From the IMG/VR virus record IMGVR_UViG_2897328257_000001: a stretch of 23,636 nt of DNA. One strand, written 5' to 3'. The position numbers and the translations under genes were made by a program. The notes below the pieces were generated by a model. The model was not told the origin of the DNA, did not search any database, and worked only from the letters and a program-made list of their open reading frames with translations. Shown here piece after piece: positions 1 to 23,636 of this stretch. The stretch is from a virus (lineage: Duplodnaviria; Heunggongvirae; Uroviricota; Caudoviricetes). Within the stretch, counting starts at the first letter, position 1, and each line of letters starts with the position of its first letter.

Positions 1-1164
1 TTACGCCTTCTTTATATCCTCCATAATTCCACAGTGGGACATATTTGGGACATTATCACCAAAAATGTCGTCTATTTTCCTTGCATGCTCTGTCAAATGA
101 TTAGGCGCAAGGTGAGCATACCTACGAACCATTTCTATGGACTCCCATCCGCCCATTTCCTGAAGCACAGATAATGGGACGCCTGACTGGATCAGCCAGC
201 TTGCCCAGGTGTGTCTGAGGTCATGGAAACGGAAATCTTCAATTCCTGCACGACGACAAGCTGATAGCCATGATGTCTTGCTGTCGATGCGCATCTTCCT
301 GACCGCAGGCGTTGATGTTCCATCTGCTCGCTTAGCCGCCTTGGTATGTACAAACACCCATTTGTGATGCTTGCCTATTTGATCACGCAACACTTTACAG
401 GCGGTATCGTTCAGCGCCACACCAATGGCGCGGTTTGATTTGCTCTCTTCTGGATTCACCCAGGCAACTCGTCGCTGCATGTCGATTTGTTGCCATTCCA
501 GATTTATGATGTTCGACTTTCTCAGACCAGTTGCCAGCGCAAACTTGACGACAGATTTCAGTGGTTCGGGGCACTCATCAATAAGGCGTTTTGCTTCCTC
601 CTTTTCCAGCCATCTGACTCGCTTGTTTCTGACCGCTGGTATCTTGATGACAGGCGCTTTTTCCAGCCACTTCCAGTCGCGTTCTGCAGCACGGAGAATG
701 GCCTTTATCATGGCAAGATGCTTTGCCTTTGTCTGAGTTGATACTGGCTTTGGTTCATAAACAGGCGGTTCTTTACCTTTCCTGATGGCGGCCTGAACTT
801 TCTGTTTCCATATTTCTTTCGTCTTTCTGTTATGCATTCTGCTTACAGCAGAGTAAATCTTTGCCTCCGAGATATCTTTAAGCCTTATACCCTCAAAATG
901 TTCAAGCCAGAACTCAATCCGGCTTTTATCTGAATCGAGAGATTTTTTATCAGCTTTTTCCTCAAGCCATCTTAGGCAGGCCTCTTCAAAAGTGACATCA
1001 GGTAAATCCCCTAGCTTTTCTACTCGCCAGAGTTCTGCTTTTCGCTTGTCGTGCAACTCCTGAGCTTGCCGCTTGTCCTTTGTGCCAAGAGATTCCTTAA
1101 TTCGTTTCCCGCCCGGGAGCGAATACGAGGCATACCATATTTCATTTCTGCGGAAGAGTGACAT
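1..1164 (-). CDS. int: Phage tyrosine integrase (site-specific recombinase), complete; stop codon at 1-3
   Basis: 387-aa ORF; C-terminal catalytic region with the conserved HDLRHTW...VRRYAHL tyrosine-recombinase motifs; N-terminus recognised from memory as very similar to Rac-type IntR; located at prophage edge next to an excisionase-like gene. Confidence 0.93.
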
Positions 1165-1391
1165 TTTCTTTCCTCTGTTATGCCATCACCCGCGCTCACC
1201 TGGACAGTATGCAGCGGAGACTGAAGCGCCGCAATGCAAGCTTGCCGTGTTGTGAGGTAAGGAGATTTTGGCTTGGTTGGATCTTTACGTGTTGCCTGTA
1301 GGCGGCCTGTGCGTATCCAGTTAATGGCAGTCGGTCTGGATATTTTGAGAAAATGACAGGCCTCATCGAGTGTGAGGCTGTATGGCTCCAT
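1020..1391 (-). CDS. Excisionase-like (Xis/AlpA-type small DNA-binding protein); start taken as ATG at 1391 ([11 protein letters not shown]...), frame stays open to 1020
   Basis: Position immediately upstream of int; N-terminal segment [26 protein letters not shown] resembles a winged-helix excisionase; ATG overlaps stop of upstream gene (TAATG); C-terminal 48 codons overlap the int 5' end in another frame, so the true end is uncertain. Confidence 0.55.
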
Positions 1392-1696
1392 TATTTCACC
1401 TCTTGCTGTGACATTGTTGAAAAATGGATACCAGCTCGTTGCTGCCAGACGATCCAACCGAGAGTCATATCCCATGCCATGTATTCGTTATCGCCGTTTT
1501 TTGCTCTCCGACGATCTACTAAGTCACCGAAACGCTTTTCCATGAATAATTCATAGGCTTCGCGTTCATCTGGCTCTACTTCCAGAGATACGAGTGCGAT
1601 TTCATAAGCACGGCGCTCAATATCGTCTCGAACCTCTAGGCTGCTGATTCGTTCTTTGATTTCTTTAATCAGTTCTTTATTGGTAAATGTGGTCAT
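1391..1696 (-). CDS. Hypothetical early protein, 101 aa (YfdT-like by size and position)
   Basis: ORF in operon with TAATG-type stop/start overlaps at both ends; acidic helical protein; size and position match yfdT of the CPS-53 yfdPQRST cluster (recollection, not searched). Confidence 0.6.
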   Translation of the reverse strand: MTTFTNKELIKEIKERISSLEVRDDIERRAYEIALVSLEVEPDEREAYELFMEKRFGDLVDRRRAKNGDNEYMAWDMTLGWIVWQQRAGIHFSTMSQQEVK

Positions 1697-2058
1697 TATG
1701 CTCCAGCCTCCGGTGCTTTTGGCATTACTGCCCAGTGAGTGATATTGACGTTTTCAAGGTCCCCGACCTGAAATGTCCACTGCCATTCTCCGGTTTCTTT
1801 TTGTCCCCAGGTGTACCAGAGAGAACGCCAGCCAATCAGCCAGCCTTCTCCATTAGCATCAAATAACAGAACACTTTCATTTGCTGGTGGCAGTTCAGCT
1901 GACACTGGTATTATTTTGTTTTCCAGTGCCGCACATTTAGCTTCAAGCGCGTCGAATTTACGTAACAGGTACTCAGCATTTGTTTCGTTCACTTTCAGAT
2001 CTCGCGGTACACATTTCCCGCGAAGAAACCCTTCCATTTCGAAAACATTCATGCGCAT
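1696..2058 (-). CDS. Hypothetical early protein, 120 aa (YfdS-like by size and position; Trp-rich C-terminal half); alternative start at 2052
   Basis: ORF translationally coupled to neighbours (start overlaps stop of HD gene; stop overlaps start of next gene). Confidence 0.6.
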   Translation of the reverse strand: MRMNVFEMEGFLRGKCVPRDLKVNETNAEYLLRKFDALEAKCAALENKIIPVSAELPPANESVLLFDANGEGWLIGWRSLWYTWGQKETGEWQWTFQVGDLENVNITHWAVMPKAPEAGA

Positions 2059-2585
2059 TTGCGTAACTCCGATAAATCGTTAAAACGTTCCATAAACATC
2101 CCGTAGGCATGACCCGGTGCCAGTGGAATCACGTTGAACATCTCTGTTGCCGGGATGCCTTCCAGTACAGGCCAGAAAGAGCCATCATCAAGCCCGAGAT
2201 CGCGGCGTTCGGTTGCCAGCATGATGAGATCGGCATATTTCACGGGTGTACTCATAACTGGGGGTAACCCGTATTTCTCACGGATTACGGCGTCTATTTT
2301 TTCTTCCATCCGTTTATAGTCAGGAAGAAGGCGTTTCAGTGGTGCGGGAATGTCCTGGCAATACGCTTCTGTTGCATCATGCATTAACGCTTCAAAAGCA
2401 AATTCCTGCGGCACCAGCTGGCTGCAAAGAACCGCATGTTGGGCGACGCTGTAGAAGTGCGAAAGATGACCGGCAAAGCGACAGATATTTGAAAGGGAAA
2501 CCGCGATATCGTTAATATCGATGTCGTCTTTATTTATCTTGTCATAATAAAAATGCTTCCCGGAAAAAGTTTTAATAAATGACAT
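2049..2585 (-). CDS. yfdR: HD-domain phosphohydrolase (YfdR-like), 178 aa
   Basis: HD motif region (LSHFYSVAQHAV ... ALMHDATEAY ... DLIMLATERRDLG) typical of YfbR/YfdR-type HD hydrolases; ATG at 2585 preceded by GGAG 6 nt upstream (the ORF-track start at 2612 is a GTG without SD). Confidence 0.8.
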   Translation of the reverse strand: MSFIKTFSGKHFYYDKINKDDIDINDIAVSLSNICRFAGHLSHFYSVAQHAVLCSQLVPQEFAFEALMHDATEAYCQDIPAPLKRLLPDYKRMEEKIDAVIREKYGLPPVMSTPVKYADLIMLATERRDLGLDDGSFWPVLEGIPATEMFNVIPLAPGHAYGMFMERFNDLSELRKCA

Positions 2586-2678
2586 TTTGTTCTCCACGTA
2601 TATGCACTGCACCGCGCTGAATTCTGGTAAAAGGAAGCCCTCACCATCCGGTGATTATTGAGTTAATTACGTTTCCAT

Positions 2679-2700
2679 AAATGCCCCCGCAGGGGCATTT
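2679..2700 (-). other. Perfect 9-bp inverted repeat hairpin (AAATGCCCC-cgca-GGGGCATTT) in the yfdQ-like/yfdR-like intergenic region
   Basis: Seen directly in sequence; no long U-tract follows on either strand, so more likely an mRNA processing or stability element or weak attenuator than a strong terminator. Confidence 0.4.
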
Positions 2701-2712
2701 GCAGTAATGAAA

Positions 2713-3537
2713 TCAGGCGGTGAAAGTACCAATAAAGGTTTCTACTTTGCTGTCTTTGAATTTCTCAACAAGCAGATCACGAAATTCGTTAGCCATTTCT
2801 TCCTGCACCGCTTCCAGCTGAATAATGCGCAGAACCAGTACAGGACGATCGCCAGTGATAATGCTGAGGCGTAATTTAAACGGACGTTCTTTCAGACCTT
2901 CAAACGGAACGCATTTAAATTCAAATGCCACTGGCATAATGTCTTTGGTCTTCGCTTCGACAGACTCCATCAGGGAGCGTTTGCCGCTGAAGTCATTATC
3001 TTCAAAATCAGCGGTCTGGTTTGCTTCAATCGTGATTTTACGGACTGCCGCAGCCGCTTTTGTTGCTTGAATGGCGTCACCATTAGCATCAAAGCCCACA
3101 AGGTAGTCGGCCCAGTCTTCGATCCATTCTGCCAGTGACTTCTGGGAGTTACGCTCGCCGTTAACAGACAACAGAGCAGAGAACGGTGCTGTCTTTTTCA
3201 GTTTGAGAGTGGCAGTGTTATCTGCGTGACCTGGCTCATCAATAGTACCCAGGTTAAGCACACTGACGGCACGCATATTATCGGCATCGATAAAGCAGCG
3301 GGTGCCTTCATCTGCAAGATCTTTAGAATAACGGGTAAAATCATCGATGCTGGCAGTGGAAAGTGCACCACGGAAACGGAAGCGATTTAAATTAAATTTT
3401 TCCAGATCATGAATGCGGAAATTCTCAGGCAATGCCACAGCATCGGCATCAATCTTACTGATAATTTCATTAACACCCTGAGCAGAAATAAGGGCATGGA
3501 TTTGATTAATTGCGGTTGCGTCTAAGTTCTGAGACAT
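2713..3537 (-). CDS. yfdQ: YfdQ-like protein (DUF2303 family), 274 aa
   Basis: 274-aa ORF with ATG at 3537 preceded by GAGGA; size and sequence character match YfdQ-family prophage proteins (recollection); lies between the YfdP-like and HD-domain genes as in CPS-53. Confidence 0.7.
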
Positions 3538-3602
3538 AATAAGTCCTCACTATATAAAGATATTCAGTGATGAGATAAATAATCAGTTTATTACGAACGA
3601 TA

Positions 3603-3965
3603 TTAACGACCTGCTGCGCGGAGTTTTCCGTCAGGTTCACCGGCAAGAGTCAGTAATTGTCCCTGGTCTTCCTGCAGAATAGTCAGGCGACCACCGCGAT
3701 TGACATACATCGGCGTTTCGGTGGTGTCTTCTTCGGAAATTTTCCCGCGGTTAGTTGGGCGAACATATGAGAGTTTGTGTTTGATTTTCACACGGTTCTC
3801 ATCAAACGGTTCGATTTCCAGATTGAGTGAGACCTTCCCTTTGGTTTTCGTGTTCATCACACCGGAAGCGACCTCACTGAGAACTGCGCCGATTTTGGTT
3901 TCAAATACGCCGCCGTCCAGCTCCCCGATAAATGCCTGCACATCAGTACTGCGTTCGCTAGCCAT
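3603..3965 (-). CDS. Hypothetical early protein, 120 aa (YfdP-like); start at ATG 3965 (MASERSTDVQ...)
   Basis: AGGAG 7 nt upstream of ATG at 3965; the longer ORF-track N-terminal extension is Cys/Arg/Pro-rich and runs into the GC-rich non-coding region, so is unlikely to be translated. Confidence 0.65.
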   Translation of the reverse strand: MASERSTDVQAFIGELDGGVFETKIGAVLSEVASGVMNTKTKGKVSLNLEIEPFDENRVKIKHKLSYVRPTNRGKISEEDTTETPMYVNRGGRLTILQEDQGQLLTLAGEPDGKLRAAGR

Positions 3966-4014
3966 TTTGCTGCTCCTCATCATATCGACCCTGCAAGGTC
4001 GGTTGGTTTCTCCA

Positions 4015-4101
4015 CAAAACAGAGAAGAACACCTGCGGTGGCAGCCGCCCGGATGGATTGGGTTATGAGCCCGTCGTCCGGTGATGCTCTTCTCTGTTTT
4101 G
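4015..4101. other. Long-range perfect 14-bp inverted repeat (CAAAACAGAGAAGA at 4015-4028 / TCTTCTCTGTTTTG at 4088-4101) enclosing a 59-nt GC-rich segment with nested small hairpins; candidate structured RNA element
   Basis: Seen directly; a 14-bp perfect IR with a 59-nt spacer is very unlikely by chance in 23 kb. Confidence 0.5.
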
Positions 4102-4111
4102 CAAAAAAGGA

Positions 4112-4220
4112 CGGTACCAGCCGGAAGCAAGGGTACAAACTGGTACCGCCAGGACTACACACAGCATAAACTTGTGGTGCCGGGTGCCTCCCGGTGCCTG
4201 GCGAAGGTTGCACACCAGGC
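4112..4220 (+). ncRNA. Candidate structured non-coding RNA region: tandem GC-rich hairpins (CGGTACCAG 4112-4120 / CTGGTACCG 4140-4148; CCGGG-tgcct-CCCGG 4180-4194; GCCTGG 4196-4201 / CCAGGC 4215-4220)
   Basis: Several perfect stems within about 110 nt in a region with no credible ORF; flanking G-T pairs extend the 4180-4194 stem only on the plus strand (G-U in RNA), weakly favouring plus-strand function; no family assignment possible without searches. Confidence 0.35.
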
Positions 4221-4376
4221 GGGTGGGTATCCACAGAAGGTCGACTGTCAGCCTCAACCTTAACCCGCGTGCGCTGAGCCGCATTCACCACAACGCTAAG
4301 GATTCTCTCTGGTTGAAAATACTTAGCTGTTATGTGCCTGCTTTTAGCCACATCAGGCGAGGTGGACCTGGTTATT

Positions 4377-4421
4377 CCCCAACAACAAGGATTCGGTTAA
4401 TCTGGATATCCCCAACAACAA
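4377..4421 (+). repeat. Direct repeat of 12-mer CCCCAACAACAA (4377-4388 and 4410-4421), each preceded by GGTTA, in the leader of the plus-strand ORF
   Basis: Seen directly; CA-rich repeats immediately upstream of the putative start codon. Confidence 0.5.
4399..4417. repeat. Left copy of about 19-bp imperfect inverted repeat (AATCTGGATATCC-c-CAACA) flanking the 4436-4951 ORF
   Basis: 13-bp perfect core AATCTGGATATCC at 4399-4411 is the reverse complement of 4967-4979; flanks also match in inverted orientation (18 of 19). Confidence 0.6.
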
Positions 4422-4435
4422 TAAGAGTATTCAAT

Positions 4436-4951
4436 GTGATCGCTGAATTAACGGCAGCAATGACGGCTATTCGTGAAACAGCCCAGATTGCAAAACTAAT
4501 GAACGAGGCAAAAACTCAAGCTGAAGTAAATGCGGCTATTGGTGAGCTGAACTCAAAGCTTGCGTCTATTCAGCGCGAATGCGTGTCTCTCGTTGAACTG
4601 GTGGGCTCTTATCAAGAAATAAATGCTTCTCTCAAAGCTAAAATTGCAGAATTCGAAAACTTTGAGGCTCAGACGGAAGGCTATATCCTTAACCAACTTG
4701 AGTCGGGTACTTTTGTATACTCGAAGGAGGTAATCGTGAACGGTGGCAGCATAACCATGCATCTTTGCCCAAAATGTTTTGGACAAAAGATAGTATCGAT
4801 ACTTCAACCATTCCCGGTTAGCGAAGATGAGCTTTTTCATAAAAGCAGGTGCCTCCACTGTGAAAATAAGTTTCTGATGAATAAAAATCCGGATTACGTA
4901 TCGCCTCCATCCATTGAGGAGTTGTCCAGAAAACTTAACGGCAATCTGTAG
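4436..4951 (+). CDS. Hypothetical protein, about 171 aa: N-terminal coiled-coil-like helical region plus C-terminal CxxC...CxxC zinc-ribbon-like motif (CPKC ... CLHC); candidate moron, function unknown
   Basis: Longest ORF in an AT-rich segment; putative GTG start at 4436 with AAGAG 8 nt upstream (alternative ATG at 4460); intrinsic terminator 40 nt after stop; oriented opposite to the PL operon; flanked by inverted repeats. Confidence 0.6.
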   Translation: MIAELTAAMTAIRETAQIAKLMNEAKTQAEVNAAIGELNSKLASIQRECVSLVELVGSYQEINASLKAKIAEFENFEAQTEGYILNQLESGTFVYSKEVIVNGGSITMHLCPKCFGQKIVSILQPFPVSEDELFHKSRCLHCENKFLMNKNPDYVSPPSIEELSRKLNGNL

Positions 4952-4960
4952 ATTACTACT

Positions 4961-4979
4961 GTTGTGGATATCCAGATTG
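4961..4979. repeat. Right copy of the about 19-bp inverted repeat (core GGATATCCAGATT at 4967-4979)
   Basis: Reverse complement of 4399-4411 core; contains 10-bp palindrome TGGATATCCA. Confidence 0.6.
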
Positions 4980-4988
4980 TTAAAGAGC
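4976..4988 (-). promoter_or_regulatory. rrn-type boxA-like element on the PL transcript (minus-strand GCTCTTTAACAAT); candidate nutL-type NusB/NusE site
   Basis: 13 of 13 match to the core of the E. coli rrn boxA (TGCTCTTTAACAATTTATCA, from memory), about 105 nt downstream of the predicted PL start, where nutL sits in lambdoid phages. Confidence 0.45.
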
Positions 4989-4990
4989 TA

Positions 4991-5014
4991 AGCGTCCTGT
5001 AGGGCGCTTTTTTG
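4991..5014 (+). terminator. Rho-independent terminator for the plus-strand ORF (AGCGTCC-tgta-GGGCGCT followed by TTTTTT)
   Basis: 7-bp stem (one G-U) plus six T; the stem is weaker on the minus-strand RNA (A-C mismatch) and no U-tract follows in that direction, so it is unidirectional. Confidence 0.7.
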
Positions 5015-5081
5015 TTGCTAACGAATCATCCTGGACTTCATATGCCCCAGGCGGCTACTTCGTGGGCGTCCTGCCTGTTTG

Positions 5082-5120
5082 TTGTTTCTCTTGGGTACAT
5101 TATGTATCTCATAGGTACAT
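5082..5120. promoter_or_regulatory. OL-like operator region: 19-mer ATGTATCTCATAGGTACAT (5102-5120) plus degenerate copy TTGTTTCTCTTGGGTACAT (5082-5100)
   Basis: Shares the GTAC-containing symmetric 19-mer pattern with the OR sites (TTGTACC-N5-GGTACAA; ATGTAC-N7-GTACAT); overlaps the PL -10 and spacer. Confidence 0.5.
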
Positions 5121-5126
5121 TGTCAA
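5099..5126 (-). promoter_or_regulatory. PL-like early leftward promoter: -35 TTGACA (5126-5121), 16-bp spacer, -10 CATAAT (5104-5099)
   Basis: Near-consensus sigma70 hexamers on the minus strand, immediately downstream of the repressor-gene terminator and overlapped by operator-like 19-mers. Confidence 0.65.
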
Positions 5127-5130
5127 GTAT

Positions 5131-5153
5131 AAAAAAACCTGCCGAAGCAGGTT
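5131..5153 (-). terminator. Rho-independent terminator of the repressor transcript (minus-strand RNA AACCUGC-UUCG-GCAGGUU + UUUUUUU)
   Basis: Perfect 7-bp stem, UUCG tetraloop, 7-U tract, 13 nt after the cI-like stop codon. Confidence 0.85.
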
Positions 5154-5165
5154 CATAAACATTGA

Positions 5166-5840
5166 TTAGGCTTTGATTTTGTATCTTCTTGGTTTTCCTG
5201 AGAAAATCACAGTTCCAATTATAGAGCAATTACCGTTGATCTTAATGTAAGGCTCAGGCCAGTTTGGGTTTAACGCTTTGAGATAACGCTGTGTCCCATC
5301 TTCTATCAACCTTTTGAAGGTGGTTTCACCTGTATCGTGCATCAATGCAATAACGTCGTCACCGTGGCAGGCAGGTACTTCAGGATCGACAAAAATCATG
5401 TCTCCCGGGCGGTACTCATCAATCATTGAATCACCTATCACCCGCAAGATATAAGTCATTTCCCCACAGGGTACAGGGCAGGGATACGTTTCTGCTGTGC
5501 TCAAATCAACCTCAGAATATCCAACTTCTTTCCATGCTCCGGCCTGTACCCATGATATGACAGGGACTAATGTGATTTGTTTATTAGTGATTGAAACATC
5601 AGGTTTTTTTGTGATGTTCGTTGTCTGGTGTTCTTGATCGAGCCATCCGACAGGCAGGTCGAAACATTTTTCGATGTGTCGTGCCATGCTGTCACCGATA
5701 TTTTTAGTAGCACCATCTCCCATAAACCTGCTGGTCTGGGTTGGCTCGCGATCAATCATAGTGGCAAAGGAAGAATTCCCTCCAACACCATCTCTCAGTT
5801 TTCTGGCGTTAGACCGCCGGATGTCATGGATTGTTTTCAT
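5166..5840 (-). CDS. CI-like prophage repressor with C-terminal LexA/S24 peptidase (autocleavage) domain, 224 aa
   Basis: C-terminal VIGDSM ... GDMIFVD ... TFKRL (Ser/Lys dyad) typical of S24 repressors; divergent from a cro-like gene across an operator region; no SD before the ATG (possible leaderless PRM transcript as in lambda). Confidence 0.85.
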   Translation of the reverse strand: MKTIHDIRRSNARKLRDGVGGNSSFATMIDREPTQTSRFMGDGATKNIGDSMARHIEKCFDLPVGWLDQEHQTTNITKKPDVSITNKQITLVPVISWVQAGAWKEVGYSEVDLSTAETYPCPVPCGEMTYILRVIGDSMIDEYRPGDMIFVDPEVPACHGDDVIALMHDTGETTFKRLIEDGTQRYLKALNPNWPEPYIKINGNCSIIGTVIFSGKPRRYKIKA

Positions 5841-5856
5841 AACGAAATTAAAACCC

Positions 5857-5925
5857 TTGTACCGTTAAGGTACAAGTATCTTGAAGGTTCATTTCAATCA
5901 TGTAATATGTACACCGGAGGTACAT
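5857..5925. promoter_or_regulatory. OR-like operator/promoter region: operator 19-mers TTGTACCGTTAAGGTACAA (5857-5875) and ATGTACACCGGAGGTACAT (5907-5925); PR candidate -35 TTGAAG (5881-5886), 16-bp spacer, -10 TAATAT (5903-5908); PRM candidate on minus strand with -10 TTTAAT ending 6 nt before the cI ATG
   Basis: Perfect and near-perfect palindromic 19-mers sharing GTAC half-sites, positioned between divergent repressor and cro-like genes; GGAGG SD 10 nt before the cro-like ATG. Confidence 0.6.
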
Positions 5926-5930
5926 ATTGT

Positions 5931-6131
5931 ATGAAAGCGTATTGGGACTCTTTAACCAAAGAACAGCAGGGCGAGTTGGCCGGAAAAGTTGGCTCAACTC
6001 CTGGCTACTTACGGCTGGTTTTCAATGGCTATAAAAAAGCCAGTTTTGTGCTGGCTAAAAAACTTGAGCAATGCACGTCAGGTGCAATTACGAAATCTGA
6101 CTTAAGACCGGATATCTATCCGAAAGATTAG
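5931..6131 (+). CDS. Cro-like small HTH regulator (YdaS/Cro family), 66 aa
   Basis: First gene of the rightward operon, with strong SD; C-terminal ...GAITKSDLRPDIYPKD resembles the YdaS-type Cro signature (KVTRHDLRPD, from memory). Confidence 0.7.
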   Translation: MKAYWDSLTKEQQGELAGKVGSTPGYLRLVFNGYKKASFVLAKKLEQCTSGAITKSDLRPDIYPKD

Positions 6132-6162
6132 CAGAACACTTTCAATTTTTAACCACAGAACG

Positions 6163-6732
6163 ATGAGGCTAATCGTGGGTAAGCATCACTGGAAAATAGA
6201 AAAACAGCCTGAGTGGTACGTGAAAGCTGTCAGAAAAACTATCGCGGCGTTGCCGGGTGGTTACGCTGAAGCGGCTGACTGGCTCGATGTAACAGAAAAC
6301 GCTTTATTCAACCGCCTTCGTGCAGATGGCGATCAGATTTTCCCGCTGGGATGGGCAATGGTTTTACAGCGTGCTGGTGGCACTCACTTCATTGCTGATG
6401 CTGTGGCGCAGTCTGCAAATGGCGTCTTTGTGTCGCTTCCTGACGTCGAGGATGTGGACAACGCCGATATTAACCAGCGTCTGCTGGAAGTCATTGAACA
6501 GATCGGCAGTTATTCAAAACAGATTCGTTCAGCAATCGAAGACGGTGTAGTGGAACCGCATGAGAAGACAGCAATTAACGACGAGCTGTATCTCTCAATT
6601 TCGAAGCTGCAGGAGCATGCAGCACTGGTCTACAAAATCTTTTGCATTTCAGAAAGTAATGACGCCCGCGAGTGTGCAGCTCCGGGCGTCGTGGCGTCGA
6701 TTGCTTCTGGTTGTGGAGAAACTAACGCATGA
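6163..6732 (+). CDS. Hypothetical early regulatory protein, 189 aa, in the cII position (possibly YdaT-like)
   Basis: ORF immediately downstream of the cro-like gene; stop overlaps next start (ATGA); function inferred from position only. Confidence 0.55.
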
Positions 6733-7067
6733 ACAGTTTAACAACACACTACCGTCGCTCGCAACTGATTGCGCTTCCTGTACCGGGTGGAAAAGCGAAG
6801 GTGGAATATTGCTATGCAGTGAATGTACCAGGTGACAGGGAAATTGTAACCCACAGCTTTGCAGAGTGGGCTGTGGGGGATTTCAACCGGCAGAAGGAGA
6901 CAGTCCTTTGCGACAAGTTAACCGCTGGTTCAAAGATCACTACGGAGTGCCCGTCAGAGTCATTCGTTGGGAACCGGAAACACAACGGGTTATCTACCTC
7001 CGCGAAGGCTATGAGCATGAGTGCTTCAGTCCGCTCGAACAGTTTCGTCGTAAATTCAGGGAAATAG
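6729..7067 (+). CDS. Small hypothetical protein; reading frame may shift near 6890-6900 into the overlapping frame ending at 7087 (the alternative ORF is 6866-7087)
   Basis: Two overlapping ORFs: frame-1 N-terminal part and frame-2 C-terminal part look protein-like, while the frame-1 C-terminal part is Ser-rich low-complexity; frame-2 stop overlaps the start of the replication gene. Confidence 0.35.
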
Positions 7068-7076
7068 AGGTCGGTC

Positions 7077-8018
7077 ATGAGCACTAAATTAACCGGCTAT
7101 GTATGGGATGGTTGCGCAGCGTCAGGCATGAAATTATCCAGCGTGGCAATTATGGCCCGCCTGGCTGATTTCAGTAATGACGAAGGTGTGTGCTGGCCAT
7201 CGATTGAAACCATTGCCCGCCAGATTGGCGCGGGGATGAGTACCGTCAGAACGGCTATCGCACGGCTGGAAGCAGAAGGCTGGTTAACGCGTAAGGCGCG
7301 TCGCCAGGGTAACCGCAATGCGTCGAATGTTTATCAGCTTAACGTTGCGAAGCTTCAGGCAGCGGCATTTTCTCAACTGTCAGATTCTGACCCGTCAAAA
7401 TCTGACGCATCAAAATCTGACCCGTCAAAATTTGATGCGTCGAAATCTGGCAAAAAAGCGGGTTTTCACCCGTCAGAATCTGGCGGGGATCCGTCAGTAA
7501 AATCAAAACATGATCCGTCAGATAAAAAACCTTCTCGTCCGGACTCTTCGCAACCGGACACGCAGACGGCTGAACAGGATTTTTTAACTCGCCATCCTGA
7601 TGCGGTTGTATTCAGCCCTAAAAAGCGCCAGTGGGGGACGCAGGATGATTTGACCTGCGCACAGTGGCTCTGGAAAAAAATCATCGCCCTGTACGAGCAT
7701 GCCGCCGAATGTGACGGCGAGGTGGTTCGTCCCAAAGAACCGAACTGGACAGCCTGGGCAAACGAAATTCGCCTGATGTGTGTGCAGGATGGTCGTACTC
7801 ATAAACAAATCTGCGAGATGTACAGCCGCGTCAGTCGCGATCCGTTCTGGTGCCGTAACGTGCTCAGCCCGTCGAAGCTGCGGGAAAAATGGGATGAGCT
7901 TTCCCTGCGCTTATCGCCGTCCGTCAGCACGTACACCGAAAAACGCGAAGACCCGTACTTCAAAGCCAGTTACGACAACGTGGACTACAGCCAGATCCCG
8001 GCAGGATTCAGGGGGTGA
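7077..8018 (+). CDS. Replication initiator protein (O-like: N-terminal HTH/winged-helix DNA-binding domain, repeat-encoded linker, C-terminal domain), 313 aa
   Basis: N-terminal ...WPSIETIARQIGAGMSTVRTAIARLEAEGWL... is HTH-like; the gene contains tandem 15-bp DNA repeats (iteron-like) as lambda O contains ori; sits in the replication-module position. Confidence 0.7.
   Translation: MSTKLTGYVWDGCAASGMKLSSVAIMARLADFSNDEGVCWPSIETIARQIGAGMSTVRTAIARLEAEGWLTRKARRQGNRNASNVYQLNVAKLQAAAFSQLSDSDPSKSDASKSDPSKFDASKSGKKAGFHPSESGGDPSVKSKHDPSDKKPSRPDSSQPDTQTAEQDFLTRHPDAVVFSPKKRQWGTQDDLTCAQWLWKKIIALYEHAAECDGEVVRPKEPNWTAWANEIRLMCVQDGRTHKQICEMYSRVSRDPFWCRNVLSPSKLREKWDELSLRLSPSVSTYTEKREDPYFKASYDNVDYSQIPAGFRG
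7392..7451. repeat. Four tandem 15-bp iteron-like repeats (CCGTCAAAATCTGAC consensus) inside the replication initiator gene, with three further dispersed CCGTCAG copies to 7521; candidate replication origin
   Basis: Seen directly: 7392-7406, 7407-7421, 7422-7436, 7437-7451; analogous to lambda ori iterons embedded in gene O. Confidence 0.6.
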
Positions 8019-8020
8019 TC

Positions 8021-8509
8021 ATGAGTCTTTTGAATGACGTTCAGAAATTCATTGAAGCCCATCCGGGGTGTACTTCCGGAGACATTGCGGATGCTTTTGC
8101 AGGTTACTCACGGCAGCGCGTTCTGCAGTCAGCAAGCAAGTTACGTCAGAGCGGGCGTGTGGCTCACCGTTGTGAAGGAGATACACGCAGACATTTCCCG
8201 CGCCTGACTGAGAGAGCGCAGGAACCGGAACCACAACCAGTTCGAGAAACCAGACCTGTGCGCAATTTCTATGTCGGCACTAACGATCCACGGGTGATTT
8301 TGTGCCTGACCCGCCAGGCGGAAGAACTGGAGTCCAGGGGCTTATACCGTCGTGCTGCAACGGTGTGGATGGCGGCATTCCGTGAAAGCCACTCCCAGCA
8401 AGAGCGAAACAATTTTCTTGCGCGTCGTGAGCGGTGTTTACGGAAAAGCAGCAAGCGCGCTGCATCGGGTGAAGAGTGGTATCTGTCAGGGAATTACGTG
8501 GGGGCTTAA
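8021..8509 (+). CDS. Hypothetical protein, 162 aa, with wHTH-like N-terminal segment (possibly YfdN-like)
   Basis: ATG at 8021 preceded by AGGGGG; translationally coupled to the downstream methyltransferase (TAATG overlap). Confidence 0.6.
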   Translation: MSLLNDVQKFIEAHPGCTSGDIADAFAGYSRQRVLQSASKLRQSGRVAHRCEGDTRRHFPRLTERAQEPEPQPVRETRPVRNFYVGTNDPRVILCLTRQAEELESRGLYRRAATVWMAAFRESHSQQERNNFLARRERCLRKSSKRAASGEEWYLSGNYVGA

Positions 8510-9162
8510 TGAGTAATAAATATTGCCAGGCGCTGGTGGAACTGCGGAACAAACCAGCCCATGAACTGAAGGAAGTGGGCGATCAGTGGCGCACGCCGGA
8601 CAACATTTTCTGGGGAATTAACACCCTGTTTGGCCCGTTTGTTCTGGATCTGTTCACTGACGGTGATAACGCCAAATGTGCCGCGTATTACACGGCGGAA
8701 GACAACGCGCTGGCGCATGACTGGTCAGAACGTCTTGCGGAGCTTAAAGGTGCTGCCTTTGGTAATCCCCCATACAGCCGCGCCAGTCAGCATGAGGGGC
8801 AATACATCACCGGCATGCGTTACATCATGAAGCATGCCAGTGCCATGCGTGATAAAGGCGGGCGCTATGTTTTCCTGATTAAAGCTGCCACCAGCGAAGT
8901 GTGGTGGCCGGAAGATGCAGATCATATTGCTTTTATTCGCGGGCGTATTGGTTTTGAACTGCCTGTCTGGTTTATCCCGAAAGACGAGAAGCAGGTACCG
9001 ACAGGCGCTTTCTTCGCTGGTGCTATTGCTGTTTTCGACAAGACCTGGAAGGGACCGGCAATCAGCTACATCGGGCGCGATGAACTTGAGGCATGTGGTG
9101 AGGCCTTTCTGGCGCAGGTTCGCCAGCAGGCGGAAAAACTGGTCAGGGAGATGGCGGCATGA
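8509..9162 (+). CDS. Phage Dam-family N6-adenine DNA methyltransferase, 217 aa
   Basis: Catalytic NPPY motif (FGNPPYS) and overall resemblance to phage orphan N6-adenine methyltransferases; a new ORF begins at 9159 (MTTLTQCQQ...) and is cut by the assembly gap. Confidence 0.85.
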   Translation: MSNKYCQALVELRNKPAHELKEVGDQWRTPDNIFWGINTLFGPFVLDLFTDGDNAKCAAYYTAEDNALAHDWSERLAELKGAAFGNPPYSRASQHEGQYITGMRYIMKHASAMRDKGGRYVFLIKAATSEVWWPEDADHIAFIRGRIGFELPVWFIPKDEKQVPTGAFFAGAIAVFDKTWKGPAISYIGRDELEACGEAFLAQVRQQAEKLVREMAA

Positions 9163-9187
9163 CGACGTTAACTCAATGCCAGCAGCA

Positions 9188-9198
9188 NNNNNNNNNNN
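9188..9198. other. Assembly gap (11 N); unknown true length
   Basis: Run of n characters; flanked on the right by the IS left end, i.e. a typical repeat-induced contig break. Confidence 0.99.
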
Positions 9199-10440
<1,242 letters not shown>

Positions 10441-10448
10441 CCACTACA

Positions 10449-10605
10449 GATGCAGAAAGCGGCAGGGCTTGCCGGAGGCGTCCGCTTTGGCCCGGACGTG
10501 AATGAAGTTATCCCCGTTTCCCCGGATGAGGCGGACATGACGGAGGATGACGTAATGCTGATGACAGTATCAGAAGGGATCGCAGGAGGAGTCCGGTATG
10601 GCTGA
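10449..10605 (+). pseudogene. T: 3' fragment of lambda-like tail assembly chaperone gene T (G-T), truncated by the IS insertion
   Basis: Frame ending ...MLMTVSEGIAGGVRYG* directly abuts the IS right end and overlaps the H start as in lambda; the 5' part of G/T is absent. Confidence 0.6.
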
Positions 10606-13159
10606 ACCGGTAGGCGATCTGGTCGTTGATTTAAGTCTGGATGCGGCCAGATTTGACGAGCAGATGGCCAGAGTCAGGCGTCATTTTTCCAGTACGGAAA
10701 GTGATGCGAAAAAAACAGCGGCAGTCGTTGAACAGTCGCTGAGCCGACAGGCGCTGGCTGCACAGAAAGCGGGGATTTCCGTCGGGCAGTATAAAGCTGC
10801 CATGCGTATGCTGCCTGCGCAGTTCACCGACGTGGCCACGCAGCTTGCAGGCGGGCAAAGTCCGTGGCTGATCCTGCTGCAACAGGGTGGTCAGGTGAAG
10901 GACTCCTTCGGCGGGATGATCCCCATGTTCAGGGGGCTTGCCGGTGCGATCACCCTGCCGATGGTCGGGGCCACCTCGCTGGCGGTGGCGACCGGTGCGC
11001 TGGCGTATGCCTGGTATCAGGGCAACTCAACCCTGTCCGATTTCAACAAAACGCTGGTCCTTTCCGGCAATCAGTCGGGTCTGACGGCAGATCGTATGCT
11101 GGTCCTGTCCAGAGCCGGGCAGGCGGCAGGGCTGACGTTTAACCAGACCAGCGAGTCACTCAGCGCACTGGTTAAGGCGGGAGTAAGCGGTGAGGCTCAG
11201 ATTGCATCCATCAGCCAGAGTGTGGCGCGTTTCTCCTCTGCATCCGGCGTGGAGGTGGACAAGGTCGCTGAAGCCTTCGGGAAGCTGACCACAGACCCGA
11301 CGTCAGGGCTGACAGCGATGGCACGCCAGTTCCATAACGTGACGGCGGAGCAGATTGCGTATGTTGCTCAGTTGCAGCGTTCCGGCGATGAAGCCGGGGC
11401 ATTGCAGGCGGCGAACGAGGCCGCGACGAAAGGGTTTGATGACCAGACCCGCCGCCTGAAAGAGAACATGGGTACGCTGGAGACCTGGGCAGACAGGACA
11501 GCGCGGGCATTCAAATCCATGTGGGATGCGGTGCTGGATATTGGTCGTCCTGATACCGCTCAGGAGATGCTGATTAAGGCAGAGGCTGCGTTTAAGAAAG
11601 CGGACGACATCTGGAGTCTGCGCAAGGATGATTATTTTGTTAACGATGAAGCGCGGGCGCGTTACTGGGATGATCGTGAAAAGGCCCGTCTTGCGCTTGA
11701 AGCCGCGAGAAAGAAGGCTGAACAGCAGAGTCAACAGGACAAAAATGCGCAGCAGCAGAGCGATACTGAAGCGTCACGGCTGAAATATACCGAAGAGGCG
11801 CAGAAAGCTTACGAACGGCTGCAGACGCCGCTGGAGAAATATACCGCCCGTCAGGAAGAACTGAACAAGGCACTGAAGGACGGGAAAATTCTGCAGGCAG
11901 ATTACAACACGCTGATGGCGGCGGCGAAAAAGGACTATGAAGCGACGCTGAAAAAGCCGAAACAGTCCGGCGTGAAGGTGTCTGCGGGCGATCGTCAGGA
12001 AGACAGTGCTCATGCTGCCCTGCTGACGCTTCAGGCTGAACTCCGGACGCTGGAGAAGCATGCCGGAGCAAATGAGAAAATCAGCCAGCAGCGCCGGGAT
12101 TTGTGGAAGGCGGAGAGTCAGTTCGCGGTACTGGAGGAGGCGGCGCAACGTCGCCAGCTGTCTGCACAGGAGAAATCCCTGCTGGCGCATAAAGATGAGA
12201 CGCTGGAGTACAAACTCCAGCTGGCTGCACTTGGCGACAAGGTTACGTATCAGGAGCGCCTGAACGCGCTGGCGCAGCAGGCGGATAAATTCGCACAGCA
12301 GCAACGGGCAAAACGGGCCGCCATTGATGCGAAAAGCCGGGGGCTGACTGACCGGCAGGCAGAACGGGAAGCCACGGAACAGCGCCTGAAGGAACAGTAT
12401 GGCGATAATCCGCTGGCGCTGAATAACGTCATGTCAGAGCTGAAAAAGACCTGGGCGGCTGAAGACCAGCTTCGCGGGAGCTGGATGGCAGGCCTGAAGT
12501 CCGGCTGGAGTGAGTGGGAAGAGAGCGCCACGGACAGTATGTCGCAGGTAAAAAGTGCAGCCACGCAGACCTTTGATGGTATTGCACAGAATATGGCGGC
12601 GATGCTGACCGGCAGTGAGCAGAACTGGCGCAGCTTCACCCGTTCCGTGCTGTCCATGATGACAGAAATTCTGCTTAAGCAGGCAATGGTGGGGATTGTC
12701 GGGAGTATCGGCAGCGCTATTGGCGGGGCTGTTGGTGGCGGCGCATCCGCGTCAGGCGGTACAGCCATTCAGGCCGCTGCGGCGAAATTCCATTTTGCAA
12801 CCGGAGGATTTACGGGAACCGGCGGCAAATATGAGCCAGCGGGGATTGTTCACCGTGGTGAATTTGTCTTCACAAAGGAGGCAACCAGCCGGATTGGCGT
12901 GGGGAATCTCTACCGGCTGATGCGCGGCTATGCCACCGGTGGTTATGTCGGTACACCGGGCAGTCTGGCTGACAGCCGGTCGCAGGCGTCCGGGACGTTT
13001 GAGCAGAATAACCATGTGGTGATTAACAACGACGGCACGAACGGGCAGATAGGTCCGGCTGCTCTGAAGGCGGTGTATGACATGGCCCGCAAGGGTGCCC
13101 GTGATGAAATTCAGACACAGATGCGTGATGGTGGACTGTTCTCCGGAGGTGGACGATGA
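10598..13159 (+). CDS. H: Tail tape measure protein (lambda gpH-like), 853 aa
   Basis: Near-identical in recollection to lambda H (MAEPVGDLVVDLSLDAARFDEQ...); size and position upstream of M-L-K-I-J. Confidence 0.95.
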   Translation: MAEPVGDLVVDLSLDAARFDEQMARVRRHFSSTESDAKKTAAVVEQSLSRQALAAQKAGISVGQYKAAMRMLPAQFTDVATQLAGGQSPWLILLQQGGQVKDSFGGMIPMFRGLAGAITLPMVGATSLAVATGALAYAWYQGNSTLSDFNKTLVLSGNQSGLTADRMLVLSRAGQAAGLTFNQTSESLSALVKAGVSGEAQIASISQSVARFSSASGVEVDKVAEAFGKLTTDPTSGLTAMARQFHNVTAEQIAYVAQLQRSGDEAGALQAANEAATKGFDDQTRRLKENMGTLETWADRTARAFKSMWDAVLDIGRPDTAQEMLIKAEAAFKKADDIWSLRKDDYFVNDEARARYWDDREKARLALEAARKKAEQQSQQDKNAQQQSDTEASRLKYTEEAQKAYERLQTPLEKYTARQEELNKALKDGKILQADYNTLMAAAKKDYEATLKKPKQSGVKVSAGDRQEDSAHAALLTLQAELRTLEKHAGANEKISQQRRDLWKAESQFAVLEEAAQRRQLSAQEKSLLAHKDETLEYKLQLAALGDKVTYQERLNALAQQADKFAQQQRAKRAAIDAKSRGLTDRQAEREATEQRLKEQYGDNPLALNNVMSELKKTWAAEDQLRGSWMAGLKSGWSEWEESATDSMSQVKSAATQTFDGIAQNMAAMLTGSEQNWRSFTRSVLSMMTEILLKQAMVGIVGSIGSAIGGAVGGGASASGGTAIQAAAAKFHFATGGFTGTGGKYEPAGIVHRGEFVFTKEATSRIGVGNLYRLMRGYATGGYVGTPGSLADSRSQASGTFEQNNHVVINNDGTNGQIGPAALKAVYDMARKGARDEIQTQMRDGGLFSGGGR

Positions 13160-13485
13160 AAACCTTCCGCTGGAAAGTGAAACCCGGTATGGATGTGGCT
13201 TCGGCCCCTTCTGTAAGAAAGGTGCGCTTTGGTGATGGCTATTCCCAGCGAGCGCCTGCCGGGCTGAATGCCAACCTGAAAACGTACAGCGTGACGCTTT
13301 CTGTCCCCCGTGAGGAGGCCACGGTACTGGAGTCGTTTCTGGAAGAGCACGGGGGCTGGAAAGCCTTTCTGTGGACGCCGCCTTATGAGTGGCGGCAGAT
13401 AAAGGTGACCTGCGCAAAATGGTCGTCGCGGGTCAGTATGCTGCGTGTTGAGTTCAGCGCAGAGTTTGAACAGGTGGTGAACTGA
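13156..13485 (+). CDS. M: Minor tail protein M (lambda gpM-like), 109 aa
   Basis: MKTFRWKVKPGMDVASAPSV...; ATGA overlap with the H stop. Confidence 0.95.
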   Translation: MKTFRWKVKPGMDVASAPSVRKVRFGDGYSQRAPAGLNANLKTYSVTLSVPREEATVLESFLEEHGGWKAFLWTPPYEWRQIKVTCAKWSSRVSMLRVEFSAEFEQVVN

Positions 13486-14183
13486 TGCAGGATATCCGGC
13501 AGGAAACACTGAATGAATGCACCCGTGCGGAGCAGTCGGCCAGCGTGGTGCTCTGGGAAATCGACCTGACAGAGGTCGGTGGAGAACGTTATTTTTTCTG
13601 TAATGAGCAGAACGAAAAAGGTGTGCCGGTCACCTGGCAGGGGCGACAGTATCAGCCGTATCCCATTCAGGGGAGTGGTTTTGAACTGAATGGCAAAGGC
13701 ACCAGTACGCGCCCCACGCTGACGGTTTCTAACCTGTACGGTATGGTCACCGGGATGGCGGAAGATCTGCAGAGTCTGGTCGGCGGAACGGTGGTCCGGC
13801 GTAAGGTTTACGCCCGTTTTCTGGATGCGGTGAACTTCGTCAACGGAAACAGTGACGCCGATCCGGAGCAGGAGGTGATCAGCCGCTGGCGCATCGAGCA
13901 GTGCAGCGAACTGAGCGCGGTGAGTGCCTCCTTTGTACTGTCCACGCCGACGGAAACGGATGGCGCTGTTTTTCCGGGACGTATCATGCTGGCCAACACC
14001 TGCACCTGGACCTATCGCGGTGATGAGTGCGGTTATCACGGTCCGGCAGTCGCGGATGAATATGACCAGCCGACGTCCGATATCACGAAGGATAAATGCA
14101 GCAAATGCCTGAGCGGCTGTAAGTTTCGCAATAACGTCGGCAACTTTGGCGGCTTCCTTTCCATTAACAAACTTTCGCAGTAA
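13485..14183 (+). CDS. L: Minor tail protein L (lambda gpL-like, Cys-rich C-terminus), 232 aa
   Basis: MQDIRQETLNECTRAEQSASVVLWEIDLTEVGGERYFF...; C-terminal cysteine cluster. Confidence 0.95.
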   Translation: MQDIRQETLNECTRAEQSASVVLWEIDLTEVGGERYFFCNEQNEKGVPVTWQGRQYQPYPIQGSGFELNGKGTSTRPTLTVSNLYGMVTGMAEDLQSLVGGTVVRRKVYARFLDAVNFVNGNSDADPEQEVISRWRIEQCSELSAVSASFVLSTPTETDGAVFPGRIMLANTCTWTYRGDECGYHGPAVADEYDQPTSDITKDKCSKCLSGCKFRNNVGNFGGFLSINKLSQ

Positions 14184-14187
14184 TCCC

Positions 14188-14931
14188 ATGACAGAGACAG
14201 AATCAGCGATTCTGGCGCACGCCCGGCGATGTGCGCCAGCGGAGTCGTGCGGCTTCGTGGTGAGAGCGCCGGAGGGGGAAAGATATTTTCCCTGCGTGAA
14301 TATTTCCGGTGAGCCGGAGGATTATTTCCGGATGGCTCCGGAGGACTGGCTGCAGGCAGAGATGCAGGGTGAGATTGTGGCACTGGTCCACAGTCATCCC
14401 GGTGGTCTGCCCTGGCTGAGTGAGGCTGACCGGCGGCTGCAGGTGCAGAGTGATTTGCCGTGGTGGCTGGTCTGCCGGGGGGCGATTCACAAGTTCCGCT
14501 GTGTGCCGCATCTCACCGGGCGGCGCTTTGAGCACGGGGTGACGGACTGTTACACGCTGTTCCGGGATGCTTATCATCTGGCGGGGATTGAGATGCCGGA
14601 TTTTCATCGCGGGGATGACTGGTGGCGTCACGGTCAGAATCTCTATCTGGATAATCTGGAGGCCACAGGGCTGTATCAGGTGCCGTTGTCATCAGCACAA
14701 CCGGGCGATGTGCTGCTGTGTTGTTTTGGTTCATCGGTGCCGAATCATGCCGCCATTTACTGTGGTGATGGCGAGCTGCTGCACCATATTCCTGAACAAC
14801 TGAGCAAACGAGAGAGGTATACCGACAAATGGCAGCGACGCACACACTCCCTCTGGCGTCACCGGTCATGGCGCGCATCTGCCTTTACGGGGATTTGCAA
14901 CGATTTGGCCGCCGCATCGACCTTCGTGTGA
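14188..14931 (+). CDS. K: Tail assembly protein K (lambda gpK-like, NlpC/P60 and JAB-type domains), 247 aa
   Basis: Starts MTETESAILAHARRCAPAESCGFVV... at ATG 14188 (the ORF-track upstream extension is not used in lambda). Confidence 0.93.
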   Translation: MTETESAILAHARRCAPAESCGFVVRAPEGERYFPCVNISGEPEDYFRMAPEDWLQAEMQGEIVALVHSHPGGLPWLSEADRRLQVQSDLPWWLVCRGAIHKFRCVPHLTGRRFEHGVTDCYTLFRDAYHLAGIEMPDFHRGDDWWRHGQNLYLDNLEATGLYQVPLSSAQPGDVLLCCFGSSVPNHAAIYCGDGELLHHIPEQLSKRERYTDKWQRRTHSLWRHRSWRASAFTGICNDLAAASTFV

Positions 14932-15500
14932 AAACGGGGGCTGAAGCCATCCGCGCACTGGCCACACAGCTCCCGGCGTTTCGTCAGAAACTGAGCGACG
15001 GCTGGTATCAGGTACGGATTGCCGGGCAGGATGTCAGCACGTCCGGATTAACGGCGCAGTTACATGAGACTCTGCCTGATGGCGCTGTGATTCATATTGT
15101 TCCCAGAGTCGCCGGGGCCAAGTCAGGTGGTGTATTCCAGATTGTCCTGGGAGCAGCCGCCATTGCCGGATCATTCTTTACCGCCGGAGCCACCCTTACA
15201 GCATGGGGGGCAGCCATTGGGGCCGGTGGTATGACCGGCATCCTGTTTTCTCTCGGTGCCAGTATGGTGCTCGGTGGTGTGGCGCAGATGCTGGCACCGA
15301 AAGCCCGGACGCCCACAGCGACCAGCACGGATAACGGTAAGCAGAACACCTATTTTTCATCACTGGATAACATGGTTGCCCAGGGCAATGTTCTGCCTGT
15401 TCTGTACGGTGAAATGCGCGTGGGGTCACGCGTGGTTTCTCAGGAGATCAGCACGGCAGACGAAGGGGATGGTGGTCAGGTTGTGGTGATTGGTCGCTGA
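14829..15500 (+). CDS. I: Tail assembly protein I (lambda gpI-like), 223 aa; overlaps the K 3' end as in lambda
   Basis: MAATHTLPLASPVMARICLYGDLQRFGRRIDLRVKTGAEAIRALATQ... Confidence 0.93.
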   Translation: MAATHTLPLASPVMARICLYGDLQRFGRRIDLRVKTGAEAIRALATQLPAFRQKLSDGWYQVRIAGQDVSTSGLTAQLHETLPDGAVIHIVPRVAGAKSGGVFQIVLGAAAIAGSFFTAGATLTAWGAAIGAGGMTGILFSLGASMVLGGVAQMLAPKARTPTATSTDNGKQNTYFSSLDNMVAQGNVLPVLYGEMRVGSRVVSQEISTADEGDGGQVVVIGR

Positions 15501-15557
15501 TGCAAAATGTTTTATGTGAAACCGCCTGCGGGAGGTTTTGTCGTTTATGGAGCGTGA

Positions 15558-18959
<3,402 letters not shown>

Positions 18960-18977
18960 ATTTTATAACCCATAACG

Positions 18978-19001
18978 GGCGTCAGAAATGACGCCTTTTT
19001 T
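18978..19001 (+). terminator. Rho-independent terminator after J (GGCGTCA-GAAA-TGACGCC + TTTTTT)
   Basis: Perfect 7-bp stem with GNRA tetraloop and T-tract. Confidence 0.8.
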
Positions 19002-19025
19002 ATTGCAGAAAAGCGAGAGGTAATT

Positions 19026-19625
19026 ATGCGTAAACTTTATGCCGCCATTTTGTCCGCAGCCATTTGTCTGGCCGTATCCGGTGCGCCTGCATGGGCGTCT
19101 GAACATCAGTCCACGCTGAGCGCGGGGTATCTTCATGCCTCGACGAACGTTCCCGGCAGCGATGATCTGAACGGGATTAACGTGAAATACCGTTATGAGT
19201 TTACGGACACACTGGGGATGGTGACGTCATTCAGCTATGCAGGAGACAAGAATCGCCAGCTGACCCATTACAGCGATACCCGCTGGCATGAAGATTCCGT
19301 GCGTAACCGCTGGTTCAGCGTGATGGCGGGGCCGTCTGTGCGCGTGAATGAATGGTTCAGCGCGTATGCGATGGCGGGTGTGGCTTACAGCCGTGTGTCG
19401 ACTTTCTCCGGGGATTATCTTCGCGTAACTGACAACAAGGGGAAAACGCACGATGTGCTGACCGGAAGTGATGACGGTCGCCACAGCAACACGTCTCTGG
19501 CGTGGGGAGCTGGCGTGCAGTTTAACCCGACCGAATCCGTGGCCATTGATATTGCTTATGAAGGTTCCGGCAGTGGCGACTGGCGCACTGACGGTTTCAT
19601 CGTGGGTGTCGGTTATAAGTTCTGA
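19026..19625 (+). CDS. lom: Lom outer-membrane protein (Ail/PagC/OmpX family beta-barrel), 199 aa; lysogen-expressed moron
   Basis: Signal peptide MRKLYAAILSAAICLAVSGAPAWA; ends in aromatic-rich beta-strand ...VGVGYKF; near-identical in recollection to lambda Lom. Confidence 0.93.
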   Translation: MRKLYAAILSAAICLAVSGAPAWASEHQSTLSAGYLHASTNVPGSDDLNGINVKYRYEFTDTLGMVTSFSYAGDKNRQLTHYSDTRWHEDSVRNRWFSVMAGPSVRVNEWFSAYAMAGVAYSRVSTFSGDYLRVTDNKGKTHDVLTGSDDGRHSNTSLAWGAGVQFNPTESVAIDIAYEGSGSGDWRTDGFIVGVGYKF

Positions 19626-19651
19626 TTAGCCAGGTAACACAGTGTTATGAC

Positions 19652-19678
19652 AGCCCGCCGGTTCAGGCGGGCTTTTTT
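19652..19678 (+). terminator. Rho-independent terminator after lom (AGCCCGCC-ggttca-GGCGGGCT + TTTTTT)
   Basis: 8-bp stem plus T-tract directly after the lom stop. Confidence 0.8.
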
Positions 19679-19689
19679 GTGGGGTGAAT

Positions 19690-22600
19690 ATGGCAGTAAA
19701 GATTTCAGGTGTACTGAAAGACGGCACAGGAAAACCGGTACAGAACTGCACAATCCAGCTGAAAGCAAAACGTAACAGCACCACGGTGGTGGTGAACACG
19801 CTGGCCTCAGAAAATCCGGATGAAGCCGGGCGTTACAGCATGGACGTTGAGTACGGTCAGTACAGCGTTATTCTGTTGGTGGAAGGATTCCCGCCGTCAC
19901 ATGCCGGGACCATCACCGTGTATGAAGATTCTCAACCCGGTACGCTGAATGATTTTCTCGGTGCCATGACGGAGGATGATGCCCGTCCGGAGGCACTGCG
20001 CCGTTTTGAACTGATGGTGGAAGAGGTGGCGCGTAACGCGTCCGCGGTGGCACAGAACACGGCAGCCGCGAAGAAGTCAGCCAGTGATGCCAGCACATCA
20101 GCCCGTGAGGCGGCAACCCATGCGGCTGATGCTGCGGACTCAGCACGCGCAGCCAGCACGTCAGCCGGACAGGCCGCGTCGTCGGCTCAGTCAGCGTCTT
20201 CCAGCGCAGGAACGGCATCAACAAAGGCCACTGAAGCATCAAAAAGTGCTGCCGCTGCAGAGTCCTCAAAAAGCGCGGCGGCCACCAGTGCCGGTGCGGC
20301 GAAAACGTCAGAAACGAATGCTTCAGCGTCACAACAATCAGCAGCCACATCTGCATCCACCGCGACCACGAAGGCATCAGAAGCTGCGACCTCGGCCCGG
20401 GATGCGGCGGCCTCAAAAGAGGCGGCAAAATCATCAGAAACGAGCGCAGCCTCGAGCGCCAGTAGTGCAGCTTCCTCGGCAACGGCGGCAGGAAATTCCG
20501 CGAAGGCGGCAAAAACGTCCGAGACGAACGCCAGGTCTTCTGAAACGGCAGCGGGACAGAGCGCCTCAGCTGCGGCAGGCTCAAAAACAGCGGCTGCGTC
20601 GTCTGCCAGTGCAGCGTCAACAAGTGCCGGGCAGGCCTCAGCCAGTGCCACCGCCGCCGGAAAATCGGCAGAAAGCGCTGCATTGTCCGCTTCAACAGCC
20701 ACAACGAAGGCTGGCGAAGCCGCTGAACAGGCCAGCGCAGCAGCGAGGTCTGCATCCGCAGCGAAGACATCCGAAACGAACGCGAAAGCGTCGGAAACCA
20801 GCGCAGAATCCTCAAAAACGGCAGCGGCATCGTCTGCCAGTTCGGCGGCGTCATCGGCATCATCTGCGTCTGCTTCAAAAGATGAGGCGACCAGACAGGC
20901 GTCAGCAGCGAAGGGCAGCGCCACGACGGCATCCACGAAGGCGACAGAGGCTGCTGGCAGTGCGACAGCGGCAGCACAGAGCAAAAGTACGGCGGAATCC
21001 GCGGCAACGCGCGCCGAGACAGCAGCTAAACGGGCAGAGGATATTGCATCCGCCGTGGCGCTTGAGGATGCAAGTACGACGAAAAAGGGGATAGTACAGC
21101 TCAGCAGTGCGACCAACAGTACGTCTGAAACGCTGGCGGCAACGCCAAAGTCAGTAAAATCAGCCTATGACAATGCAGAGAAACGTCTGCAGAAAGACCA
21201 GAACGGCGCTGATATACCCGATAAGGGACGCTTCCTGAACAACATTAACGCGGTCAGTAAAACAGACTTTGCTGATAAGCGTGGTATGCGTTATGTGCGG
21301 GTTAACGCTCCTGCAGGTGCAACATCTGGAAAATATTACCCTGTTGTTGTTATGCGTTCTGCTGGCTCAGTAAGCGAACTGGCATCAAGGGTCATTATCA
21401 CCACGGCAACGCGAACCGCAGGCGATCCGATGAATAACTGCGAGTTTAACGGATTTGTTATGCCTGGTGGCTGGACTGACAGGGGGCGTTATGCTTATGG
21501 AATGTTCTGGCAATATCAAAACAATGAACGAGCCATCCACTCAATAATGATGAGTAATAAGGGCGATGATTTGCGCTCTGTGTTCTATGTTGATGGCGCT
21601 GCTTTCCCTGTTTTTGCGTTTATCGAAGATGGCCTGTCAATATCCGCACCTGGTGCTGATCTCGTTGTTAATGATACGACCTATAAGTTTGGGGCAACAA
21701 TTCCAGCGACTGAATGTATCGCGGCGGACGTTATCCTTGATTTTAAGAGTGGGCGTGGTTTTTATGAGTCCCATTCGTTAATCGTTAACGATAACTTGTC
21801 GTGCAAAAAACTTTTTGCCACAGACGAAATTGTAGCGCGTGGTGGTAATCAGATTCGAATGATAGGTGGGGAGTATGGGGCATTATGGCGTAATGATGGC
21901 GCTAAAACTTACCTGCTGCTTACCAATCAAGGTGATGTTTATGGTGGCTGGAATACATTAAGACCGTTTGCTATTGATAACGCAACCGGCGAACTGGTTA
22001 TTGGAACCAAACTGTCCGCAAGTCTGAACGGTAACGCATTGACAGCAACAAAGCTGCAAACGCCAAGACTGGTTTCTGGGGTTGAGTTTGATGGTTCAAA
22101 AGATATTACTTTAACCGCCGCGCATGTGGCTGCTTTTGCCAGAAGGGCAACGGATACATATGCCGATGCGGATGGTGGCGTTCCCTGGAATGCCGAATCA
22201 GGCGCTTACAATGTCACCCGCTCTGGCGACAGCTATATTCTGGTTAACTTCTATACCGGAGTCGGAAGTTGCCGGACCCTGCAGATGAAGGCGCATTACA
22301 GAAATGGAGGTCTGTTCTACCGTTCCTCAAGAGATGGCTATGGTTTTGAGGAAGACTGGGCAGAAGTTTATACCTCGAAAAATCTTCCACCAGAAAGCTA
22401 CCCAGTCGGCGCACCAATCCCGTGGCCATCAGATACCGTTCCGTCTGGTTATGCCCTGATGCAGGGGCAGACTTTTGACAAATCTGCATACCCGAAACTT
22501 GCAGTTGCTTATCCGTCAGGCGTGATCCCTGATATGCGTGGCTGGACGATTAAGGGCAAACCTGCCAGTGGTCGGGCCGTATTGTCTCAGGAACAGGACG

Positions 22601-23052
22601 GCATTAAATCGCACACCCACAGCGCCAGCGCATCCAGTACGGATTTGGGTACGAAAACCACATCGTCGTTTGATTACGGCACTAAATCCACGAATAACAC
22701 CGGGGCACATACACACAGTGTGAGCGGCTCTACAAACTCGGCTGGAGCACACACACACTCACTAGCCAACGTGAACACGGCTAGTGCTAACTCCGGTGCT
22801 GATAGTGCATCAACAAGATTGTCTGTTGTGCATAATCAAAACTATGCAACATCATCTGCTGGCGCACATACCCACTCACTGTCCGGCACTGCTGCAAGCG
22901 CAGGTGCACACGCACATACTGTCGGTATTGGTGCTCATACGCACTCGGTTGCGATTGGCTCACATGGACACACCATCACCGTTAACGCTGCTGGTAACGC
23001 GGAAAACACCGTCAAAAACATCGCATTTAACTATATTGTGAGGCTTGCATAA
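19690..23052 (+). CDS. stf: Side tail fibre protein Stf (mosaic; long Ala/Ser-rich low-complexity region, divergent central domain, C-terminal His-rich GAHTHS-type repeats), 1120 aa
   Basis: N-terminus [26 protein letters not shown]... and C-terminus ...[29 protein letters not shown] match lambda Stf as recalled; ATG at 19690 preceded by GGGG (the ORF-track GTG at 19684 is not used). Confidence 0.9.
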
Positions 23053-23636
23053 TGGCATTCAGAATGAGTGAACAACCACGGACCATAAAAATTTATAATC
23101 TGCTGGCCGGAACTAATGAATTTATTGGTGAAGGTGACGCATATATTCCGCCTCATACAGGTCTGCCAGCAAACAGTACCGATATTGCACCGCCAGATAT
23201 TCCGGCAGGCTTCGTGGCTGTTTTCAACAGTGATGAGGCATCGTGGCATCTCGTTGAAGACCATCGGGGTAAAACCGTCTATGACGTGGCTTCCGGCGAC
23301 GCGTTATTTATTTCTGAACTCGGCTCATTACCGGAAAATGTCACCTGGTTATCCCCGGAAGGGGAGTTTCAGAAGTGGAACGGCACAACCTGGGTGAAAG
23401 ATGCAGAAGCAGAAAAACTGTTCCGGATCCGGGAGGCGGAAGAAACAAAAAACAGCCTGATGCAGGTAGCCAGTGAGCATATTGCGCCACTTCAGGATGC
23501 TGCAGATCTGGAAATCGCAACGGAGGGAGAAACCTCGTTGCTGGAAGCCTGGAAAAAGTATCGGGTGTTGCTGAACCGTGTTGATACATCAACTGCACCT
23601 GATATTGAGTGGCCTACGAACCCTGTCAGGGAGTAA
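23052..23636 (+). CDS. tfa: Tail fibre assembly protein Tfa, 194 aa
   Basis: [44 protein letters not shown]... matches lambda Tfa family; start overlaps the stf stop. Confidence 0.93.

Follow-up and report, generated by a model that had tools for sequence, protein, structure and literature searches.

DicF (RF00039), from the dicBF operon of the Qin prophage, is a proven trans-acting small RNA (sRNA), the 5' end of which is generated by RNase E and the 3' end either by a terminator, giving a form of 53 nt, or by RNase III, giving one of 72 nt (PMC5069750). It is encoded in an early-left operon under repressor control, where a multi-helix domain comes before it and another structured domain, then the next gene downstream, after it. 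RprA (RF00034) is a core-genome, Rcs-dependent sRNA with its own chromosomal rprA locus; its last 47 nt constitute an active processed form (PMC9262595), and it binds csgD both upstream and downstream of SL1 (PMC4152358). The known STnc100 (RF02076) and PasD members are encoded in the late region, close to Q, stx and lysis genes. In Stx phages, the terminated leader of the PR' transcript is reported to become the trans-acting sRNA StxS, and antitermination to lead to read-through (PMC7547250). In HK022, a lambdoid phage without N, the cis-acting structured put RNAs include one in the PL leader. In the N leader of phage lambda, a long helix processed by RNase III separates the leader signals from the first early-left gene.

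We analysed a window of 23,636 nucleotides (the whole stretch of caudoviral DNA in IMG/VR record IMGVR_UViG_2897328257_000001), in which the initial annotation had marked positions 3990-4300 as a hairpin-dense candidate structured RNA. The host element is an e14/CPS-53/SfV-like prophage, and one conserved minus-strand RNA holds all the listed stems (Table 1). A feature is indeed present in that span, but its limits have to be moved, the real extent being from ~4365 down to ~3973. We propose, with moderate confidence, that this DNA provides the prophage early-left (PL) operon with its non-coding leader, which carries a 'terminate-or-process' sRNA cassette of the DicF type.

Table 1. Features of the leader and of its surroundings, with the basis of each assignment.
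Feature	Position	Strand	Basis or remarks
Overall layout	unit A 4294-4169; seed box and terminator 4171-4103; unit C 4102-4014	-	
Likely PL promoter, TTGACA-16-CATAAT (11/12 matches)	5099..5126	-	promoter and terminator scan; gene order
Conserved 5' box CCACCUCGCCUGAUGUGGCUAAAAGCAGGCACAUAAC	4329..4365	-	near-identical in window, e14, SfV, sal3, phiES15, Kp4866-6 and LLS
Hairpin P1 (AGCUAAG...CUUAGC)	4295..4328	-	in minimum-free-energy fold; sequence and length variable
Unit A, multi-branch (multi-helix) domain	4169..4294	-	RNAalifold and pair counts
Unit A closing helix	4293-4286/4179-4172	-	
Unit A hairpin H1	4282-4267	-	
Unit A long-range helix	4266-4262/4224-4221	-	
Unit A hairpin H4 (GCCTGG/CCAGGC)	4220-4196	-	
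Unit A hairpin H5 (CCGGG...CCCGG), invariant loop AGGCA	4194-4180	-	
Single-stranded 'seed' GUUUAUGCUGUGUGUAGUCCU	4151..4171	-	predicted unpaired in 69-nt product
Intrinsic terminator, 3' module of putative sRNA	4103..4150	-	sequence and fold of ~-20 kcal/mol
Unit C, three-way junction: 20-bp closing helix, conserved arm, variable second hairpin	4014..4102	-	
yfdP translation-initiation region	3963..4013	-	GGAGAAA box; small hairpin 4001-3986; Shine-Dalgarno GAGGAG 3978-3973; ATG 3965-3963

Every stem described beforehand was found where it had been placed. At the core of the 20-bp helix closing the three-way junction is the 14-bp inverted repeat 4015-4028/4088-4101; the intrinsic terminator, which is followed by U6, has an 11-bp stem, the perfectly paired portion of which is the 9-bp stem 4112-4120/4140-4148; and the stems at 4180-4194 (CCGGG-tgcct-CCCGG) and 4196-4220 are hairpins H5 and H4, respectively. 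The unusual density of these stems exceeds chance, as judged from fold z-scores and from compensatory substitutions far above the slid-partner controls in both structured domains; such substitutions in homologues had been suggested as a check and were found in unit A as well as in unit C. In unit A, 98.9% of cells were paired among 11 diverged variants (RNAalifold and pair counts), with compensatory changes at 7 of 25 pairs versus 0-3 in slid controls. The H5 stem occurs in four distinct versions, each fully complementary, and the covariance model of this unit (R2) gave 93.5 bits, matching on the minus strand only. As a single sequence, unit A is of unremarkable stability (z = -1.9). Unit C was compared in 28 distinct variants: 97.6% of cells were paired, 11 of 31 pairs had compensatory changes (1-3 in slid controls), and the covariation score was 0.214 versus 0.03-0.06 in slid controls. 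On its own it folds with z = -7.0 on the minus strand. Its conserved arm reads CACCGGRCGACGGGCUCAUAACCCAAUCCAYCCGGG, and its covariance model (R1) detected no second copy in the window.

The 5' box, which can form a small hairpin through GCCUG/CAGGC or CCAC/GUGG, is the start of the conserved module; homology to e14 begins there, and in phage LLS the box is found ~10 nt downstream of PL. The stems of P1 are wholly different among phages, yet complementary: GAUAAGAGUU/AACUCUUAUC in ST64B, GAUGAGAGUAUU/AAUGCUCUCAUC in sal3 and AUGAAGCGCAUU/AAUGCGCUUCAU in phiES15.

Within the seed box, the 14-mer UGCUGUGUGUAGUC at 4166-4153 is identical in 14 of 14 positions to the single-stranded sequence directly 5' of the terminator in RprA and in processed RprA (sequence taken from the appendix of PMC7311995); the window thus holds the conserved 3' seed of RprA, UUGCUGUGUGUAGUCUUU, adjoining a terminator. 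The seed box is near-invariant among variants, while the neighbouring terminator stems vary. In the window this stem is formed by GGCGGUACCAG (4150-4140) with CUGGUACCG(U)CC (4120-4109), U4111 being bulged, with U6 at 4108-4103; between phages the stems covary (GUCGGCGUC/GACGCCGAC, UGCCCGC/GCGGGC, GGCGGUUAUCC/GGAUAACCGCC), and the base of the stem, at 4151, is also a mosaic breakpoint. When the 16-nt pattern TGCGGCTNWGCGCACG was run against genome contigs, nearly all matches were by chance, in GC-rich genomes, and longer patterns were then searched in IMG/VR. The cassettes of LLS and phiES15 match RprA nt 59-104, which is processed RprA including its terminator, with an identity run of 24 nt in LLS; in phiES15 a match of 24 nt is interrupted by one gap of 1 nt. 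In contrast, the match in the window stops at 14 nt, the UUUGCCC continuation of RprA being absent and the terminator stem being different; the window element also lacks the 5' hairpin of RprA and its rpoS-pairing region (nt 30-58), and, unlike the chromosomal rprA gene, it is carried by a prophage as part of an operon leader. The Rfam RprA model scored 41 bits on the phiES15 and LLS relatives, below its threshold of 70, and gave no match on the window at E <= 10.

The window seed and the site UACUACACACAGCAGUG in the csgD 5'UTR form a perfect 13-bp duplex of -23.4 kcal/mol, a value reached by at most 1% of shuffles. This is the RprA site just 5' of SL1 ('site I'), complementary to both RprA and the window seed. 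The DicF seed gave -7.4 kcal/mol with csgD, which was not significant, and the window seed paired with the rpoS leader no better than shuffles (0.52). In RprA, nt 30-72 pair with the rpoS leader through AACGAAUU...; since the rpoS-pairing nucleotides lie upstream of the shared part, activation of rpoS by the cassette is not predicted. A released sRNA is predicted to pair with csgD site I and to repress this curli/biofilm regulator. Sharing a 14-nt seed with RprA, the RNA could instead act as a competitor or decoy.

With respect to its place in the operon, the cassette corresponds to DicF, and the window shows the same order of parts, the sRNA slot standing between a multi-helix domain and another structured domain, which the first downstream gene follows. 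In four IMG/VR loci (L138, L154, L209 and L219), DicF itself stands between a related multi-helix domain and a second domain preceding dicB, and in three others (L147, L150 and L252) the GCUGUGUGUAGUC cassette occupies exactly the DicF slot; where this cassette replaces DicF in some prophages, it keeps the downstream linker AAAGUGAAUUUUGKGA. The DicF terminator, with the stem GGCGGUAUCAG, belongs to the same stem family (GGCGGUAyCAG...CCGCC and a U-tract). The two loci differ in the downstream domain, which is unit C in the window and a dicB-proximal domain at DicF, and in the seed, that of DicF, UUUCUGGUGACGUUU, which pairs with ftsZ, xylR and pykA, being unrelated to UGCUGUGUGUAGUC; therefore, targeting of the ftsZ type is not expected. 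The Rfam DicF model gave 15.7 bits (E = 1.3; threshold 48) at 4163-4109 on the minus strand. The structural prerequisites for a DicF-like biogenesis are present, namely a U-tail and a 20-bp helix that starts 1 nt past the U-tract. Judged from the 19 extra nt of the 72-nt form of DicF, the RNase III cut would fall, in L138, within the 15-bp helix that closes the downstream domain, and by analogy the closing helix of unit C is probably an RNase III site.

In architecture, the element resembles STnc100 and PasD. The Rfam STnc100 model matched 4316-4101 on the minus strand with 39.0 bits (E = 6.4e-7; gathering score 47) and relatives with 35-41 bits. Shared features are a closing helix of the form ...UGGUGAAU/CACCA..., a hairpin right after GAAU, the hairpin CCGGG-AGGCA-CCCGG and a terminator; the STnc100 consensus architecture, with internal hairpins including CCGGGAGGCACCCGG and a 3' terminator, can be traced, and its helices covary. 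The inner hairpins and the seed are different, and the window element is located in the PL leader and not in the late region. Unit A thus appears to be distantly related to STnc100 and PasD. The statement of the initial annotation that the RNA could not be assigned to a known family has to be amended, as relatives are detectable in STnc100/PasD by architecture, in DicF by slot and terminator, and in RprA by the seed. At gathering level, the Rfam scan of the whole window returned isrC and IS009 only, neither of them in this region. The named EPEC Pas sRNAs and the PP6 intergenic sRNA were considered as the element and rejected; those are encoded in late regions.

The likeness to StxS is one of logic; StxS is reported to depend on the late promoter PR' and on Q antitermination (PMC7547250). 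The region under study also differs from the put RNAs of HK022: ~800 nt separate it from PL, it includes a terminator instead of suppressing one, and its sequence is not similar to putL. When the leader and the element were compared by BLAST with the immunity region of HK022, matches of 8-13 nt only were returned. Compared with the lambda N leader, to which no sequence relation is known, an analogous cleavage is predicted here that would remodel the 5'UTR.

The candidate PL promoter follows closely on the terminator (5154-5135) of the cI-like repressor gene, and its sequence recurs in e14, SfV and cdtI. It is presumed to be the source of the transcript, and the earlier option of a segment of the PL transcript is supported as to location. 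A two-hairpin element of ~70 nt directly after PL (~5086-5018) is conserved and covarying; it is alike to HK022 putL in position, size and two-hairpin form. A boxA-like sequence occurs upstream. In SfV, ST64B, cdtI, phiES15, LLS, sal3 and e14, the module always follows the repressor/PL and precedes the first early-left gene, in 400-800 nt of un- or poorly annotated DNA, and at least 80% of the element is present in 1,829 of 5,426 complete E. coli genomes (about one third). It is not among the novel sRNAs of EPEC RIL-seq, and part 5 of the Hfq CRAC peak table of O157 Sakai lists no peak in the Sp1/CP-933H region carrying it. The papers found to mention ymfH, the K-12 ORF that overlaps the element, contained no report of an sRNA. 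As a hint of expression, this ORF is grouped in the 'YmfT iModulon' with e14 genes and sulA/recN and has been treated as a member of an intE-xisE-ymfH operon (PMC12133099).

Inverted repeats such as these stems can fold on either strand, and a structured plus-strand RNA or leader regulating the plus-strand moron (4436-4951) had been put forward, along with a recombination scar, here understood as having no function. A stability of z = -5.7 for unit C on the plus strand would suit the former and the mosaic nature of the region, with breakpoints at 4151, ~4000 and 4365, the latter, but we regard both as very improbable. The G-U wobbles, read before as favouring the plus strand for some stems, in fact favour the minus strand, pair 19-98 being U-G in 20 of the 28 variants; model R1 gave 100.1 bits with the minus strand versus 31 with the plus strand, the fold z-score of the 365-nt stretch is -6.1 for the minus and -3.0 for the plus strand, and the terminator U-tract exists on the minus strand only. 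The moron runs away from this minus-strand RNA, and the module is intact beside many unrelated upstream morons and also where there is none (LLS, cdtI). Instead of a scar, it is a portable module of ~350 nt, found in many phages upstream of yfdP, xisE, yfdR, rdgC-like or kil genes. Hence, of the earlier interpretation, the structured non-coding RNA and its place in the PL transcript are retained, and the strand, the moron leader and the scar are not. No more weight can be given to a protein-coding gene, a homologue of K-12 ymfH with a frameshift in the window. In RefSeq, K-12 e14 does have an annotated YmfH (103 aa) and the window, at 3980-4291 (-), a frameshifted 'hypothetical protein', an ORF that PGAP labels as frameshifted in a strain with identical sequence over the queried stretch, and an open frame of 123 aa is present. 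However, substitutions relative to e14 are evenly spread over the codon positions (10/13/9), all indels are of 1 nt (four versus e14, two versus SfV and O157), the longest open frame switches frame from variant to variant, and no Pfam or NCBIfam family matched the overlapping ORF. The terminator sits in the middle of the ORF, and base-pair covariation, not coding, accounts for the conservation. The overlapping ORF is not conserved as coding, in agreement with the previous judgement that the region contains no credible ORF.

Among minus-strand readings, a purely cis-acting checkpoint is unlikely but deserves more attention. According to it, the terminator and the structured RNA would insulate the integration and early-left genes until antitermination, processing would tune yfdP translation, and the terminated RNA would be a by-product. 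A strong terminator precedes the first early-left gene in every variant, two serial terminators occur in some leaders (LLS, L271, L307), no N-like gene or ORF was found between PL and the terminator, and unit C lies immediately before the ribosome-binding site; the element after PL at the putL position and the boxA-like sequence described above also fit. Yet the box is conserved far beyond the needs of a terminator, though the stems vary; it is the RprA seed and fits a validated RprA target site, and DicF, in the same slot, is proven to act in trans (PMC5069750). The cis and trans readings are compatible, and StxS, as reported, is a precedent for a terminated leader acting in trans (PMC7547250). 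Lower still is the probability we assign to an independent sRNA gene of the STnc100/PasD type (~215 nt, ~4316-4103), expressed in the lysogen from its own promoter and with the whole multi-helix domain included in the functional sRNA. The end-to-end alignment of the Rfam STnc100 model over 4316-4101 (E = 6e-7) argues for it, as do the same architecture in PasD1 and PasD2 (172-173 nt, Northern-validated and Hfq-dependent), a weak match of model R2 to PasD1 (16.4 bits, E = 0.025) and the structural link between PasD and STnc100 made by Zhu et al. Against it, the scan detected no sigma-70-like promoter on the minus strand at 4300-4450, the would-be -10 sequence (in hairpin P1) is not conserved among variants, the STnc100 score stays under the gathering threshold, and canonical STnc100 and PasD are not PL-leader elements.

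The terminate-or-process reading, which we prefer, would operate as follows. Inactivation of the LexA-like repressor would allow leftward transcription from PL (~5100), and the transcript would cross the moron in antisense and enter the conserved module at ~4365. The polymerase would then pass P1 and the STnc100/PasD-like domain (4294-4169), the box (4171-4151), and the terminator with its U6 (4150-4103). Where it stops there, an RNA with the usual Hfq-binding 3' end would result, and RNase E, cutting immediately before the box as the analogy to DicF and RprA suggests, would yield a product of ~65 nt similar to processed RprA. Read-through would instead produce the three-way junction (4102-4014), and cleavage of its closing helix by RNase III would free the same sRNA and create a new 5' end for the yfdP-yfdQ-yfdR...int mRNA. 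The freed sRNA, with the 3' seed of RprA, may then repress csgD via site I without activation of rpoS.

A wider reading is doubtful at present. Lambdoid prophages may carry interchangeable 'seed cassettes' in a conserved PL-leader scaffold, with DicF as one allele and the commonest allele copying processed RprA; an RprA mimic released by SOS from e14/SfV/ST64B-type prophages may shut down csgD and curli without RpoS; RprA and the cassette may share ancestry; and the hairpin of unit C may mimic the initiator-tRNA anticodon arm in a 5'UTR. On this wider reading, the near-identity of the LLS cassette to RprA nt 59-104 would mean that the functional 3' half of the core sRNA and the phage cassettes have a common ancestry, the core sRNA having come from phages or phages having captured it from a host. 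If the cassette acts as in the reading we prefer, DicF would be one allele of a modular phage sRNA scaffold, and there would be a concrete case of seed exchange between core and phage sRNAs. Roughly a third of complete E. coli genomes, K-12 included (under 'ymfH'), would possess a second source of the RprA seed, tied to prophage induction and not to envelope stress; SOS and prophage induction would be linked to the curli/biofilm regulator CsgD, and experiments with rprA deletions would be confounded. The K-12 ORFs ymfH and probably ydfC (upstream of dicF) would have to be reclassified as structured RNA, and RNA-based antitermination could be tested directly in phages that lack N but have intrinsic terminators ahead of the early-left genes.

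The invariant apical hairpin of unit C, GGG-CUCAUAA-CCC (4072-4060), resembles the anticodon arm of the initiator tRNA-fMet; the 14-nt CGGGCUCAUAACCC is the sole part matching this arm, and ARAGORN detected no tRNA or tmRNA cloverleaf in the window. The idea that the CAU loop pairs with the seed or with the start codon downstream was set aside, the candidate partners seen by eye being different among variants. In other variants, a small hairpin equivalent to that preceding yfdP in the window, GGCGGUGGCAGCCGCC, is found ahead of the ribosome-binding site.

The window represents a lambdoid, e14/CPS-53/SfV-type prophage, and the positions of its relevant features are collected in the table. A minus-strand promoter upstream was taken to be PL (early-left). 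The structured leader RNA studied here (~4365 to ~3973, minus strand; the element) therefore lies ~800-1100 nt into the leftward early transcript, where it directly precedes the first early-left gene of the window.

Positions of the element, its parts (d to i) and other features of the window
Feature	Position	Strand	Remarks
tRNA-Arg attachment site, intD, yfdT...yfdR, yfdQ, yfdP			first in gene order; element next
yfdP	3603-3965	minus	
GGAGAAA box, small hairpin, Shine-Dalgarno, yfdP ATG (i)	ATG at 3965	minus	
Unit C (h)	4102-4014	minus	three-way junction; 20-bp closing helix
Terminator (g)	4150-4103	minus	directly 3' of single-stranded box
Single-stranded box (g)	4171-4151	minus	
Unit A (f)	4294-4169	minus	multi-branch; closing helix UUGUGGUG/CACCACAA
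Hairpin P1 (e)	4328-4295	minus	stem sequence wholly different among phages, complementarity always kept
Conserved 5' box (d)	4365-4329	minus	
Moron ORF	4436-4951	plus	after the element
Moron-flanking inverted repeat	4400-4420 and 4958-4980		AATCTGGATATCC(A/C)CAACA; 18/19 complementary
boxA-like AGCUCUUUAACAAU	4976-4988	minus	
Hairpin	4990-5009		bidirectional terminator of the moron
PL-proximal element	5018-5086	minus	~70 nt
Promoter taken to be PL	5126-5099	minus	TTGACA-16-CATAAT, near-consensus; directly after repressor gene's terminator
cI repressor, LexA-like (ymfK)	5166-5840	minus	cro-like gene next
isrC	9259-9381	plus	full-length Rfam match above gathering score, 150 bits
IS009	23395-23593	plus	full-length Rfam match above gathering score, 226 bits

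The initial annotation had described 3990-4300 as unusually dense in perfect stems and had favoured a plus-strand RNA. Its stems were all found at their positions, which confirms the density, but folding favours the other strand: positions 4330-3966 (365 nt) folded at -156.5 kcal/mol (z = -6.1) on the minus strand versus -141 kcal/mol (z = -3.0) on the plus strand. The 9-bp stem noted before forms the perfect portion of a longer one of 11 bp, GGCGGUACCAG/CUGGUACCG(U)CC; UUUUUU comes next on the minus strand, which makes this a textbook intrinsic terminator. The closing helix of unit C starts 1 nt past this U-tract. The apex of the conserved arm of unit C is a (near-)invariant hairpin, GGG-CUCAUAA-CCC. 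CGGG-CUCAUAA-CCC (4060-4073, minus strand) matches 14 nt of the anticodon arm of the E. coli initiator tRNA (tRNA-fMet), the three G-C pairs that characterise such tRNAs included; no tRNA was found with ARAGORN. The CAU was kept in every variant collected by a search pattern that itself required CAT, and in the K-12 prophage e14 the loop sequence CUCAUAA is replaced by UUAAUAA.

Covariation was assessed in 28 distinct variants of unit C (31 predicted pairs) and 11 variants of unit A (25 pairs). Paired cells amounted to 97.6% in unit C and 98.9% in unit A, compared to 39-52% and 29-52%, respectively, in controls with slid partners. The homologue alignment proposed earlier as a check revealed compensatory changes at 11 of the 31 pairs of unit C and at 7/25 of unit A (slid controls 1-3 and 0-3), counts that are not independent events, the sequences being related and recombining. 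Covariation scores were 0.214 for unit C and 0.329 for unit A (slid controls 0.03-0.06 and 0.01-0.07), and none of 500 shuffles matched the observed pairing or covariation score of unit C. Hairpin H5 of unit A (CCGGG-tgcct-CCCGG in the initial annotation) occurred with four stems, CCGGG/CCCGG, CCUGG/CCAGG, GGUGG/CCACC and UCGGG/CCCGA, each fully paired, while its AGGCA loop was invariant. Several pairs of unit C are G-U on the minus strand only, for instance a U-G in 20 of the 28 variants. Covariance models built from the alignments gave 100.1 bits on the minus versus 31 bits on the plus strand for unit C, and 93.5 bits versus none for unit A, and found no second copy of either unit in the window. 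The initial annotation is partly right: of its options, a structured RNA within the PL transcript was retained, but the plus strand was abandoned.

The homologous DNA of e14, 89-93% identical, is annotated as ymfH in K-12, and PGAP calls a frameshifted pseudogene in a strain identical to the window over the queried stretch. A protein-coding gene of the ymfH type was rejected: relative to e14, substitutions fall on the three codon positions without bias (10/13/9) and are accompanied by four 1-nt indels, two 1-nt indels separate the element from SfV and O157, the longest open frame lies in different frames among variants, no family was recognised in Pfam or NCBIfam for the ORF over the element, and the terminator sits mid-ORF. 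For these reasons, we concluded that the ORF is an artefact of the GC-rich structured region, in agreement with the earlier reading that no credible ORF is present. With regard to known RNA families, the Rfam search at a permissive threshold aligned STnc100 end to end with 4316-4101 (minus strand) at 39 bits (E = 6e-7), which supports a distant likeness but not membership (gathering score 47). The unit A model also matched PasD1 of EPEC weakly (16.4 bits, E = 0.025), and a structural link between PasD and STnc100 was drawn earlier in a 2026 preprint. Since the match is sub-gathering and the STnc100 and PasD sRNAs, unlike the element, sit in the late region, we regard the element as a distant architectural relative of these RNAs in another genomic slot.

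At least 80% of the element is present in ~1,829 of 5,426 complete E. coli genomes, and diverged copies occur in phages of Shigella (SfV, SfII), Salmonella (ST64B, 118970_sal3), Cronobacter (phiES15), Klebsiella (Kp4866-6) and Escherichia (cdtI, Stx2c phages, mEp460, LLS). In all of them it falls within the 400-800 nt that separate the repressor gene from the first early-left gene, where no N-like ORF was found. The downstream gene varies among phages (yfdP, xisE, yfdR, rdgC-like or kil) and, therefore, the element is a portable module rather than the leader of one gene. The association with the moron suggested before was rejected. The base of the terminator stem (4151) is a mosaic breakpoint, as are 4365 and ~4000. 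Two IMG/VR scans with conserved patterns returned ~200 further loci. In three of the loci compared (L270, L293, L301) the scaffold is rearranged, a unit C-like domain being joined directly to the beginning of unit A (GUUGUGGUGAAUGCGC), and mEp237 (L347, ~1640-1720) carries a miniature unit A (GGUGGUGAAU...CACCACC) immediately 5' of kil. Units A and C have the closing-helix motifs GUUGUG/CACAAC in common and may be paralogous. An extra intrinsic terminator lies between the 5' box and the remaining module in phage LLS (L010, ~2130-2240) and in L271, L307 and L314, so that in these leaders polymerase has two to pass in the ~400 non-coding nt that precede the first gene.

In several IMG/VR prophages, DicF itself lies directly upstream of a related domain preceding dicB, and its 5' flank is another multi-helix domain, of the cdtI type. 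Elsewhere among the prophages, the identical slot is occupied by ...CUGCUGUGUGUAGUCUUGGCGGCAUCAG...CCGCCCUUUUU with an unchanged linker to the downstream domain (AAAGUGAAUUUUGKGA); given the same slot and linker, the box plus terminator of the window represents an alternative 'allele' of the DicF cassette, and both belong to a common terminator stem family. RNase E generates the 5' end of DicF, whereas its 3' end arises either at the terminator (53-nt form) or through RNase III processing of read-through RNA (72-nt form) (PMC5069750). As deduced from the sequence of L138, the 19 extra nt of the longer form would place the RNase III cut within the 15-bp closing helix of the downstream domain, and the position of the unit C closing helix would, by analogy, fit such a use of RNase III. 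A multi-helix domain of the cdtI type lies upstream of dicF in Qin-type prophages (L138, L154, L209, L219). In K-12, the region upstream of dicF is annotated as the ORF ydfC (PMC5069750), which, assuming that it overlaps the domain, is a candidate that may, like ymfH, be an artefact over structured RNA.

A literal search of papers for the box sequence led to one paper, with E. coli RprA in its appendix. The single-stranded stretch immediately 5' of the RprA terminator recurs unchanged in the window as UGCUGUGUGUAGUC (4166-4153). In phiES15, 24 nt of RprA are matched with one 1-nt gap, and LLS contains a 24-nt run identical to RprA within an alignment spanning RprA nt 59-104, the whole processed form including the terminator; both scored 41 bits with the Rfam RprA model (gathering score 70). 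Processed RprA, the last 47 nt, exists alongside the full-length RNA and acts on some targets (PMC9262595). The predicted duplex with the csgD site UACUACACACAGCAGUG reached -24.6 kcal/mol for processed RprA and -26.9 kcal/mol for the LLS seed (0/200 shuffles as good in each case), and -23.4 kcal/mol for the window seed (at most 1% of shuffles as good). Duplex prediction was not significant for the DicF seed with the csgD 5'UTR (-7.4 kcal/mol, shuffles 0.87) or for the window seed with the rpoS leader (-16.5 kcal/mol, shuffles 0.52); RprA pairs with this leader via nt 30-72, which are mostly missing in the phage cassette. The csgD site is located directly 5' of hairpin SL1, at -99 to -83 relative to the ATG, and RprA binds csgD mRNA both upstream and downstream of SL1 (PMC4152358).

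We conclude that the element, a conserved leader RNA of prophages, contains a DicF-type sRNA cassette in which the RprA seed is present; release of an sRNA from this cassette is proposed. Because the formal Rfam thresholds of all three were missed, it was not filed under STnc100, DicF or RprA. No published description of the RprA-seed cassette was found in a literature coverage that is incomplete and leaves a 1994 dicF-homology paper outside. In our model, transcription from PL would yield unit A, the seed and the terminator; the sRNA would be released by termination or by an RNase III cut in the unit C closing helix on read-through RNA, and RNase E would cut 5' of the seed. The product would be an Hfq-type sRNA that mimics processed RprA and represses csgD, while read-through RNA trimmed at unit C would serve expression of yfdP...int. 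In K-12, ymfH belongs to one iModulon with e14 genes and sulA/recN, a grouping that fits SOS-linked expression. The element was not among the Hfq-bound prophage sRNAs in the lists covered, namely the EPEC RIL-seq novel sRNAs and part of the O157 Sakai Hfq CRAC peaks.

Directly downstream of PL, a conserved element (...CAGGCAGGACGCCCACGAAGUAGCCGCC-hairpin-GAUGAUUCG...) was found that is also present in phages of Escherichia, Salmonella, Yersinia, Pantoea, Pectobacterium, Citrobacter and Klebsiella. Its hairpin occurs with six stems, all fully complementary (CCUGG, CCCGA, CUACC, UCCGG, CCGGU, CCCGG), and its outer helix AGCGAA/UUCGCU is changed to CCACC/GGUGG in mEp237. It is placed and sized like putL of HK022. 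We regard it as a candidate for RNA-based antitermination at the terminator within the leader. The rrn-type boxA consensus is UGCUCUUUAACAA, and AGCUCUUUAACAAU, just 3' of the moron's terminator hairpin, is a near-perfect boxA of this type. The hairpin plus UAGCUCUUUAACAAUCUGG was found again in 7 distinct PL leaders, and the boxA-like site may provide NusB/NusE-dependent Rho protection across the long untranslated stretch.

Transcription of the moron ORF (171 aa, GTG start) and that from PL converge, which makes the PL transcript antisense to the whole ORF. The ORF had no significant family match, the sole match being a sub-threshold coiled-coil; its C-terminal CPKC...CLHC pair suggests a zinc ribbon. 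The inverted repeat that brackets the moron has a palindromic core, GGATATCC. Its arms could form a long-range duplex in the PL transcript around the antisense moron or, alternatively, may be protein-binding or insertion-boundary sites.

What the first reader, a model, noticed from the sequence alone, without database searches (positions are those of the whole stretch)
4399..4979. About 19-bp inverted repeats bracket the moron ORF
AATCTGGATATCC-c-CAACA (4399-4417) and its reverse complement (4961-4979; 13-bp perfect core, 18 of 19 overall) flank the 4436-4951 ORF at 19 nt upstream of the start and 10 nt downstream of the stop. Each contains the palindrome TGGATATCC(A). This could mark a small mobile or invertible cassette, or two copies of an operator for a dimeric regulator that loops the gene.
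Basis: seen in the sequence. Interest (0 to 1): 0.6.

Follow-up and report, generated by a model that had tools for sequence, protein, structure and literature searches.

The report
Paired arms of a defence-gene cassette
The inverted repeat is real and forms the two matching arms of a standard cassette, found in many enterobacterial prophages just downstream of the repressor gene, that carries interchangeable defence-type genes (here a Rip1-like anti-phage pore protein) next to a perfect ribosomal-RNA-type boxA antitermination signal; the arms most likely pair in RNA rather than mark a jumping or flipping DNA element.

Summary
The repeat exists: arms 4399-4424 and 4953-4978 match at 22 of 26 positions, with a 13-bp perfect core.

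On its own it is weak evidence. A 13-mer inverted pair at this spacing turns up in 19% of random windows.

Comparison with other loci makes it convincing:
- I found 63 distinct cassettes with the same leader, mostly from IMG/VR contigs.
- 58 of them have complementary arms.
- They carry at least 6 unrelated cargo families, always on the + strand.
- Three arm versions exist (GGATATCC, GGATGACT, GTAACCCTC), each changed on both sides together.
- The 5 cassettes without a right arm all have a decayed left core.

The right arm abuts GCTCTTTAACAA on the minus strand, which matches the rrn boxA. It is the only perfect copy in the window and lies downstream of PL.

The cargo here is a Rip1 homologue (profile E 6e-20 to PDB 9oox).

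Rejected readings:
- Inversion: no inverted junction in 5,426 E. coli genomes.
- Transposition: no empty sites, no consistent target duplication, always the same locus type.
- CI operators: OL/OR use GTAC half-sites, and different arms sit in the same backbone.

Best model (inferred): in the leftward PL transcript, boxA plus a roughly 19-25 bp long-range helix brackets the antisense cargo, as the rrn leader and RNase III stem bracket 16S rRNA. Which strand the helix forms on is unresolved.

The parts
4340..4370 (.). Conserved hairpin-type element GCCTGCTTTTAGCCACATCAGGCGAGGTGG at the left border. It is present in the backbone whatever the cargo.
   Evidence: Alignment of 9 loci and the 'pre' sequences of about 40 cassettes. 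Unique in the window. Function unknown.
4368..4388 (+). Leader copy 1, CTGGTTATTCCCCAACAACAA. It is a C/A-rich direct repeat of the inner part of the left arm.
   Evidence: Direct repeat D9. Conserved in all cassettes fetched with it.
4399..4424 (.). Left arm of the inverted repeat (13-bp core 4399-4411). It overlaps leader copy 2 (4402-4421) and ends at the Shine-Dalgarno AAGAG (4423-4427).
   Evidence: 50 of 58 partnered cassettes keep at least 12 of 13 core bases, and the other 8 changed together with their partner.
4436..4951 (+). Cargo gene: 171-aa Rip1-family protein with an N-terminal helical part and a C-terminal CxxC...CxxC zinc ribbon.
   Evidence: phrog_1244. PDB 9oox Rip1 at E 2.7e-7 for the single sequence and 6.1e-20 for the family profile, covering nearly the full length. 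Four invariant Cys.
4953..4978 (.). Right arm of the inverted repeat (13-bp core 4966-4978). Its outer 7 nt are the AATCTGG extension of boxA on the minus strand.
4977..4988 (-). boxA, GCTCTTTAACAA, matching the rrn consensus. The 17-mer GCTCTTTAACAATCTGG (4972-4988) is also found in the T7 early leader.
   Evidence: The only perfect match in the window. rrn boxA sequence from PMC2724277. T7 sequence from PMC11863960. Absent from SfV, e14, SfII and mEp460 at this locus.
4990..5015 (+). Intrinsic terminator of the cargo gene (AAGCGTCC-TGTA-GGGCGCTT plus a T run), with a conserved G.U pair that weakens the hairpin on the minus strand.
   Evidence: Across 37 distinct terminators the mean dG is -11.3 on the + strand and -7.2 on the - strand; the + strand is more stable in 36 of 37.
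5023..5083 (-). Conserved leader of the leftward early transcript, shared with SfV, e14, ST64B and others.
5099..5126 (-). PL-type promoter (TTGACA, 16 nt, CATAAT; 11 of 12) overlapped by GGTACAT operator repeats. It would drive transcription through boxA and the antisense strand of the cassette.

Best explanation
The repeat is the pair of arms of a conserved cassette 'chassis' that temperate enterobacterial phages carry just downstream of their repressor gene and PL promoter. On the + strand the chassis reads: C/A-rich leader, left arm, Shine-Dalgarno and cargo ORF, right arm, then an intrinsic terminator. The cargo is interchangeable; here it is a Rip1-like anti-phage pore protein. It always points against the early-left operon. 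On the minus strand, which PL transcribes, the same DNA reads: weakened hairpin, a perfect rrn/T7-type boxA, the 5' arm beginning at boxA's last two bases, about 530 nt of untranslated antisense cargo, then the 3' arm. The arms are kept complementary by selection, so they pair in a single strand, most likely RNA, as a 19-25 bp helix that closes off the cargo. My proposal for how it works: boxA recruits the host Nus factors, so that the leftward transcript is not stopped by Rho in the untranslated insert. The helix then forms when the 3' arm emerges, as the rrn leader does around 16S rRNA. That would create a double-stranded, RNase III-type site or an end-protected antisense segment, and would bury the boxA extension. 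On prophage induction this antisense transcription would also help switch off the phage's own defence gene. What is shown: the anatomy, its conservation, the co-variation of the arms, the boxA identity and the cargo homology. What is inferred: that the helix forms on the minus-strand RNA, that Nus factors and RNase III act on it, and that the defence gene is silenced.
For: Chassis and cargo:
- 63 distinct cassettes share the leader.
- 58 of them have complementary arms next to boxA and a terminator.
- At least 6 unrelated cargo families occur, always on the + strand.

Selection for complementarity:
- Arm positions 1-13 match in 37-48 of the 48 well-anchored arm pairs (pairs were kept only if at least 9 of 13 core positions matched, so this is partly by construction).
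- Each arm pairs better with its own partner than with arms of other cassettes: dG -25.3 against -22.4 +/- 0.4 in 200 permutations.
- 84.9% of cells are paired against 81.0 +/- 0.6 in shuffles, and 13 pairs change on both sides against 7.0 +/- 1.4 (0 of 500 shuffles each); slid registers give 26-50%.
- Three arm versions (GGATATCC, GGATGACT, GTAACCCTC) are each changed on both sides.
- Single double-changes occur at positions 6, 7, 8 and 11.
- All 5 cassettes that lack the right arm also lack boxA, and their left core is degraded to 6-9 of 13 (Fisher 1.8e-4, not corrected for relatedness).

Folding:
- The helix is in the minimum-energy fold of the 793-nt PL transcript, with 25 pairs (23.4 expected from the ensemble).
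- Duplex dG is -29.8 on the minus strand and -26.1 on the plus strand.
- The minus-strand duplex is the more stable in 39 of 48 cassettes.

boxA:
- Perfect GCTCTTTAACAA at 4977-4988 on the minus strand, the only one in the window.
- It is absent from relatives that lack the chassis.
- It lies downstream of an 11-of-12 PL promoter.
- A repressor-sized minus-strand ORF lies to the right in nearly all loci with enough right-flank sequence, and in most the left flank is mainly minus-strand genes.

Precedents:
- Tethered rrn boxA delivers the 5' strand of the 16S RNase III stem to its 3' complement (PMC8632103).
- boxA protects untranslated CRISPR arrays from Rho (PMC7665894).
- Defence genes nested antisense in prophage operons balance immunity and autoimmunity (PMC11087260).

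Cargo:
- Homologous to Rip1.
Against: - Nothing here shows on which strand, or even whether, the helix forms in vivo. The plus-strand mRNA is also predicted to form it (19 pairs).
- There is no G.U signature. At arm positions 8-21, transversions (149) outnumber transitions (104). The excess of minus-strand G.U over plus-strand G.U (82 against 22) follows from the C/A-rich left arm.
- The shuffle controls ignore relatedness, and many cassettes share recent ancestry.
- boxA lies after, not before, the reverse-oriented terminator hairpin.
- No RNase III determinant could be tested.
- No empty hairpin ancestor was found.
- No sigma-70 promoter for the cargo was found, so the plus-strand transcript is not defined.
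- Part of the early-left region just downstream matches an sRNA family (STnc100). The role of read-through from PL is therefore an assumption.
Confidence: 0.45

Rival explanations
1. The helix forms in the cargo's own mRNA (+ strand). The 5' leader pairs with the 3' UTR just ahead of the terminator, closing the message to protect its ends or to tune translation, in the manner of the 5'-3' fold-back pairing of hok mRNAs.
For: The plus-strand fold also contains the helix (19 pairs in the MFE, 18.5 expected; duplex -26.1 kcal). The arms hug the ORF, ending at the Shine-Dalgarno and starting 1 nt after the stop. The terminator is clearly tuned for the + strand, so a + transcript exists. Co-variation supports pairing on either strand.
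Against: Most one-sided changes are C-to-T or A-to-G in the reverse complement of the right arm. On the + strand these are A.C mismatches, for example three in a row in L086. The plus-strand duplex is weaker in 39 of 48 cassettes. The 5' end of the mRNA is unknown. The only conserved -10-like hexamer (NNTAAT, 4396-4401) would start the RNA inside the left arm and remove its outer half. This model also does not explain why the right arm is fused to a perfect minus-strand boxA, or why boxA and the right arm are lost together.
Confidence: 0.2
2. The arms have no function of their own. They are inherited from one ancestral cassette and persist because they lie in the flanks used for homologous exchange of cargo.
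For: The whole chassis (leader, boxA, terminator) is conserved to a similar degree. Transitions are not favoured over transversions. The shuffle controls do not correct for relatedness.
Against: Three different arm sequences each remain complementary. Own partners beat cross partners. The left core decays in all 5 cassettes that lost the right arm, while the leader next to it stays intact.
Confidence: 0.15
3. The arms are DNA recombination sites of a mobile or invertible cassette: terminal repeats of a non-autonomous transposon, or sites for an invertase.
For: Cargo units are bounded exactly by the arms and are swapped between otherwise 97-98% identical phages, with breakpoints inside the arms. 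The same unit occurs in SfV-like and Rac-like prophages. GTT flanks both arms in the window.
Against: No inverted junction in 5,426 complete E. coli genomes. The cargo is always on the + strand. The unit always lies next to the repressor gene. No empty site or arm-only hairpin was found in IMG/VR. The base before 'TT' at the left flank varies (G, T, A or C), so there is no consistent target duplication. The outer 7 nt of the right arm are fixed as a boxA extension even in phages that have no repeat. Flanking homology of 70-100 nt is enough for ordinary homologous exchange.
Confidence: 0.08
4. The arms are two operators for a dimeric DNA-binding regulator (CI, Cro or the cargo protein) that loops out or represses the gene.
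For: The core contains a 10-bp palindrome on the right and 9 of 10 on the left. The left arm overlaps the only conserved -10-like hexamer.
Against: The phage's OL and OR operators are built on GTAC half-sites and do not resemble the arms. The GATGACT and GTAACCCTC arm versions are not palindromic. L098 has the same backbone and a 98% identical immunity region but different arms. The cargo families are unrelated, so no common cargo-encoded regulator exists.
Confidence: 0.05

Closest known systems
rrn operon leader: boxB hairpin, boxA, boxC and the long-range RNase III stem that brackets 16S rRNA
   Same: The order on the transcribed strand is the same: hairpin, boxA matching the rrn consensus (GCUCUUUAACAA), then at once the 5' strand of a helix whose 3' strand lies beyond a long untranslated RNA.
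   Different: The enclosed RNA is the antisense of a protein gene, about 0.5 kb rather than 1.5 kb. No boxC match was tested. Nus binding and RNase III cleavage are not shown. The element sits in a phage early operon.
Phage T7 early leader: boxA followed by the R0.3 RNase III site
   Same: The 17-mer GCTCTTTAACAATCTGG is identical. In T7 a processing hairpin follows it; that this hairpin is the R0.3 RNase III site is my own knowledge.
   Different: In T7 the hairpin is local and starts about 25 nt downstream, and AAUCUGG is not in its stem in the predicted fold. Here the partner strand is about 550 nt away.
Lambdoid nutL (boxA plus boxB, N-dependent antitermination)
   Same: boxA lies a short distance downstream of PL on the early-left transcript.
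   Different: No boxB hairpin follows it, no N-like gene is evident, and there is no second boxA on the PR side. boxA matches the rrn consensus, not lambda's degenerate CGCUCUUA.
Morons (Juhala/Hendrix: extra genes with their own signals between phage backbone genes) and defence hotspots next to prophage repressors (rexAB, sieB, bstA; from my own knowledge)
   Same: Variable, defence-type cargo between conserved backbone genes, with its own terminator.
   Different: Here many unrelated cargos share one standard chassis with co-varying arms and a minus-strand boxA. No sigma-70 promoter was recognised.
Noncontiguous (antisense-nested) operons in S. aureus prophages, tha/ith (PMC11087260)
   Same: A defence-related gene is nested antisense in a life-cycle-controlled prophage operon. 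Antisense transcription is used there to avoid autoimmunity on induction.
   Different: A different organism and different genes. In that system the inhibitor is nested, not the defence gene, and no boxA or flanking helix is described.
hok mRNA 5'-3' fold-back (fbi) pairing (from my own knowledge)
   Same: Long-range pairing of sequences flanking a short ORF, kept by co-variation.
   Different: Applies only if the helix forms on the + strand. The cargo families are not hok-like, and no Sok-type antisense RNA is evident.

Membership tests
rrn-type boxA (NusB/NusE-binding antitermination signal) | 12-nt consensus GCUCUUUAACAA on the transcribed strand | tested here: met
   Perfect match at 4977-4988 on the minus strand, unique in the window. 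rrn sequence from PMC2724277. Conserved with 0-2 changes in the cassettes.
rrn-type boxA (NusB/NusE-binding antitermination signal) | Lies downstream of a promoter and upstream of a long untranslated stretch of the same transcript | tested here: met
   PL-type promoter at 5126-5099 on the minus strand. The antisense of the cargo has no convincing minus-strand gene. That the transcript actually reads through is inferred.
rrn-type boxA (NusB/NusE-binding antitermination signal) | Binds NusB/NusE and suppresses Rho-dependent termination | not testable with these tools
   Needs binding assays, or read-through assays in nusB or boxA mutants and with bicyclomycin.
Long-range RNase III processing stem (16S rRNA type) | About 20 bp or more of duplex formed by sequences that flank the enclosed RNA | tested here: met
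   25 pairs with one mismatch on the minus strand, -29.8 kcal/mol, present in the MFE and the ensemble.
Long-range RNase III processing stem (16S rRNA type) | Complementarity maintained across relatives | tested here: met
   Caveats: the controls are not phylogeny-aware, and there is no G.U signature.
Long-range RNase III processing stem (16S rRNA type) | Cleaved by RNase III | not testable with these tools
   Needs end mapping in wild-type and rnc strains.
Moron (autonomous extra gene in a phage genome) | Present or absent, or replaced, between conserved backbone flanks in related phages | tested here: met
   SfV, e14, SfII, SfIV and mEp460 carry other cargo between the same flanks.
Moron (autonomous extra gene in a phage genome) | Own terminator | tested here: met
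   4990-5009 plus a T run. Conserved and strand-asymmetric.
Moron (autonomous extra gene in a phage genome) | Own promoter | tested here: inconclusive
   No sigma-70 match of at least 9 of 12 on the + strand. Only a conserved NNTAAT hexamer at 4396-4401 (TATAAT or GATAAT in some cassettes), with no -35.
Invertible DNA segment (inverton) | Both orientations present in natural populations | tested here: not met
   0 of 5,426 E. coli genomes hold the inverted junction, while 1,104 match part of the query. The cargo is on the + strand in all cassettes.
Invertible DNA segment (inverton) | Dedicated invertase nearby | not tested
   Only the ordinary phage integrase (1-1164) was noted in the left arm of the window. 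The rest of the window was not searched for invertases.
Transposon or MITE | Terminal inverted repeats with target-site duplication | tested here: not met
   GTT flanks both arms in the window, but the left-flank base varies among cassettes, and the right flank is fixed as boxA.
Transposon or MITE | Copies at unrelated sites, and empty sites | tested here: not met
   The unit always lies beside a repressor-sized minus-strand ORF. No arm-to-arm empty site was found in IMG/VR.
CI/Cro operator | Resembles the phage's OL/OR operator sequences | tested here: not met
   OL and OR carry GGTACA/TGTACC motifs; the arms do not.
Rip1 (ring interacting pore 1) anti-phage proteins (cargo) | Full-length sequence homology to the solved Rip1 | tested here: met
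   9oox_L: E 2.7e-7 over residues 14-150 against 28-159. Family profile E 6.1e-20 over 6-151 against 16-160 of 164.
Rip1 (ring interacting pore 1) anti-phage proteins (cargo) | Forms a pore on sensing portal or small-terminase rings and protects against phage | not testable with these tools
   Function is as summarised in PMC13434031 and has not been tested for this protein.

The most novel reading that the evidence does not exclude
A portable 'antisense insulator' for phage accessory genes. It is a standard chassis that lets any defence gene be inserted against the direction of the early-left operon. A host-type boxA carries the operon's polymerase across the untranslated insert. A co-varying long-range helix excises or seals the antisense RNA. 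Antisense transcription on induction then silences the phage's own defence gene and so avoids self-killing. This would be an rRNA-operon device reused in a mobile gene-cassette system present in roughly a fifth of sequenced E. coli genomes.
Probability: 0.3. Interest if true: 0.8.

Novelty: new variant of a known kind. Interest (0 to 1): 0.65.

Why it matters
If the model holds, it explains how temperate phages can plug unrelated defence genes into an essential early operon without polar damage, and how they turn those genes off when they themselves go lytic. It would add a third natural use of the rrn-type boxA, after rRNA operons and CRISPR arrays. It would also be a rare example of a selected long-range RNA helix around a protein gene. 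In practice, the conserved leader, arms, boxA and terminator give a simple sequence signature for mining new anti-phage genes. The cargos found here include a Rip1 family and at least five families of unknown function. The leader-containing junction query matched 1,104 of 5,426 complete E. coli genomes.

Tried and rejected
- **Inversion.** A synthetic inverted-junction query found no genome with the junction.
- **Empty sites.** Three IMG/VR pattern scans for arm-to-arm or hairpin-only sites found nothing.
- **Strand assignment from G.U pairs.** Transitions are not enriched, and the minus-strand excess is a composition effect, so this was dropped as evidence.
- **Rfam.** No known RNA family covers the arms or leader. 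The only hit is STnc100 next door, below its gathering score.
- **Cargo promoter.** The consensus scan found none on the + strand.
- **Split nutL idea** (boxA at the right, the 4340-4370 hairpin as boxB). There is no N-like ORF and no nutR-type boxA, and the hairpin is also present in relatives without boxA. Not pursued.
- **T7 comparison.** The predicted fold does not put AAUCUGG in the R0.3 stem, so the parallel is limited to the shared 17-mer and the order of elements.
- **Genome-contig scan.** The 16-mer was too short and returned mostly chance hits; only 5 enterobacterial loci were usable.
- **Other cargo families.** PADLOC, Pfam and PDB gave nothing beyond a sub-threshold LprI match.
- **Literature.** No paper in the library describes this chassis or phage PhiR29.
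Full report
**1. The observation**

The window matches Escherichia phage PhiR29_1, an SfV/e14-type lambdoid phage. The repeat is present:
- The left arm AATCTGGATATCCCCAACA is at 4399-4417.
- The core is 13 bp perfect, and complementarity extends to 26 nt (4399-4424 / 4953-4978, 22 of 26).
- The arms bracket the ORF that runs from GTG 4436 to TAG 4951.

As a bare statistic it is weak. An exact 13-mer inverted pair spaced 300-900 nt is expected 0.28 times per window of this composition, and 19% of random windows hold one.

**2. Genomic setting**

- cI lies at 5166-5840 on the minus strand, followed by its terminator.
- An 11-of-12 PL-type promoter lies at 5126-5099 on the minus strand, overlapped by GGTACAT repeats.
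- The early-left genes (yfdP, yfdQ and so on, through to int) are on the minus strand to the left.
- The ORF sits between PL and those genes, on the opposite strand, with its own terminator at 4990-5009.

Related phages carry different cargo between the same conserved flanks: SfV orf33, e14 ymfI/ymfJ, SfII_36, SfIV_36 and mEp460. This is a variable accessory-gene site.

**3. The repeat belongs to a reusable chassis**

An O157:H7 Rac-like prophage carries the same gene with both arms (window 4328-4988) in a different backbone. I scanned IMG/VR with the right-flank 17-mer and, independently, with the leader. A few enterobacterial genomes added further loci. Together these gave 63 distinct cassettes that share the leader.

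58 of the 63 have the same layout:
- a C/A-rich leader holding two direct copies of CTGGWTAT(T)CCCCAACAACAA
- the left arm
- a Shine-Dalgarno sequence and the ORF
- the right arm
- (G/T)TTAAAGAGC
- a terminator of the form AAGCGTCC-loop-GGGCGCTTTTTT

The cargo falls into 7 similarity groups, at least 6 of them unrelated, and always lies on the + strand. A repressor-sized minus-strand ORF lies just to the right in nearly all loci with enough right-flank sequence, and in most the left flank is mainly minus-strand genes. A 152-nt synthetic junction query whose first 72 nt are leader sequence matched 1,104 of 5,426 complete E. coli genomes.

**4. The arms are kept complementary**

- Among 48 well-anchored distinct arm pairs, positions 1-13 match in 37-48. 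Positions 14-19 match partly, and beyond about 20 the match is at chance level.
- Each arm pairs better with its own partner than with arms of other cassettes: -25.3 against -22.4 +/- 0.4 kcal/mol in 200 permutations.
- On the formal count, 84.9% of cells are paired against 81.0 +/- 0.6 in shuffles. 13 pairs change on both sides against 7.0 +/- 1.4. Both results are 0 of 500 shuffles. Slid registers give 26-50% paired.
- Three arm versions exist, each changed on both sides. They are AATCTGGATATCC, AATCTGGATGACT (with a different but still complementary inner part, up to 24 nt in L098) and ..GTAACCCTC...
- Isolated double changes occur at positions 6, 7, 8 and 11.
- The 5 cassettes that lack a right arm also lack boxA. 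In all 5 the left core has decayed to 6-9 of 13, although the adjacent leader is intact. By contrast, 50 of 58 partnered cassettes keep at least 12 of 13, and the other 8 match their own altered partner (Fisher 1.8e-4, uncorrected for relatedness).
- L098 has the window's backbone: 98% identity over 4970-9000, including cI, and 97% over 2066-4407. It carries GATGACT arms and another cargo. The swapped segment is exactly 4408-4969.

**5. The minus strand carries a boxA**

The fixed sequence after the right arm is the reverse complement of GCTCTTTAACAA. This matches the rrn boxA (rrn sequence in PMC2724277). It is the only perfect copy in the window. SfV, e14, SfII and mEp460 lack it at this locus.

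The 17-mer GCTCTTTAACAATCTGG also occurs in the T7 early leader (PMC11863960). About 27 other phage groups have it without any repeat. The outer 7 nt of the right arm are therefore a constrained extension of boxA, and the left arm is complementary to it. Beyond those 7 nt, the non-chassis sites show no ATATCC, so the rest of the right arm is specific to the chassis.

On the PL transcript the order is: hairpin, boxA, 5' arm, about 530 nt of antisense cargo, 3' arm.

**6. Folding**

The helix is in the predicted minimum-energy structure of both transcripts:

| Transcript | Length | Pairs in MFE | Pairs expected from ensemble | Duplex dG (kcal/mol) |
|---|---|---|---|---|
| Minus strand (PL transcript) | 793 nt | 25 | 23.4 | -29.8 |
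| Plus strand (cargo mRNA) | 689 nt | 19 | 18.5 | -26.1 |

The minus-strand duplex is the more stable in 39 of 48 cassettes. This largely reflects the C/A-rich left arm. Transitions are not enriched over transversions (104 against 149), so the strand cannot be settled from sequence.

The terminator carries a conserved G.U pair. Its mean dG is -11.3 on the + strand and -7.2 on the - strand, and the + strand is the more stable in 36 of 37 distinct terminators. It therefore works for the cargo mRNA and is weaker against leftward transcription.

**7. The cargo**

The 171-aa protein belongs to phrog_1244 and is homologous to Rip1, 'ring interacting pore 1':
- PDB 9oox at E 2.7e-7 for the single sequence.
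- E 6.1e-20 for a 13-member family profile, over nearly the whole chain.
- Four invariant cysteines.

Rip1 is described as a prophage-encoded single-protein defence. It forms a pore when it senses portal or small-terminase rings (review PMC13434031). The other cargo families gave no informative matches.

**8.

- *Inversion.* No inverted junction in 5,426 complete E. coli genomes, and the orientation is fixed in all cassettes.
- *Transposition.* No empty or arm-only sites, no consistent target duplication, and always the same locus type.
- *Operators.* OL and OR use GTAC half-sites. Two arm versions are not palindromic. One backbone with the same immunity region carries different arms.

**9. 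Best explanation and what remains open**

The arms are selected to pair in a single-stranded nucleic acid, most likely RNA. The layout on the PL transcript is that of the rrn leader. There, boxA held on the polymerase delivers the 5' strand of the 16S RNase III stem to its 3' complement (PMC8632103). boxA is also known to shield untranslated CRISPR arrays from Rho (PMC7665894).

I propose three steps:
- boxA carries the early-left polymerase across the untranslated antisense insert.
- The helix then seals or excises that segment.
- On induction, the antisense transcription helps silence the phage's own Rip1-like gene. This is a known principle in S. aureus prophages (PMC11087260).

All three steps are inferred.

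Alternatives:
- The main one is that the helix acts in the cargo mRNA.
- A non-functional relic is unlikely, given the three arm versions and the decay of partnerless arms.
- DNA-level mechanisms are poorly supported.

Still unexplained: how the cargo is transcribed, since no sigma-70 promoter was found, and what the 4340-4370 hairpin does.

Noticed in passing
window 4101-4316 (-): Full-length match to the prophage sRNA family STnc100 (RF02076): 39 bits, E 2.6e-6, below the gathering score of 47. It lies immediately downstream (leftward) of the cassette. A 2026 preprint relates STnc100 to the PasD sRNAs of pathogenic E. coli prophages. The ORFs called in this stretch look non-coding.
   Followed up: partly
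window 4340-4370: A conserved hairpin-type element (GCCTG..CCAC.TCAGGC..GGTGG) is present in SfV-, e14- and Rac-like backbones whatever the cargo. It comes in two versions (A..GA or T..TC). On the minus strand, CTGATG/CATAAC could be a weak promoter for the STnc100-like RNA. Its function is unknown.
   Followed up: partly
window 4972-4988 (-), and loci L028, L036, L053, L085: The 17-mer GCTCTTTAACAATCTGG is identical to the boxA region of the phage T7 early leader. It recurs in about 27 other phage groups with unrelated sequence after it, which suggests that AAUCUGG is a functional extension of boxA.
   Followed up: partly
window 5023-5083 (-): A 60-nt leader just downstream of PL is conserved across phages with different immunity regions and hosts (SfV, e14, ST64B, Citrobacter, Klebsiella and Pantoea phages). 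It may be a regulatory RNA element of the early-left transcript.
   Followed up: no
window 5085-5126 and 5858-5934: Probable CI/Cro operators built on GGTACA/TGTACC half-sites: two at OL overlapping PL, a 20-bp palindrome CTTGTACCGTTAAGGTACAAG, and a 15-nt inverted pair at OR.
   Followed up: partly
window 4396-4401: The hexamer NNTAAT, which overlaps the start of the left arm, is conserved in all cassettes. It reads TATAAT or GATAAT in some (L018, L057, L095). It is the only candidate -10 for the cargo gene, and no -35 is evident.
   Followed up: partly
window 4368-4421: The leader holds two direct copies of a C/A-rich, G-poor motif (CCCCAACAACAA). This could serve as an unstructured ribosome-loading leader, an Hfq (ARN)n site or a Rho loading site on the + strand.
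   Followed up: no
L130 3140-3290 (E. coli C3728): An extra, roughly 150-nt G+C-rich segment is inserted between the cassette terminator and the conserved PL leader. The window does not have it.
   Followed up: no
loci L018, L019, L042, L066, L287, L293: The second most common cargo family is a roughly 150-170 aa predicted membrane protein. It starts 118-201 nt after the left arm, which leaves room for an unexamined small upstream ORF or RNA.
   Followed up: no

Follow-up and report, generated by a model that had tools for sequence, protein, structure and literature searches.

The gene at positions 4436-4951 of the window (the whole stretch of 23,636 nucleotides analyzed here, IMG/VR virus record IMGVR_UViG_2897328257_000001) encodes a protein that, judged from its sequence, modeled fold, cysteine motif and genomic context, is a full-length homolog of Rip1 and shares its fold. 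With ~27% identity, the protein is a new and divergent member, from a distinct enterobacterial subfamily, of a family whose description dates from 2026, and it probably acts as a single-protein abortive-infection defense carried by the prophage. An earlier note, prepared from the DNA alone, did not recognize the protein and put it forward as a candidate for a novel function. With the Rip1 family described in 2026 and a structure available as PDB 9oox, this part of the note is not supported. Altogether, the assignment as a defense gene is supported, while that as a novel kind of system is not.

Identification and conservation of the rip1-like gene

Read as an ORF, the plus-strand frame runs from a GTG at 4436 to a TAG at 4951 and comprises 171 aa, and RefSeq holds a CDS of the identical span as the hypothetical protein WP_000559922.1. 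The source is a lambdoid prophage at tRNA-Arg in E. coli 2012EL-2448, the identity to the window being 100%. The gene and its putative Shine-Dalgarno sequence are located as follows:

4436..4951, + strand: rip1-like CDS, 171 aa, GTG start; N-terminal helices and a C-terminal beta domain with CxxC-x24-CxxC
4423..4427, + strand: weak Shine-Dalgarno AAGAG, 8 nt before the GTG; putative function, assigned from the sequence

Since the N-terminus (MIAEL...) is conserved in the family alignment A1, we placed the start at 4436. GTG was found at the same position in ~24 of the 29 homologous loci, the remainder starting with ATG or TTG. Since such a weak start codon is conserved, the translation of a potentially lethal protein may be kept low by selection. 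The (A/T)GAG block corresponding to the Shine-Dalgarno sequence is kept in most of the leader alignment A2. A longer protein was considered and rejected: PhiR49_1 is annotated with a 242-aa CDS that uses an upstream start, and upstream in-frame starts exist in some loci only, with indels or stops elsewhere. As a separate observation, the conserved GTG start (rarely TTG or ATG) of Rip1-like genes spans genera.

Comparison with 16 homologs from many genera (41-93% protein identity) gave Nei-Gojobori dN/dS ratios of 0.13-0.40, and each of the remaining five frames contained 2-19 stops in every one of the 16. By these measures the ORF is a real gene under purifying selection, and the conservation of the frame, which the earlier note had named as a check on its proposal, was confirmed. 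The 1.3-kb region was recovered at >=80% coverage from 383 of the 5426 complete E. coli genomes (~7%), many STEC strains included, and the frame is intact in these 383 genomes. The GC content of the ORF is 0.428 vs 0.554 for the neighboring block at 3980-4365 and 0.526 for the whole window, so that the AT-rich ORF of about 171 aa does lie in a segment compositionally apart from its GC-rich neighbor, as had been noticed before.

Sequence and predicted fold of the protein

The four cysteines form the motif CPKC-x24-CLHC (C111, C114, C139 and C142; a spacing of x22 had been counted before, which is wrong), and all four are invariant in alignment A1. The only meaningful PDB match by phmmer was 9oox_L, "ring interacting pore 1 (Rip1)", with E=2.7e-7; residues 14-150 of the query were aligned with residues 28-159 of the 164 in 9oox_L, including both CxxC pairs. 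A profile of 41 family sequences retrieved the same chain with E=3.7e-20 (profile positions 5-152, 146/164 chain residues), and hhalign of the family profile against JBD30_030 returned a probability of 99.2%. The title of PDB 9oox, released on 2026-02-04, is [quoted passage not shown].

The AF2 model built on the family alignment (pLDDT 91.7) has helices at residues 3-24 and 28-79 and a beta-rich C-terminal half, and the helical N-terminal half that had been read from the sequence is thereby upheld. The C-terminal tail (residues ~150-171) is predicted to contain a helix at 160-167. In the Foldseek search of this model against the PDB, 9oox_L and 9oox_M were the only matches at E<1e-3, both with a probability of 1.00; the TM-score against 9oox was 0.55 when normalized by query length and 0.71 by target length. 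Thus, both the profile search and the structure search that the earlier note had recommended ended in a specific match to Rip1. "Coiled-coil plus zinc-ribbon" remains acceptable as a label for the predicted fold.

By tblastn, the protein shares 27-30% identity with HK446 gp037, HK620 HkaP and a gene of Pseudomonas Mu-like phages (JBD30_030, DMS3, D3112 orf25). The four Cys, V94-Y95 and I122-L123-Q124-P125 are invariant in the protein, HK446 Rip1, HkaP and JBD30_030, and the (S/T)ILQP motif of the Rip1 C-terminal domain is present. The profile search against 1.84 billion cluster representatives found 2757 relatives at E<=1e-3. Among the 150 relatives listed, most are ~145-180 aa long and matched over nearly the full length, a minority being fragments or N-terminally extended. 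A conserved partner gene is absent and the neighbors vary between loci, which indicates a single-gene system in (pro)phages.

With a simple hydrophobic-moment measure, the maximum muH of the N-terminal helices was 0.44, a value reached by 326 of 1000 shuffles. The maximum Kyte-Doolittle mean over 19 residues was 0.85, and there is accordingly no hydrophobic transmembrane segment. Membership in SieB was rejected on the absence of a PF14163 match at E<=1 (a true SieB scores 3e-25) and on this same maximum hydrophobicity. A C4 zinc finger of the DksA/TraR type was likewise rejected: no zf-dksA_traR match was found in Pfam or NCBIfam, the spacing is 24 as opposed to the CxxC-x17-CxxC of that finger, and no structural match was obtained. 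Pfam gave only weak coiled-coil noise, NCBIfam and PADLOC v2 (2023, and thus older than Rip1) gave no match, and PHROGs places the protein in phrog_1244, "unknown function". We found no literature on the orthologue or on phrog_1244, nor any report of expression or phenotype for the gene.

Comparison with Rip1 and other exclusion systems

Rip1 was described by Patel et al., Nature 651:1060 (2026), and we rely on the summary of that work in the review PMC13434031. [quoted passage not shown] The same account gives a cryo-EM structure in which the small-terminase 11-mer ring is encircled by 12 Rip1 monomers, a pore made up of the N-terminal amphipathic helices together with the ring, and release of dye from liposomes by the Rip1-ring complex, and it describes Rip1 homologs as widespread in proteobacterial prophages (PMC13434031). 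A meeting report (PMC12908700) and a Nature Communications paper (PMC13601566) are concordant on Rip1.

The protein and HK446 Rip1 have the same fold, with two long N-terminal helices and a four-Cys beta domain, and similar lengths (171 and 164 aa, respectively). Like HK446 gp037 and Pseudomonas Rip1, the gene is a single, prophage-borne one that is directed against the flanking lytic operon, and, as HK446 rip1 does, it follows the Box A leader within the PL region. The two differ in that identity is ~27%, that the 10-residue N-terminal extension of HK446 Rip1 is missing here, and that a tail of ~20 residues at the C-terminus is absent from HK446 Rip1. Furthermore, the gene lies directly after PL whereas HK446 rip1 lies after N, and the leader is a CCCCAACAAC/TAATCT variant with a 5'/3' inverted repeat while that of HK446 has no inverted repeat.

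SieB of lambda and P22 resembles the gene in its slot, in its orientation convergent with early-left transcription and in its homologous leader. Both would be abortive or exclusion functions expressed from a prophage, a likeness that for the rip1-like gene is drawn from sequence and analogy. The proteins themselves are unrelated, there is no transmembrane segment in the one studied here, and no internal Esc-like start was identified. HK620 HkaP, labeled "putative superinfection exclusion protein", is a member of the Rip1 family with 28% identity; it occupies the sieB slot of a P22-like phage behind a lambda-type leader but belongs to another subfamily. To our knowledge, the annotation of HkaP stems from its position only, and we know of no experiment on it.

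RexAB, Avs1-4 and TerI are comparable in that prophage or host systems abort an infection. Lambda Rex does so by depolarizing the membrane. Avs and TerI sense conserved packaging proteins (PMC13601566). We found no relationship of sequence or fold to RexAB, Avs or TerI; these are two-component systems or large STAND proteins, whereas a Rip1-like system would, by analogy, combine sensor and effector in one small protein.

Position and orientation of the cassette

The gene is flanked by yfdP (3603-3968) and cI (5166-5840), both on the minus strand, the latter coding for a LexA/S24-type repressor. The following features define its surroundings:

4366..5019, no strand: exchangeable cassette, replaced by different genes in phage SfV
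5126..5099, - strand: PL-like early-left promoter, TTGACA-16-CATAAT, 11/12 consensus
5103-5119: operator OL, TGTAC-N7-GTACA, overlapping PL and of the same type as two cI-cro intergenic sites
4101..4316, - strand: tentative structured RNA-like element (STnc100-like), Rfam RF02076, full model length

When the window was compared with SfV by pairwise blastn, homology within the region was confined to 3600-4365 and 5020-5400. The operator pattern TGTAC-N7-GTACA has four matches vs 0.4 expected by chance. The cassette is located immediately downstream of PL. Its gene is on the strand opposite to the PL operon, as the earlier note had stated, and the PL transcript would cross the whole cassette antisense. 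The corresponding arrangement is seen in lambda, in which sieB (34482-35036, + strand) is convergent with N, and HK446 rip1 and HK620 hkaP reside in the same place.

A survey of the neighborhoods of homologs, which had been suggested before, placed them near cI, cro or N in other prophages. The Citrobacter and Klebsiella homologs adjoin cI on the opposite strand. The Salmonella homolog is directed against the PR operon and is flanked by cro and the replication genes; that of Edwardsiella lies within the PL operon, on the downstream side of N. Both neighbors of JBD30_030 are on the other strand; they are annotated as "hypothetical" and are candidate terminase subunits by size only. A crude ORF-based count over 28 loci gave 15 in which both neighbors are on the opposite strand and 12 in which one neighbor is. 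Rip1-like genes thus typically appear to sit antisense within a lytic operon. In Edwardsiella (L013/L014, 3962-5279), two plus-strand genes of 228 and 175 aa with no Pfam match separate the Rip1-like gene from N and may be further morons or defense genes in the same antisense island.

On the yfdP side, the GC-rich block 3980-4365 is conserved in >3000 E. coli genomes, and RefSeq PGAP annotates a "frameshifted hypothetical" pseudogene here. The prophage has no N gene directly after PL. The STnc100-like element within this block matches RF02076 with 39 bits, below the gathering score of 47 (E=4e-7; MFE z = -1.8). It ends in a long stem-loop and a U-run in the PL direction, and these would, tentatively, act as an intrinsic terminator of PL transcripts between the cassette and yfdP. 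Elsewhere in the window, two sRNA families were matched at the Rfam gathering level, isrC at 9259-9381 (+ strand, 150 bits) and IS009 at 23395-23593 (+ strand, 226 bits).

Leader and putative promoter

The ~100 nt upstream of the start are conserved far better than the CDS across loci of which the proteins are 45-75% identical. This leader is collinear with those of lambda and P22 sieB, HK446 rip1 and HK620 hkaP, the common layout being Box A, two C-rich direct repeats and a purine-rich ribosome-binding site:

4335..4365, + strand: "Box A", GCCTG-CTTTTnnCCACnTCAGGCnnnGTGG, conserved left edge of the cassette
4375..4403, + strand: putative sieB-type promoter; -35 TTCCCC (4375-4380), 17-nt spacer, -10 TAATCT (4398-4403)
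4377-4388 and 4410-4421, + strand: direct repeats CCCCAACAACAA, repeat family D7, coinciding with the putative -35 and +1

Box A is near-invariant in 25 homologous leaders and is also present in lambda, P22, HK446, HK620 and SfV. The sequence GCCTGnCTTTTnnCCACnTCAGGCnnnGTGG was located at 34397-34431 of lambda (L232:598-632), in P22 (L233:597-629) and in >120 IMG/VR loci (L112-L231). In 120 IMG/VR stretches, Box A precedes at least about two dozen (about 25-30) unrelated families of small ORFs, among which SieB ranks first, an unannotated 81-aa ORF of SfV second and the Rip1-like family third. The SfV ORF (L003, U82619; 2505-2750, + strand), which begins with MTFDEKELDNAINK... and has no Pfam match, sits right behind Box A.

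In the majority class of Box A cassettes, TATNCT directly after Box A forms an extended -10 promoter (TTnACC-N16-TGgTATACT), and on its 3' side a hairpin with co-varying arms is followed by a Shine-Dalgarno sequence. The -10 adjacent to Box A is degenerate in the rip1-like leader, lambda and P22, and the promoter is located further downstream. We transferred it through alignment A4 from P22 (BK000583), in which the sieB promoter is at L233:633-663 and the RNA start at L233:670; the transcript of the rip1-like gene would then start near 4409 (4408-4410). The putative promoter agrees with the consensus at 6 of 12 positions and was not reported by a consensus scan. Together with the GTG and the weak Shine-Dalgarno sequence, this weak promoter suggests that expression is constitutive and low, as would be fitting for a latent pore-former.

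Lambda, P22 and HK446 carry CCCCTACAG at two places equivalent to those of the direct repeats. The C-rich repeats may be an operator for a regulator or an (ARN)n/CsrA-like RNA motif. The leader was also considered as a structured RNA, and this was rejected: its MFE was weaker than that of shuffles on both strands (z +1.5 and +1.15). RNAalifold of the leader gave -6.7 kcal/mol and no compensatory pairs, and the leader matched no Rfam family.

Inverted repeat and terminator

The cassette further contains an inverted repeat and a transcription terminator:

4399..4424, no strand: inverted repeat I1, left arm, 26 nt, overlapping the putative -10 and +1
4953..4978, no strand: inverted repeat I1, right arm, directly after the stop and within the conserved 3' block GGATATCCAGATTGTTAAAGAGC
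4990..5015, + strand: intrinsic terminator of the rip1-like gene; stem at 4990-5009 with 8 bp (5 GC pairs), 4-nt loop, T-run

The two 26-nt arms are 85% complementary, and the energy of their duplex has a z of -3 to -5 in most members of the subfamily. The cassettes of HK446, lambda and P22 lack the repeat. Two readings of it were rejected. It does not bound an invertible segment, since a flipped synthetic arrangement was found in none of the 5426 complete E. coli genomes at >=80% coverage, nor is it confined to rip1, as the 3' block also follows other cargo with the same leader subtype (L125, L151 and L191). The terminator, which the earlier note had already placed at 4991-5014, was recovered as the stem at 4990-5009 with its T-run, and it is conserved in the homologous loci.

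Proposed function and alternative explanations

We consider it probable that the gene product, a member of the Rip1 family, acts as a single-protein abortive-infection defense of the prophage, the mechanism being carried over from the characterized homologs (the review, the meeting report and the title of the PDB entry). The guess in the earlier note that the gene is a lysogen-expressed exclusion or defense function is well supported by the homology to Rip1, the putative sieB-type promoter and an antisense slot like that of lambda sieB and HK446 rip1. The Rip1-like protein would be present at a low level in the lysogen and harmless alone. Once a superinfecting phage reached late expression, the four-Cys domain would bind around its small-terminase or portal ring, the N-terminal helices of the assembled Rip1 ring would enter the inner membrane as a pore, and the cell would die before the progeny were complete. 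Transcription would proceed from the weak sieB-type promoter, with a start near 4409 and an end at 4990-5015.

The resident prophage encodes its own lambda-type small terminase (NohD) and portal, located at ~17.4-21.7 kb of the window. Self-protection would be achieved when derepression of the prophage drives PL transcription antisense through the gene and leaves less Rip1 during its own lytic growth; a lower level during induction would be expected because the cassette lies directly downstream of PL on the opposite strand. P22 switches off the synthesis of SieB by the antisense RNA sas during its own growth (PMC12197685). With sas acting on sieB in the equivalent slot as the precedent, we infer by analogy that PL read-through would lower Rip1.

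The identity to characterized Rip1 proteins is only 27-30%, and therefore another trigger, or even another outcome, is conceivable. A protein of the Rip1 fold might have diverged toward non-lethal exclusion or interference with packaging, toward binding of a ring without forming a pore, or toward sensing of another oligomer. Besides the 27-30% identity to HK446 Rip1 and the JBD-type protein, this would fit the C-terminal tail of the subfamily (~150-171), which is missing in HK446 Rip1, and the hydrophobic moment of 0.44, which on the simple measure used is attained by 326 of 1000 shuffled sequences. However, the homology extends over the full length, the helical N-terminal half included, the 150 family representatives listed are mostly uniform in length and architecture, and the genomic niche is that of HK446 rip1; we thus regard such a divergence as unlikely. 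The long helical N-terminal half, the C4 motif and the location beside the immunity region bear a superficial resemblance to a zinc-finger regulator that binds DNA or RNA polymerase (DksA/TraR-like or a transcription factor) and serves the prophage's own regulation. That reading is hardly credible against the lack of any zf-dksA_traR or DNA-binding match in Pfam and NCBIfam, even at E<=1, and against a Foldseek result that contains no such structures while the match to Rip1 is specific and strong.

The gene might instead be a passenger, either silent or in decay, that lysogens do not express, its flanks being conserved only through the recent common ancestry of a recombining cassette. The weakness of the putative promoter and the GTG start with a weak Shine-Dalgarno sequence agree with this, as does flanking non-coding DNA too conserved for covariation to be assessed. 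Nevertheless, purifying selection acts on homologs of 41-93% identity from many genera, the frame is intact in the 383 E. coli genomes, and the homologous P22 promoter is annotated with an RNA start in BK000583, all of which makes a mere passenger very improbable. For P22, Ranade & Poteete are said to have reported in 1993 that the prophage expresses sieB. Accordingly, abortive-infection defense by a Rip1-family protein is the reading that we retain.

Implications

On the assignment to the Rip1 family, a putative function is given to the "hypothetical protein" of ~7% of the complete E. coli genomes, as well as of prophages of many Enterobacterales. In lambdoid phages, rip1, sieB and many unknown small genes turn out to be interchangeable cargo behind one promoter box.

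We tentatively raise the possibility that Box A, the sieB-type promoter, the C-rich repeats and the inverted repeat make up a portable expression platform that is active in lysogeny only and silences itself. The platform would be common to Rip1, SieB and about two dozen unrelated families of small ORFs, and early-lytic read-through would turn the cargo off, by antisense RNA or by formation of a long-range duplex, while the prophage itself grows lytically. If this is true, Box A would be a sequence tag for new prophage defense genes, and the platform would explain how a prophage avoids triggering by itself a pore that senses packaging rings. The shared box offers a simple handle for finding further prophage defense genes, and the idea of self-avoidance is testable.

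What the first reader, a model, noticed from the sequence alone, without database searches (positions are those of the whole stretch)
4436..5126. Convergent arrangement: moron gene faces PL, with a one-way terminator between them
PL (TTGACA-16-CATAAT, minus strand, 5099-5126) fires leftwards straight through the antisense of the plus-strand ORF, while that ORF's terminator (4991-5014) is strong only for plus-strand transcripts. The gene could therefore be expressed in the lysogen when CI represses PL, and silenced by transcriptional interference or antisense RNA after induction. No N-like antiterminator gene was found in the about 1.1 kb between PL and the first early-left gene.
Basis: inference. 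Interest (0 to 1): 0.55.

Follow-up and report, generated by a model that had tools for sequence, protein, structure and literature searches.

The report
Rip1-type defence gene facing prophage PL
A prophage gene related to the Rip1 antiphage pore protein sits backwards in the early-left operon, fenced off by a terminator that works in one direction only, while the opposing PL transcript carries a ribosomal-type boxA signal and a previously undescribed structured leader RNA in place of an N antiterminator gene.

Summary
The window is an SfV/CPS-53-like lambdoid prophage. PL (TTGACA-16-CATAAT, 5126..5099, minus) is overlapped by two operator sites that match the OR sites. The plus-strand ORF 4436-4951 is real. 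The hairpin at 4990-5009 terminates plus-strand transcripts only.

The ORF is a member of the Rip1 (ring-interacting pore 1) antiphage family. This rests on sequence (E 2.7e-7 to PDB 9oox) and on a predicted fold (Foldseek probability 1.0). Rip1-family genes lie on the strand opposite to the surrounding lytic operon in every context examined, including the characterised JBD30 and HK446 genes. The convergent layout is therefore typical of the family, not a local oddity.

New points:
- The ORF sits in a cassette slot whose 5' module and 3' module are more conserved than the genes between them; at least four unrelated ORF families occupy it.
- The 3' module is two-faced: a plus-strand terminator with a conserved U·G pair that becomes a C·A mismatch on the other strand, and on the PL strand an exact rrn-type boxA (GCUCUUUAACAA).
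- A 64-nt RNA with strongly covarying helices starts about 10 nt into the PL transcript, which is where HK022 has putL.
- A sub-threshold STnc100-like sRNA region with a strong intrinsic terminator lies before the first early-left gene.

No N gene was found. Silencing of the gene after induction remains an inference.

The parts
4436..4951 (+). rip1-like gene (171 aa): long N-terminal helices followed by a C-terminal four-cysteine zinc-ribbon beta domain.
   Evidence: phmmer against PDB 9oox_L 'ring interacting pore 1', E 2.7e-7 over residues 14-150. AlphaFold2 mean pLDDT 90. Foldseek against 9oox_M: probability 1.0, TM 0.72 (normalised by target; 0.56 by query), next hit E 0.38. phrog_1244, 9e-60. 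123 homologues; C111, C114, C139 and C142 invariant.
4328..4435 (+). Conserved 5' module of the cassette. It holds GCCTG...CAGGC..GGTGG (4336-4365), the direct repeat TCCCCAACAACAA (4376-4388 and 4409-4421), a -10-like TAATCT (4398-4403) and the Shine-Dalgarno AAGAG (4423-4427). It is probably the promoter and 5' UTR of the plus-strand gene.
   Evidence: Near-invariant in 59 unique variants. It precedes at least four unrelated ORF families. No conserved RNA fold on either strand. The only promoter-like reading found at one fixed position across variants is TTCCCC-17-TAATCT, and it is weak. HK446 rip1 and HK620 hkaP share its first half and an analogous layout.
4399..4424 (.). Left arm of the inverted repeat that flanks the ORF (AATCTGGATATCCCCAACAACAATAA).
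   Evidence: I1: 26 nt, 85% complementary. Both arms are kept in all loci examined.
4953..4978 (.). Right arm of the inverted repeat. On the PL strand it reads AAUCUGGAUAUCCACAACAG directly after boxA.
4977..4988 (-). boxA, GCTCTTTAACAA. Together with the next base it is identical to the rrnG boxA plus spacer start (gcucuuuaacaau) over 13 nt.
   Evidence: The only match in the window with up to 1 mismatch; 0.09 expected by chance. Exact, or one mismatch, in the 68 unique 3' modules (selected by boxA with up to 1 mismatch); kept next to a different hairpin in O157-type loci. rrn sequence taken from PMC2724277.
4990..5015 (+). One-way intrinsic terminator of the rip1-like gene: an 8-bp stem with a U·G pair, loop TGTA, then T6.
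   Evidence: The strand asymmetry (U·G on plus, C·A on minus) is conserved across variants.
5020..5083 (-). Structured 5' leader RNA of the PL transcript. It has a closing helix P0, a small hairpin P1 (GGC-AGGAC-GCC), the linker CACGAAGUAGCC, a hairpin P2 with conserved loop GGCAUAUGAAG, and then GAUGA.
   Evidence: 53 distinct sequences: 92.4% of cells paired, 11 of 14 pairs with changes on both sides, 0 of 500 shuffles reach the observed values, and slid controls pair at most 44%. One copy per phage. It starts 12-26 nt after the -10 of unrelated strong promoters in 11 of 14 loci. No Rfam family matches.
5099..5126 (-). PL promoter: -35 TTGACA at 5126..5121, -10 CATAAT at 5104..5099.
5082..5120 (.). 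Operators OL2 (5082-5100) and OL1 (5102-5120), of the form ATGTAC-N7-GTACAT.
   Evidence: (D1, D6).
5135..5154 (-). Terminator of the cI transcript.
   Evidence: -11.6 kcal/mol, z -4.4, U7 tail.
5166..5840 (-). cI repressor (Peptidase_S24).
4101..4316 (-). Sub-threshold STnc100/PasD-like sRNA region within the PL transcript. It has a 5' hairpin (4335..4286) and a strong intrinsic terminator (about 4150..4105, followed by U6).
   Evidence: RF02076: 39 bits, E 1.2e-6, below the gathering score of 47. The copy in locus L008, which aligns with the window at 82% identity, passes at 49.1 bits. Terminator -23.3 kcal/mol, z -3.9; 5' hairpin -18.2 on the minus strand against -10.3 on the plus strand.
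3603..3965 (-). First early-left gene, a yfdP homologue.

Best explanation
The locus is a defence-gene cassette set backwards into the untranslated leader of the early-left (PL) operon of an N-less lambdoid prophage. The two strands carry separate signals so that each transcript works without damaging the other.

**In the lysogen (inferred).** CI occupies OL1 and OL2 and PL is off. The rip1-like gene is transcribed from the conserved 5' module. Its product waits for ring-shaped portal or small-terminase assemblies of a superinfecting phage, as reported for Rip1. The plus-strand terminator stops this transcript before it can run into OL/PL and antisense into cI.

**After induction (inferred).** PL fires leftward. 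The first 75 nt fold into a conserved three-helix RNA. The polymerase passes the hairpin, which is weakened on this strand by a C·A mismatch and lacks a U-run. It then transcribes an rrn-type boxA that should recruit NusB/NusE and partners. This would let it cross about 1.1 kb of untranslated RNA, including the antisense of rip1, without Rho-dependent termination. Reading through rip1 should lower its expression by collision and by antisense pairing. That would also spare the phage's own portal and terminase rings from triggering the defence. The transcript then runs through an STnc100-like sRNA and a strong intrinsic terminator. Reaching yfdP through int requires read-through of that terminator, for which the leader RNA is the best candidate by analogy with HK022 put.

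**Shown versus inferred.** Shown from sequence and comparison: the anatomy, the family assignment, the strand asymmetry, the covariation and the synteny. Inferred: all transcriptional behaviour.
For: - Rip1 membership.
- Opposite-strand placement: SfV-like, Rac-like O157, Citrobacter, Klebsiella, Lelliottia, a second E. coli type, Edwardsiella (that phage has an N gene), Arsenophonus (late region), Pseudomonas JBD30 (between the terminase genes), HK446 and HK620 (just after N).
- Cassette slot with conserved flanks and at least four ORF families.
- One-way terminator with conserved U·G / C·A asymmetry.
- boxA exact, unique in the window, and retained with an unrelated hairpin that has no T-run in O157-type loci. 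rrn boxA sequence and its anti-Rho role: PMC2724277.
- Operators and promoter.
- Leader RNA covariation, single copy and promoter-proximal position.
- No N gene.
- Minus-strand terminator and STnc100 relation.
- Reported Rip1 biology (prophage-encoded, not toxic alone, triggered by portal or small-terminase rings): review PMC13434031.
Against: - There are no transcript data for either strand.
- The plus-strand promoter is only a weak match, TTCCCC-17-TAATCT.
- The antisense RNA has no pronounced C-rich, G-poor rut-like tract, so the need for boxA against Rho is an argument from its untranslated length only.
- rrn-type boxA complexes are not known to overcome strong intrinsic terminators.
- The leader RNA has no detectable similarity to HK022 or HK639 put, so its function is a guess from position.
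- Identity to characterised Rip1 is only 27-29%, so the trigger and effector activity may differ.
- Some phages that carry the leader RNA show no obvious downstream sense-strand terminator.
Confidence: 0.55

Rival explanations
1. The 3' module is only the terminator of the plus-strand gene, and its resemblance to boxA is incidental. The conserved TTGTTAAAGAGC would be an upstream A/T-rich element that helps plus-strand termination. PL transcripts would simply die in the leader, so PL here mainly makes a leader RNA and sRNA.
For: In most variants the motif sits directly 5' of the plus-strand hairpin. A strong minus-strand terminator ends the leader at about 4105. No N gene is present.
Against: The 12-mer equals the rrn boxA exactly. 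About 13 O157-type loci keep it next to a different hairpin with no T-run, so it does not depend on the plus-strand terminator. No other promoter-like site for yfdP-int was found downstream of the terminator. Phage records that are about 99% identical are deposited as complete phage genomes, so the early-left genes, including xis and int, must be expressible.
Confidence: 0.15
2. The inverted repeats make the cassette an invertible or mobile DNA segment, so that the gene is switched on or off by its orientation relative to PL.
For: A 26-nt inverted repeat with an 8-bp palindromic core flanks the ORF, and both arms are conserved.
Against: No invertase or transposase lies nearby. In 647 E. coli genomes the region including both arms and outside flanks matches the window with at least 80% coverage (all but one of the listed full-length rows are a single collinear piece). 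The orientation relative to the flanking operon is the same in all loci examined.
Confidence: 0.04
3. The conserved 64-nt RNA after PL is not an antiterminator. It could be another cis or trans element: a stable 5' fragment acting as an sRNA or decoy, a binding site for a phage or host protein, or a stabiliser of the transcript's 5' end.
For: It shows no similarity to put. Some carriers show no obvious downstream terminator. Loci with boxA but without this RNA exist (L006, L016, L018).
Against: Its fixed position 12-26 nt after the -10 of unrelated PL promoters and its presence in phages in which no N gene was detected fit a co-transcriptional action on the polymerase. None of this excludes the rival.
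Confidence: 0.3

Closest known systems
Rip1 (ring-interacting pore 1) antiphage defence: Pseudomonas JBD30-type gp30 and phage HK446 gp37. Source: Patel et al. 2026, Nature 651:1060, as summarised in PMC13434031; PDB 9oox.
   Same: Homologous sequence and predicted fold. Similar size. Prophage-encoded. Lies on the strand opposite to the surrounding lytic genes.
   Different: Only 27-29% identity. This branch has a four-cysteine zinc ribbon that is invariant within the family. Activity and trigger are untested. HK446 has N and nutL upstream, whereas this phage has none.
HK620 hkaP, annotated as a 'putative superinfection exclusion protein' in the PL operon (record AF335538).
   Same: Same protein family (28% identity). 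Same opposite-strand position downstream of PL. Its upstream region shares the first half of the 5' module.
   Different: HK620 has N, nutL and annotated tL terminators. It has no boxA at the 3' flank of the gene and no CCCCAACAAC repeats.
rrn antitermination leader (boxB hairpin, boxA, boxC), and boxA-dependent protection of long untranslated transcripts.
   Same: The boxA core is identical, and the order is hairpin then boxA. It sits at the entry to a long untranslated RNA.
   Different: It is in a phage PL leader on the antisense side of a gene. No clear boxC is present. Binding of Nus factors is untested.
HK022 and HK639 put RNA, a cis-acting antiterminator.
   Same: About 65-70 nt, with multiple helices. 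It lies immediately downstream of PL in a phage without N (PMC9378689).
   Different: No sequence or covariance-model similarity. The helix layout differs. There is a single copy and no PR-side partner in the window.
Lambdoid morons as defined by Hendrix and colleagues: a promoter, gene and terminator unit expressed from the repressed prophage (definition from my own knowledge).
   Same: Low-GC insert with its own terminator, between conserved flanks, with variable content among relatives.
   Different: The flanks themselves form a conserved exchange slot, and the far flank encodes a signal for the opposing transcript.
STnc100 / PasD prophage sRNAs (RF02076; bioRxiv 10.64898/2026.05.13.724894).
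   Same: Sub-threshold full-length match including the terminator; prophage context.
   Different: The window copy scores 39 bits, below the gathering score of 47. Here it is embedded in the PL leader rather than having an evident promoter of its own.

Membership tests
Rip1 antiphage family | Sequence homology to characterised Rip1 | tested here: met
   phmmer E 2.7e-7 to 9oox_L over 137 residues. tblastn E 2e-11 to the JBD30/DMS3 gene and 4e-4 to HK446.
Rip1 antiphage family | Fold: N-terminal helical part plus a C-terminal domain that contacts the ring | tested here: met
   AlphaFold2 mean pLDDT 90.4, helices at residues 2-79, beta domain at 84-150. Foldseek against 9oox_M: probability 1.0, TM 0.72 normalised by target; all other hits have E above 0.3.
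Rip1 antiphage family | Prophage-encoded | tested here: met
Rip1 antiphage family | Forms a pore when templated by portal or small-terminase rings, and protects against phage | not testable with these tools
   Needs plaque assays, liposome leakage assays or cryo-EM.
Intrinsic terminator (unidirectional) | G+C-rich stem followed by a U-run on the transcribed strand | tested here: met
   Plus strand: 8 bp, -11.5 kcal/mol, U6. Minus strand: C·A mismatch, -7.5 kcal/mol, no U-run. The asymmetry is conserved.
Lambdoid PL/OL | Strong sigma-70 promoter downstream of cI, overlapped by operators shared with OR | tested here: met
   Activity itself was not tested.
Lambda-type nut site | boxA followed by a boxB hairpin that is bound by a phage N protein | tested here: not met
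   boxA is present, but no conserved hairpin lies downstream of it and no N gene is present.
rrn-type boxA antiterminator | boxA consensus UGCUCUUUAACAA; a hairpin upstream is optional | tested here: met
   12 of 13 in the window and 13 of 13 in O157-type loci.
rrn-type boxA antiterminator | Recruits NusB/NusE (with NusA, NusG, SuhB) and suppresses Rho-dependent termination | not testable with these tools
   Needs binding assays and read-through assays.
put RNA (HK022 type) | Homology to putL or putR | tested here: not met
   BLAST finds nothing in HK022. The sequences were compared by eye. The covariance model built from this element finds nothing in HK022 or HK639.
put RNA (HK022 type) | Structured RNA just downstream of PL in an N-less phage, acting in cis on RNA polymerase | tested here: inconclusive
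   Position and structure are met. Action on the polymerase is untested.
STnc100 (RF02076) | Score at or above the Rfam gathering threshold | tested here: not met
   Window copy 39.0 bits against 47. The L008 copy, in a locus that aligns with the window at 82% identity, scores 49.1 bits.
Moron | Own promoter active in the lysogen | tested here: inconclusive
   No site passes the consensus scan on the plus strand. There is a weak TTCCCC-17-TAATCT at a conserved position, with a parallel layout in HK446 and HK620.
Moron | Own terminator; insert between conserved flanks; deviating base composition | tested here: met

The most novel reading that the evidence does not exclude
The 64-nt covarying RNA that begins about 10 nt into the PL transcript would be a new family of put-like, factor-independent or Nus-assisted processive antiterminators. 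It is found in many lambdoid phages of Escherichia, Shigella, Salmonella, Klebsiella, Citrobacter, Yersinia, Pectobacterium and Aeromonas; no N gene was detected in those checked. Together with an rrn-type boxA carried on the antisense side of exchangeable defence cassettes, it would let the early-left operon read through opposite-strand defence genes and switch them off at induction.
Probability: 0.3. Interest if true: 0.8.

Novelty: new variant of a known kind. Interest (0 to 1): 0.55.

Why it matters
- It assigns a likely function, Rip1-type abortive defence, to a gene annotated 'hypothetical'. Close DNA matches to the cassette occur in at least 647 of 5,426 complete E. coli genomes, including O157:H7.
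- It shows that the backward orientation of such genes is a family-wide rule.
- It suggests how a prophage can carry a defence that senses portal and terminase rings without harming its own lytic cycle.
- It shows that the cassette brings along signals that protect the host operon from polarity: a one-way terminator on one strand and boxA on the other.
- It defines a well-supported structured RNA at the 5' end of PL transcripts in N-less lambdoid phages. How these phages achieve early antitermination is, to my knowledge, largely uncharacterised, and this RNA gives a direct experimental handle on the question.

Tried and rejected
- **put homology.** BLAST of the window against the HK022 immunity region found nothing. 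putL of HK022 and the annotated putL-like RNA of HK639 were read and compared by eye; they share only CAGGAUGA. The covariance model does not hit them.
- **SfV termination-mediated immunity** (Roberts et al. 2007; content recalled from memory, citation seen). The C4/isrK RNAs of SfV and ST64B lie in the PR operon, not here, and are absent from the window.
- **RNA structure in the 5' module.** RNAalifold gives -8.6 kcal/mol (plus) and -13.3 kcal/mol (minus) with no covariation.
- **Strong plus-strand promoter.** None was found.
- **CRP, DnaA-box and Ogr-type readings of the 5' module.** Considered by eye and dropped, because spacing or variable positions do not fit.
- **Rho-loading (rut) signature on the antisense RNA.** C/G ratios are 0.7-1.5, which is not informative.
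- **Invertible cassette.** No recombinase is present and the orientation is constant.
- **Strand bias of the inverted repeat.** 37 of 48 arm pairs pair better on the minus strand, but this is expected from a CA-rich invariant arm and is not evidence.
- **Literature search for the motif sequences.** No hits.
- **Primary papers.** The Rip1 paper and the SfV paper are not held in the library.
- **N-like proteins downstream of the leader RNA in five other phages.** No Pfam hit. N proteins are diverse, so this is weak evidence.
Full report
**Context.** The window is an SfV/CPS-53-like lambdoid prophage. Reading leftward from the immunity region it carries integrase (1-1164, minus), an HTH excisionase-like ORF, homologues of yfdT, yfdS, yfdR, yfdQ and yfdP on the minus strand, cI (5166-5840, minus; Peptidase_S24), a cro-like gene (5931-6131, plus) and a cII-like gene (6163-6732). 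It is about 99.5% identical to phages PhiR49_1 and PhiR29 from E. coli ECOR13. It shares flanks with SfV, SfIV, SfII and ST64B.

**Check of the observation.**
- The scan finds TTGACA-16-CATAAT at 5126..5099 on the minus strand, 11 of 12 matches. On a simple weight matrix it scores higher than the PR-like site.
- The promoter sits right after the cI terminator at 5154..5135 (-11.6 kcal/mol, U7).
- It is overlapped by two 19-bp sites of the type ATGTAC-N7-GTACAT, at 5102-5120 and 5082-5100. The only other good matches in the window are three sites between cI and cro. That is the lambdoid OL/OR pattern.
- The ORF 4436-4951 starts with GTG, preceded by AAGAG. Its 123 homologues begin at the same MIAEL... 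and are mostly 165-175 aa long.
- The hairpin 4990-5009 plus T6 is a good terminator on the plus strand (-11.5 kcal/mol). On the minus strand it is a poor one (-7.5 kcal/mol, centroid -3.9, no U-run).
- From the PL start (about 5092) to the yfdP ATG (3965) is 1127 nt.
- No ORF in between matches Pfam N_peptide, while an Edwardsiella N protein used as a control does.

**What the gene is.**
- Pfam and PADLOC give nothing useful. PHROGs gives phrog_1244, of unknown function.
- Against PDB sequences the only significant hit is 9oox chain L, 'ring interacting pore 1 (Rip1)', E 2.7e-7 over residues 14-150.
- An AlphaFold2 model built on 44 homologues has mean pLDDT 90. It has helices at residues 2-79 and a beta-rich four-cysteine domain.
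- Foldseek returns the two Rip1 chains of 9oox (phage HK446 Rip1 bound to T6 small terminase) with probability 1.0 and TM 0.72 normalised by the target. Everything else has E above 0.3.
- tblastn links the ORF to the gene between the terminase genes of Pseudomonas phages JBD30, DMS3 and D3112 (E 2e-11), to hkaP of HK620, and to HK446 gp37.
- According to the review PMC13434031 (citing Patel et al. 2026, Nature 651:1060), Rip1 is a prophage-encoded single-protein defence. It is harmless alone. It assembles into a membrane pore around portal or small-terminase rings of an infecting phage.
- I therefore file the ORF as a diverged Rip1-family member. Its activity is untested.

**Orientation is a family trait.** In every context I fetched, the homologue lies on the strand opposite to the flanking lytic genes:
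- the O157:H7 Rac-like prophage;
- another E. coli immunity type;
- Citrobacter, Klebsiella, Lelliottia and a further E. coli type, in each case next to the repressor gene;
- Edwardsiella, where an N gene and a normal nutL precede it;
- Arsenophonus, in the late region near the terminase;
- JBD30, between the small-terminase-like and large-terminase genes;
- HK446 and HK620, just downstream of N.

So 'moron faces PL' is right, but it is the rule for this family rather than a peculiarity of this window.

**A cassette slot.**
- Block comparison shows that 3900-4365/4419 and 4972/5020-5086 are shared with relatives that hold other genes in between.
- A scan of IMG/VR for the 5' module hit its limit at 120 loci.
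- Behind the module lie at least four unrelated ORF families: Rip1-like (83 ORFs), a roughly 155-aa protein with apparent hydrophobic segments (23), an approximately 150-aa family that may correspond to the ECs1072-type gene of SfIV and L007 (5) and a 98-aa protein (3).
- In nearly all cases the reverse complement of boxA follows 11-30 nt, sometimes 100-200 nt, after the stop codon.
- Both flanking modules are far more conserved than the proteins, which fall to 44% identity.

**The 3' module has two faces.** I collected 68 unique variants, shown in PL orientation.
- The common hairpin reads AAGCG-C-CC / GG-A-CGCUU. On the PL strand this contains a C·A mismatch. On the plus strand the same positions form a U·G pair, giving a clean 8-bp stem followed by T6-7.
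- The loop varies freely while this asymmetry is kept. This is what selection for a terminator that works in one direction only would produce.
- Directly after the hairpin, on the PL strand, comes GCUCUUUAACAA. It is exact in most variants. It is the only such site in the window (0.09 expected with up to one mismatch). It is identical to the rrnG boxA plus the start of its spacer (ugcucuuuaacaau; PMC2724277).
- In about 13 O157-type loci the hairpin is replaced by an unrelated one (GCCGGA...UCCGGC) with no T-run on the plus strand, yet UGCUCUUUAACAA is kept. boxA is therefore not a by-product of the plus-strand terminator.
- The Edwardsiella phage, which has N and its own nutL, lacks boxA at the cassette.

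My reading is as follows. The terminator keeps the defence-gene transcript out of OL/PL and out of the antisense of cI. boxA equips the opposing PL transcript for the long untranslated passage. This part is inference.

**A structured RNA at the 5' end of the PL transcript.**
- The 70 nt after PL (5086..5020) are conserved in phages with quite different repressors: SfV, SfII, SfIV, ST64B, mEp237, mEp460, SPN3UB, Citrobacter phiNP, Klebsiella phages, Yersinia YeP1-3, Pectobacterium ZF40 and Aeromonas pAEv1818. The region is unannotated or lies under a hypothetical protein in every listed record.
- An alignment of 53 distinct sequences supports three elements: a closing helix P0 (for example GCGAA/UUCGC, GUCAUC/GAUGAC, CCACC/GGUGG), a small hairpin P1, and a hairpin P2 with up to five pair types per position and a conserved loop GGCAUAUGAAG.
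- The pair counts are strong. 92.4% of cells are paired, 11 of 14 pairs change on both sides, none of 500 shuffles reaches the observed values, and structures slid by 1-3 columns pair at most 44%. P1 is weakly supported.
- A covariance model finds exactly one copy per carrier phage. It finds none in HK022, HK639, the O157 Rac-like locus or K-12.
- In 11 of 14 loci a strong promoter, with unrelated sequence between the hexamers, ends 12-26 nt upstream of P0.
- In ZF40 and SPN3UB the order is cI terminator, PL, then the element, as in the window.
- There is no detectable homology to HK022 putL or to the annotated putL-like RNA of HK639. No Rfam family matches.
- I regard the element as a real, apparently undescribed structured RNA. 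Antitermination is the leading hypothesis, but it is untested.

**Further down the PL transcript.**
- The minus strand at 4316..4101 gives a full-length but sub-threshold match to STnc100 (39 bits against a gathering score of 47; E 1.2e-6). The copy in locus L008, which aligns with the window at 82% identity, passes (49.1 bits).
- STnc100 and PasD are prophage sRNAs (bioRxiv 10.64898/2026.05.13.724894).
- The element ends in a strong intrinsic terminator (-23.3 kcal/mol, z -3.9, U6). It begins with a hairpin that is much more stable on the minus strand (-18.2 against -10.3 kcal/mol).
- Without antitermination, PL transcripts should therefore stop about 140 nt before yfdP.

**The 5' module remains unexplained.**
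- It has no conserved fold on either strand.
- It has no consensus promoter.
- The only promoter-like reading at a fixed position is TTCCCC-17-TAATCT (4375-4380 and 4398-4403).
- HK446 rip1 and HK620 hkaP share its first half (TGCCTGTCTTTTAACCACATCAGGCTCGGTGG). Their second half has the same layout: TACCCC, 17 nt, TAAAAT, 5 nt, TACCCCTACAG. In both versions this puts one copy of a direct repeat at -35 and one near +1. That suggests a regulated promoter with an unknown binding factor.
- The inverted repeat AATCTGGATATCC(C/A)CAAC at both ends of the ORF is conserved but does not covary.

**Verdict.**
The layout, the one-way terminator and the moron-like character hold up, and they are strengthened by comparison with relatives. 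Silencing after induction is plausible but untested.
- The gene belongs to a recently characterised defence family in its usual backward orientation, so the core finding is a new member of a known kind.
- The antisense-strand boxA on an exchangeable cassette and the PL-leader RNA are, to my knowledge, undescribed. They raise the interest of the locus.

Noticed in passing
window 5020-5083 (minus): A 64-nt RNA with strongly covarying helices begins about 10 nt into the PL transcript. It is conserved across lambdoid phages from Escherichia to Aeromonas that have unrelated repressors, and it matches no Rfam family.
   Followed up: yes
window 4101-4316 (minus): STnc100/PasD-like sRNA (39 bits, below the Rfam gathering score) embedded in the PL leader. 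It ends in a strong intrinsic terminator about 140 nt before yfdP.
   Followed up: partly
window 4015-4038 / 4078-4101: A 24-nt inverted repeat (83% complementary) in the 5' UTR of yfdP, just downstream of the minus-strand terminator. It could be a long hairpin that controls yfdP translation or processing.
   Followed up: no
window 9259-9381 (+) and 23395-23593 (+): Rfam matches above the gathering score: the isrC Hfq-binding RNA (150 bits) and IS009 RNA (226 bits).
   Followed up: no
window about 9180-9200: A short masked stretch; it reads as XXXX in the translations of ORFs 8725-9291 and 8915-9220.
   Followed up: no
L029, L033, L038 and about 20 other IMG/VR loci, downstream of the 5' module: The same slot holds a roughly 155-aa protein with apparent hydrophobic segments, often followed by small proline-rich ORFs. 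Other loci hold an approximately 150-aa protein (possibly the ECs1072-type gene of SfIV and L007) or a 98-aa protein. These are likely further defence or exclusion genes.
   Followed up: partly
L151 2811-2940 (HK446) and L152 2868-2997 (HK620): The region upstream of characterised rip1 and of hkaP shares TGCCTGTCTTTTAACCACATCAGGCTCGGTGG with the window's 5' module. It has a direct repeat TACCCCTACAG in the same positions as the window's TCCCCAACAAC repeats.
   Followed up: partly
L002 5553-5741 (SfV), L004 5232-5420 (ST64B), L018 3211-3399: An isrK plus C4-antisense RNA pair, an immunity or antirepressor control element of the P1/P7 type. In SfV and ST64B it lies in the PR operon. It is absent from this window.
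   Followed up: no
L007 3242-4132: In a relative with another immunity type, a gene for a BRCT-domain protein lies between the repressor gene and PL, on the strand opposite to both.
   Followed up: no
L020 3619-3745 (minus): A tRNA-like Rfam hit (38 bits) lies just upstream of the cassette in the Lelliottia locus.
   Followed up: no
window 8015-8509 (+): The YfdN-like ORF has a PerC transcriptional-activator domain (E 2e-9).
   Followed up: no

Follow-up and report, generated by a model that had tools for sequence, protein, structure and literature searches.

For a long time, control of transcription by a stand-alone boxA and the Nus factors was regarded as peculiar to ribosomal RNA; suhB and CRISPR arrays were recognised as further cases only later. 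Complexes on boxA elements of the rrn type counter Rho-dependent termination and not intrinsic terminators. A different solution is found in phage HK022, whose put RNA is a protein-independent antiterminator that acts in cis and works without boxA or Nus factors. Exchangeable gene cassettes are likewise familiar from phages, both as the mobile ORFs of T4-type phages, flanked by promoters and stem-loops, and as the 'morons' of lambdoid phages. The boxA consensus GYTCTTTAANA has been derived experimentally, in work that also describes the suhB target (PMC5725501), and on CRISPR transcripts, which are long and untranslated, a stand-alone boxA gives protection from Rho (PMC7665894). Early antitermination in lambdoid phages that lack N is an acknowledged puzzle (PMC12315714). 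The window analysed here, i.e. the whole stretch of DNA under study (23,636 nucleotides), contains the immunity region of such a phage, and the features discussed below are collected in Table 1.

Table 1. Features around the boxA and early-left region of the prophage, in window coordinates
Feature	Position	Strand	Basis or remark
cI-type repressor gene ymfK, LexA/S24 family	5166-5840	-	
PL promoter, TTGACA-16-CATAAT, transcript start near 5092	5099-5126	-	11/12 consensus
Conserved PL leader RNA, covarying 5-bp hairpin (CCUGG…CCAGG) with loop GGCAUAUGAAGU	5011-5086	-	
Replaceable cassette slot, from PL leader to GGCACATAACAGC	about 4339-5021		boxA is the PL-proximal edge
Intrinsic terminator of the cassette gene, AAGCGTCCTGTAGGGCGCTT + T6	4990-5009	+	terminator scan
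boxA, GCTCTTTAACAAT	4976-4988 (11-nt core 4978-4988)	-	consensus, rrnH and nutL matches; conservation
PL-proximal inverted-repeat arm, AUCUGGAUAUCCACAACAGUAGUAAU	4952-4977	-	starts 1 nt past the boxA core
Cassette gene, 171 aa, phrog_1244, WP_000559922, convergent with PL	4436-4951	+	RefSeq
PL-distal inverted-repeat arm, …UUGUUGUUGGGGAUAUCCAGAUU	4399-4425	-	found at the far end in all cassette types with boxA
Third, constant, degenerate repeat copy in the shared flank, CCUUGUUGUUGGGGAAUAACCAGG	4367-4390	-	conserved in all cassette types
STnc100-like sRNA module, ending in terminator-like hairpin GGTACCAG…CTGGTACC + T6 (~4103-4147)	4101-4316	-	
yfdP, first conserved early-left protein gene downstream	3603-3965	-	RefSeq annotation of identical locus

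A ribosomal-type boxA on the PL transcript

The minus-strand sequence GCTCTTTAACAAT fits GYTCTTTAANA and its rrn form UGCUCUUUAACAA perfectly (consensus from PMC5725501) and is identical at 13 of 13 positions to TGCTCTTTAACAATTT in the K-12 rrnH leader. It is the sole match in the window even when two mismatches are allowed, and simple arithmetic gives a chance expectation of about 7e-4 for an exact 13-mer in 2 x 23,636 positions. The first-pass annotation had reported such a motif about 105 nt downstream of a predicted PL start, and both parts of that statement are confirmed, the motif lying at about +105 on the same strand as a sigma-70 promoter that agrees with the consensus at 11 of 12 positions. 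[quoted passage not shown] Judged by its sequence and conservation, the motif is a genuine rrn-consensus boxA on the predicted PL transcript of an N-less lambdoid E. coli prophage of the e14/SfV/SfIV type.

Among related lineages, from which the loci behind the following counts are drawn, homologous sites retrieved independently of boxA are identical in 116 of 126 loci, with most variants at the degenerate consensus positions 2 and 10; retrieval by the upstream hairpin only gives 20 junctions, 19 of which keep GYTCTTTAANA, the changes falling at degenerate position 10. The spacer and loop bases that border the motif are variable while boxA itself is mostly retained. More specifically, it is retained beside homologues of the cassette gene that are just 55-68% identical, behind two unrelated hairpin types and behind several immunity types, always in the PL-sense orientation and 28-33 nt past the end of the conserved leader. 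Loci from a scan with TCTTTAACAATCTGG carry boxA by construction and were left out of these conservation claims; about one quarter of the matches to that scan, and two thirds of those to the hairpin pattern, lie in unrelated chance contexts. The junction of hairpin and boxA is present in 790 of 5426 complete E. coli genomes (~15%), and the viable phages SfIV and PhiR49_1 carry the same arrangement. A search of the literature returned no description of this boxA and no ChIP or gel-shift data for NusB, NusE or SuhB at prophage boxA sites.

Relation to nutL and the search for N

The place of the motif had been likened to that of nutL. As to distance the likeness holds, the position being comparable to that of the annotated nutL of phi80, in which the same motif is labelled 'nutL boxA' and lies about 65 nt past the pL -10; it does not extend to the other components, boxB and N. 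Comparison between cassette types revealed no conserved local hairpin after boxA that would qualify as boxB, and the cassettes diverge directly after ATCTGG. The suspected lack of an N gene is borne out: searches with Pfam, PHROGs and PADLOC found no N or Q family in the PL-strand ORFs or elsewhere in the window (covering the 123-aa ORF at 3980-4351, SfV orf33, yfdP and all major window ORFs), the RefSeq annotation of an identical full prophage shows no N gene, and related N-less phages have been reported without one (PMC12315714). Nor was a second boxA of the nutR type found on the PR side; the only other GCTCTTTA sits within a tail gene.

These results make it extremely improbable that the boxA belongs to a non-canonical nut site for an unrecognised RNA-binding antiterminator, supplied by another part of the prophage or by a second prophage in the same host. 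E. coli strains do often hold several lambdoid prophages, the same genomes have other places that match the region, and the nutL sites of N-dependent phages have an identical boxA. However, such a site is opposed by the lack of a conserved boxB hairpin, by the divergence immediately past boxA and by the failure to match an N family in the window or in the complete prophage.

A comparison with the nut and put regions of characterised lambdoid phages had been proposed, and here the result is divided: the boxA shares 17 nt with nutL of the Stx2a type, whereas the PL leader shares no more than an 8-mer with putL. The 17-mer, GCTCTTTAACAATCTGG, corresponds to the nutL boxA of N-dependent phages of the Stx2a/phi80 type, and one locus, L083, is a hybrid whose join falls exactly on boxA, with a leader and hairpin of the e14 type on one side and the remainder of a phi80-type nutL on the other. 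The motif could thus be a leftover half of nutL, or a recombination joint among lambdoid phages, with little or no present function in an N-less context. The divergence of cassettes directly after ATCTGG is what would be expected at a crossover point, and SfV and K-12 e14 manage without boxA. We nevertheless consider this unlikely. An 11-mer without function would be expected to decay, but this one has remained intact in the 116 of 126 and 19 of 20 loci described above; its changes fall mostly at two tolerant positions, the neighbouring spacer and loop bases being free to vary; and it persists next to strongly diverged cassette genes (55-68% identity) and with either of two unrelated hairpins ahead of it. 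Moreover, a recombination joint and a working boxA are not mutually exclusive.

A conserved leader RNA distinct from boxA

The transcript upstream of boxA contains a conserved leader whose hairpin, at 5022-5050, shows compensatory changes at all five of its pairs, with a covariation score that none of 500 shuffles reached. A covariance model of this leader finds one copy per phage, solely on the PL side, with no PR-side copy and no match in the HK022 immunity region. The leader stands behind at least eight operator types, is common to phages with and without boxA, and occurs in SfV, ST64B, phiNP, ZF40 and others. Two views of it were rejected. The first is that boxA forms part of the leader: SfV and K-12 e14 have no boxA despite the same cI, PL and leader, and neither do six more distant phages retrieved through the leader (ST64B, phiNP, mEp237, SPN3UB, ZF40 and YeP1). 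The second is that the leader is a homologue of HK022 put: put is a two-stem RNA with copies in both early operons (putL and putR), whereas in the leader only one covarying hairpin is supported and the 8-mer is the only sequence shared with putL.

Expression of yfdP from PL requires that the polymerase cross both the cassette and the terminator-like hairpin of the STnc100-like module. This module is the only hit of a permissive scan, in which it matches the full-length RF02076 model at 39 bits, below the gathering score of 47 (E = 1.2e-6), and SfV has it in conserved form too; at gathering thresholds, the sole Rfam families reported are isrC and IS009, both in other parts of the window. Because a boxA of the rrn type acts on Rho and not on intrinsic terminators, it would not explain passage of this hairpin, and the leader RNA is a better candidate than boxA for reading through it. 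The leader RNA is thereby separated here from boxA and becomes a concrete candidate for the early antitermination of N-less lambdoid phages.

The boxA as the edge of a replaceable cassette slot

In the present prophage the slot is occupied by a gene whose product combines a coiled coil with a CxxC…CxxC motif and has no assigned function. At least seven unrelated cassettes share the hairpin, the boxA and the following "ATCTGG…", the gene facing PL in seven of seven, and a matching inverted repeat (…CCAGATT) is present at the far end of each boxA cassette. Retrieval by cI or leader, and not by boxA, yielded 17 cassette clusters, eight with boxA and nine without. All eight of the former have the shared junction, and in 7 of 8 a gene of 144-173 aa lies antisense to PL, an association that does not amount to seven independent events because the boxA cassettes share their flanks by descent. 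The nine clusters without boxA are sense-coding, non-coding, or combine a sense ORF with a short convergent one. A strict rule that couples boxA to an antisense gene was discarded, since it is broken in one direction by L083, in which boxA is followed by a sense-oriented moron, and in the other by orf33/ymfJ-ymfI, L089 and YeP1, which have a convergent gene of ~80-100 aa without boxA.

The first-pass annotation had further described an rrn-like succession of hairpin and boxA. The order is indeed present, the reverse of the hairpin ending 3 nt ahead of boxA on the PL strand as compared with 4 nt for the hairpin of rrnH; the hairpin itself, however, can largely be accounted for as the terminator that belongs to the cassette gene. 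It terminates this plus-strand gene and folds at -11.5 kcal/mol on that strand versus -7.5 kcal/mol on the PL strand, where a G.U pair turns into a C.A mismatch and no U-run follows. In a second junction type its place is taken by an unrelated hairpin of 6 bp with a 12-nt loop, which is a terminator on neither strand, and boxA is kept. The junction, composed of the reverse terminator hairpin, boxA and a repeat arm, is the PL-proximal edge of a hot spot for accessory ('moron') genes that face PL, and by comparison of the sequenced relatives boxA is a swappable component of this cassette junction and not the general early antitermination site of the phage.

The same layout invites a reading in which the plus strand is the functional one. 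Cassette mRNAs would then end in …AUUGUUAAAGAGC followed by the terminator hairpin and a U-run, in the manner of a 3'UTR-derived Hfq sRNA, with a seed that would pair with boxA in the nut sites of incoming phages or in the host rrn leaders and a role in superinfection exclusion or host modulation. Consistent with this, the complement of boxA is single-stranded just 5' of the cassette terminator, unrelated cassette genes have the same 3' end in common, and the hairpin is optimised on the plus strand. An RNA directed against boxA is nonetheless highly unlikely: boxA persists in the second junction type though the hairpin there terminates on neither strand, it is kept without a convergent gene after it in L083 and in canonical nutL contexts, its orientation relative to PL is invariant, and the abundant rrn leaders would presumably titrate such an RNA.

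The inverted repeats have a Watson-Crick core of 12-14 bp in 41 distinct arm pairs. In the present cassette the two arms pair at -29.7 kcal/mol on the PL strand, and the distal arm lies just upstream of the ribosome-binding site of the cassette gene on the other strand. Selection on the repeats as strand-specific RNA was considered, and the comparisons do not demonstrate it: a first energy comparison was biased to the PL strand, and the excess of G.U pairs in the PL-strand arms (73 vs 16) is a composition artefact of a conserved arm that consists of C and A only, transversions (89) being as common as transitions. This bears on a further explanation, according to which boxA serves in rrn-like chaperoning or processing. 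A Nus complex would tether boxA to the polymerase and aid the pairing of arms 400-800 nt apart, looping out the antisense RNA and perhaps creating an excision site for RNase III. In its favour, the 5' arm begins 1 nt past the core of boxA in nearly all cassette types, with …CCAGAUU at the end of the 3' arm, the predicted duplexes span 12-25 bp at -22 to -35 kcal/mol with arm extensions that are cassette-specific (GGATATCC, GGATGACT or GTAACCCTC), and the boxA of rrnH precedes sequences of the 16S processing stem, as is established for rrn leaders. However, an inverted repeat in DNA could equally serve the pairing of cassette mRNA 5' and 3' ends, a DNA-binding protein or recombination, and with the G.U excess accounted for by arm composition, this explanation is considered quite unlikely.

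Proposed function of the cassette boxA

Host-factor-only antitermination, which had been suggested for this site, is the most plausible function of boxA, in that its action would be independent of N; as the general early site of the phage it does not stand, given SfV and K-12 e14. We propose, with about even confidence for and against, that a stand-alone boxA for host Nus factors shields transcription from PL against Rho across the untranslated antisense cassette. Downstream of boxA, 0.5-0.9 kb of the PL transcript is antisense to the cassette gene, and this stretch is untranslated because it is antisense; the sole PL-strand ORF within the cassette (4553-4858) resembles an antisense artefact. 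Windows in which C exceeds G occur within antisense cassettes and are not seen in the orf33 segment of SfV. The overall composition is just mildly rut-like, with C above G by 0-4 points, and a strong rut signature was rejected, mild C>G windows being all that was found. The 17-nt identity to the nutL boxA of phi80/Stx2a phages puts it in a class of sites of which Nus factors are known to make use.

After induction, RNA polymerase from PL would cross the cassette terminator in its weak reverse orientation and transcribe boxA, to which NusB and NusE (S10) are predicted to bind. NusA, NusG and SuhB may then join to give a termination-resistant complex like that on rRNA operons and CRISPR arrays, one that would shield the next 0.5-0.9 kb of untranslated antisense RNA from Rho-dependent termination. 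The early-left genes yfdP-yfdT, xis and int would in this way stay expressed despite the insertion, with neither an N protein nor boxB taking part. If so, boxA would explain how genes that oppose an essential operon are tolerated without polar Rho-dependent loss of xis and int, and antisense prophage cassettes would constitute a third natural context for a stand-alone boxA.

A more elaborate version joins shielding and pairing. Hairpin, boxA and inverted repeat might together form a portable 'insulator kit' for backwards-facing accessory genes in an early operon, in which Nus factors and SuhB shield the transcript from Rho and also chaperone the pairing of the arms, so that the antisense RNA forms a loop that RNase III might excise. 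This combination is given only a slim chance; if true, it would represent an rRNA-style machine for transcription and RNA folding that has been co-opted by mobile cassettes in ~15% of complete E. coli genomes.

Comparison with known systems

The rrn operons (boxB-boxA-boxC, with NusA/B/E/G, SuhB and S4) resemble the prophage locus in an identical boxA, in a hairpin 3-4 nt upstream, in long untranslated RNA after boxA together with one arm of a long-range stem, and in requiring no phage protein. They differ in that the prophage hairpin is a reverse terminator, or the unrelated hairpin of 6 bp and a 12-nt loop, and not an rrn boxB; furthermore, the prophage locus is without a GU-rich boxC, its RNA runs antisense to a protein gene in a prophage early operon, and Nus binding to it is predicted. 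CRISPR arrays share with it a lone GYTCTTTAANA close to the 5' end of a transcript that is long, untranslated and not rRNA, and the proposed protection from Rho, whereas the prophage boxA, known here from sequence, lies in the PL operon and is tied to a mobile cassette junction with inverted repeats.

Among phage systems, the nutL sites of lambda, P22, phi21, phi80 and 933W/H-19B, which operate with N, likewise place boxA on the PL transcript, within about 100 nt of its start; over 17 nt the prophage boxA matches that of the Stx2a type exactly, and it is near-identical to the annotated 'nutL boxA' of phi80. The prophage, in contrast, has neither N nor boxB (annotated as 'nutL core' in phi80), and sister phages with the same PL and leader are without boxA. 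HK022 put offers a parallel of another sort, namely an N-less lambdoid phage with a conserved structured RNA at the 5' end of the PL transcript, which in the prophage corresponds to the leader and not to boxA. This leader differs in sharing only CAGGAUGA with putL, in giving no covariance match in the HK022 immunity region and in having no copy at PR. Finally, the prophage slot is like the gene-shuffling cassettes of phages in that unrelated accessory genes with their own terminators are swapped between conserved regulatory flanks, and differs from them in that these flanks consist of an inverted repeat and a boxA and the genes lie antisense within an early operon.

The boxA and its early-left promoter

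The motif GCTCTTTAACAAT is the sole occurrence in the window, up to two mismatches permitted, and the chance expectation for an exact 13-mer is about 7e-4 by simple arithmetic. It satisfies the boxA consensus of gamma-proteobacteria, GYTCTTTAANA, which was derived by experiment (PMC5725501). The 13 of 13 identity to the ribosomal core proposed in the first-pass annotation holds, because the K-12 rrnH leader was read directly (…GTCGCAAC TGCTCTTTAACAAT TTATCAGACAATCTGTGTGGG…). The early-left promoter PL, which adjoins the cI (ymfK) terminator on its downstream side and has GGTACAT-type operator repeats around it, puts boxA some 105 nt from the start of the PL transcript, as had been predicted. 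The annotated order of hairpin and then boxA is likewise borne out, the reversed terminator hairpin stopping 3 nt before boxA. On the cassette strand this hairpin has a G.U pair, a U6 tail and a folding energy of -11.5 kcal/mol; on the PL strand the energy is only -7.5 kcal/mol, with a C.A mismatch, and UUAGCUCUUUAAC comes after the hairpin. This asymmetry makes it a directional terminator that halts the cassette transcript before PL and cI and lets PL transcription pass.

Features of the early-left region and the IS element (window coordinates)
Feature	Position	Strand	Basis or detail
STnc100-like sRNA module	4101-4316	minus (PL strand)	STnc100 (RF02076), full-length, 39 bits vs gathering 47, E = 1e-6
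boxA GCTCTTTAACAAT	4976-4988	minus	motif scan of window
Terminator hairpin of cassette gene 4436-4951	4990-5009	+	textbook form, terminator scan
PL leader RNA, ~70 nt	5086-5011	minus	conserved, from transcript 5' end
PL promoter TTGACA-16-CATAAT	5126-5099	minus	11/12 consensus positions
IS3-family element	9227-10440		orfA 9227-9574, orfB 9694-10440

Absence of an N gene

The window represents an E. coli lambdoid prophage of the e14/SfV/SfIV type, adjoining tRNA-Arg, with the gene order intD, early-left yfdT/R/Q/P, cI (ymfK), cro (ymfT) and cII-like ymfL; the region is found in identical form in many E. coli genomes, as well as in two phage isolates, PhiR49_1 and PhiR29. The prophage as present in the window is defective: the IS3-family element sits directly between a Dam-like gene and the tail tape-measure gene, and the Q, lysis and head genes have been lost. 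Rfam matches to isrC (150 bits, 9259-9381, inside the IS orfA region) and IS009 (225.7 bits, 23395-23593, overlapping the tail-fibre-assembly gene at the window end, 23052-23636, Caudo_TAP) were also recorded. No N or Q families were detectable anywhere in the window, in agreement with the earlier report that an N-like ORF is lacking, and the identical complete prophage has no annotated N, with Q present there as quuD. A 2025 study of the related phages LLS, ST64B and phiNP, which have the same yfdP/Q/R early-left genes, found no N homologue either and leaves their early antitermination mechanism open (PMC12315714).

An exchangeable slot carries the boxA

SfV matches the window in cI, in PL and in the leader up to …CCAGGATGATTCGTT; there it diverges into orf33, with no boxA, and homology restarts at CAGGCACATAACAGC (about window position 4338). 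This divergence and renewed homology mark ~4339-5021 as a replaceable slot. In the 80 viral contigs that a search with the cI protein brought up, slot types of 667, 683 (window), 692, 799, 886 and 933 nt share a start composed of the reverse-terminator hairpin, boxA and ATCTGG and then diverge. Each of these six types carries a different gene of 144-173 aa antisense to PL, and all finish …CCAGATT before the constant flank; both hairpin and boxA are absent from the orf33-type cassettes (526 and 553 nt). The boxA thus lies outside the conserved PL leader, which SfV shares without it, and is a cassette-linked module, not the phage's general nutL equivalent.

Clustering of loci retrieved by cI or by leader, independently of boxA, gave 17 cassette clusters. 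BoxA is present in 8, of which 7 have a long ORF antisense to PL, and the 9 without it are sense-coding, GC-rich non-coding (ST64B, phiNP), or combine a sense ORF with a short convergent ORF. K-12 e14 has a boxA-less ymfJ/ymfI version; SfIV, a published viable phage, has the 799-nt cassette with boxA (its 'unique' ORFs 35/36), and PhiR49_1 carries the same cassette as the window. The association of boxA with antisense genes is not absolute: in the retrieved locus L083 boxA precedes a sense-oriented AT-rich moron, and ymfJ/ymfI-, L089- and YeP1-type cassettes have a short convergent gene and no boxA. Moreover, boxA cassettes are not independent events, because their flanks are shared by descent.

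The slot is also an exchange hot spot for unrelated accessory genes, with at least 7 antisense cassette types plus the ymfJ/ymfI type. No consensus promoter for the cassette genes was found on the + strand. A 101-aa minus-strand ORF antisense to the window's cassette gene (4553-4858), still open in the diverged homologues L056 and L090, probably owes its open frame to the sense gene; its translation, if it occurred, would leave less of the PL transcript untranslated.

Conservation of the boxA

In loci retrieved with the cassette protein, GYTCTTTAANA is kept immediately beyond the 3' end of the gene, on the other strand, even at 55-68% protein identity. It is also kept behind a second, unrelated hairpin that is a terminator on neither strand (GCCGGA-12 nt-TCCGGC), and where other repressors and operators lie upstream. 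Of 126 loci from two sets retrieved without boxA, 116 have the consensus as their homologous 11-mer; variants include T at position 2 (three loci) and A at position 10 (two), both consensus-allowed, and A9G in one lineage of five. Retrieval by hairpin only yielded 20 distinct junction-type sequences, 19 with the consensus, with C10A in four independent contexts and variable flanking bases (A, C, T or none before; ATCTGG, ATCAGT or ATTTTG after). The signal of purifying selection on boxA is modest but consistent. A rival reading of the boxA, as an 'anti-boxA' seed in a common 3'UTR of cassette mRNAs, is improbable, because boxA persists where the convergent gene or terminator is absent.

Of 5426 complete E. 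coli genomes, 790 carry the junction. In the second junction type the GCCGGA hairpin (-20 kcal/mol, z = -3.6, cassette strand) directly precedes the same boxA and ATCTGGATATCC (L056 3545-3590; L050-L070, L074-76, L216, L242), in phages with a different repressor and a 50-aa ORF between leader and hairpin.

Possible role of the boxA

The comparisons establish this boxA's identity to known sites, its strand and place, its conservation and its tie to the cassettes; Nus binding and Rho protection are inferred. The reading with most support, to which we give roughly even credence, is a stand-alone, N-independent boxA protecting PL transcription from Rho. NusB/NusE would bind the nascent boxA RNA and, together with NusA, NusG and SuhB, form a Rho-resistant PL elongation complex; this would shield the untranslated 0.5-0.9 kb that runs antisense to the cassette and so prevent polarity on yfdP…xis/int. 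Cassette composition overall is mildly rut-like at most, with C>G windows (ratio 1.5-2.9) within antisense cassettes and none in the SfV orf33 segment. The host-factor-only antitermination suggested earlier survives in part: the phage is N-less and the mechanism plausible, but boxA is a cassette module rather than a general early site. An unrecognised trans-acting antiterminator seems very unlikely.

Inverted repeats AATCTGG…/…CCAGATT bound the slot, with a third degenerate copy at 4367-4390. The PL-proximal arm (AUCUGGAUAUCC…) opens 1 nt past the boxA core; its pairing partner, which ends …CCAGAUU, lies 400-800 nt further along, where the cassette closes. A Watson-Crick core of 12-14 bp is found in 41 distinct arm pairs, whole duplexes have energies of -22 to -35 kcal/mol, and arm extensions differ by cassette (GGATATCC, GGATGACT or GTAACCCTC). 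A chaperoning and RNase III stem role like that in rrn, built on this repeat, is doubtful, and would be compatible with Rho protection. In a check for RNA-level selection on the PL strand, the G.U excess in the repeat (73 vs 16) is accounted for by the C/A-only conserved arm, and transversions are no rarer than transitions in the arms.

A downstream terminator and the PL leader RNA

Between cassette and yfdP lies the GC-rich, conserved STnc100-like module, a match just below threshold, which ends in a terminator-like hairpin and T6 (~4103-4147) also found in SfV; the RefSeq 'frameshifted hypothetical protein' annotated over it is probably not a gene. Complexes formed on rrn-type boxA are inefficient against intrinsic terminators and SfV has no boxA, so that another device must carry PL transcription through this point. 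The PL leader RNA is a candidate for this device, and for a cis-acting antiterminator of N-less lambdoid phages. It is conserved behind at least 8 operator/immunity types and present, unannotated in all, in SfV, SfII, SfIV, phiNP, ST64B, mEp237, mEp460, SPN3UB, SEN34, ZF40, YeP1-3 and Pantoea AH07. Its 5-bp hairpin has a conserved 12-nt loop (GGCRUAUGAAnn) and compensatory changes in 5 of 5 pairs (22 cells), with a covariation score of 0.50 vs 0.15 in shuffles, reached by 0 of 500. The leader matches no Rfam family. Homology to put is not demonstrable: each phage has a single copy, the PR side has none, and HK022 gives no match.

Relation to known boxA sites

Stx2a-converting (933W-type) phages share the motif GCTCTTTAACAATCTGG, and phi80 has a slightly diverged copy, which its record annotates as 'nutL boxA', some 65 nt past the pL -10, with a 'nutL core' 45 nt further on and then gene N. 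When compared with phi80 (L293 1201-1330) and L175 (2650-2790), L083 (PL strand, ~1626-1900) is a hybrid joined exactly at boxA, an e14-type leader with a partly deleted hairpin on one side and a phi80/Stx2a-type nutL remainder on the other. The window boxA is therefore homologous to bona fide nutL boxAs, and boxA is also a point at which modules cross over, as the hybrid shows. That the boxA is a currently functionless relic of nutL or a recombination joint is conceivable, though we regard it as unlikely. In contrast to the phi80 and Stx2a nutL sites, the window's family has no boxB and no N, and the sequences diverge right after ATCTGG. Just upstream of the nutL boxA in L175 (2610-2650, Stx2a-type) and L277 lies a hairpin (GUCGUACGGCGCGAC UUAACCC / GUCGAACGGCGCGAC UUUAAACC) closely resembling HK022 putL stem I (GACGAACGGCGCGUC UUUAAACC), which hints at common ancestry of put and some nut leaders.

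No description of the boxA of this cassette junction was found in the searchable literature; the site is common and directly testable. The protective role of boxA has long been known at rrn operons, and experiments have demonstrated the same Rho-protective role for the boxA that precedes CRISPR arrays (PMC7665894). Mobile antisense cassettes would be a new context for a stand-alone boxA.

What the first reader, a model, noticed from the sequence alone, without database searches (positions are those of the whole stretch)
7378..7528. Iteron-like tandem repeats (candidate ori) embedded in the replication initiator gene
Four tandem 15-bp units (CCGTCAAAATCTGAC consensus, 7392-7451) plus three dispersed CCGTCAG copies encode an S/D/P/K-rich linker of the initiator, mirroring lambda where ori iterons lie inside gene O. 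No DnaC-like or P-like helicase-loader gene is evident in the window; the region downstream is interrupted by the gap.
Basis: partly seen in the sequence, partly recalled or inferred. Interest (0 to 1): 0.45.

Follow-up and report, generated by a model that had tools for sequence, protein, structure and literature searches.

The report
Replication origin inside a prophage initiator gene
The repeats are real and are almost certainly the binding sites and melting region of a lambda-style replication origin, lying inside the initiator gene of a very common E. coli/Shigella prophage; the kind is known, but this version had not been described in anything I could search.

Summary
The window is an SfII/SfIV/e14-like lambdoid prophage. 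Its 313-aa initiator gene (7077-8018) holds five 15-bp-phased copies plus one distal copy of a 13-bp near-palindrome (core TCAnAWTCTGA, 7379-7484). Next come two GATC-led A-rich repeats, which form the least stable stretch of the gene (7488-7529).

The protein has three parts. An N-terminal winged-helix domain is followed by a repeat-encoded linker and then a C-terminal domain homologous to that of lambda O. This matches lambda's layout, where ori sits in the linker-coding part of O.

In 78 distinct homologues across Enterobacterales the repeats are conserved as DNA, not only as peptide:
- The two serines of each unit are almost always TCA and TCT, and lysine is always AAA.
- Third-codon positions carry 1.57 bits in a 60-bp block, against 0.58 bits in the DNA-binding domain.
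- Two genes keep the motif in a different reading frame.
- Core positions 2 and 12 co-vary symmetrically.

No experiment or published description of this origin was found.

No helicase-loader gene follows the initiator, even in the complete SfII genome. Instead the initiator ends in the C-terminal tail motif of host DnaT (IPxGFRG). In the family, tail-bearing initiators never have an adjacent loader gene. This is an untested lead.

The parts
7077..8018 (+). Replication initiator gene (313 aa): N-terminal winged-helix domain, repeat-encoded linker, lambda-O-type C-terminal domain, DnaT-like tail
   Evidence: ORF; translation; phrog_391 'replication initiation O-like', E 4e-135; Pfam HTH_36 at residues 23-70; lambda O homology
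7077..7376 (+). Coding region of the N-terminal winged-helix DNA-binding domain (residues 1-100). Presumed reader of the palindromes.
   Evidence: HTH_36, GntR, HTH_29 and PaaX hits at residues 23-82. S55, T56 and R58 are conserved across 78 homologues. Role inferred.
7379..7391 (.). Iteron 1, GTCAGATTCTGAC (perfect 6-1-6 palindrome)
   Evidence: (I9)
7394..7406 (.). Iteron 2, GTCAAAATCTGAC
7409..7421 (.). Iteron 3, ATCAAAATCTGAC
7424..7436 (.). Iteron 4, GTCAAAATTTGAT
7439..7451 (.). Iteron 5, degenerate: GTCGAAATCTGGC (7 of 9 core positions)
   Evidence: In 15-bp register with iterons 1-4 (D1)
7472..7484 (.). Iteron 6 (distal), GTCAGAATCTGGC. With its flanks it extends to CCGTCAGA-A-TCTGGCGG. 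This is the most conserved site in the family.
   Evidence: Family forms are TCAGAATCTGG (35 genes) or CCAGAATCTGG (29 genes). Conserved out of frame in L004 and L074.
7461..7520 (.). 60-bp block conserved as DNA across the family, synonymous sites included: GGT TTT CAC CCG TCA GAA TCT GGC GGG GAT CCG TCA GTA AAA TCA AAA CAT GAT CCG TCA
   Evidence: Third-position information is 1.57 bits here, against 0.58 bits in the DNA-binding domain and 0.46 bits downstream. Val is GTA in 72 of 72 genes and Asp is GAT in 72 of 72.
7488..7526 (.). Two GATC-led direct repeats 24 bp apart: GATCCGTCAGTAAAA (7488-7502) and GATCCGTCAGATAAA (7512-7526). Candidate unwinding-element repeats and Dam sites.
   Evidence: D11. 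GATC conserved through GAT codons, 72 of 72 and 63 of 63. A 24-bp repeat is kept in the divergent clade. Role inferred.
7495..7529 (.). AT-rich tract; least stable duplex of the initiator gene
   Evidence: 30-mer 7498-7527: 73% A+T, dG -34.1 kcal/mol, 98.8th percentile of the window
7572..7907 (+). Coding region of the C-terminal domain homologous to the lambda O C-terminal domain (residues 166-277)
   Evidence: tblastn 39% identity, E 9e-18; BLASTP E 3e-26; AlphaFold model is a helical bundle with pLDDT 71-91
7989..8015 (+). C-terminal tail SQIPAGFRG, a copy of the extreme C-terminus of host DnaT (SQIPPGFRG)
   Evidence: 8 of 9 identical, at the C-terminus in both. IPxGFRG is invariant in DnaT orthologues. 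A relative's last 30 aa are 63% identical to DnaT's, E 2e-8. Low pLDDT, so probably disordered.
8476..9162 (+). Phage Dam methyltransferase. A possible modifier of the two conserved GATC sites in the origin (speculative link).
   Evidence: Pfam Dam, E 1e-45

Best explanation
The segment 7379-7529 is the phage's origin of replication. It is built like lambda's and lies in the part of the initiator gene that encodes the flexible linker between the protein's two domains.

Shown:
- There are six 13-bp near-palindromes, five of them spaced 15 bp apart.
- An AT-rich tract follows, carrying two GATC-led repeats.
- All of this is conserved as DNA in 78 homologous genes.
- The gene product is a two-domain initiator whose C-terminal domain is homologous to that of lambda O.

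Inferred:
1. Rightward early transcription (cro, cII-like, ymfM, initiator) makes the protein and passes through the origin.
2. Dimers of the N-terminal winged-helix domain bind the palindromes and build a lambda 'O-some'-like nucleoprotein complex.
3. That complex melts the adjacent AT-rich tract at 7495-7529.
4. The C-terminal domain and its DnaT-like tail bring in the host DnaB helicase through host loading proteins, because the phage has no loader gene.

The N-terminal domain and the repeats travel together as one module. In relatives the same module is joined to other C-terminal domains, as expected if the domain reads those sites.
For: Anatomy: searches show the array, its dyad symmetry and its clustering (12 strand-matches against 2.5 expected).

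Homology and position:
- C-terminal domain is 39% identical to lambda O.
- Lambda iterons sit at O codons 117-145, ahead of the shared domain. Here the sites sit at codons 101-136.
- PMC7466680 states that the lambda and Stx-phage ori (iterons plus AT-rich tract) lies in the middle of gene O.

AT-rich tract: the least stable 30-mer of the gene is 7498-7527.

DNA-level constraint in 78 distinct genes whose DNA-binding domains are 60-100% identical:
- 350 of 353 motif hits fall at nt 270-480 of the gene. The usual spacing is 15 bp.
- In 257 peptide-defined S-x-S-[DEG] units, Ser1 is TCA 241 times and TCG 16 times. Ser3 is TCT 227 times and TCC 30 times. Lys is AAA 132 of 132 times.
- By contrast, invariant serines in the DNA-binding domain use 5-6 different codons.
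- Third-position information is 1.57 bits in block 7461-7520 against 0.58 bits in the DNA-binding domain; Mann-Whitney p 1.6e-5 on conserved-residue codons.
- In L004 and L074 the distal motif is read in another frame (LQNLT/RQNLT instead of PSESG) while the DNA is kept.
- Core positions 2 and 12 co-vary: T..A 212, C..G 37, T..G 40, C..A 16; odds ratio 12.

Module behaviour: the same N-terminal domain plus repeats is joined to a lambda-O-type, a Phg_2220_C or an SfV-orf39-type C-terminal domain. SfV orf39 has a different DNA-binding domain and different DNA repeats in its linker.

Copy number varies in 15-bp steps among near-identical phages.
Against: - There is no binding, footprint or replication experiment for this family. 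None was found in the searchable literature.
- All but two copies are in one reading frame and the SKSD-like peptide is also conserved, so peptide-level selection is present as well.
- The counts are not corrected for shared ancestry.
- The AT-rich tract is modest: 73% A+T over 30 bp, and 15 places elsewhere in the window are less stable.
- The 15-bp spacing puts neighbouring sites on nearly opposite faces of the helix, unlike lambda's roughly 20-24 bp.
- Flanking positions 1 and 13 show no excess complementarity: 0.45 against 0.43 expected.
- This copy of the prophage is interrupted after the Dam gene by a gap and an IS element. Its origin may therefore never fire in this host.
Confidence: 0.8

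Rival explanations
1. The repeats are coding-only. They form a low-complexity, disordered S/D/P/K linker that grew by replication slippage, and the DNA sequence itself has no function.
For: The units are multiples of 3 bp and nearly all lie in one frame (351 of 353). The peptide SKSD(P/A) is conserved. Copy number varies in in-frame steps. The C-terminal tail is modelled as disordered, so flexible segments are plausible in this protein.
Against: Serine has six codons, but only TCA/TCG at one position and TCT/TCC at the other are used in 257 units from many genera. Lysine is AAA 132 of 132 times. Third positions are almost fixed across 60 bp. Out-of-frame copies keep the DNA and change the peptide. 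Dyad symmetry and 2/12 covariation have no meaning for a peptide.
Confidence: 0.04
2. The sites are bound by the initiator, or act as RNA or single-strand hairpins, but serve regulation rather than origin firing. Possibilities include autorepression, control of translation or transcription through the gene, or copy-number 'handcuffing'. The true origin would lie elsewhere.
For: The segment folds far better than shuffles as a single strand: RNA z -5.7, DNA z -4.9. Symmetric covariation fits hairpins as well as dimer sites. Iterons in plasmids do double as control elements (general knowledge).
Against: The commonest unit has an A.C mismatch at positions 5/9 on the mRNA strand (175 of 350 sites), whereas the T..G state at positions 2/12 favours the opposite strand. 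No single strand therefore gives consistent pairing. Rfam gives only a sub-threshold miRNA-hairpin hit, 30.7 bits against 97. An AT-rich, GATC-bearing tract conserved as DNA sits next to the sites, as in known origins. Position and protein homology match lambda ori. No other repeat cluster with this motif exists in the window.
Confidence: 0.1
3. The palindromes are binding sites for another protein, for example the winged-helix/PerC-like product of 8015-8509 or a host factor. Alternatively they are a hotspot for module exchange, and are not read by the initiator's own N-terminal domain.
For: The junction between the conserved N-terminal module and the variable C-terminal domains lies just after the repeats. 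The downstream gene has a winged-helix N-terminus.
Against: The repeats stay with the N-terminal domain in relatives where the next gene is a methylase or a DnaC-like ATPase rather than the PerC-like gene. No DnaA-box or IHF consensus lies in 7300-7650.
Confidence: 0.05

Closest known systems
Bacteriophage lambda ori / O protein, and the Stx-phage variants with six iterons
   Same: The origin lies inside the initiator gene in the linker-coding segment. It has several dyad-symmetric sites followed on the right by an AT-rich tract. It sits in the rightward early operon after a cII-type gene. The C-terminal domains are homologous at 39% identity. The left half of the unit (CCGTCAAAA) resembles the lambda iteron's left half (CCCTCAAAA).
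   Different: The N-terminal domain scores as Pfam HTH_36, not the lambda O N-terminal family. The sites are 13 bp at 15-bp spacing, all in one frame. Lambda has 18-19 bp sites at 20-24 bp spacing in different frames. There is no P gene. A DnaT-like tail is present, and two conserved GATC sites lie in the AT-rich tract.
Origins of other lambdoid phages inside their initiator genes (P22 gene 18, phi80 gene 15)
   Same: The same principle, with type-specific repeats coupled to a type-specific N-terminal domain. This is from my own knowledge and was not tested here.
   Different: The sequences were not compared here. Those phages carry a helicase or loader gene next to the initiator.
Iteron plasmid origins and P1 oriR / E. 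coli oriC
   Same: Repeated initiator sites lie next to an AT-rich unwinding element that carries GATC sites. In P1 oriR and oriC, Dam methylation of such sites controls firing (general knowledge).
   Different: Plasmid iterons are direct repeats of about 17-22 bp, in helical phase and outside the rep gene, usually with DnaA boxes. Here the sites are palindromes inside the gene and there is no DnaA box.
E. coli DnaT (primosomal protein i)
   Same: The extreme C-terminal motif IPxGFRG is shared. In relatives of the initiator the last 30 residues are 63% identical to DnaT's. The DnaT C-terminal domain also matches several phage initiator PHROGs through to their C-termini.
   Different: The window protein's folded C-terminal domain is lambda-O-type, not the Pfam DnaT domain. 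Fold search did not place DnaT among the top 60 matches.

Membership tests
Lambda-type origin embedded in the initiator (O) gene | Several repeated, dyad-symmetric sites inside the initiator ORF, in the segment between its two domains | tested here: met
   Six 13-bp near-palindromes at codons 101-136. Lambda iterons sit at O codons 117-145.
Lambda-type origin embedded in the initiator (O) gene | AT-rich tract directly to the right of the sites | tested here: met
   7498-7527 is 73% A+T and is the least stable 30-mer in the gene. It is weaker than many intergenic stretches in the window.
Lambda-type origin embedded in the initiator (O) gene | Repeats conserved as DNA rather than only as peptide | tested here: met
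   Codon and third-position constraint, out-of-frame copies, and 2/12 covariation
Lambda-type origin embedded in the initiator (O) gene | Initiator binds the repeats, and the fragment supports replication | not testable with these tools
   Needs EMSA or footprinting and an ori-plasmid or marker-frequency experiment
Lambda O protein family | C-terminal domain homologous to the lambda O C-terminal (P-binding) domain | tested here: met
   tblastn E 9e-18, 39% identity; BLASTP E 3e-26; phrog_391
Lambda O protein family | N-terminal domain of the lambda O type (Pfam Phage_rep_O) | tested here: not met
   Pfam gives HTH_36, GntR and HTH_29 hits only. BLASTP finds no convincing N-terminal match to lambda O.
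Lambda O-P replication module | A P-type (or DnaC-type) helicase-loader gene next to the initiator | tested here: not met
   The next genes are PerC-like and Dam. The complete SfII operon has none. tblastn with DnaC, lambda P and a DnaC-like protein finds nothing downstream of any of the 44 tail-bearing family members.
Iteron-plasmid origins | Direct repeats of about 17-22 bp in helical phase, outside the rep gene, with DnaA boxes | tested here: not met
   13-bp palindromes at 15-bp spacing inside the gene. No DnaA box in 7300-7650.
DnaT (Pfam PF17948) | DnaT three-helix DNA-binding domain | tested here: not met
DnaT C-terminal tail motif | [IV]-P-x-G-F-R-G at or within 3 residues of the C-terminus | tested here: met
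   SQIPAGFRG against DnaT SQIPPGFRG. The motif is invariant in 120 DnaT clusters.

The most novel reading that the evidence does not exclude
These phages need no helicase-loader gene because the initiator carries a copy of the C-terminal tail of host DnaT (…IPxGFRG). On this reading the tail is a portable peptide that plugs an origin-bound initiator into the host PriA/PriB/DnaT-DnaC-DnaB loading route.

Support:
- The tail is found on initiators with at least three different folded C-terminal domains.
- It is invariant in DnaT orthologues.
- In 76 family members it is mutually exclusive with an adjacent DnaC-like or P-like gene: 0 of 44 with the tail, 11 of 32 without (Fisher p 2e-5, uncorrected for ancestry).

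If true, this would also assign a function to DnaT's own tail. How DnaT recruits DnaB/DnaC is stated to be unknown in PMC13377028.
Probability: 0.3. Interest if true: 0.7.

Novelty: new member of a known kind. Interest (0 to 1): 0.4.

Why it matters
The initiator gene is present at 80% coverage or more in 1576 of 5426 complete E. coli genomes. RefSeq names it only 'helix-turn-helix domain-containing protein'. It also occurs in serotype-converting Shigella phages and in some Stx phages.

Placing the origin gives a defined target for three kinds of work: studying or blocking induction-driven replication of these prophages, building replicons, and annotation.

The family is also a clean natural example of one DNA stretch under two constraints at once, protein linker and protein-binding sites. 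It shows a simple computational test, synonymous-site information, that could find such intragenic origins elsewhere.

The DnaT-tail lead could make the unresolved step of replication restart, how DnaT hands over to DnaB/DnaC, testable with a phage system.

Tried and rejected
- **Rfam** on 6000-9180, both strands. The only hit was a sub-threshold eukaryotic miRNA hairpin, caused by the palindromes.
- **DnaA-box and IHF consensus scans.** Nothing in 7300-7650, and window-wide counts are at chance level.
- **Promoter/terminator scan.** No promoter-like site in the gene. A small inverted repeat at 7459-7472 was not pursued.
- **Complementarity of flanking positions 1 and 13.** I first read the L004 form TTCA..TGAA as symmetric covariation. 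Across 350 sites there is no excess (0.45 against 0.43), so the claim is dropped. Only core positions 2 and 12 co-vary.
- **Single-strand folding.** The z-scores are strong, but that is an automatic result of a palindrome array and does not discriminate between readings.
- **PDB sequence search with the initiator.** Only weak MarR-type winged-helix hits.
- **Pfam on the C-terminal half and on the lambda O C-terminal half.** No family.
- **Plasmid database.** Hits are prophages in large replicons or circular phage genomes filed as plasmids, for example the 44-kb pKqq_SB1124_5. None has a replicon type, so this gives no proof of autonomous replication.
- **Literature.** The SfV and e14 genome papers are not held. 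The SfIV paper names a 'replication module' but no origin. The DnaT structure papers do not describe the tail's role.

Full report
**What the window is.** The region 6700-8600 is 98-99% identical to Escherichia phages PhiR29_1/2 and to Shigella phages SfII and SfIV. The early-right operon reads as follows:
- cI-like repressor, 5166-5840, minus strand
- cII-like CP76 regulator, 6163-6732
- ymfM-like gene, 6729-7067
- initiator, 7077-8018
- winged-helix/PerC-like gene, 8015-8509
- Dam methylase, 8476-9162

An N run at 9188-9198 is followed by an IS3-family transposase pair (9227-10440) and then tail genes. This copy of the prophage is therefore interrupted.

**The observation.** Tandem Repeats Finder gives one array at 7386-7449, with period 15 (4.3 copies) or period 30 (2.1 copies).

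Read in register, there are five units. Each holds a 13-bp near-palindrome, at 7379, 7394, 7409, 7424 and 7439. A sixth copy lies at 7472.

The core TCANAWTCTGA with at most one mismatch occurs at six places in 23.6 kb, five of them here. That is 12 strand-matches against 2.5 expected, reached by 0 of 100 shuffles.

The array can equally be read as 6-bp half-sites alternating in orientation with 1-bp and 2-bp gaps. The isolated distal copy shows that the 13-bp convergent pair is the stand-alone unit.

It occurs 18 times in the window.

**The protein.** It has the following parts:
- Residues 23-82 score as a winged helix-turn-helix: HTH_36 at E 4e-11, plus GntR, HTH_29 and PaaX.
- The whole protein matches phrog_391 'replication initiation O-like'.
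- Residues 166-277 are 39% identical to the C-terminal domain of lambda O.
- An AlphaFold model of residues 160-313 gives a confident helical bundle for about residues 186-281 and a low-confidence tail.

In the lambda record, the four iterons lie at O codons 117-145 and the shared domain begins near codon 171. Here the sites lie at codons 101-136 and the domain begins at codon 166. The layout is the same.

PMC7466680 confirms that in lambda and Stx phages the ori, meaning iterons plus an AT-rich tract, lies in the middle of gene O.

**The AT-rich element.** The least stable 30-mer in 7000-8100 is 7498-7527. It is 73% A+T and at the 98.8th percentile of the window, and it lies directly right of the sites. 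It contains two direct repeats that start with GATC: 7488 GATCCGTCAGTAAAA and 7512 GATCCGTCAGATAAA (D11).

**Is the repeat DNA or only peptide?** I collected 80 chromosomal loci from as many species and 80 viral contigs that encode the same N-terminal domain.

The survey used 78 distinct genes with DNA-binding domains 60-100% identical. They come from Escherichia, Citrobacter, Klebsiella, Kosakonia, Yersinia, Pantoea, Rahnella, Proteus, Providencia and others. The results:
- 350 of 353 motif hits lie at nt 270-480 of the gene. There are 1-9 per gene, and the dominant spacing is 15 bp.
- I defined units by peptide alone (S-x-S-[DEG], n=257). The first serine is TCA 241 times and TCG 16 times. 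The second is TCT 227 times and TCC 30 times. Lysine is AAA 132 of 132 times.
- By contrast, invariant serines in the DNA-binding domain use five or six different codons.
- I anchored the genes on GGDP. A 60-bp block, window 7461-7520, then has almost fixed third positions. Val is GTA in 72 of 72 genes and Asp is GAT in 72 of 72 and 63 of 63, which preserves both GATC sites.
- Mean third-position information is 1.57 bits in the block, 0.58 bits in the DNA-binding domain and 0.46 bits just downstream.
- In L004 and L074 the distal motif and its flank are kept as DNA but read in another frame. A 1-nt indel before GATCC restores the frame.
- Core positions 2 and 12 co-vary: T..A 212, C..G 37, mixed forms 56, odds ratio 12. 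A Proteus/Providencia clade uses CCAGAATCTGG at 33-bp spacing.

These counts are not corrected for shared ancestry, but synonymous sites in the flanking domain are clearly randomised over the same set of genes. Flanking positions 1 and 13 do not co-vary. I withdraw that early impression.

**Module behaviour.** The same N-terminal domain and repeat array are joined to several different C-terminal domains:
- a lambda-O-type domain (this window, and Klebsiella phage Kp4873-4)
- a Phg_2220_C domain (Phi06_2987 and many others)
- an SfV-orf39-type domain (Stx2_KH16-043)

The joint lies right after the conserved block.

SfV orf39 itself has a different DNA-binding domain and different DNA repeats in its linker.

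Among 80 viral contigs with an identical DNA-binding domain, most have the same five-unit array. Four have one or two extra 15-bp units.

**Mechanism.** The best-supported reading is a lambda-type origin. Initiator dimers on the palindromes form a nucleoprotein complex that opens the neighbouring AT-rich tract, and transcription from the early promoter passes through. Binding, melting and activity are inferred, not shown.

The conserved GATC pair and the phage Dam gene two genes downstream suggest methylation-dependent control, as in oriC or P1 oriR. That is speculation.

**The missing loader.** No DnaC-like or P-like gene follows the initiator here. None is found in the contiguous SfII genome either.

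The protein ends in SQIPAGFRG, and E. coli DnaT ends in SQIPPGFRG. Further observations on this tail:
- IPxGFRG is invariant in 120 DnaT clusters. It has the same variants as the phage proteins, including ...GFRGAK.
- In a sister clade of lambda-O-type domains, the last 30 residues are 63% identical to DnaT's, E 2e-8.
- The DnaT C-terminal half also matches several phage initiator PHROGs through to their ends.
- In the family, none of 44 tail-bearing initiators has a DnaC-like or P-like gene within at least 1.8 kb downstream. Eleven of 32 tail-less ones do: nine DnaC/IstB-like and two lambda-P-like. Fisher p is 2e-5, uncorrected for ancestry.

The papers I could read do not assign a role to this tail. 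They state that how DnaT recruits DnaB/DnaC is unknown. This is a lead, not a finding.

**Comparison and novelty.** It works like lambda ori and shares lambda O's C-terminal domain. Three things differ: the N-terminal domain, the site type and the loader arrangement. It therefore fails strict membership of the lambda O-P module.

I found no description of this origin in the held literature. RefSeq labels the gene only as a helix-turn-helix protein, although it is present in 29% of complete E. coli genomes.

I rate it a new member of a known kind.

Noticed in passing
window 7989-8015; L003, L005, L033, L037; P0192: The initiator's last residues (SQIPAGFRG) copy the extreme C-terminus of host DnaT. 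The tail occurs on initiators with different C-terminal domains. In 76 family members it is mutually exclusive with an adjacent DnaC-like or lambda-P-like gene.
   Followed up: partly
window 9188-10440: An 11-N gap is followed by an IS3-family transposase pair (HTH_Tnp_1, then rve) and then tail genes. The Q, lysis, terminase and head genes found in SfII are absent, so this prophage copy is interrupted or truncated.
   Followed up: partly
L061 and L085 (E. coli chromosomes), 2501-2737: The first 79 residues of this initiator (99% identical) are fused to an unrelated 456-aa reading frame, so the repeats and the rest of the gene are gone. From memory, this looks like the ymfN fusion of the K-12 e14 remnant. 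That identification was not tested.
   Followed up: no
window 7488-7491 and 7512-7515; 8476-9162: Two GATC sites inside the AT-rich tract are kept across the family by exclusive use of the GAT codon, and a phage Dam methylase lies two genes downstream. This may mean methylation control of origin firing.
   Followed up: partly
L007 (lambda) 1466-1485 vs window 7470-7486: Lambda has TCGTCAGAGAATTCTGGCGA just right of its AT-rich tract. This resembles the distal site CCGTCAGAATCTGGCGG here. Lambda iterons also share the left half CCCTCAAAA with this family's CCGTCAAAA. It could be chance or common descent.
   Followed up: no
window, whole: CCGTCAG occurs 18 times against 3.1 expected from dinucleotide shuffles, and most copies are far from the origin, in tail genes. 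Codon usage (CGT CAG, CCG TCA) probably explains this, but it was not checked.
   Followed up: no
window 6729-7087: Phage records annotate a 112-aa ymfM-like gene at 6729-7067. ymfM is reported elsewhere as an SOS-inducible division inhibitor (bioRxiv 2020.11.19.390815). RefSeq instead annotates a DUF4222 protein that overlaps the initiator start. The two annotations conflict.
   Followed up: no
window 8015-8509: The gene after the initiator combines an N-terminal winged-helix segment (BilQ/MarR-like, residues 7-70) with a C-terminal PerC/ANR-like segment (residues 98-151). Its role next to the origin is unknown.
   Followed up: no
window 7459-7472: A small inverted repeat, CGGGTTTTCACCCG, lies in the spacer between iterons 5 and 6. 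On the minus strand it is followed by a T run and so looks like a terminator. The TTT codon within it is fixed in 70 of 70 genes.
   Followed up: no
L168 (NZ_CP084811.1, 44,270 bp circular): A Klebsiella quasipneumoniae 'plasmid' with no replicon type is a complete phage genome carrying this initiator type. It is either an excised replicating phage or a phage-plasmid.
   Followed up: no
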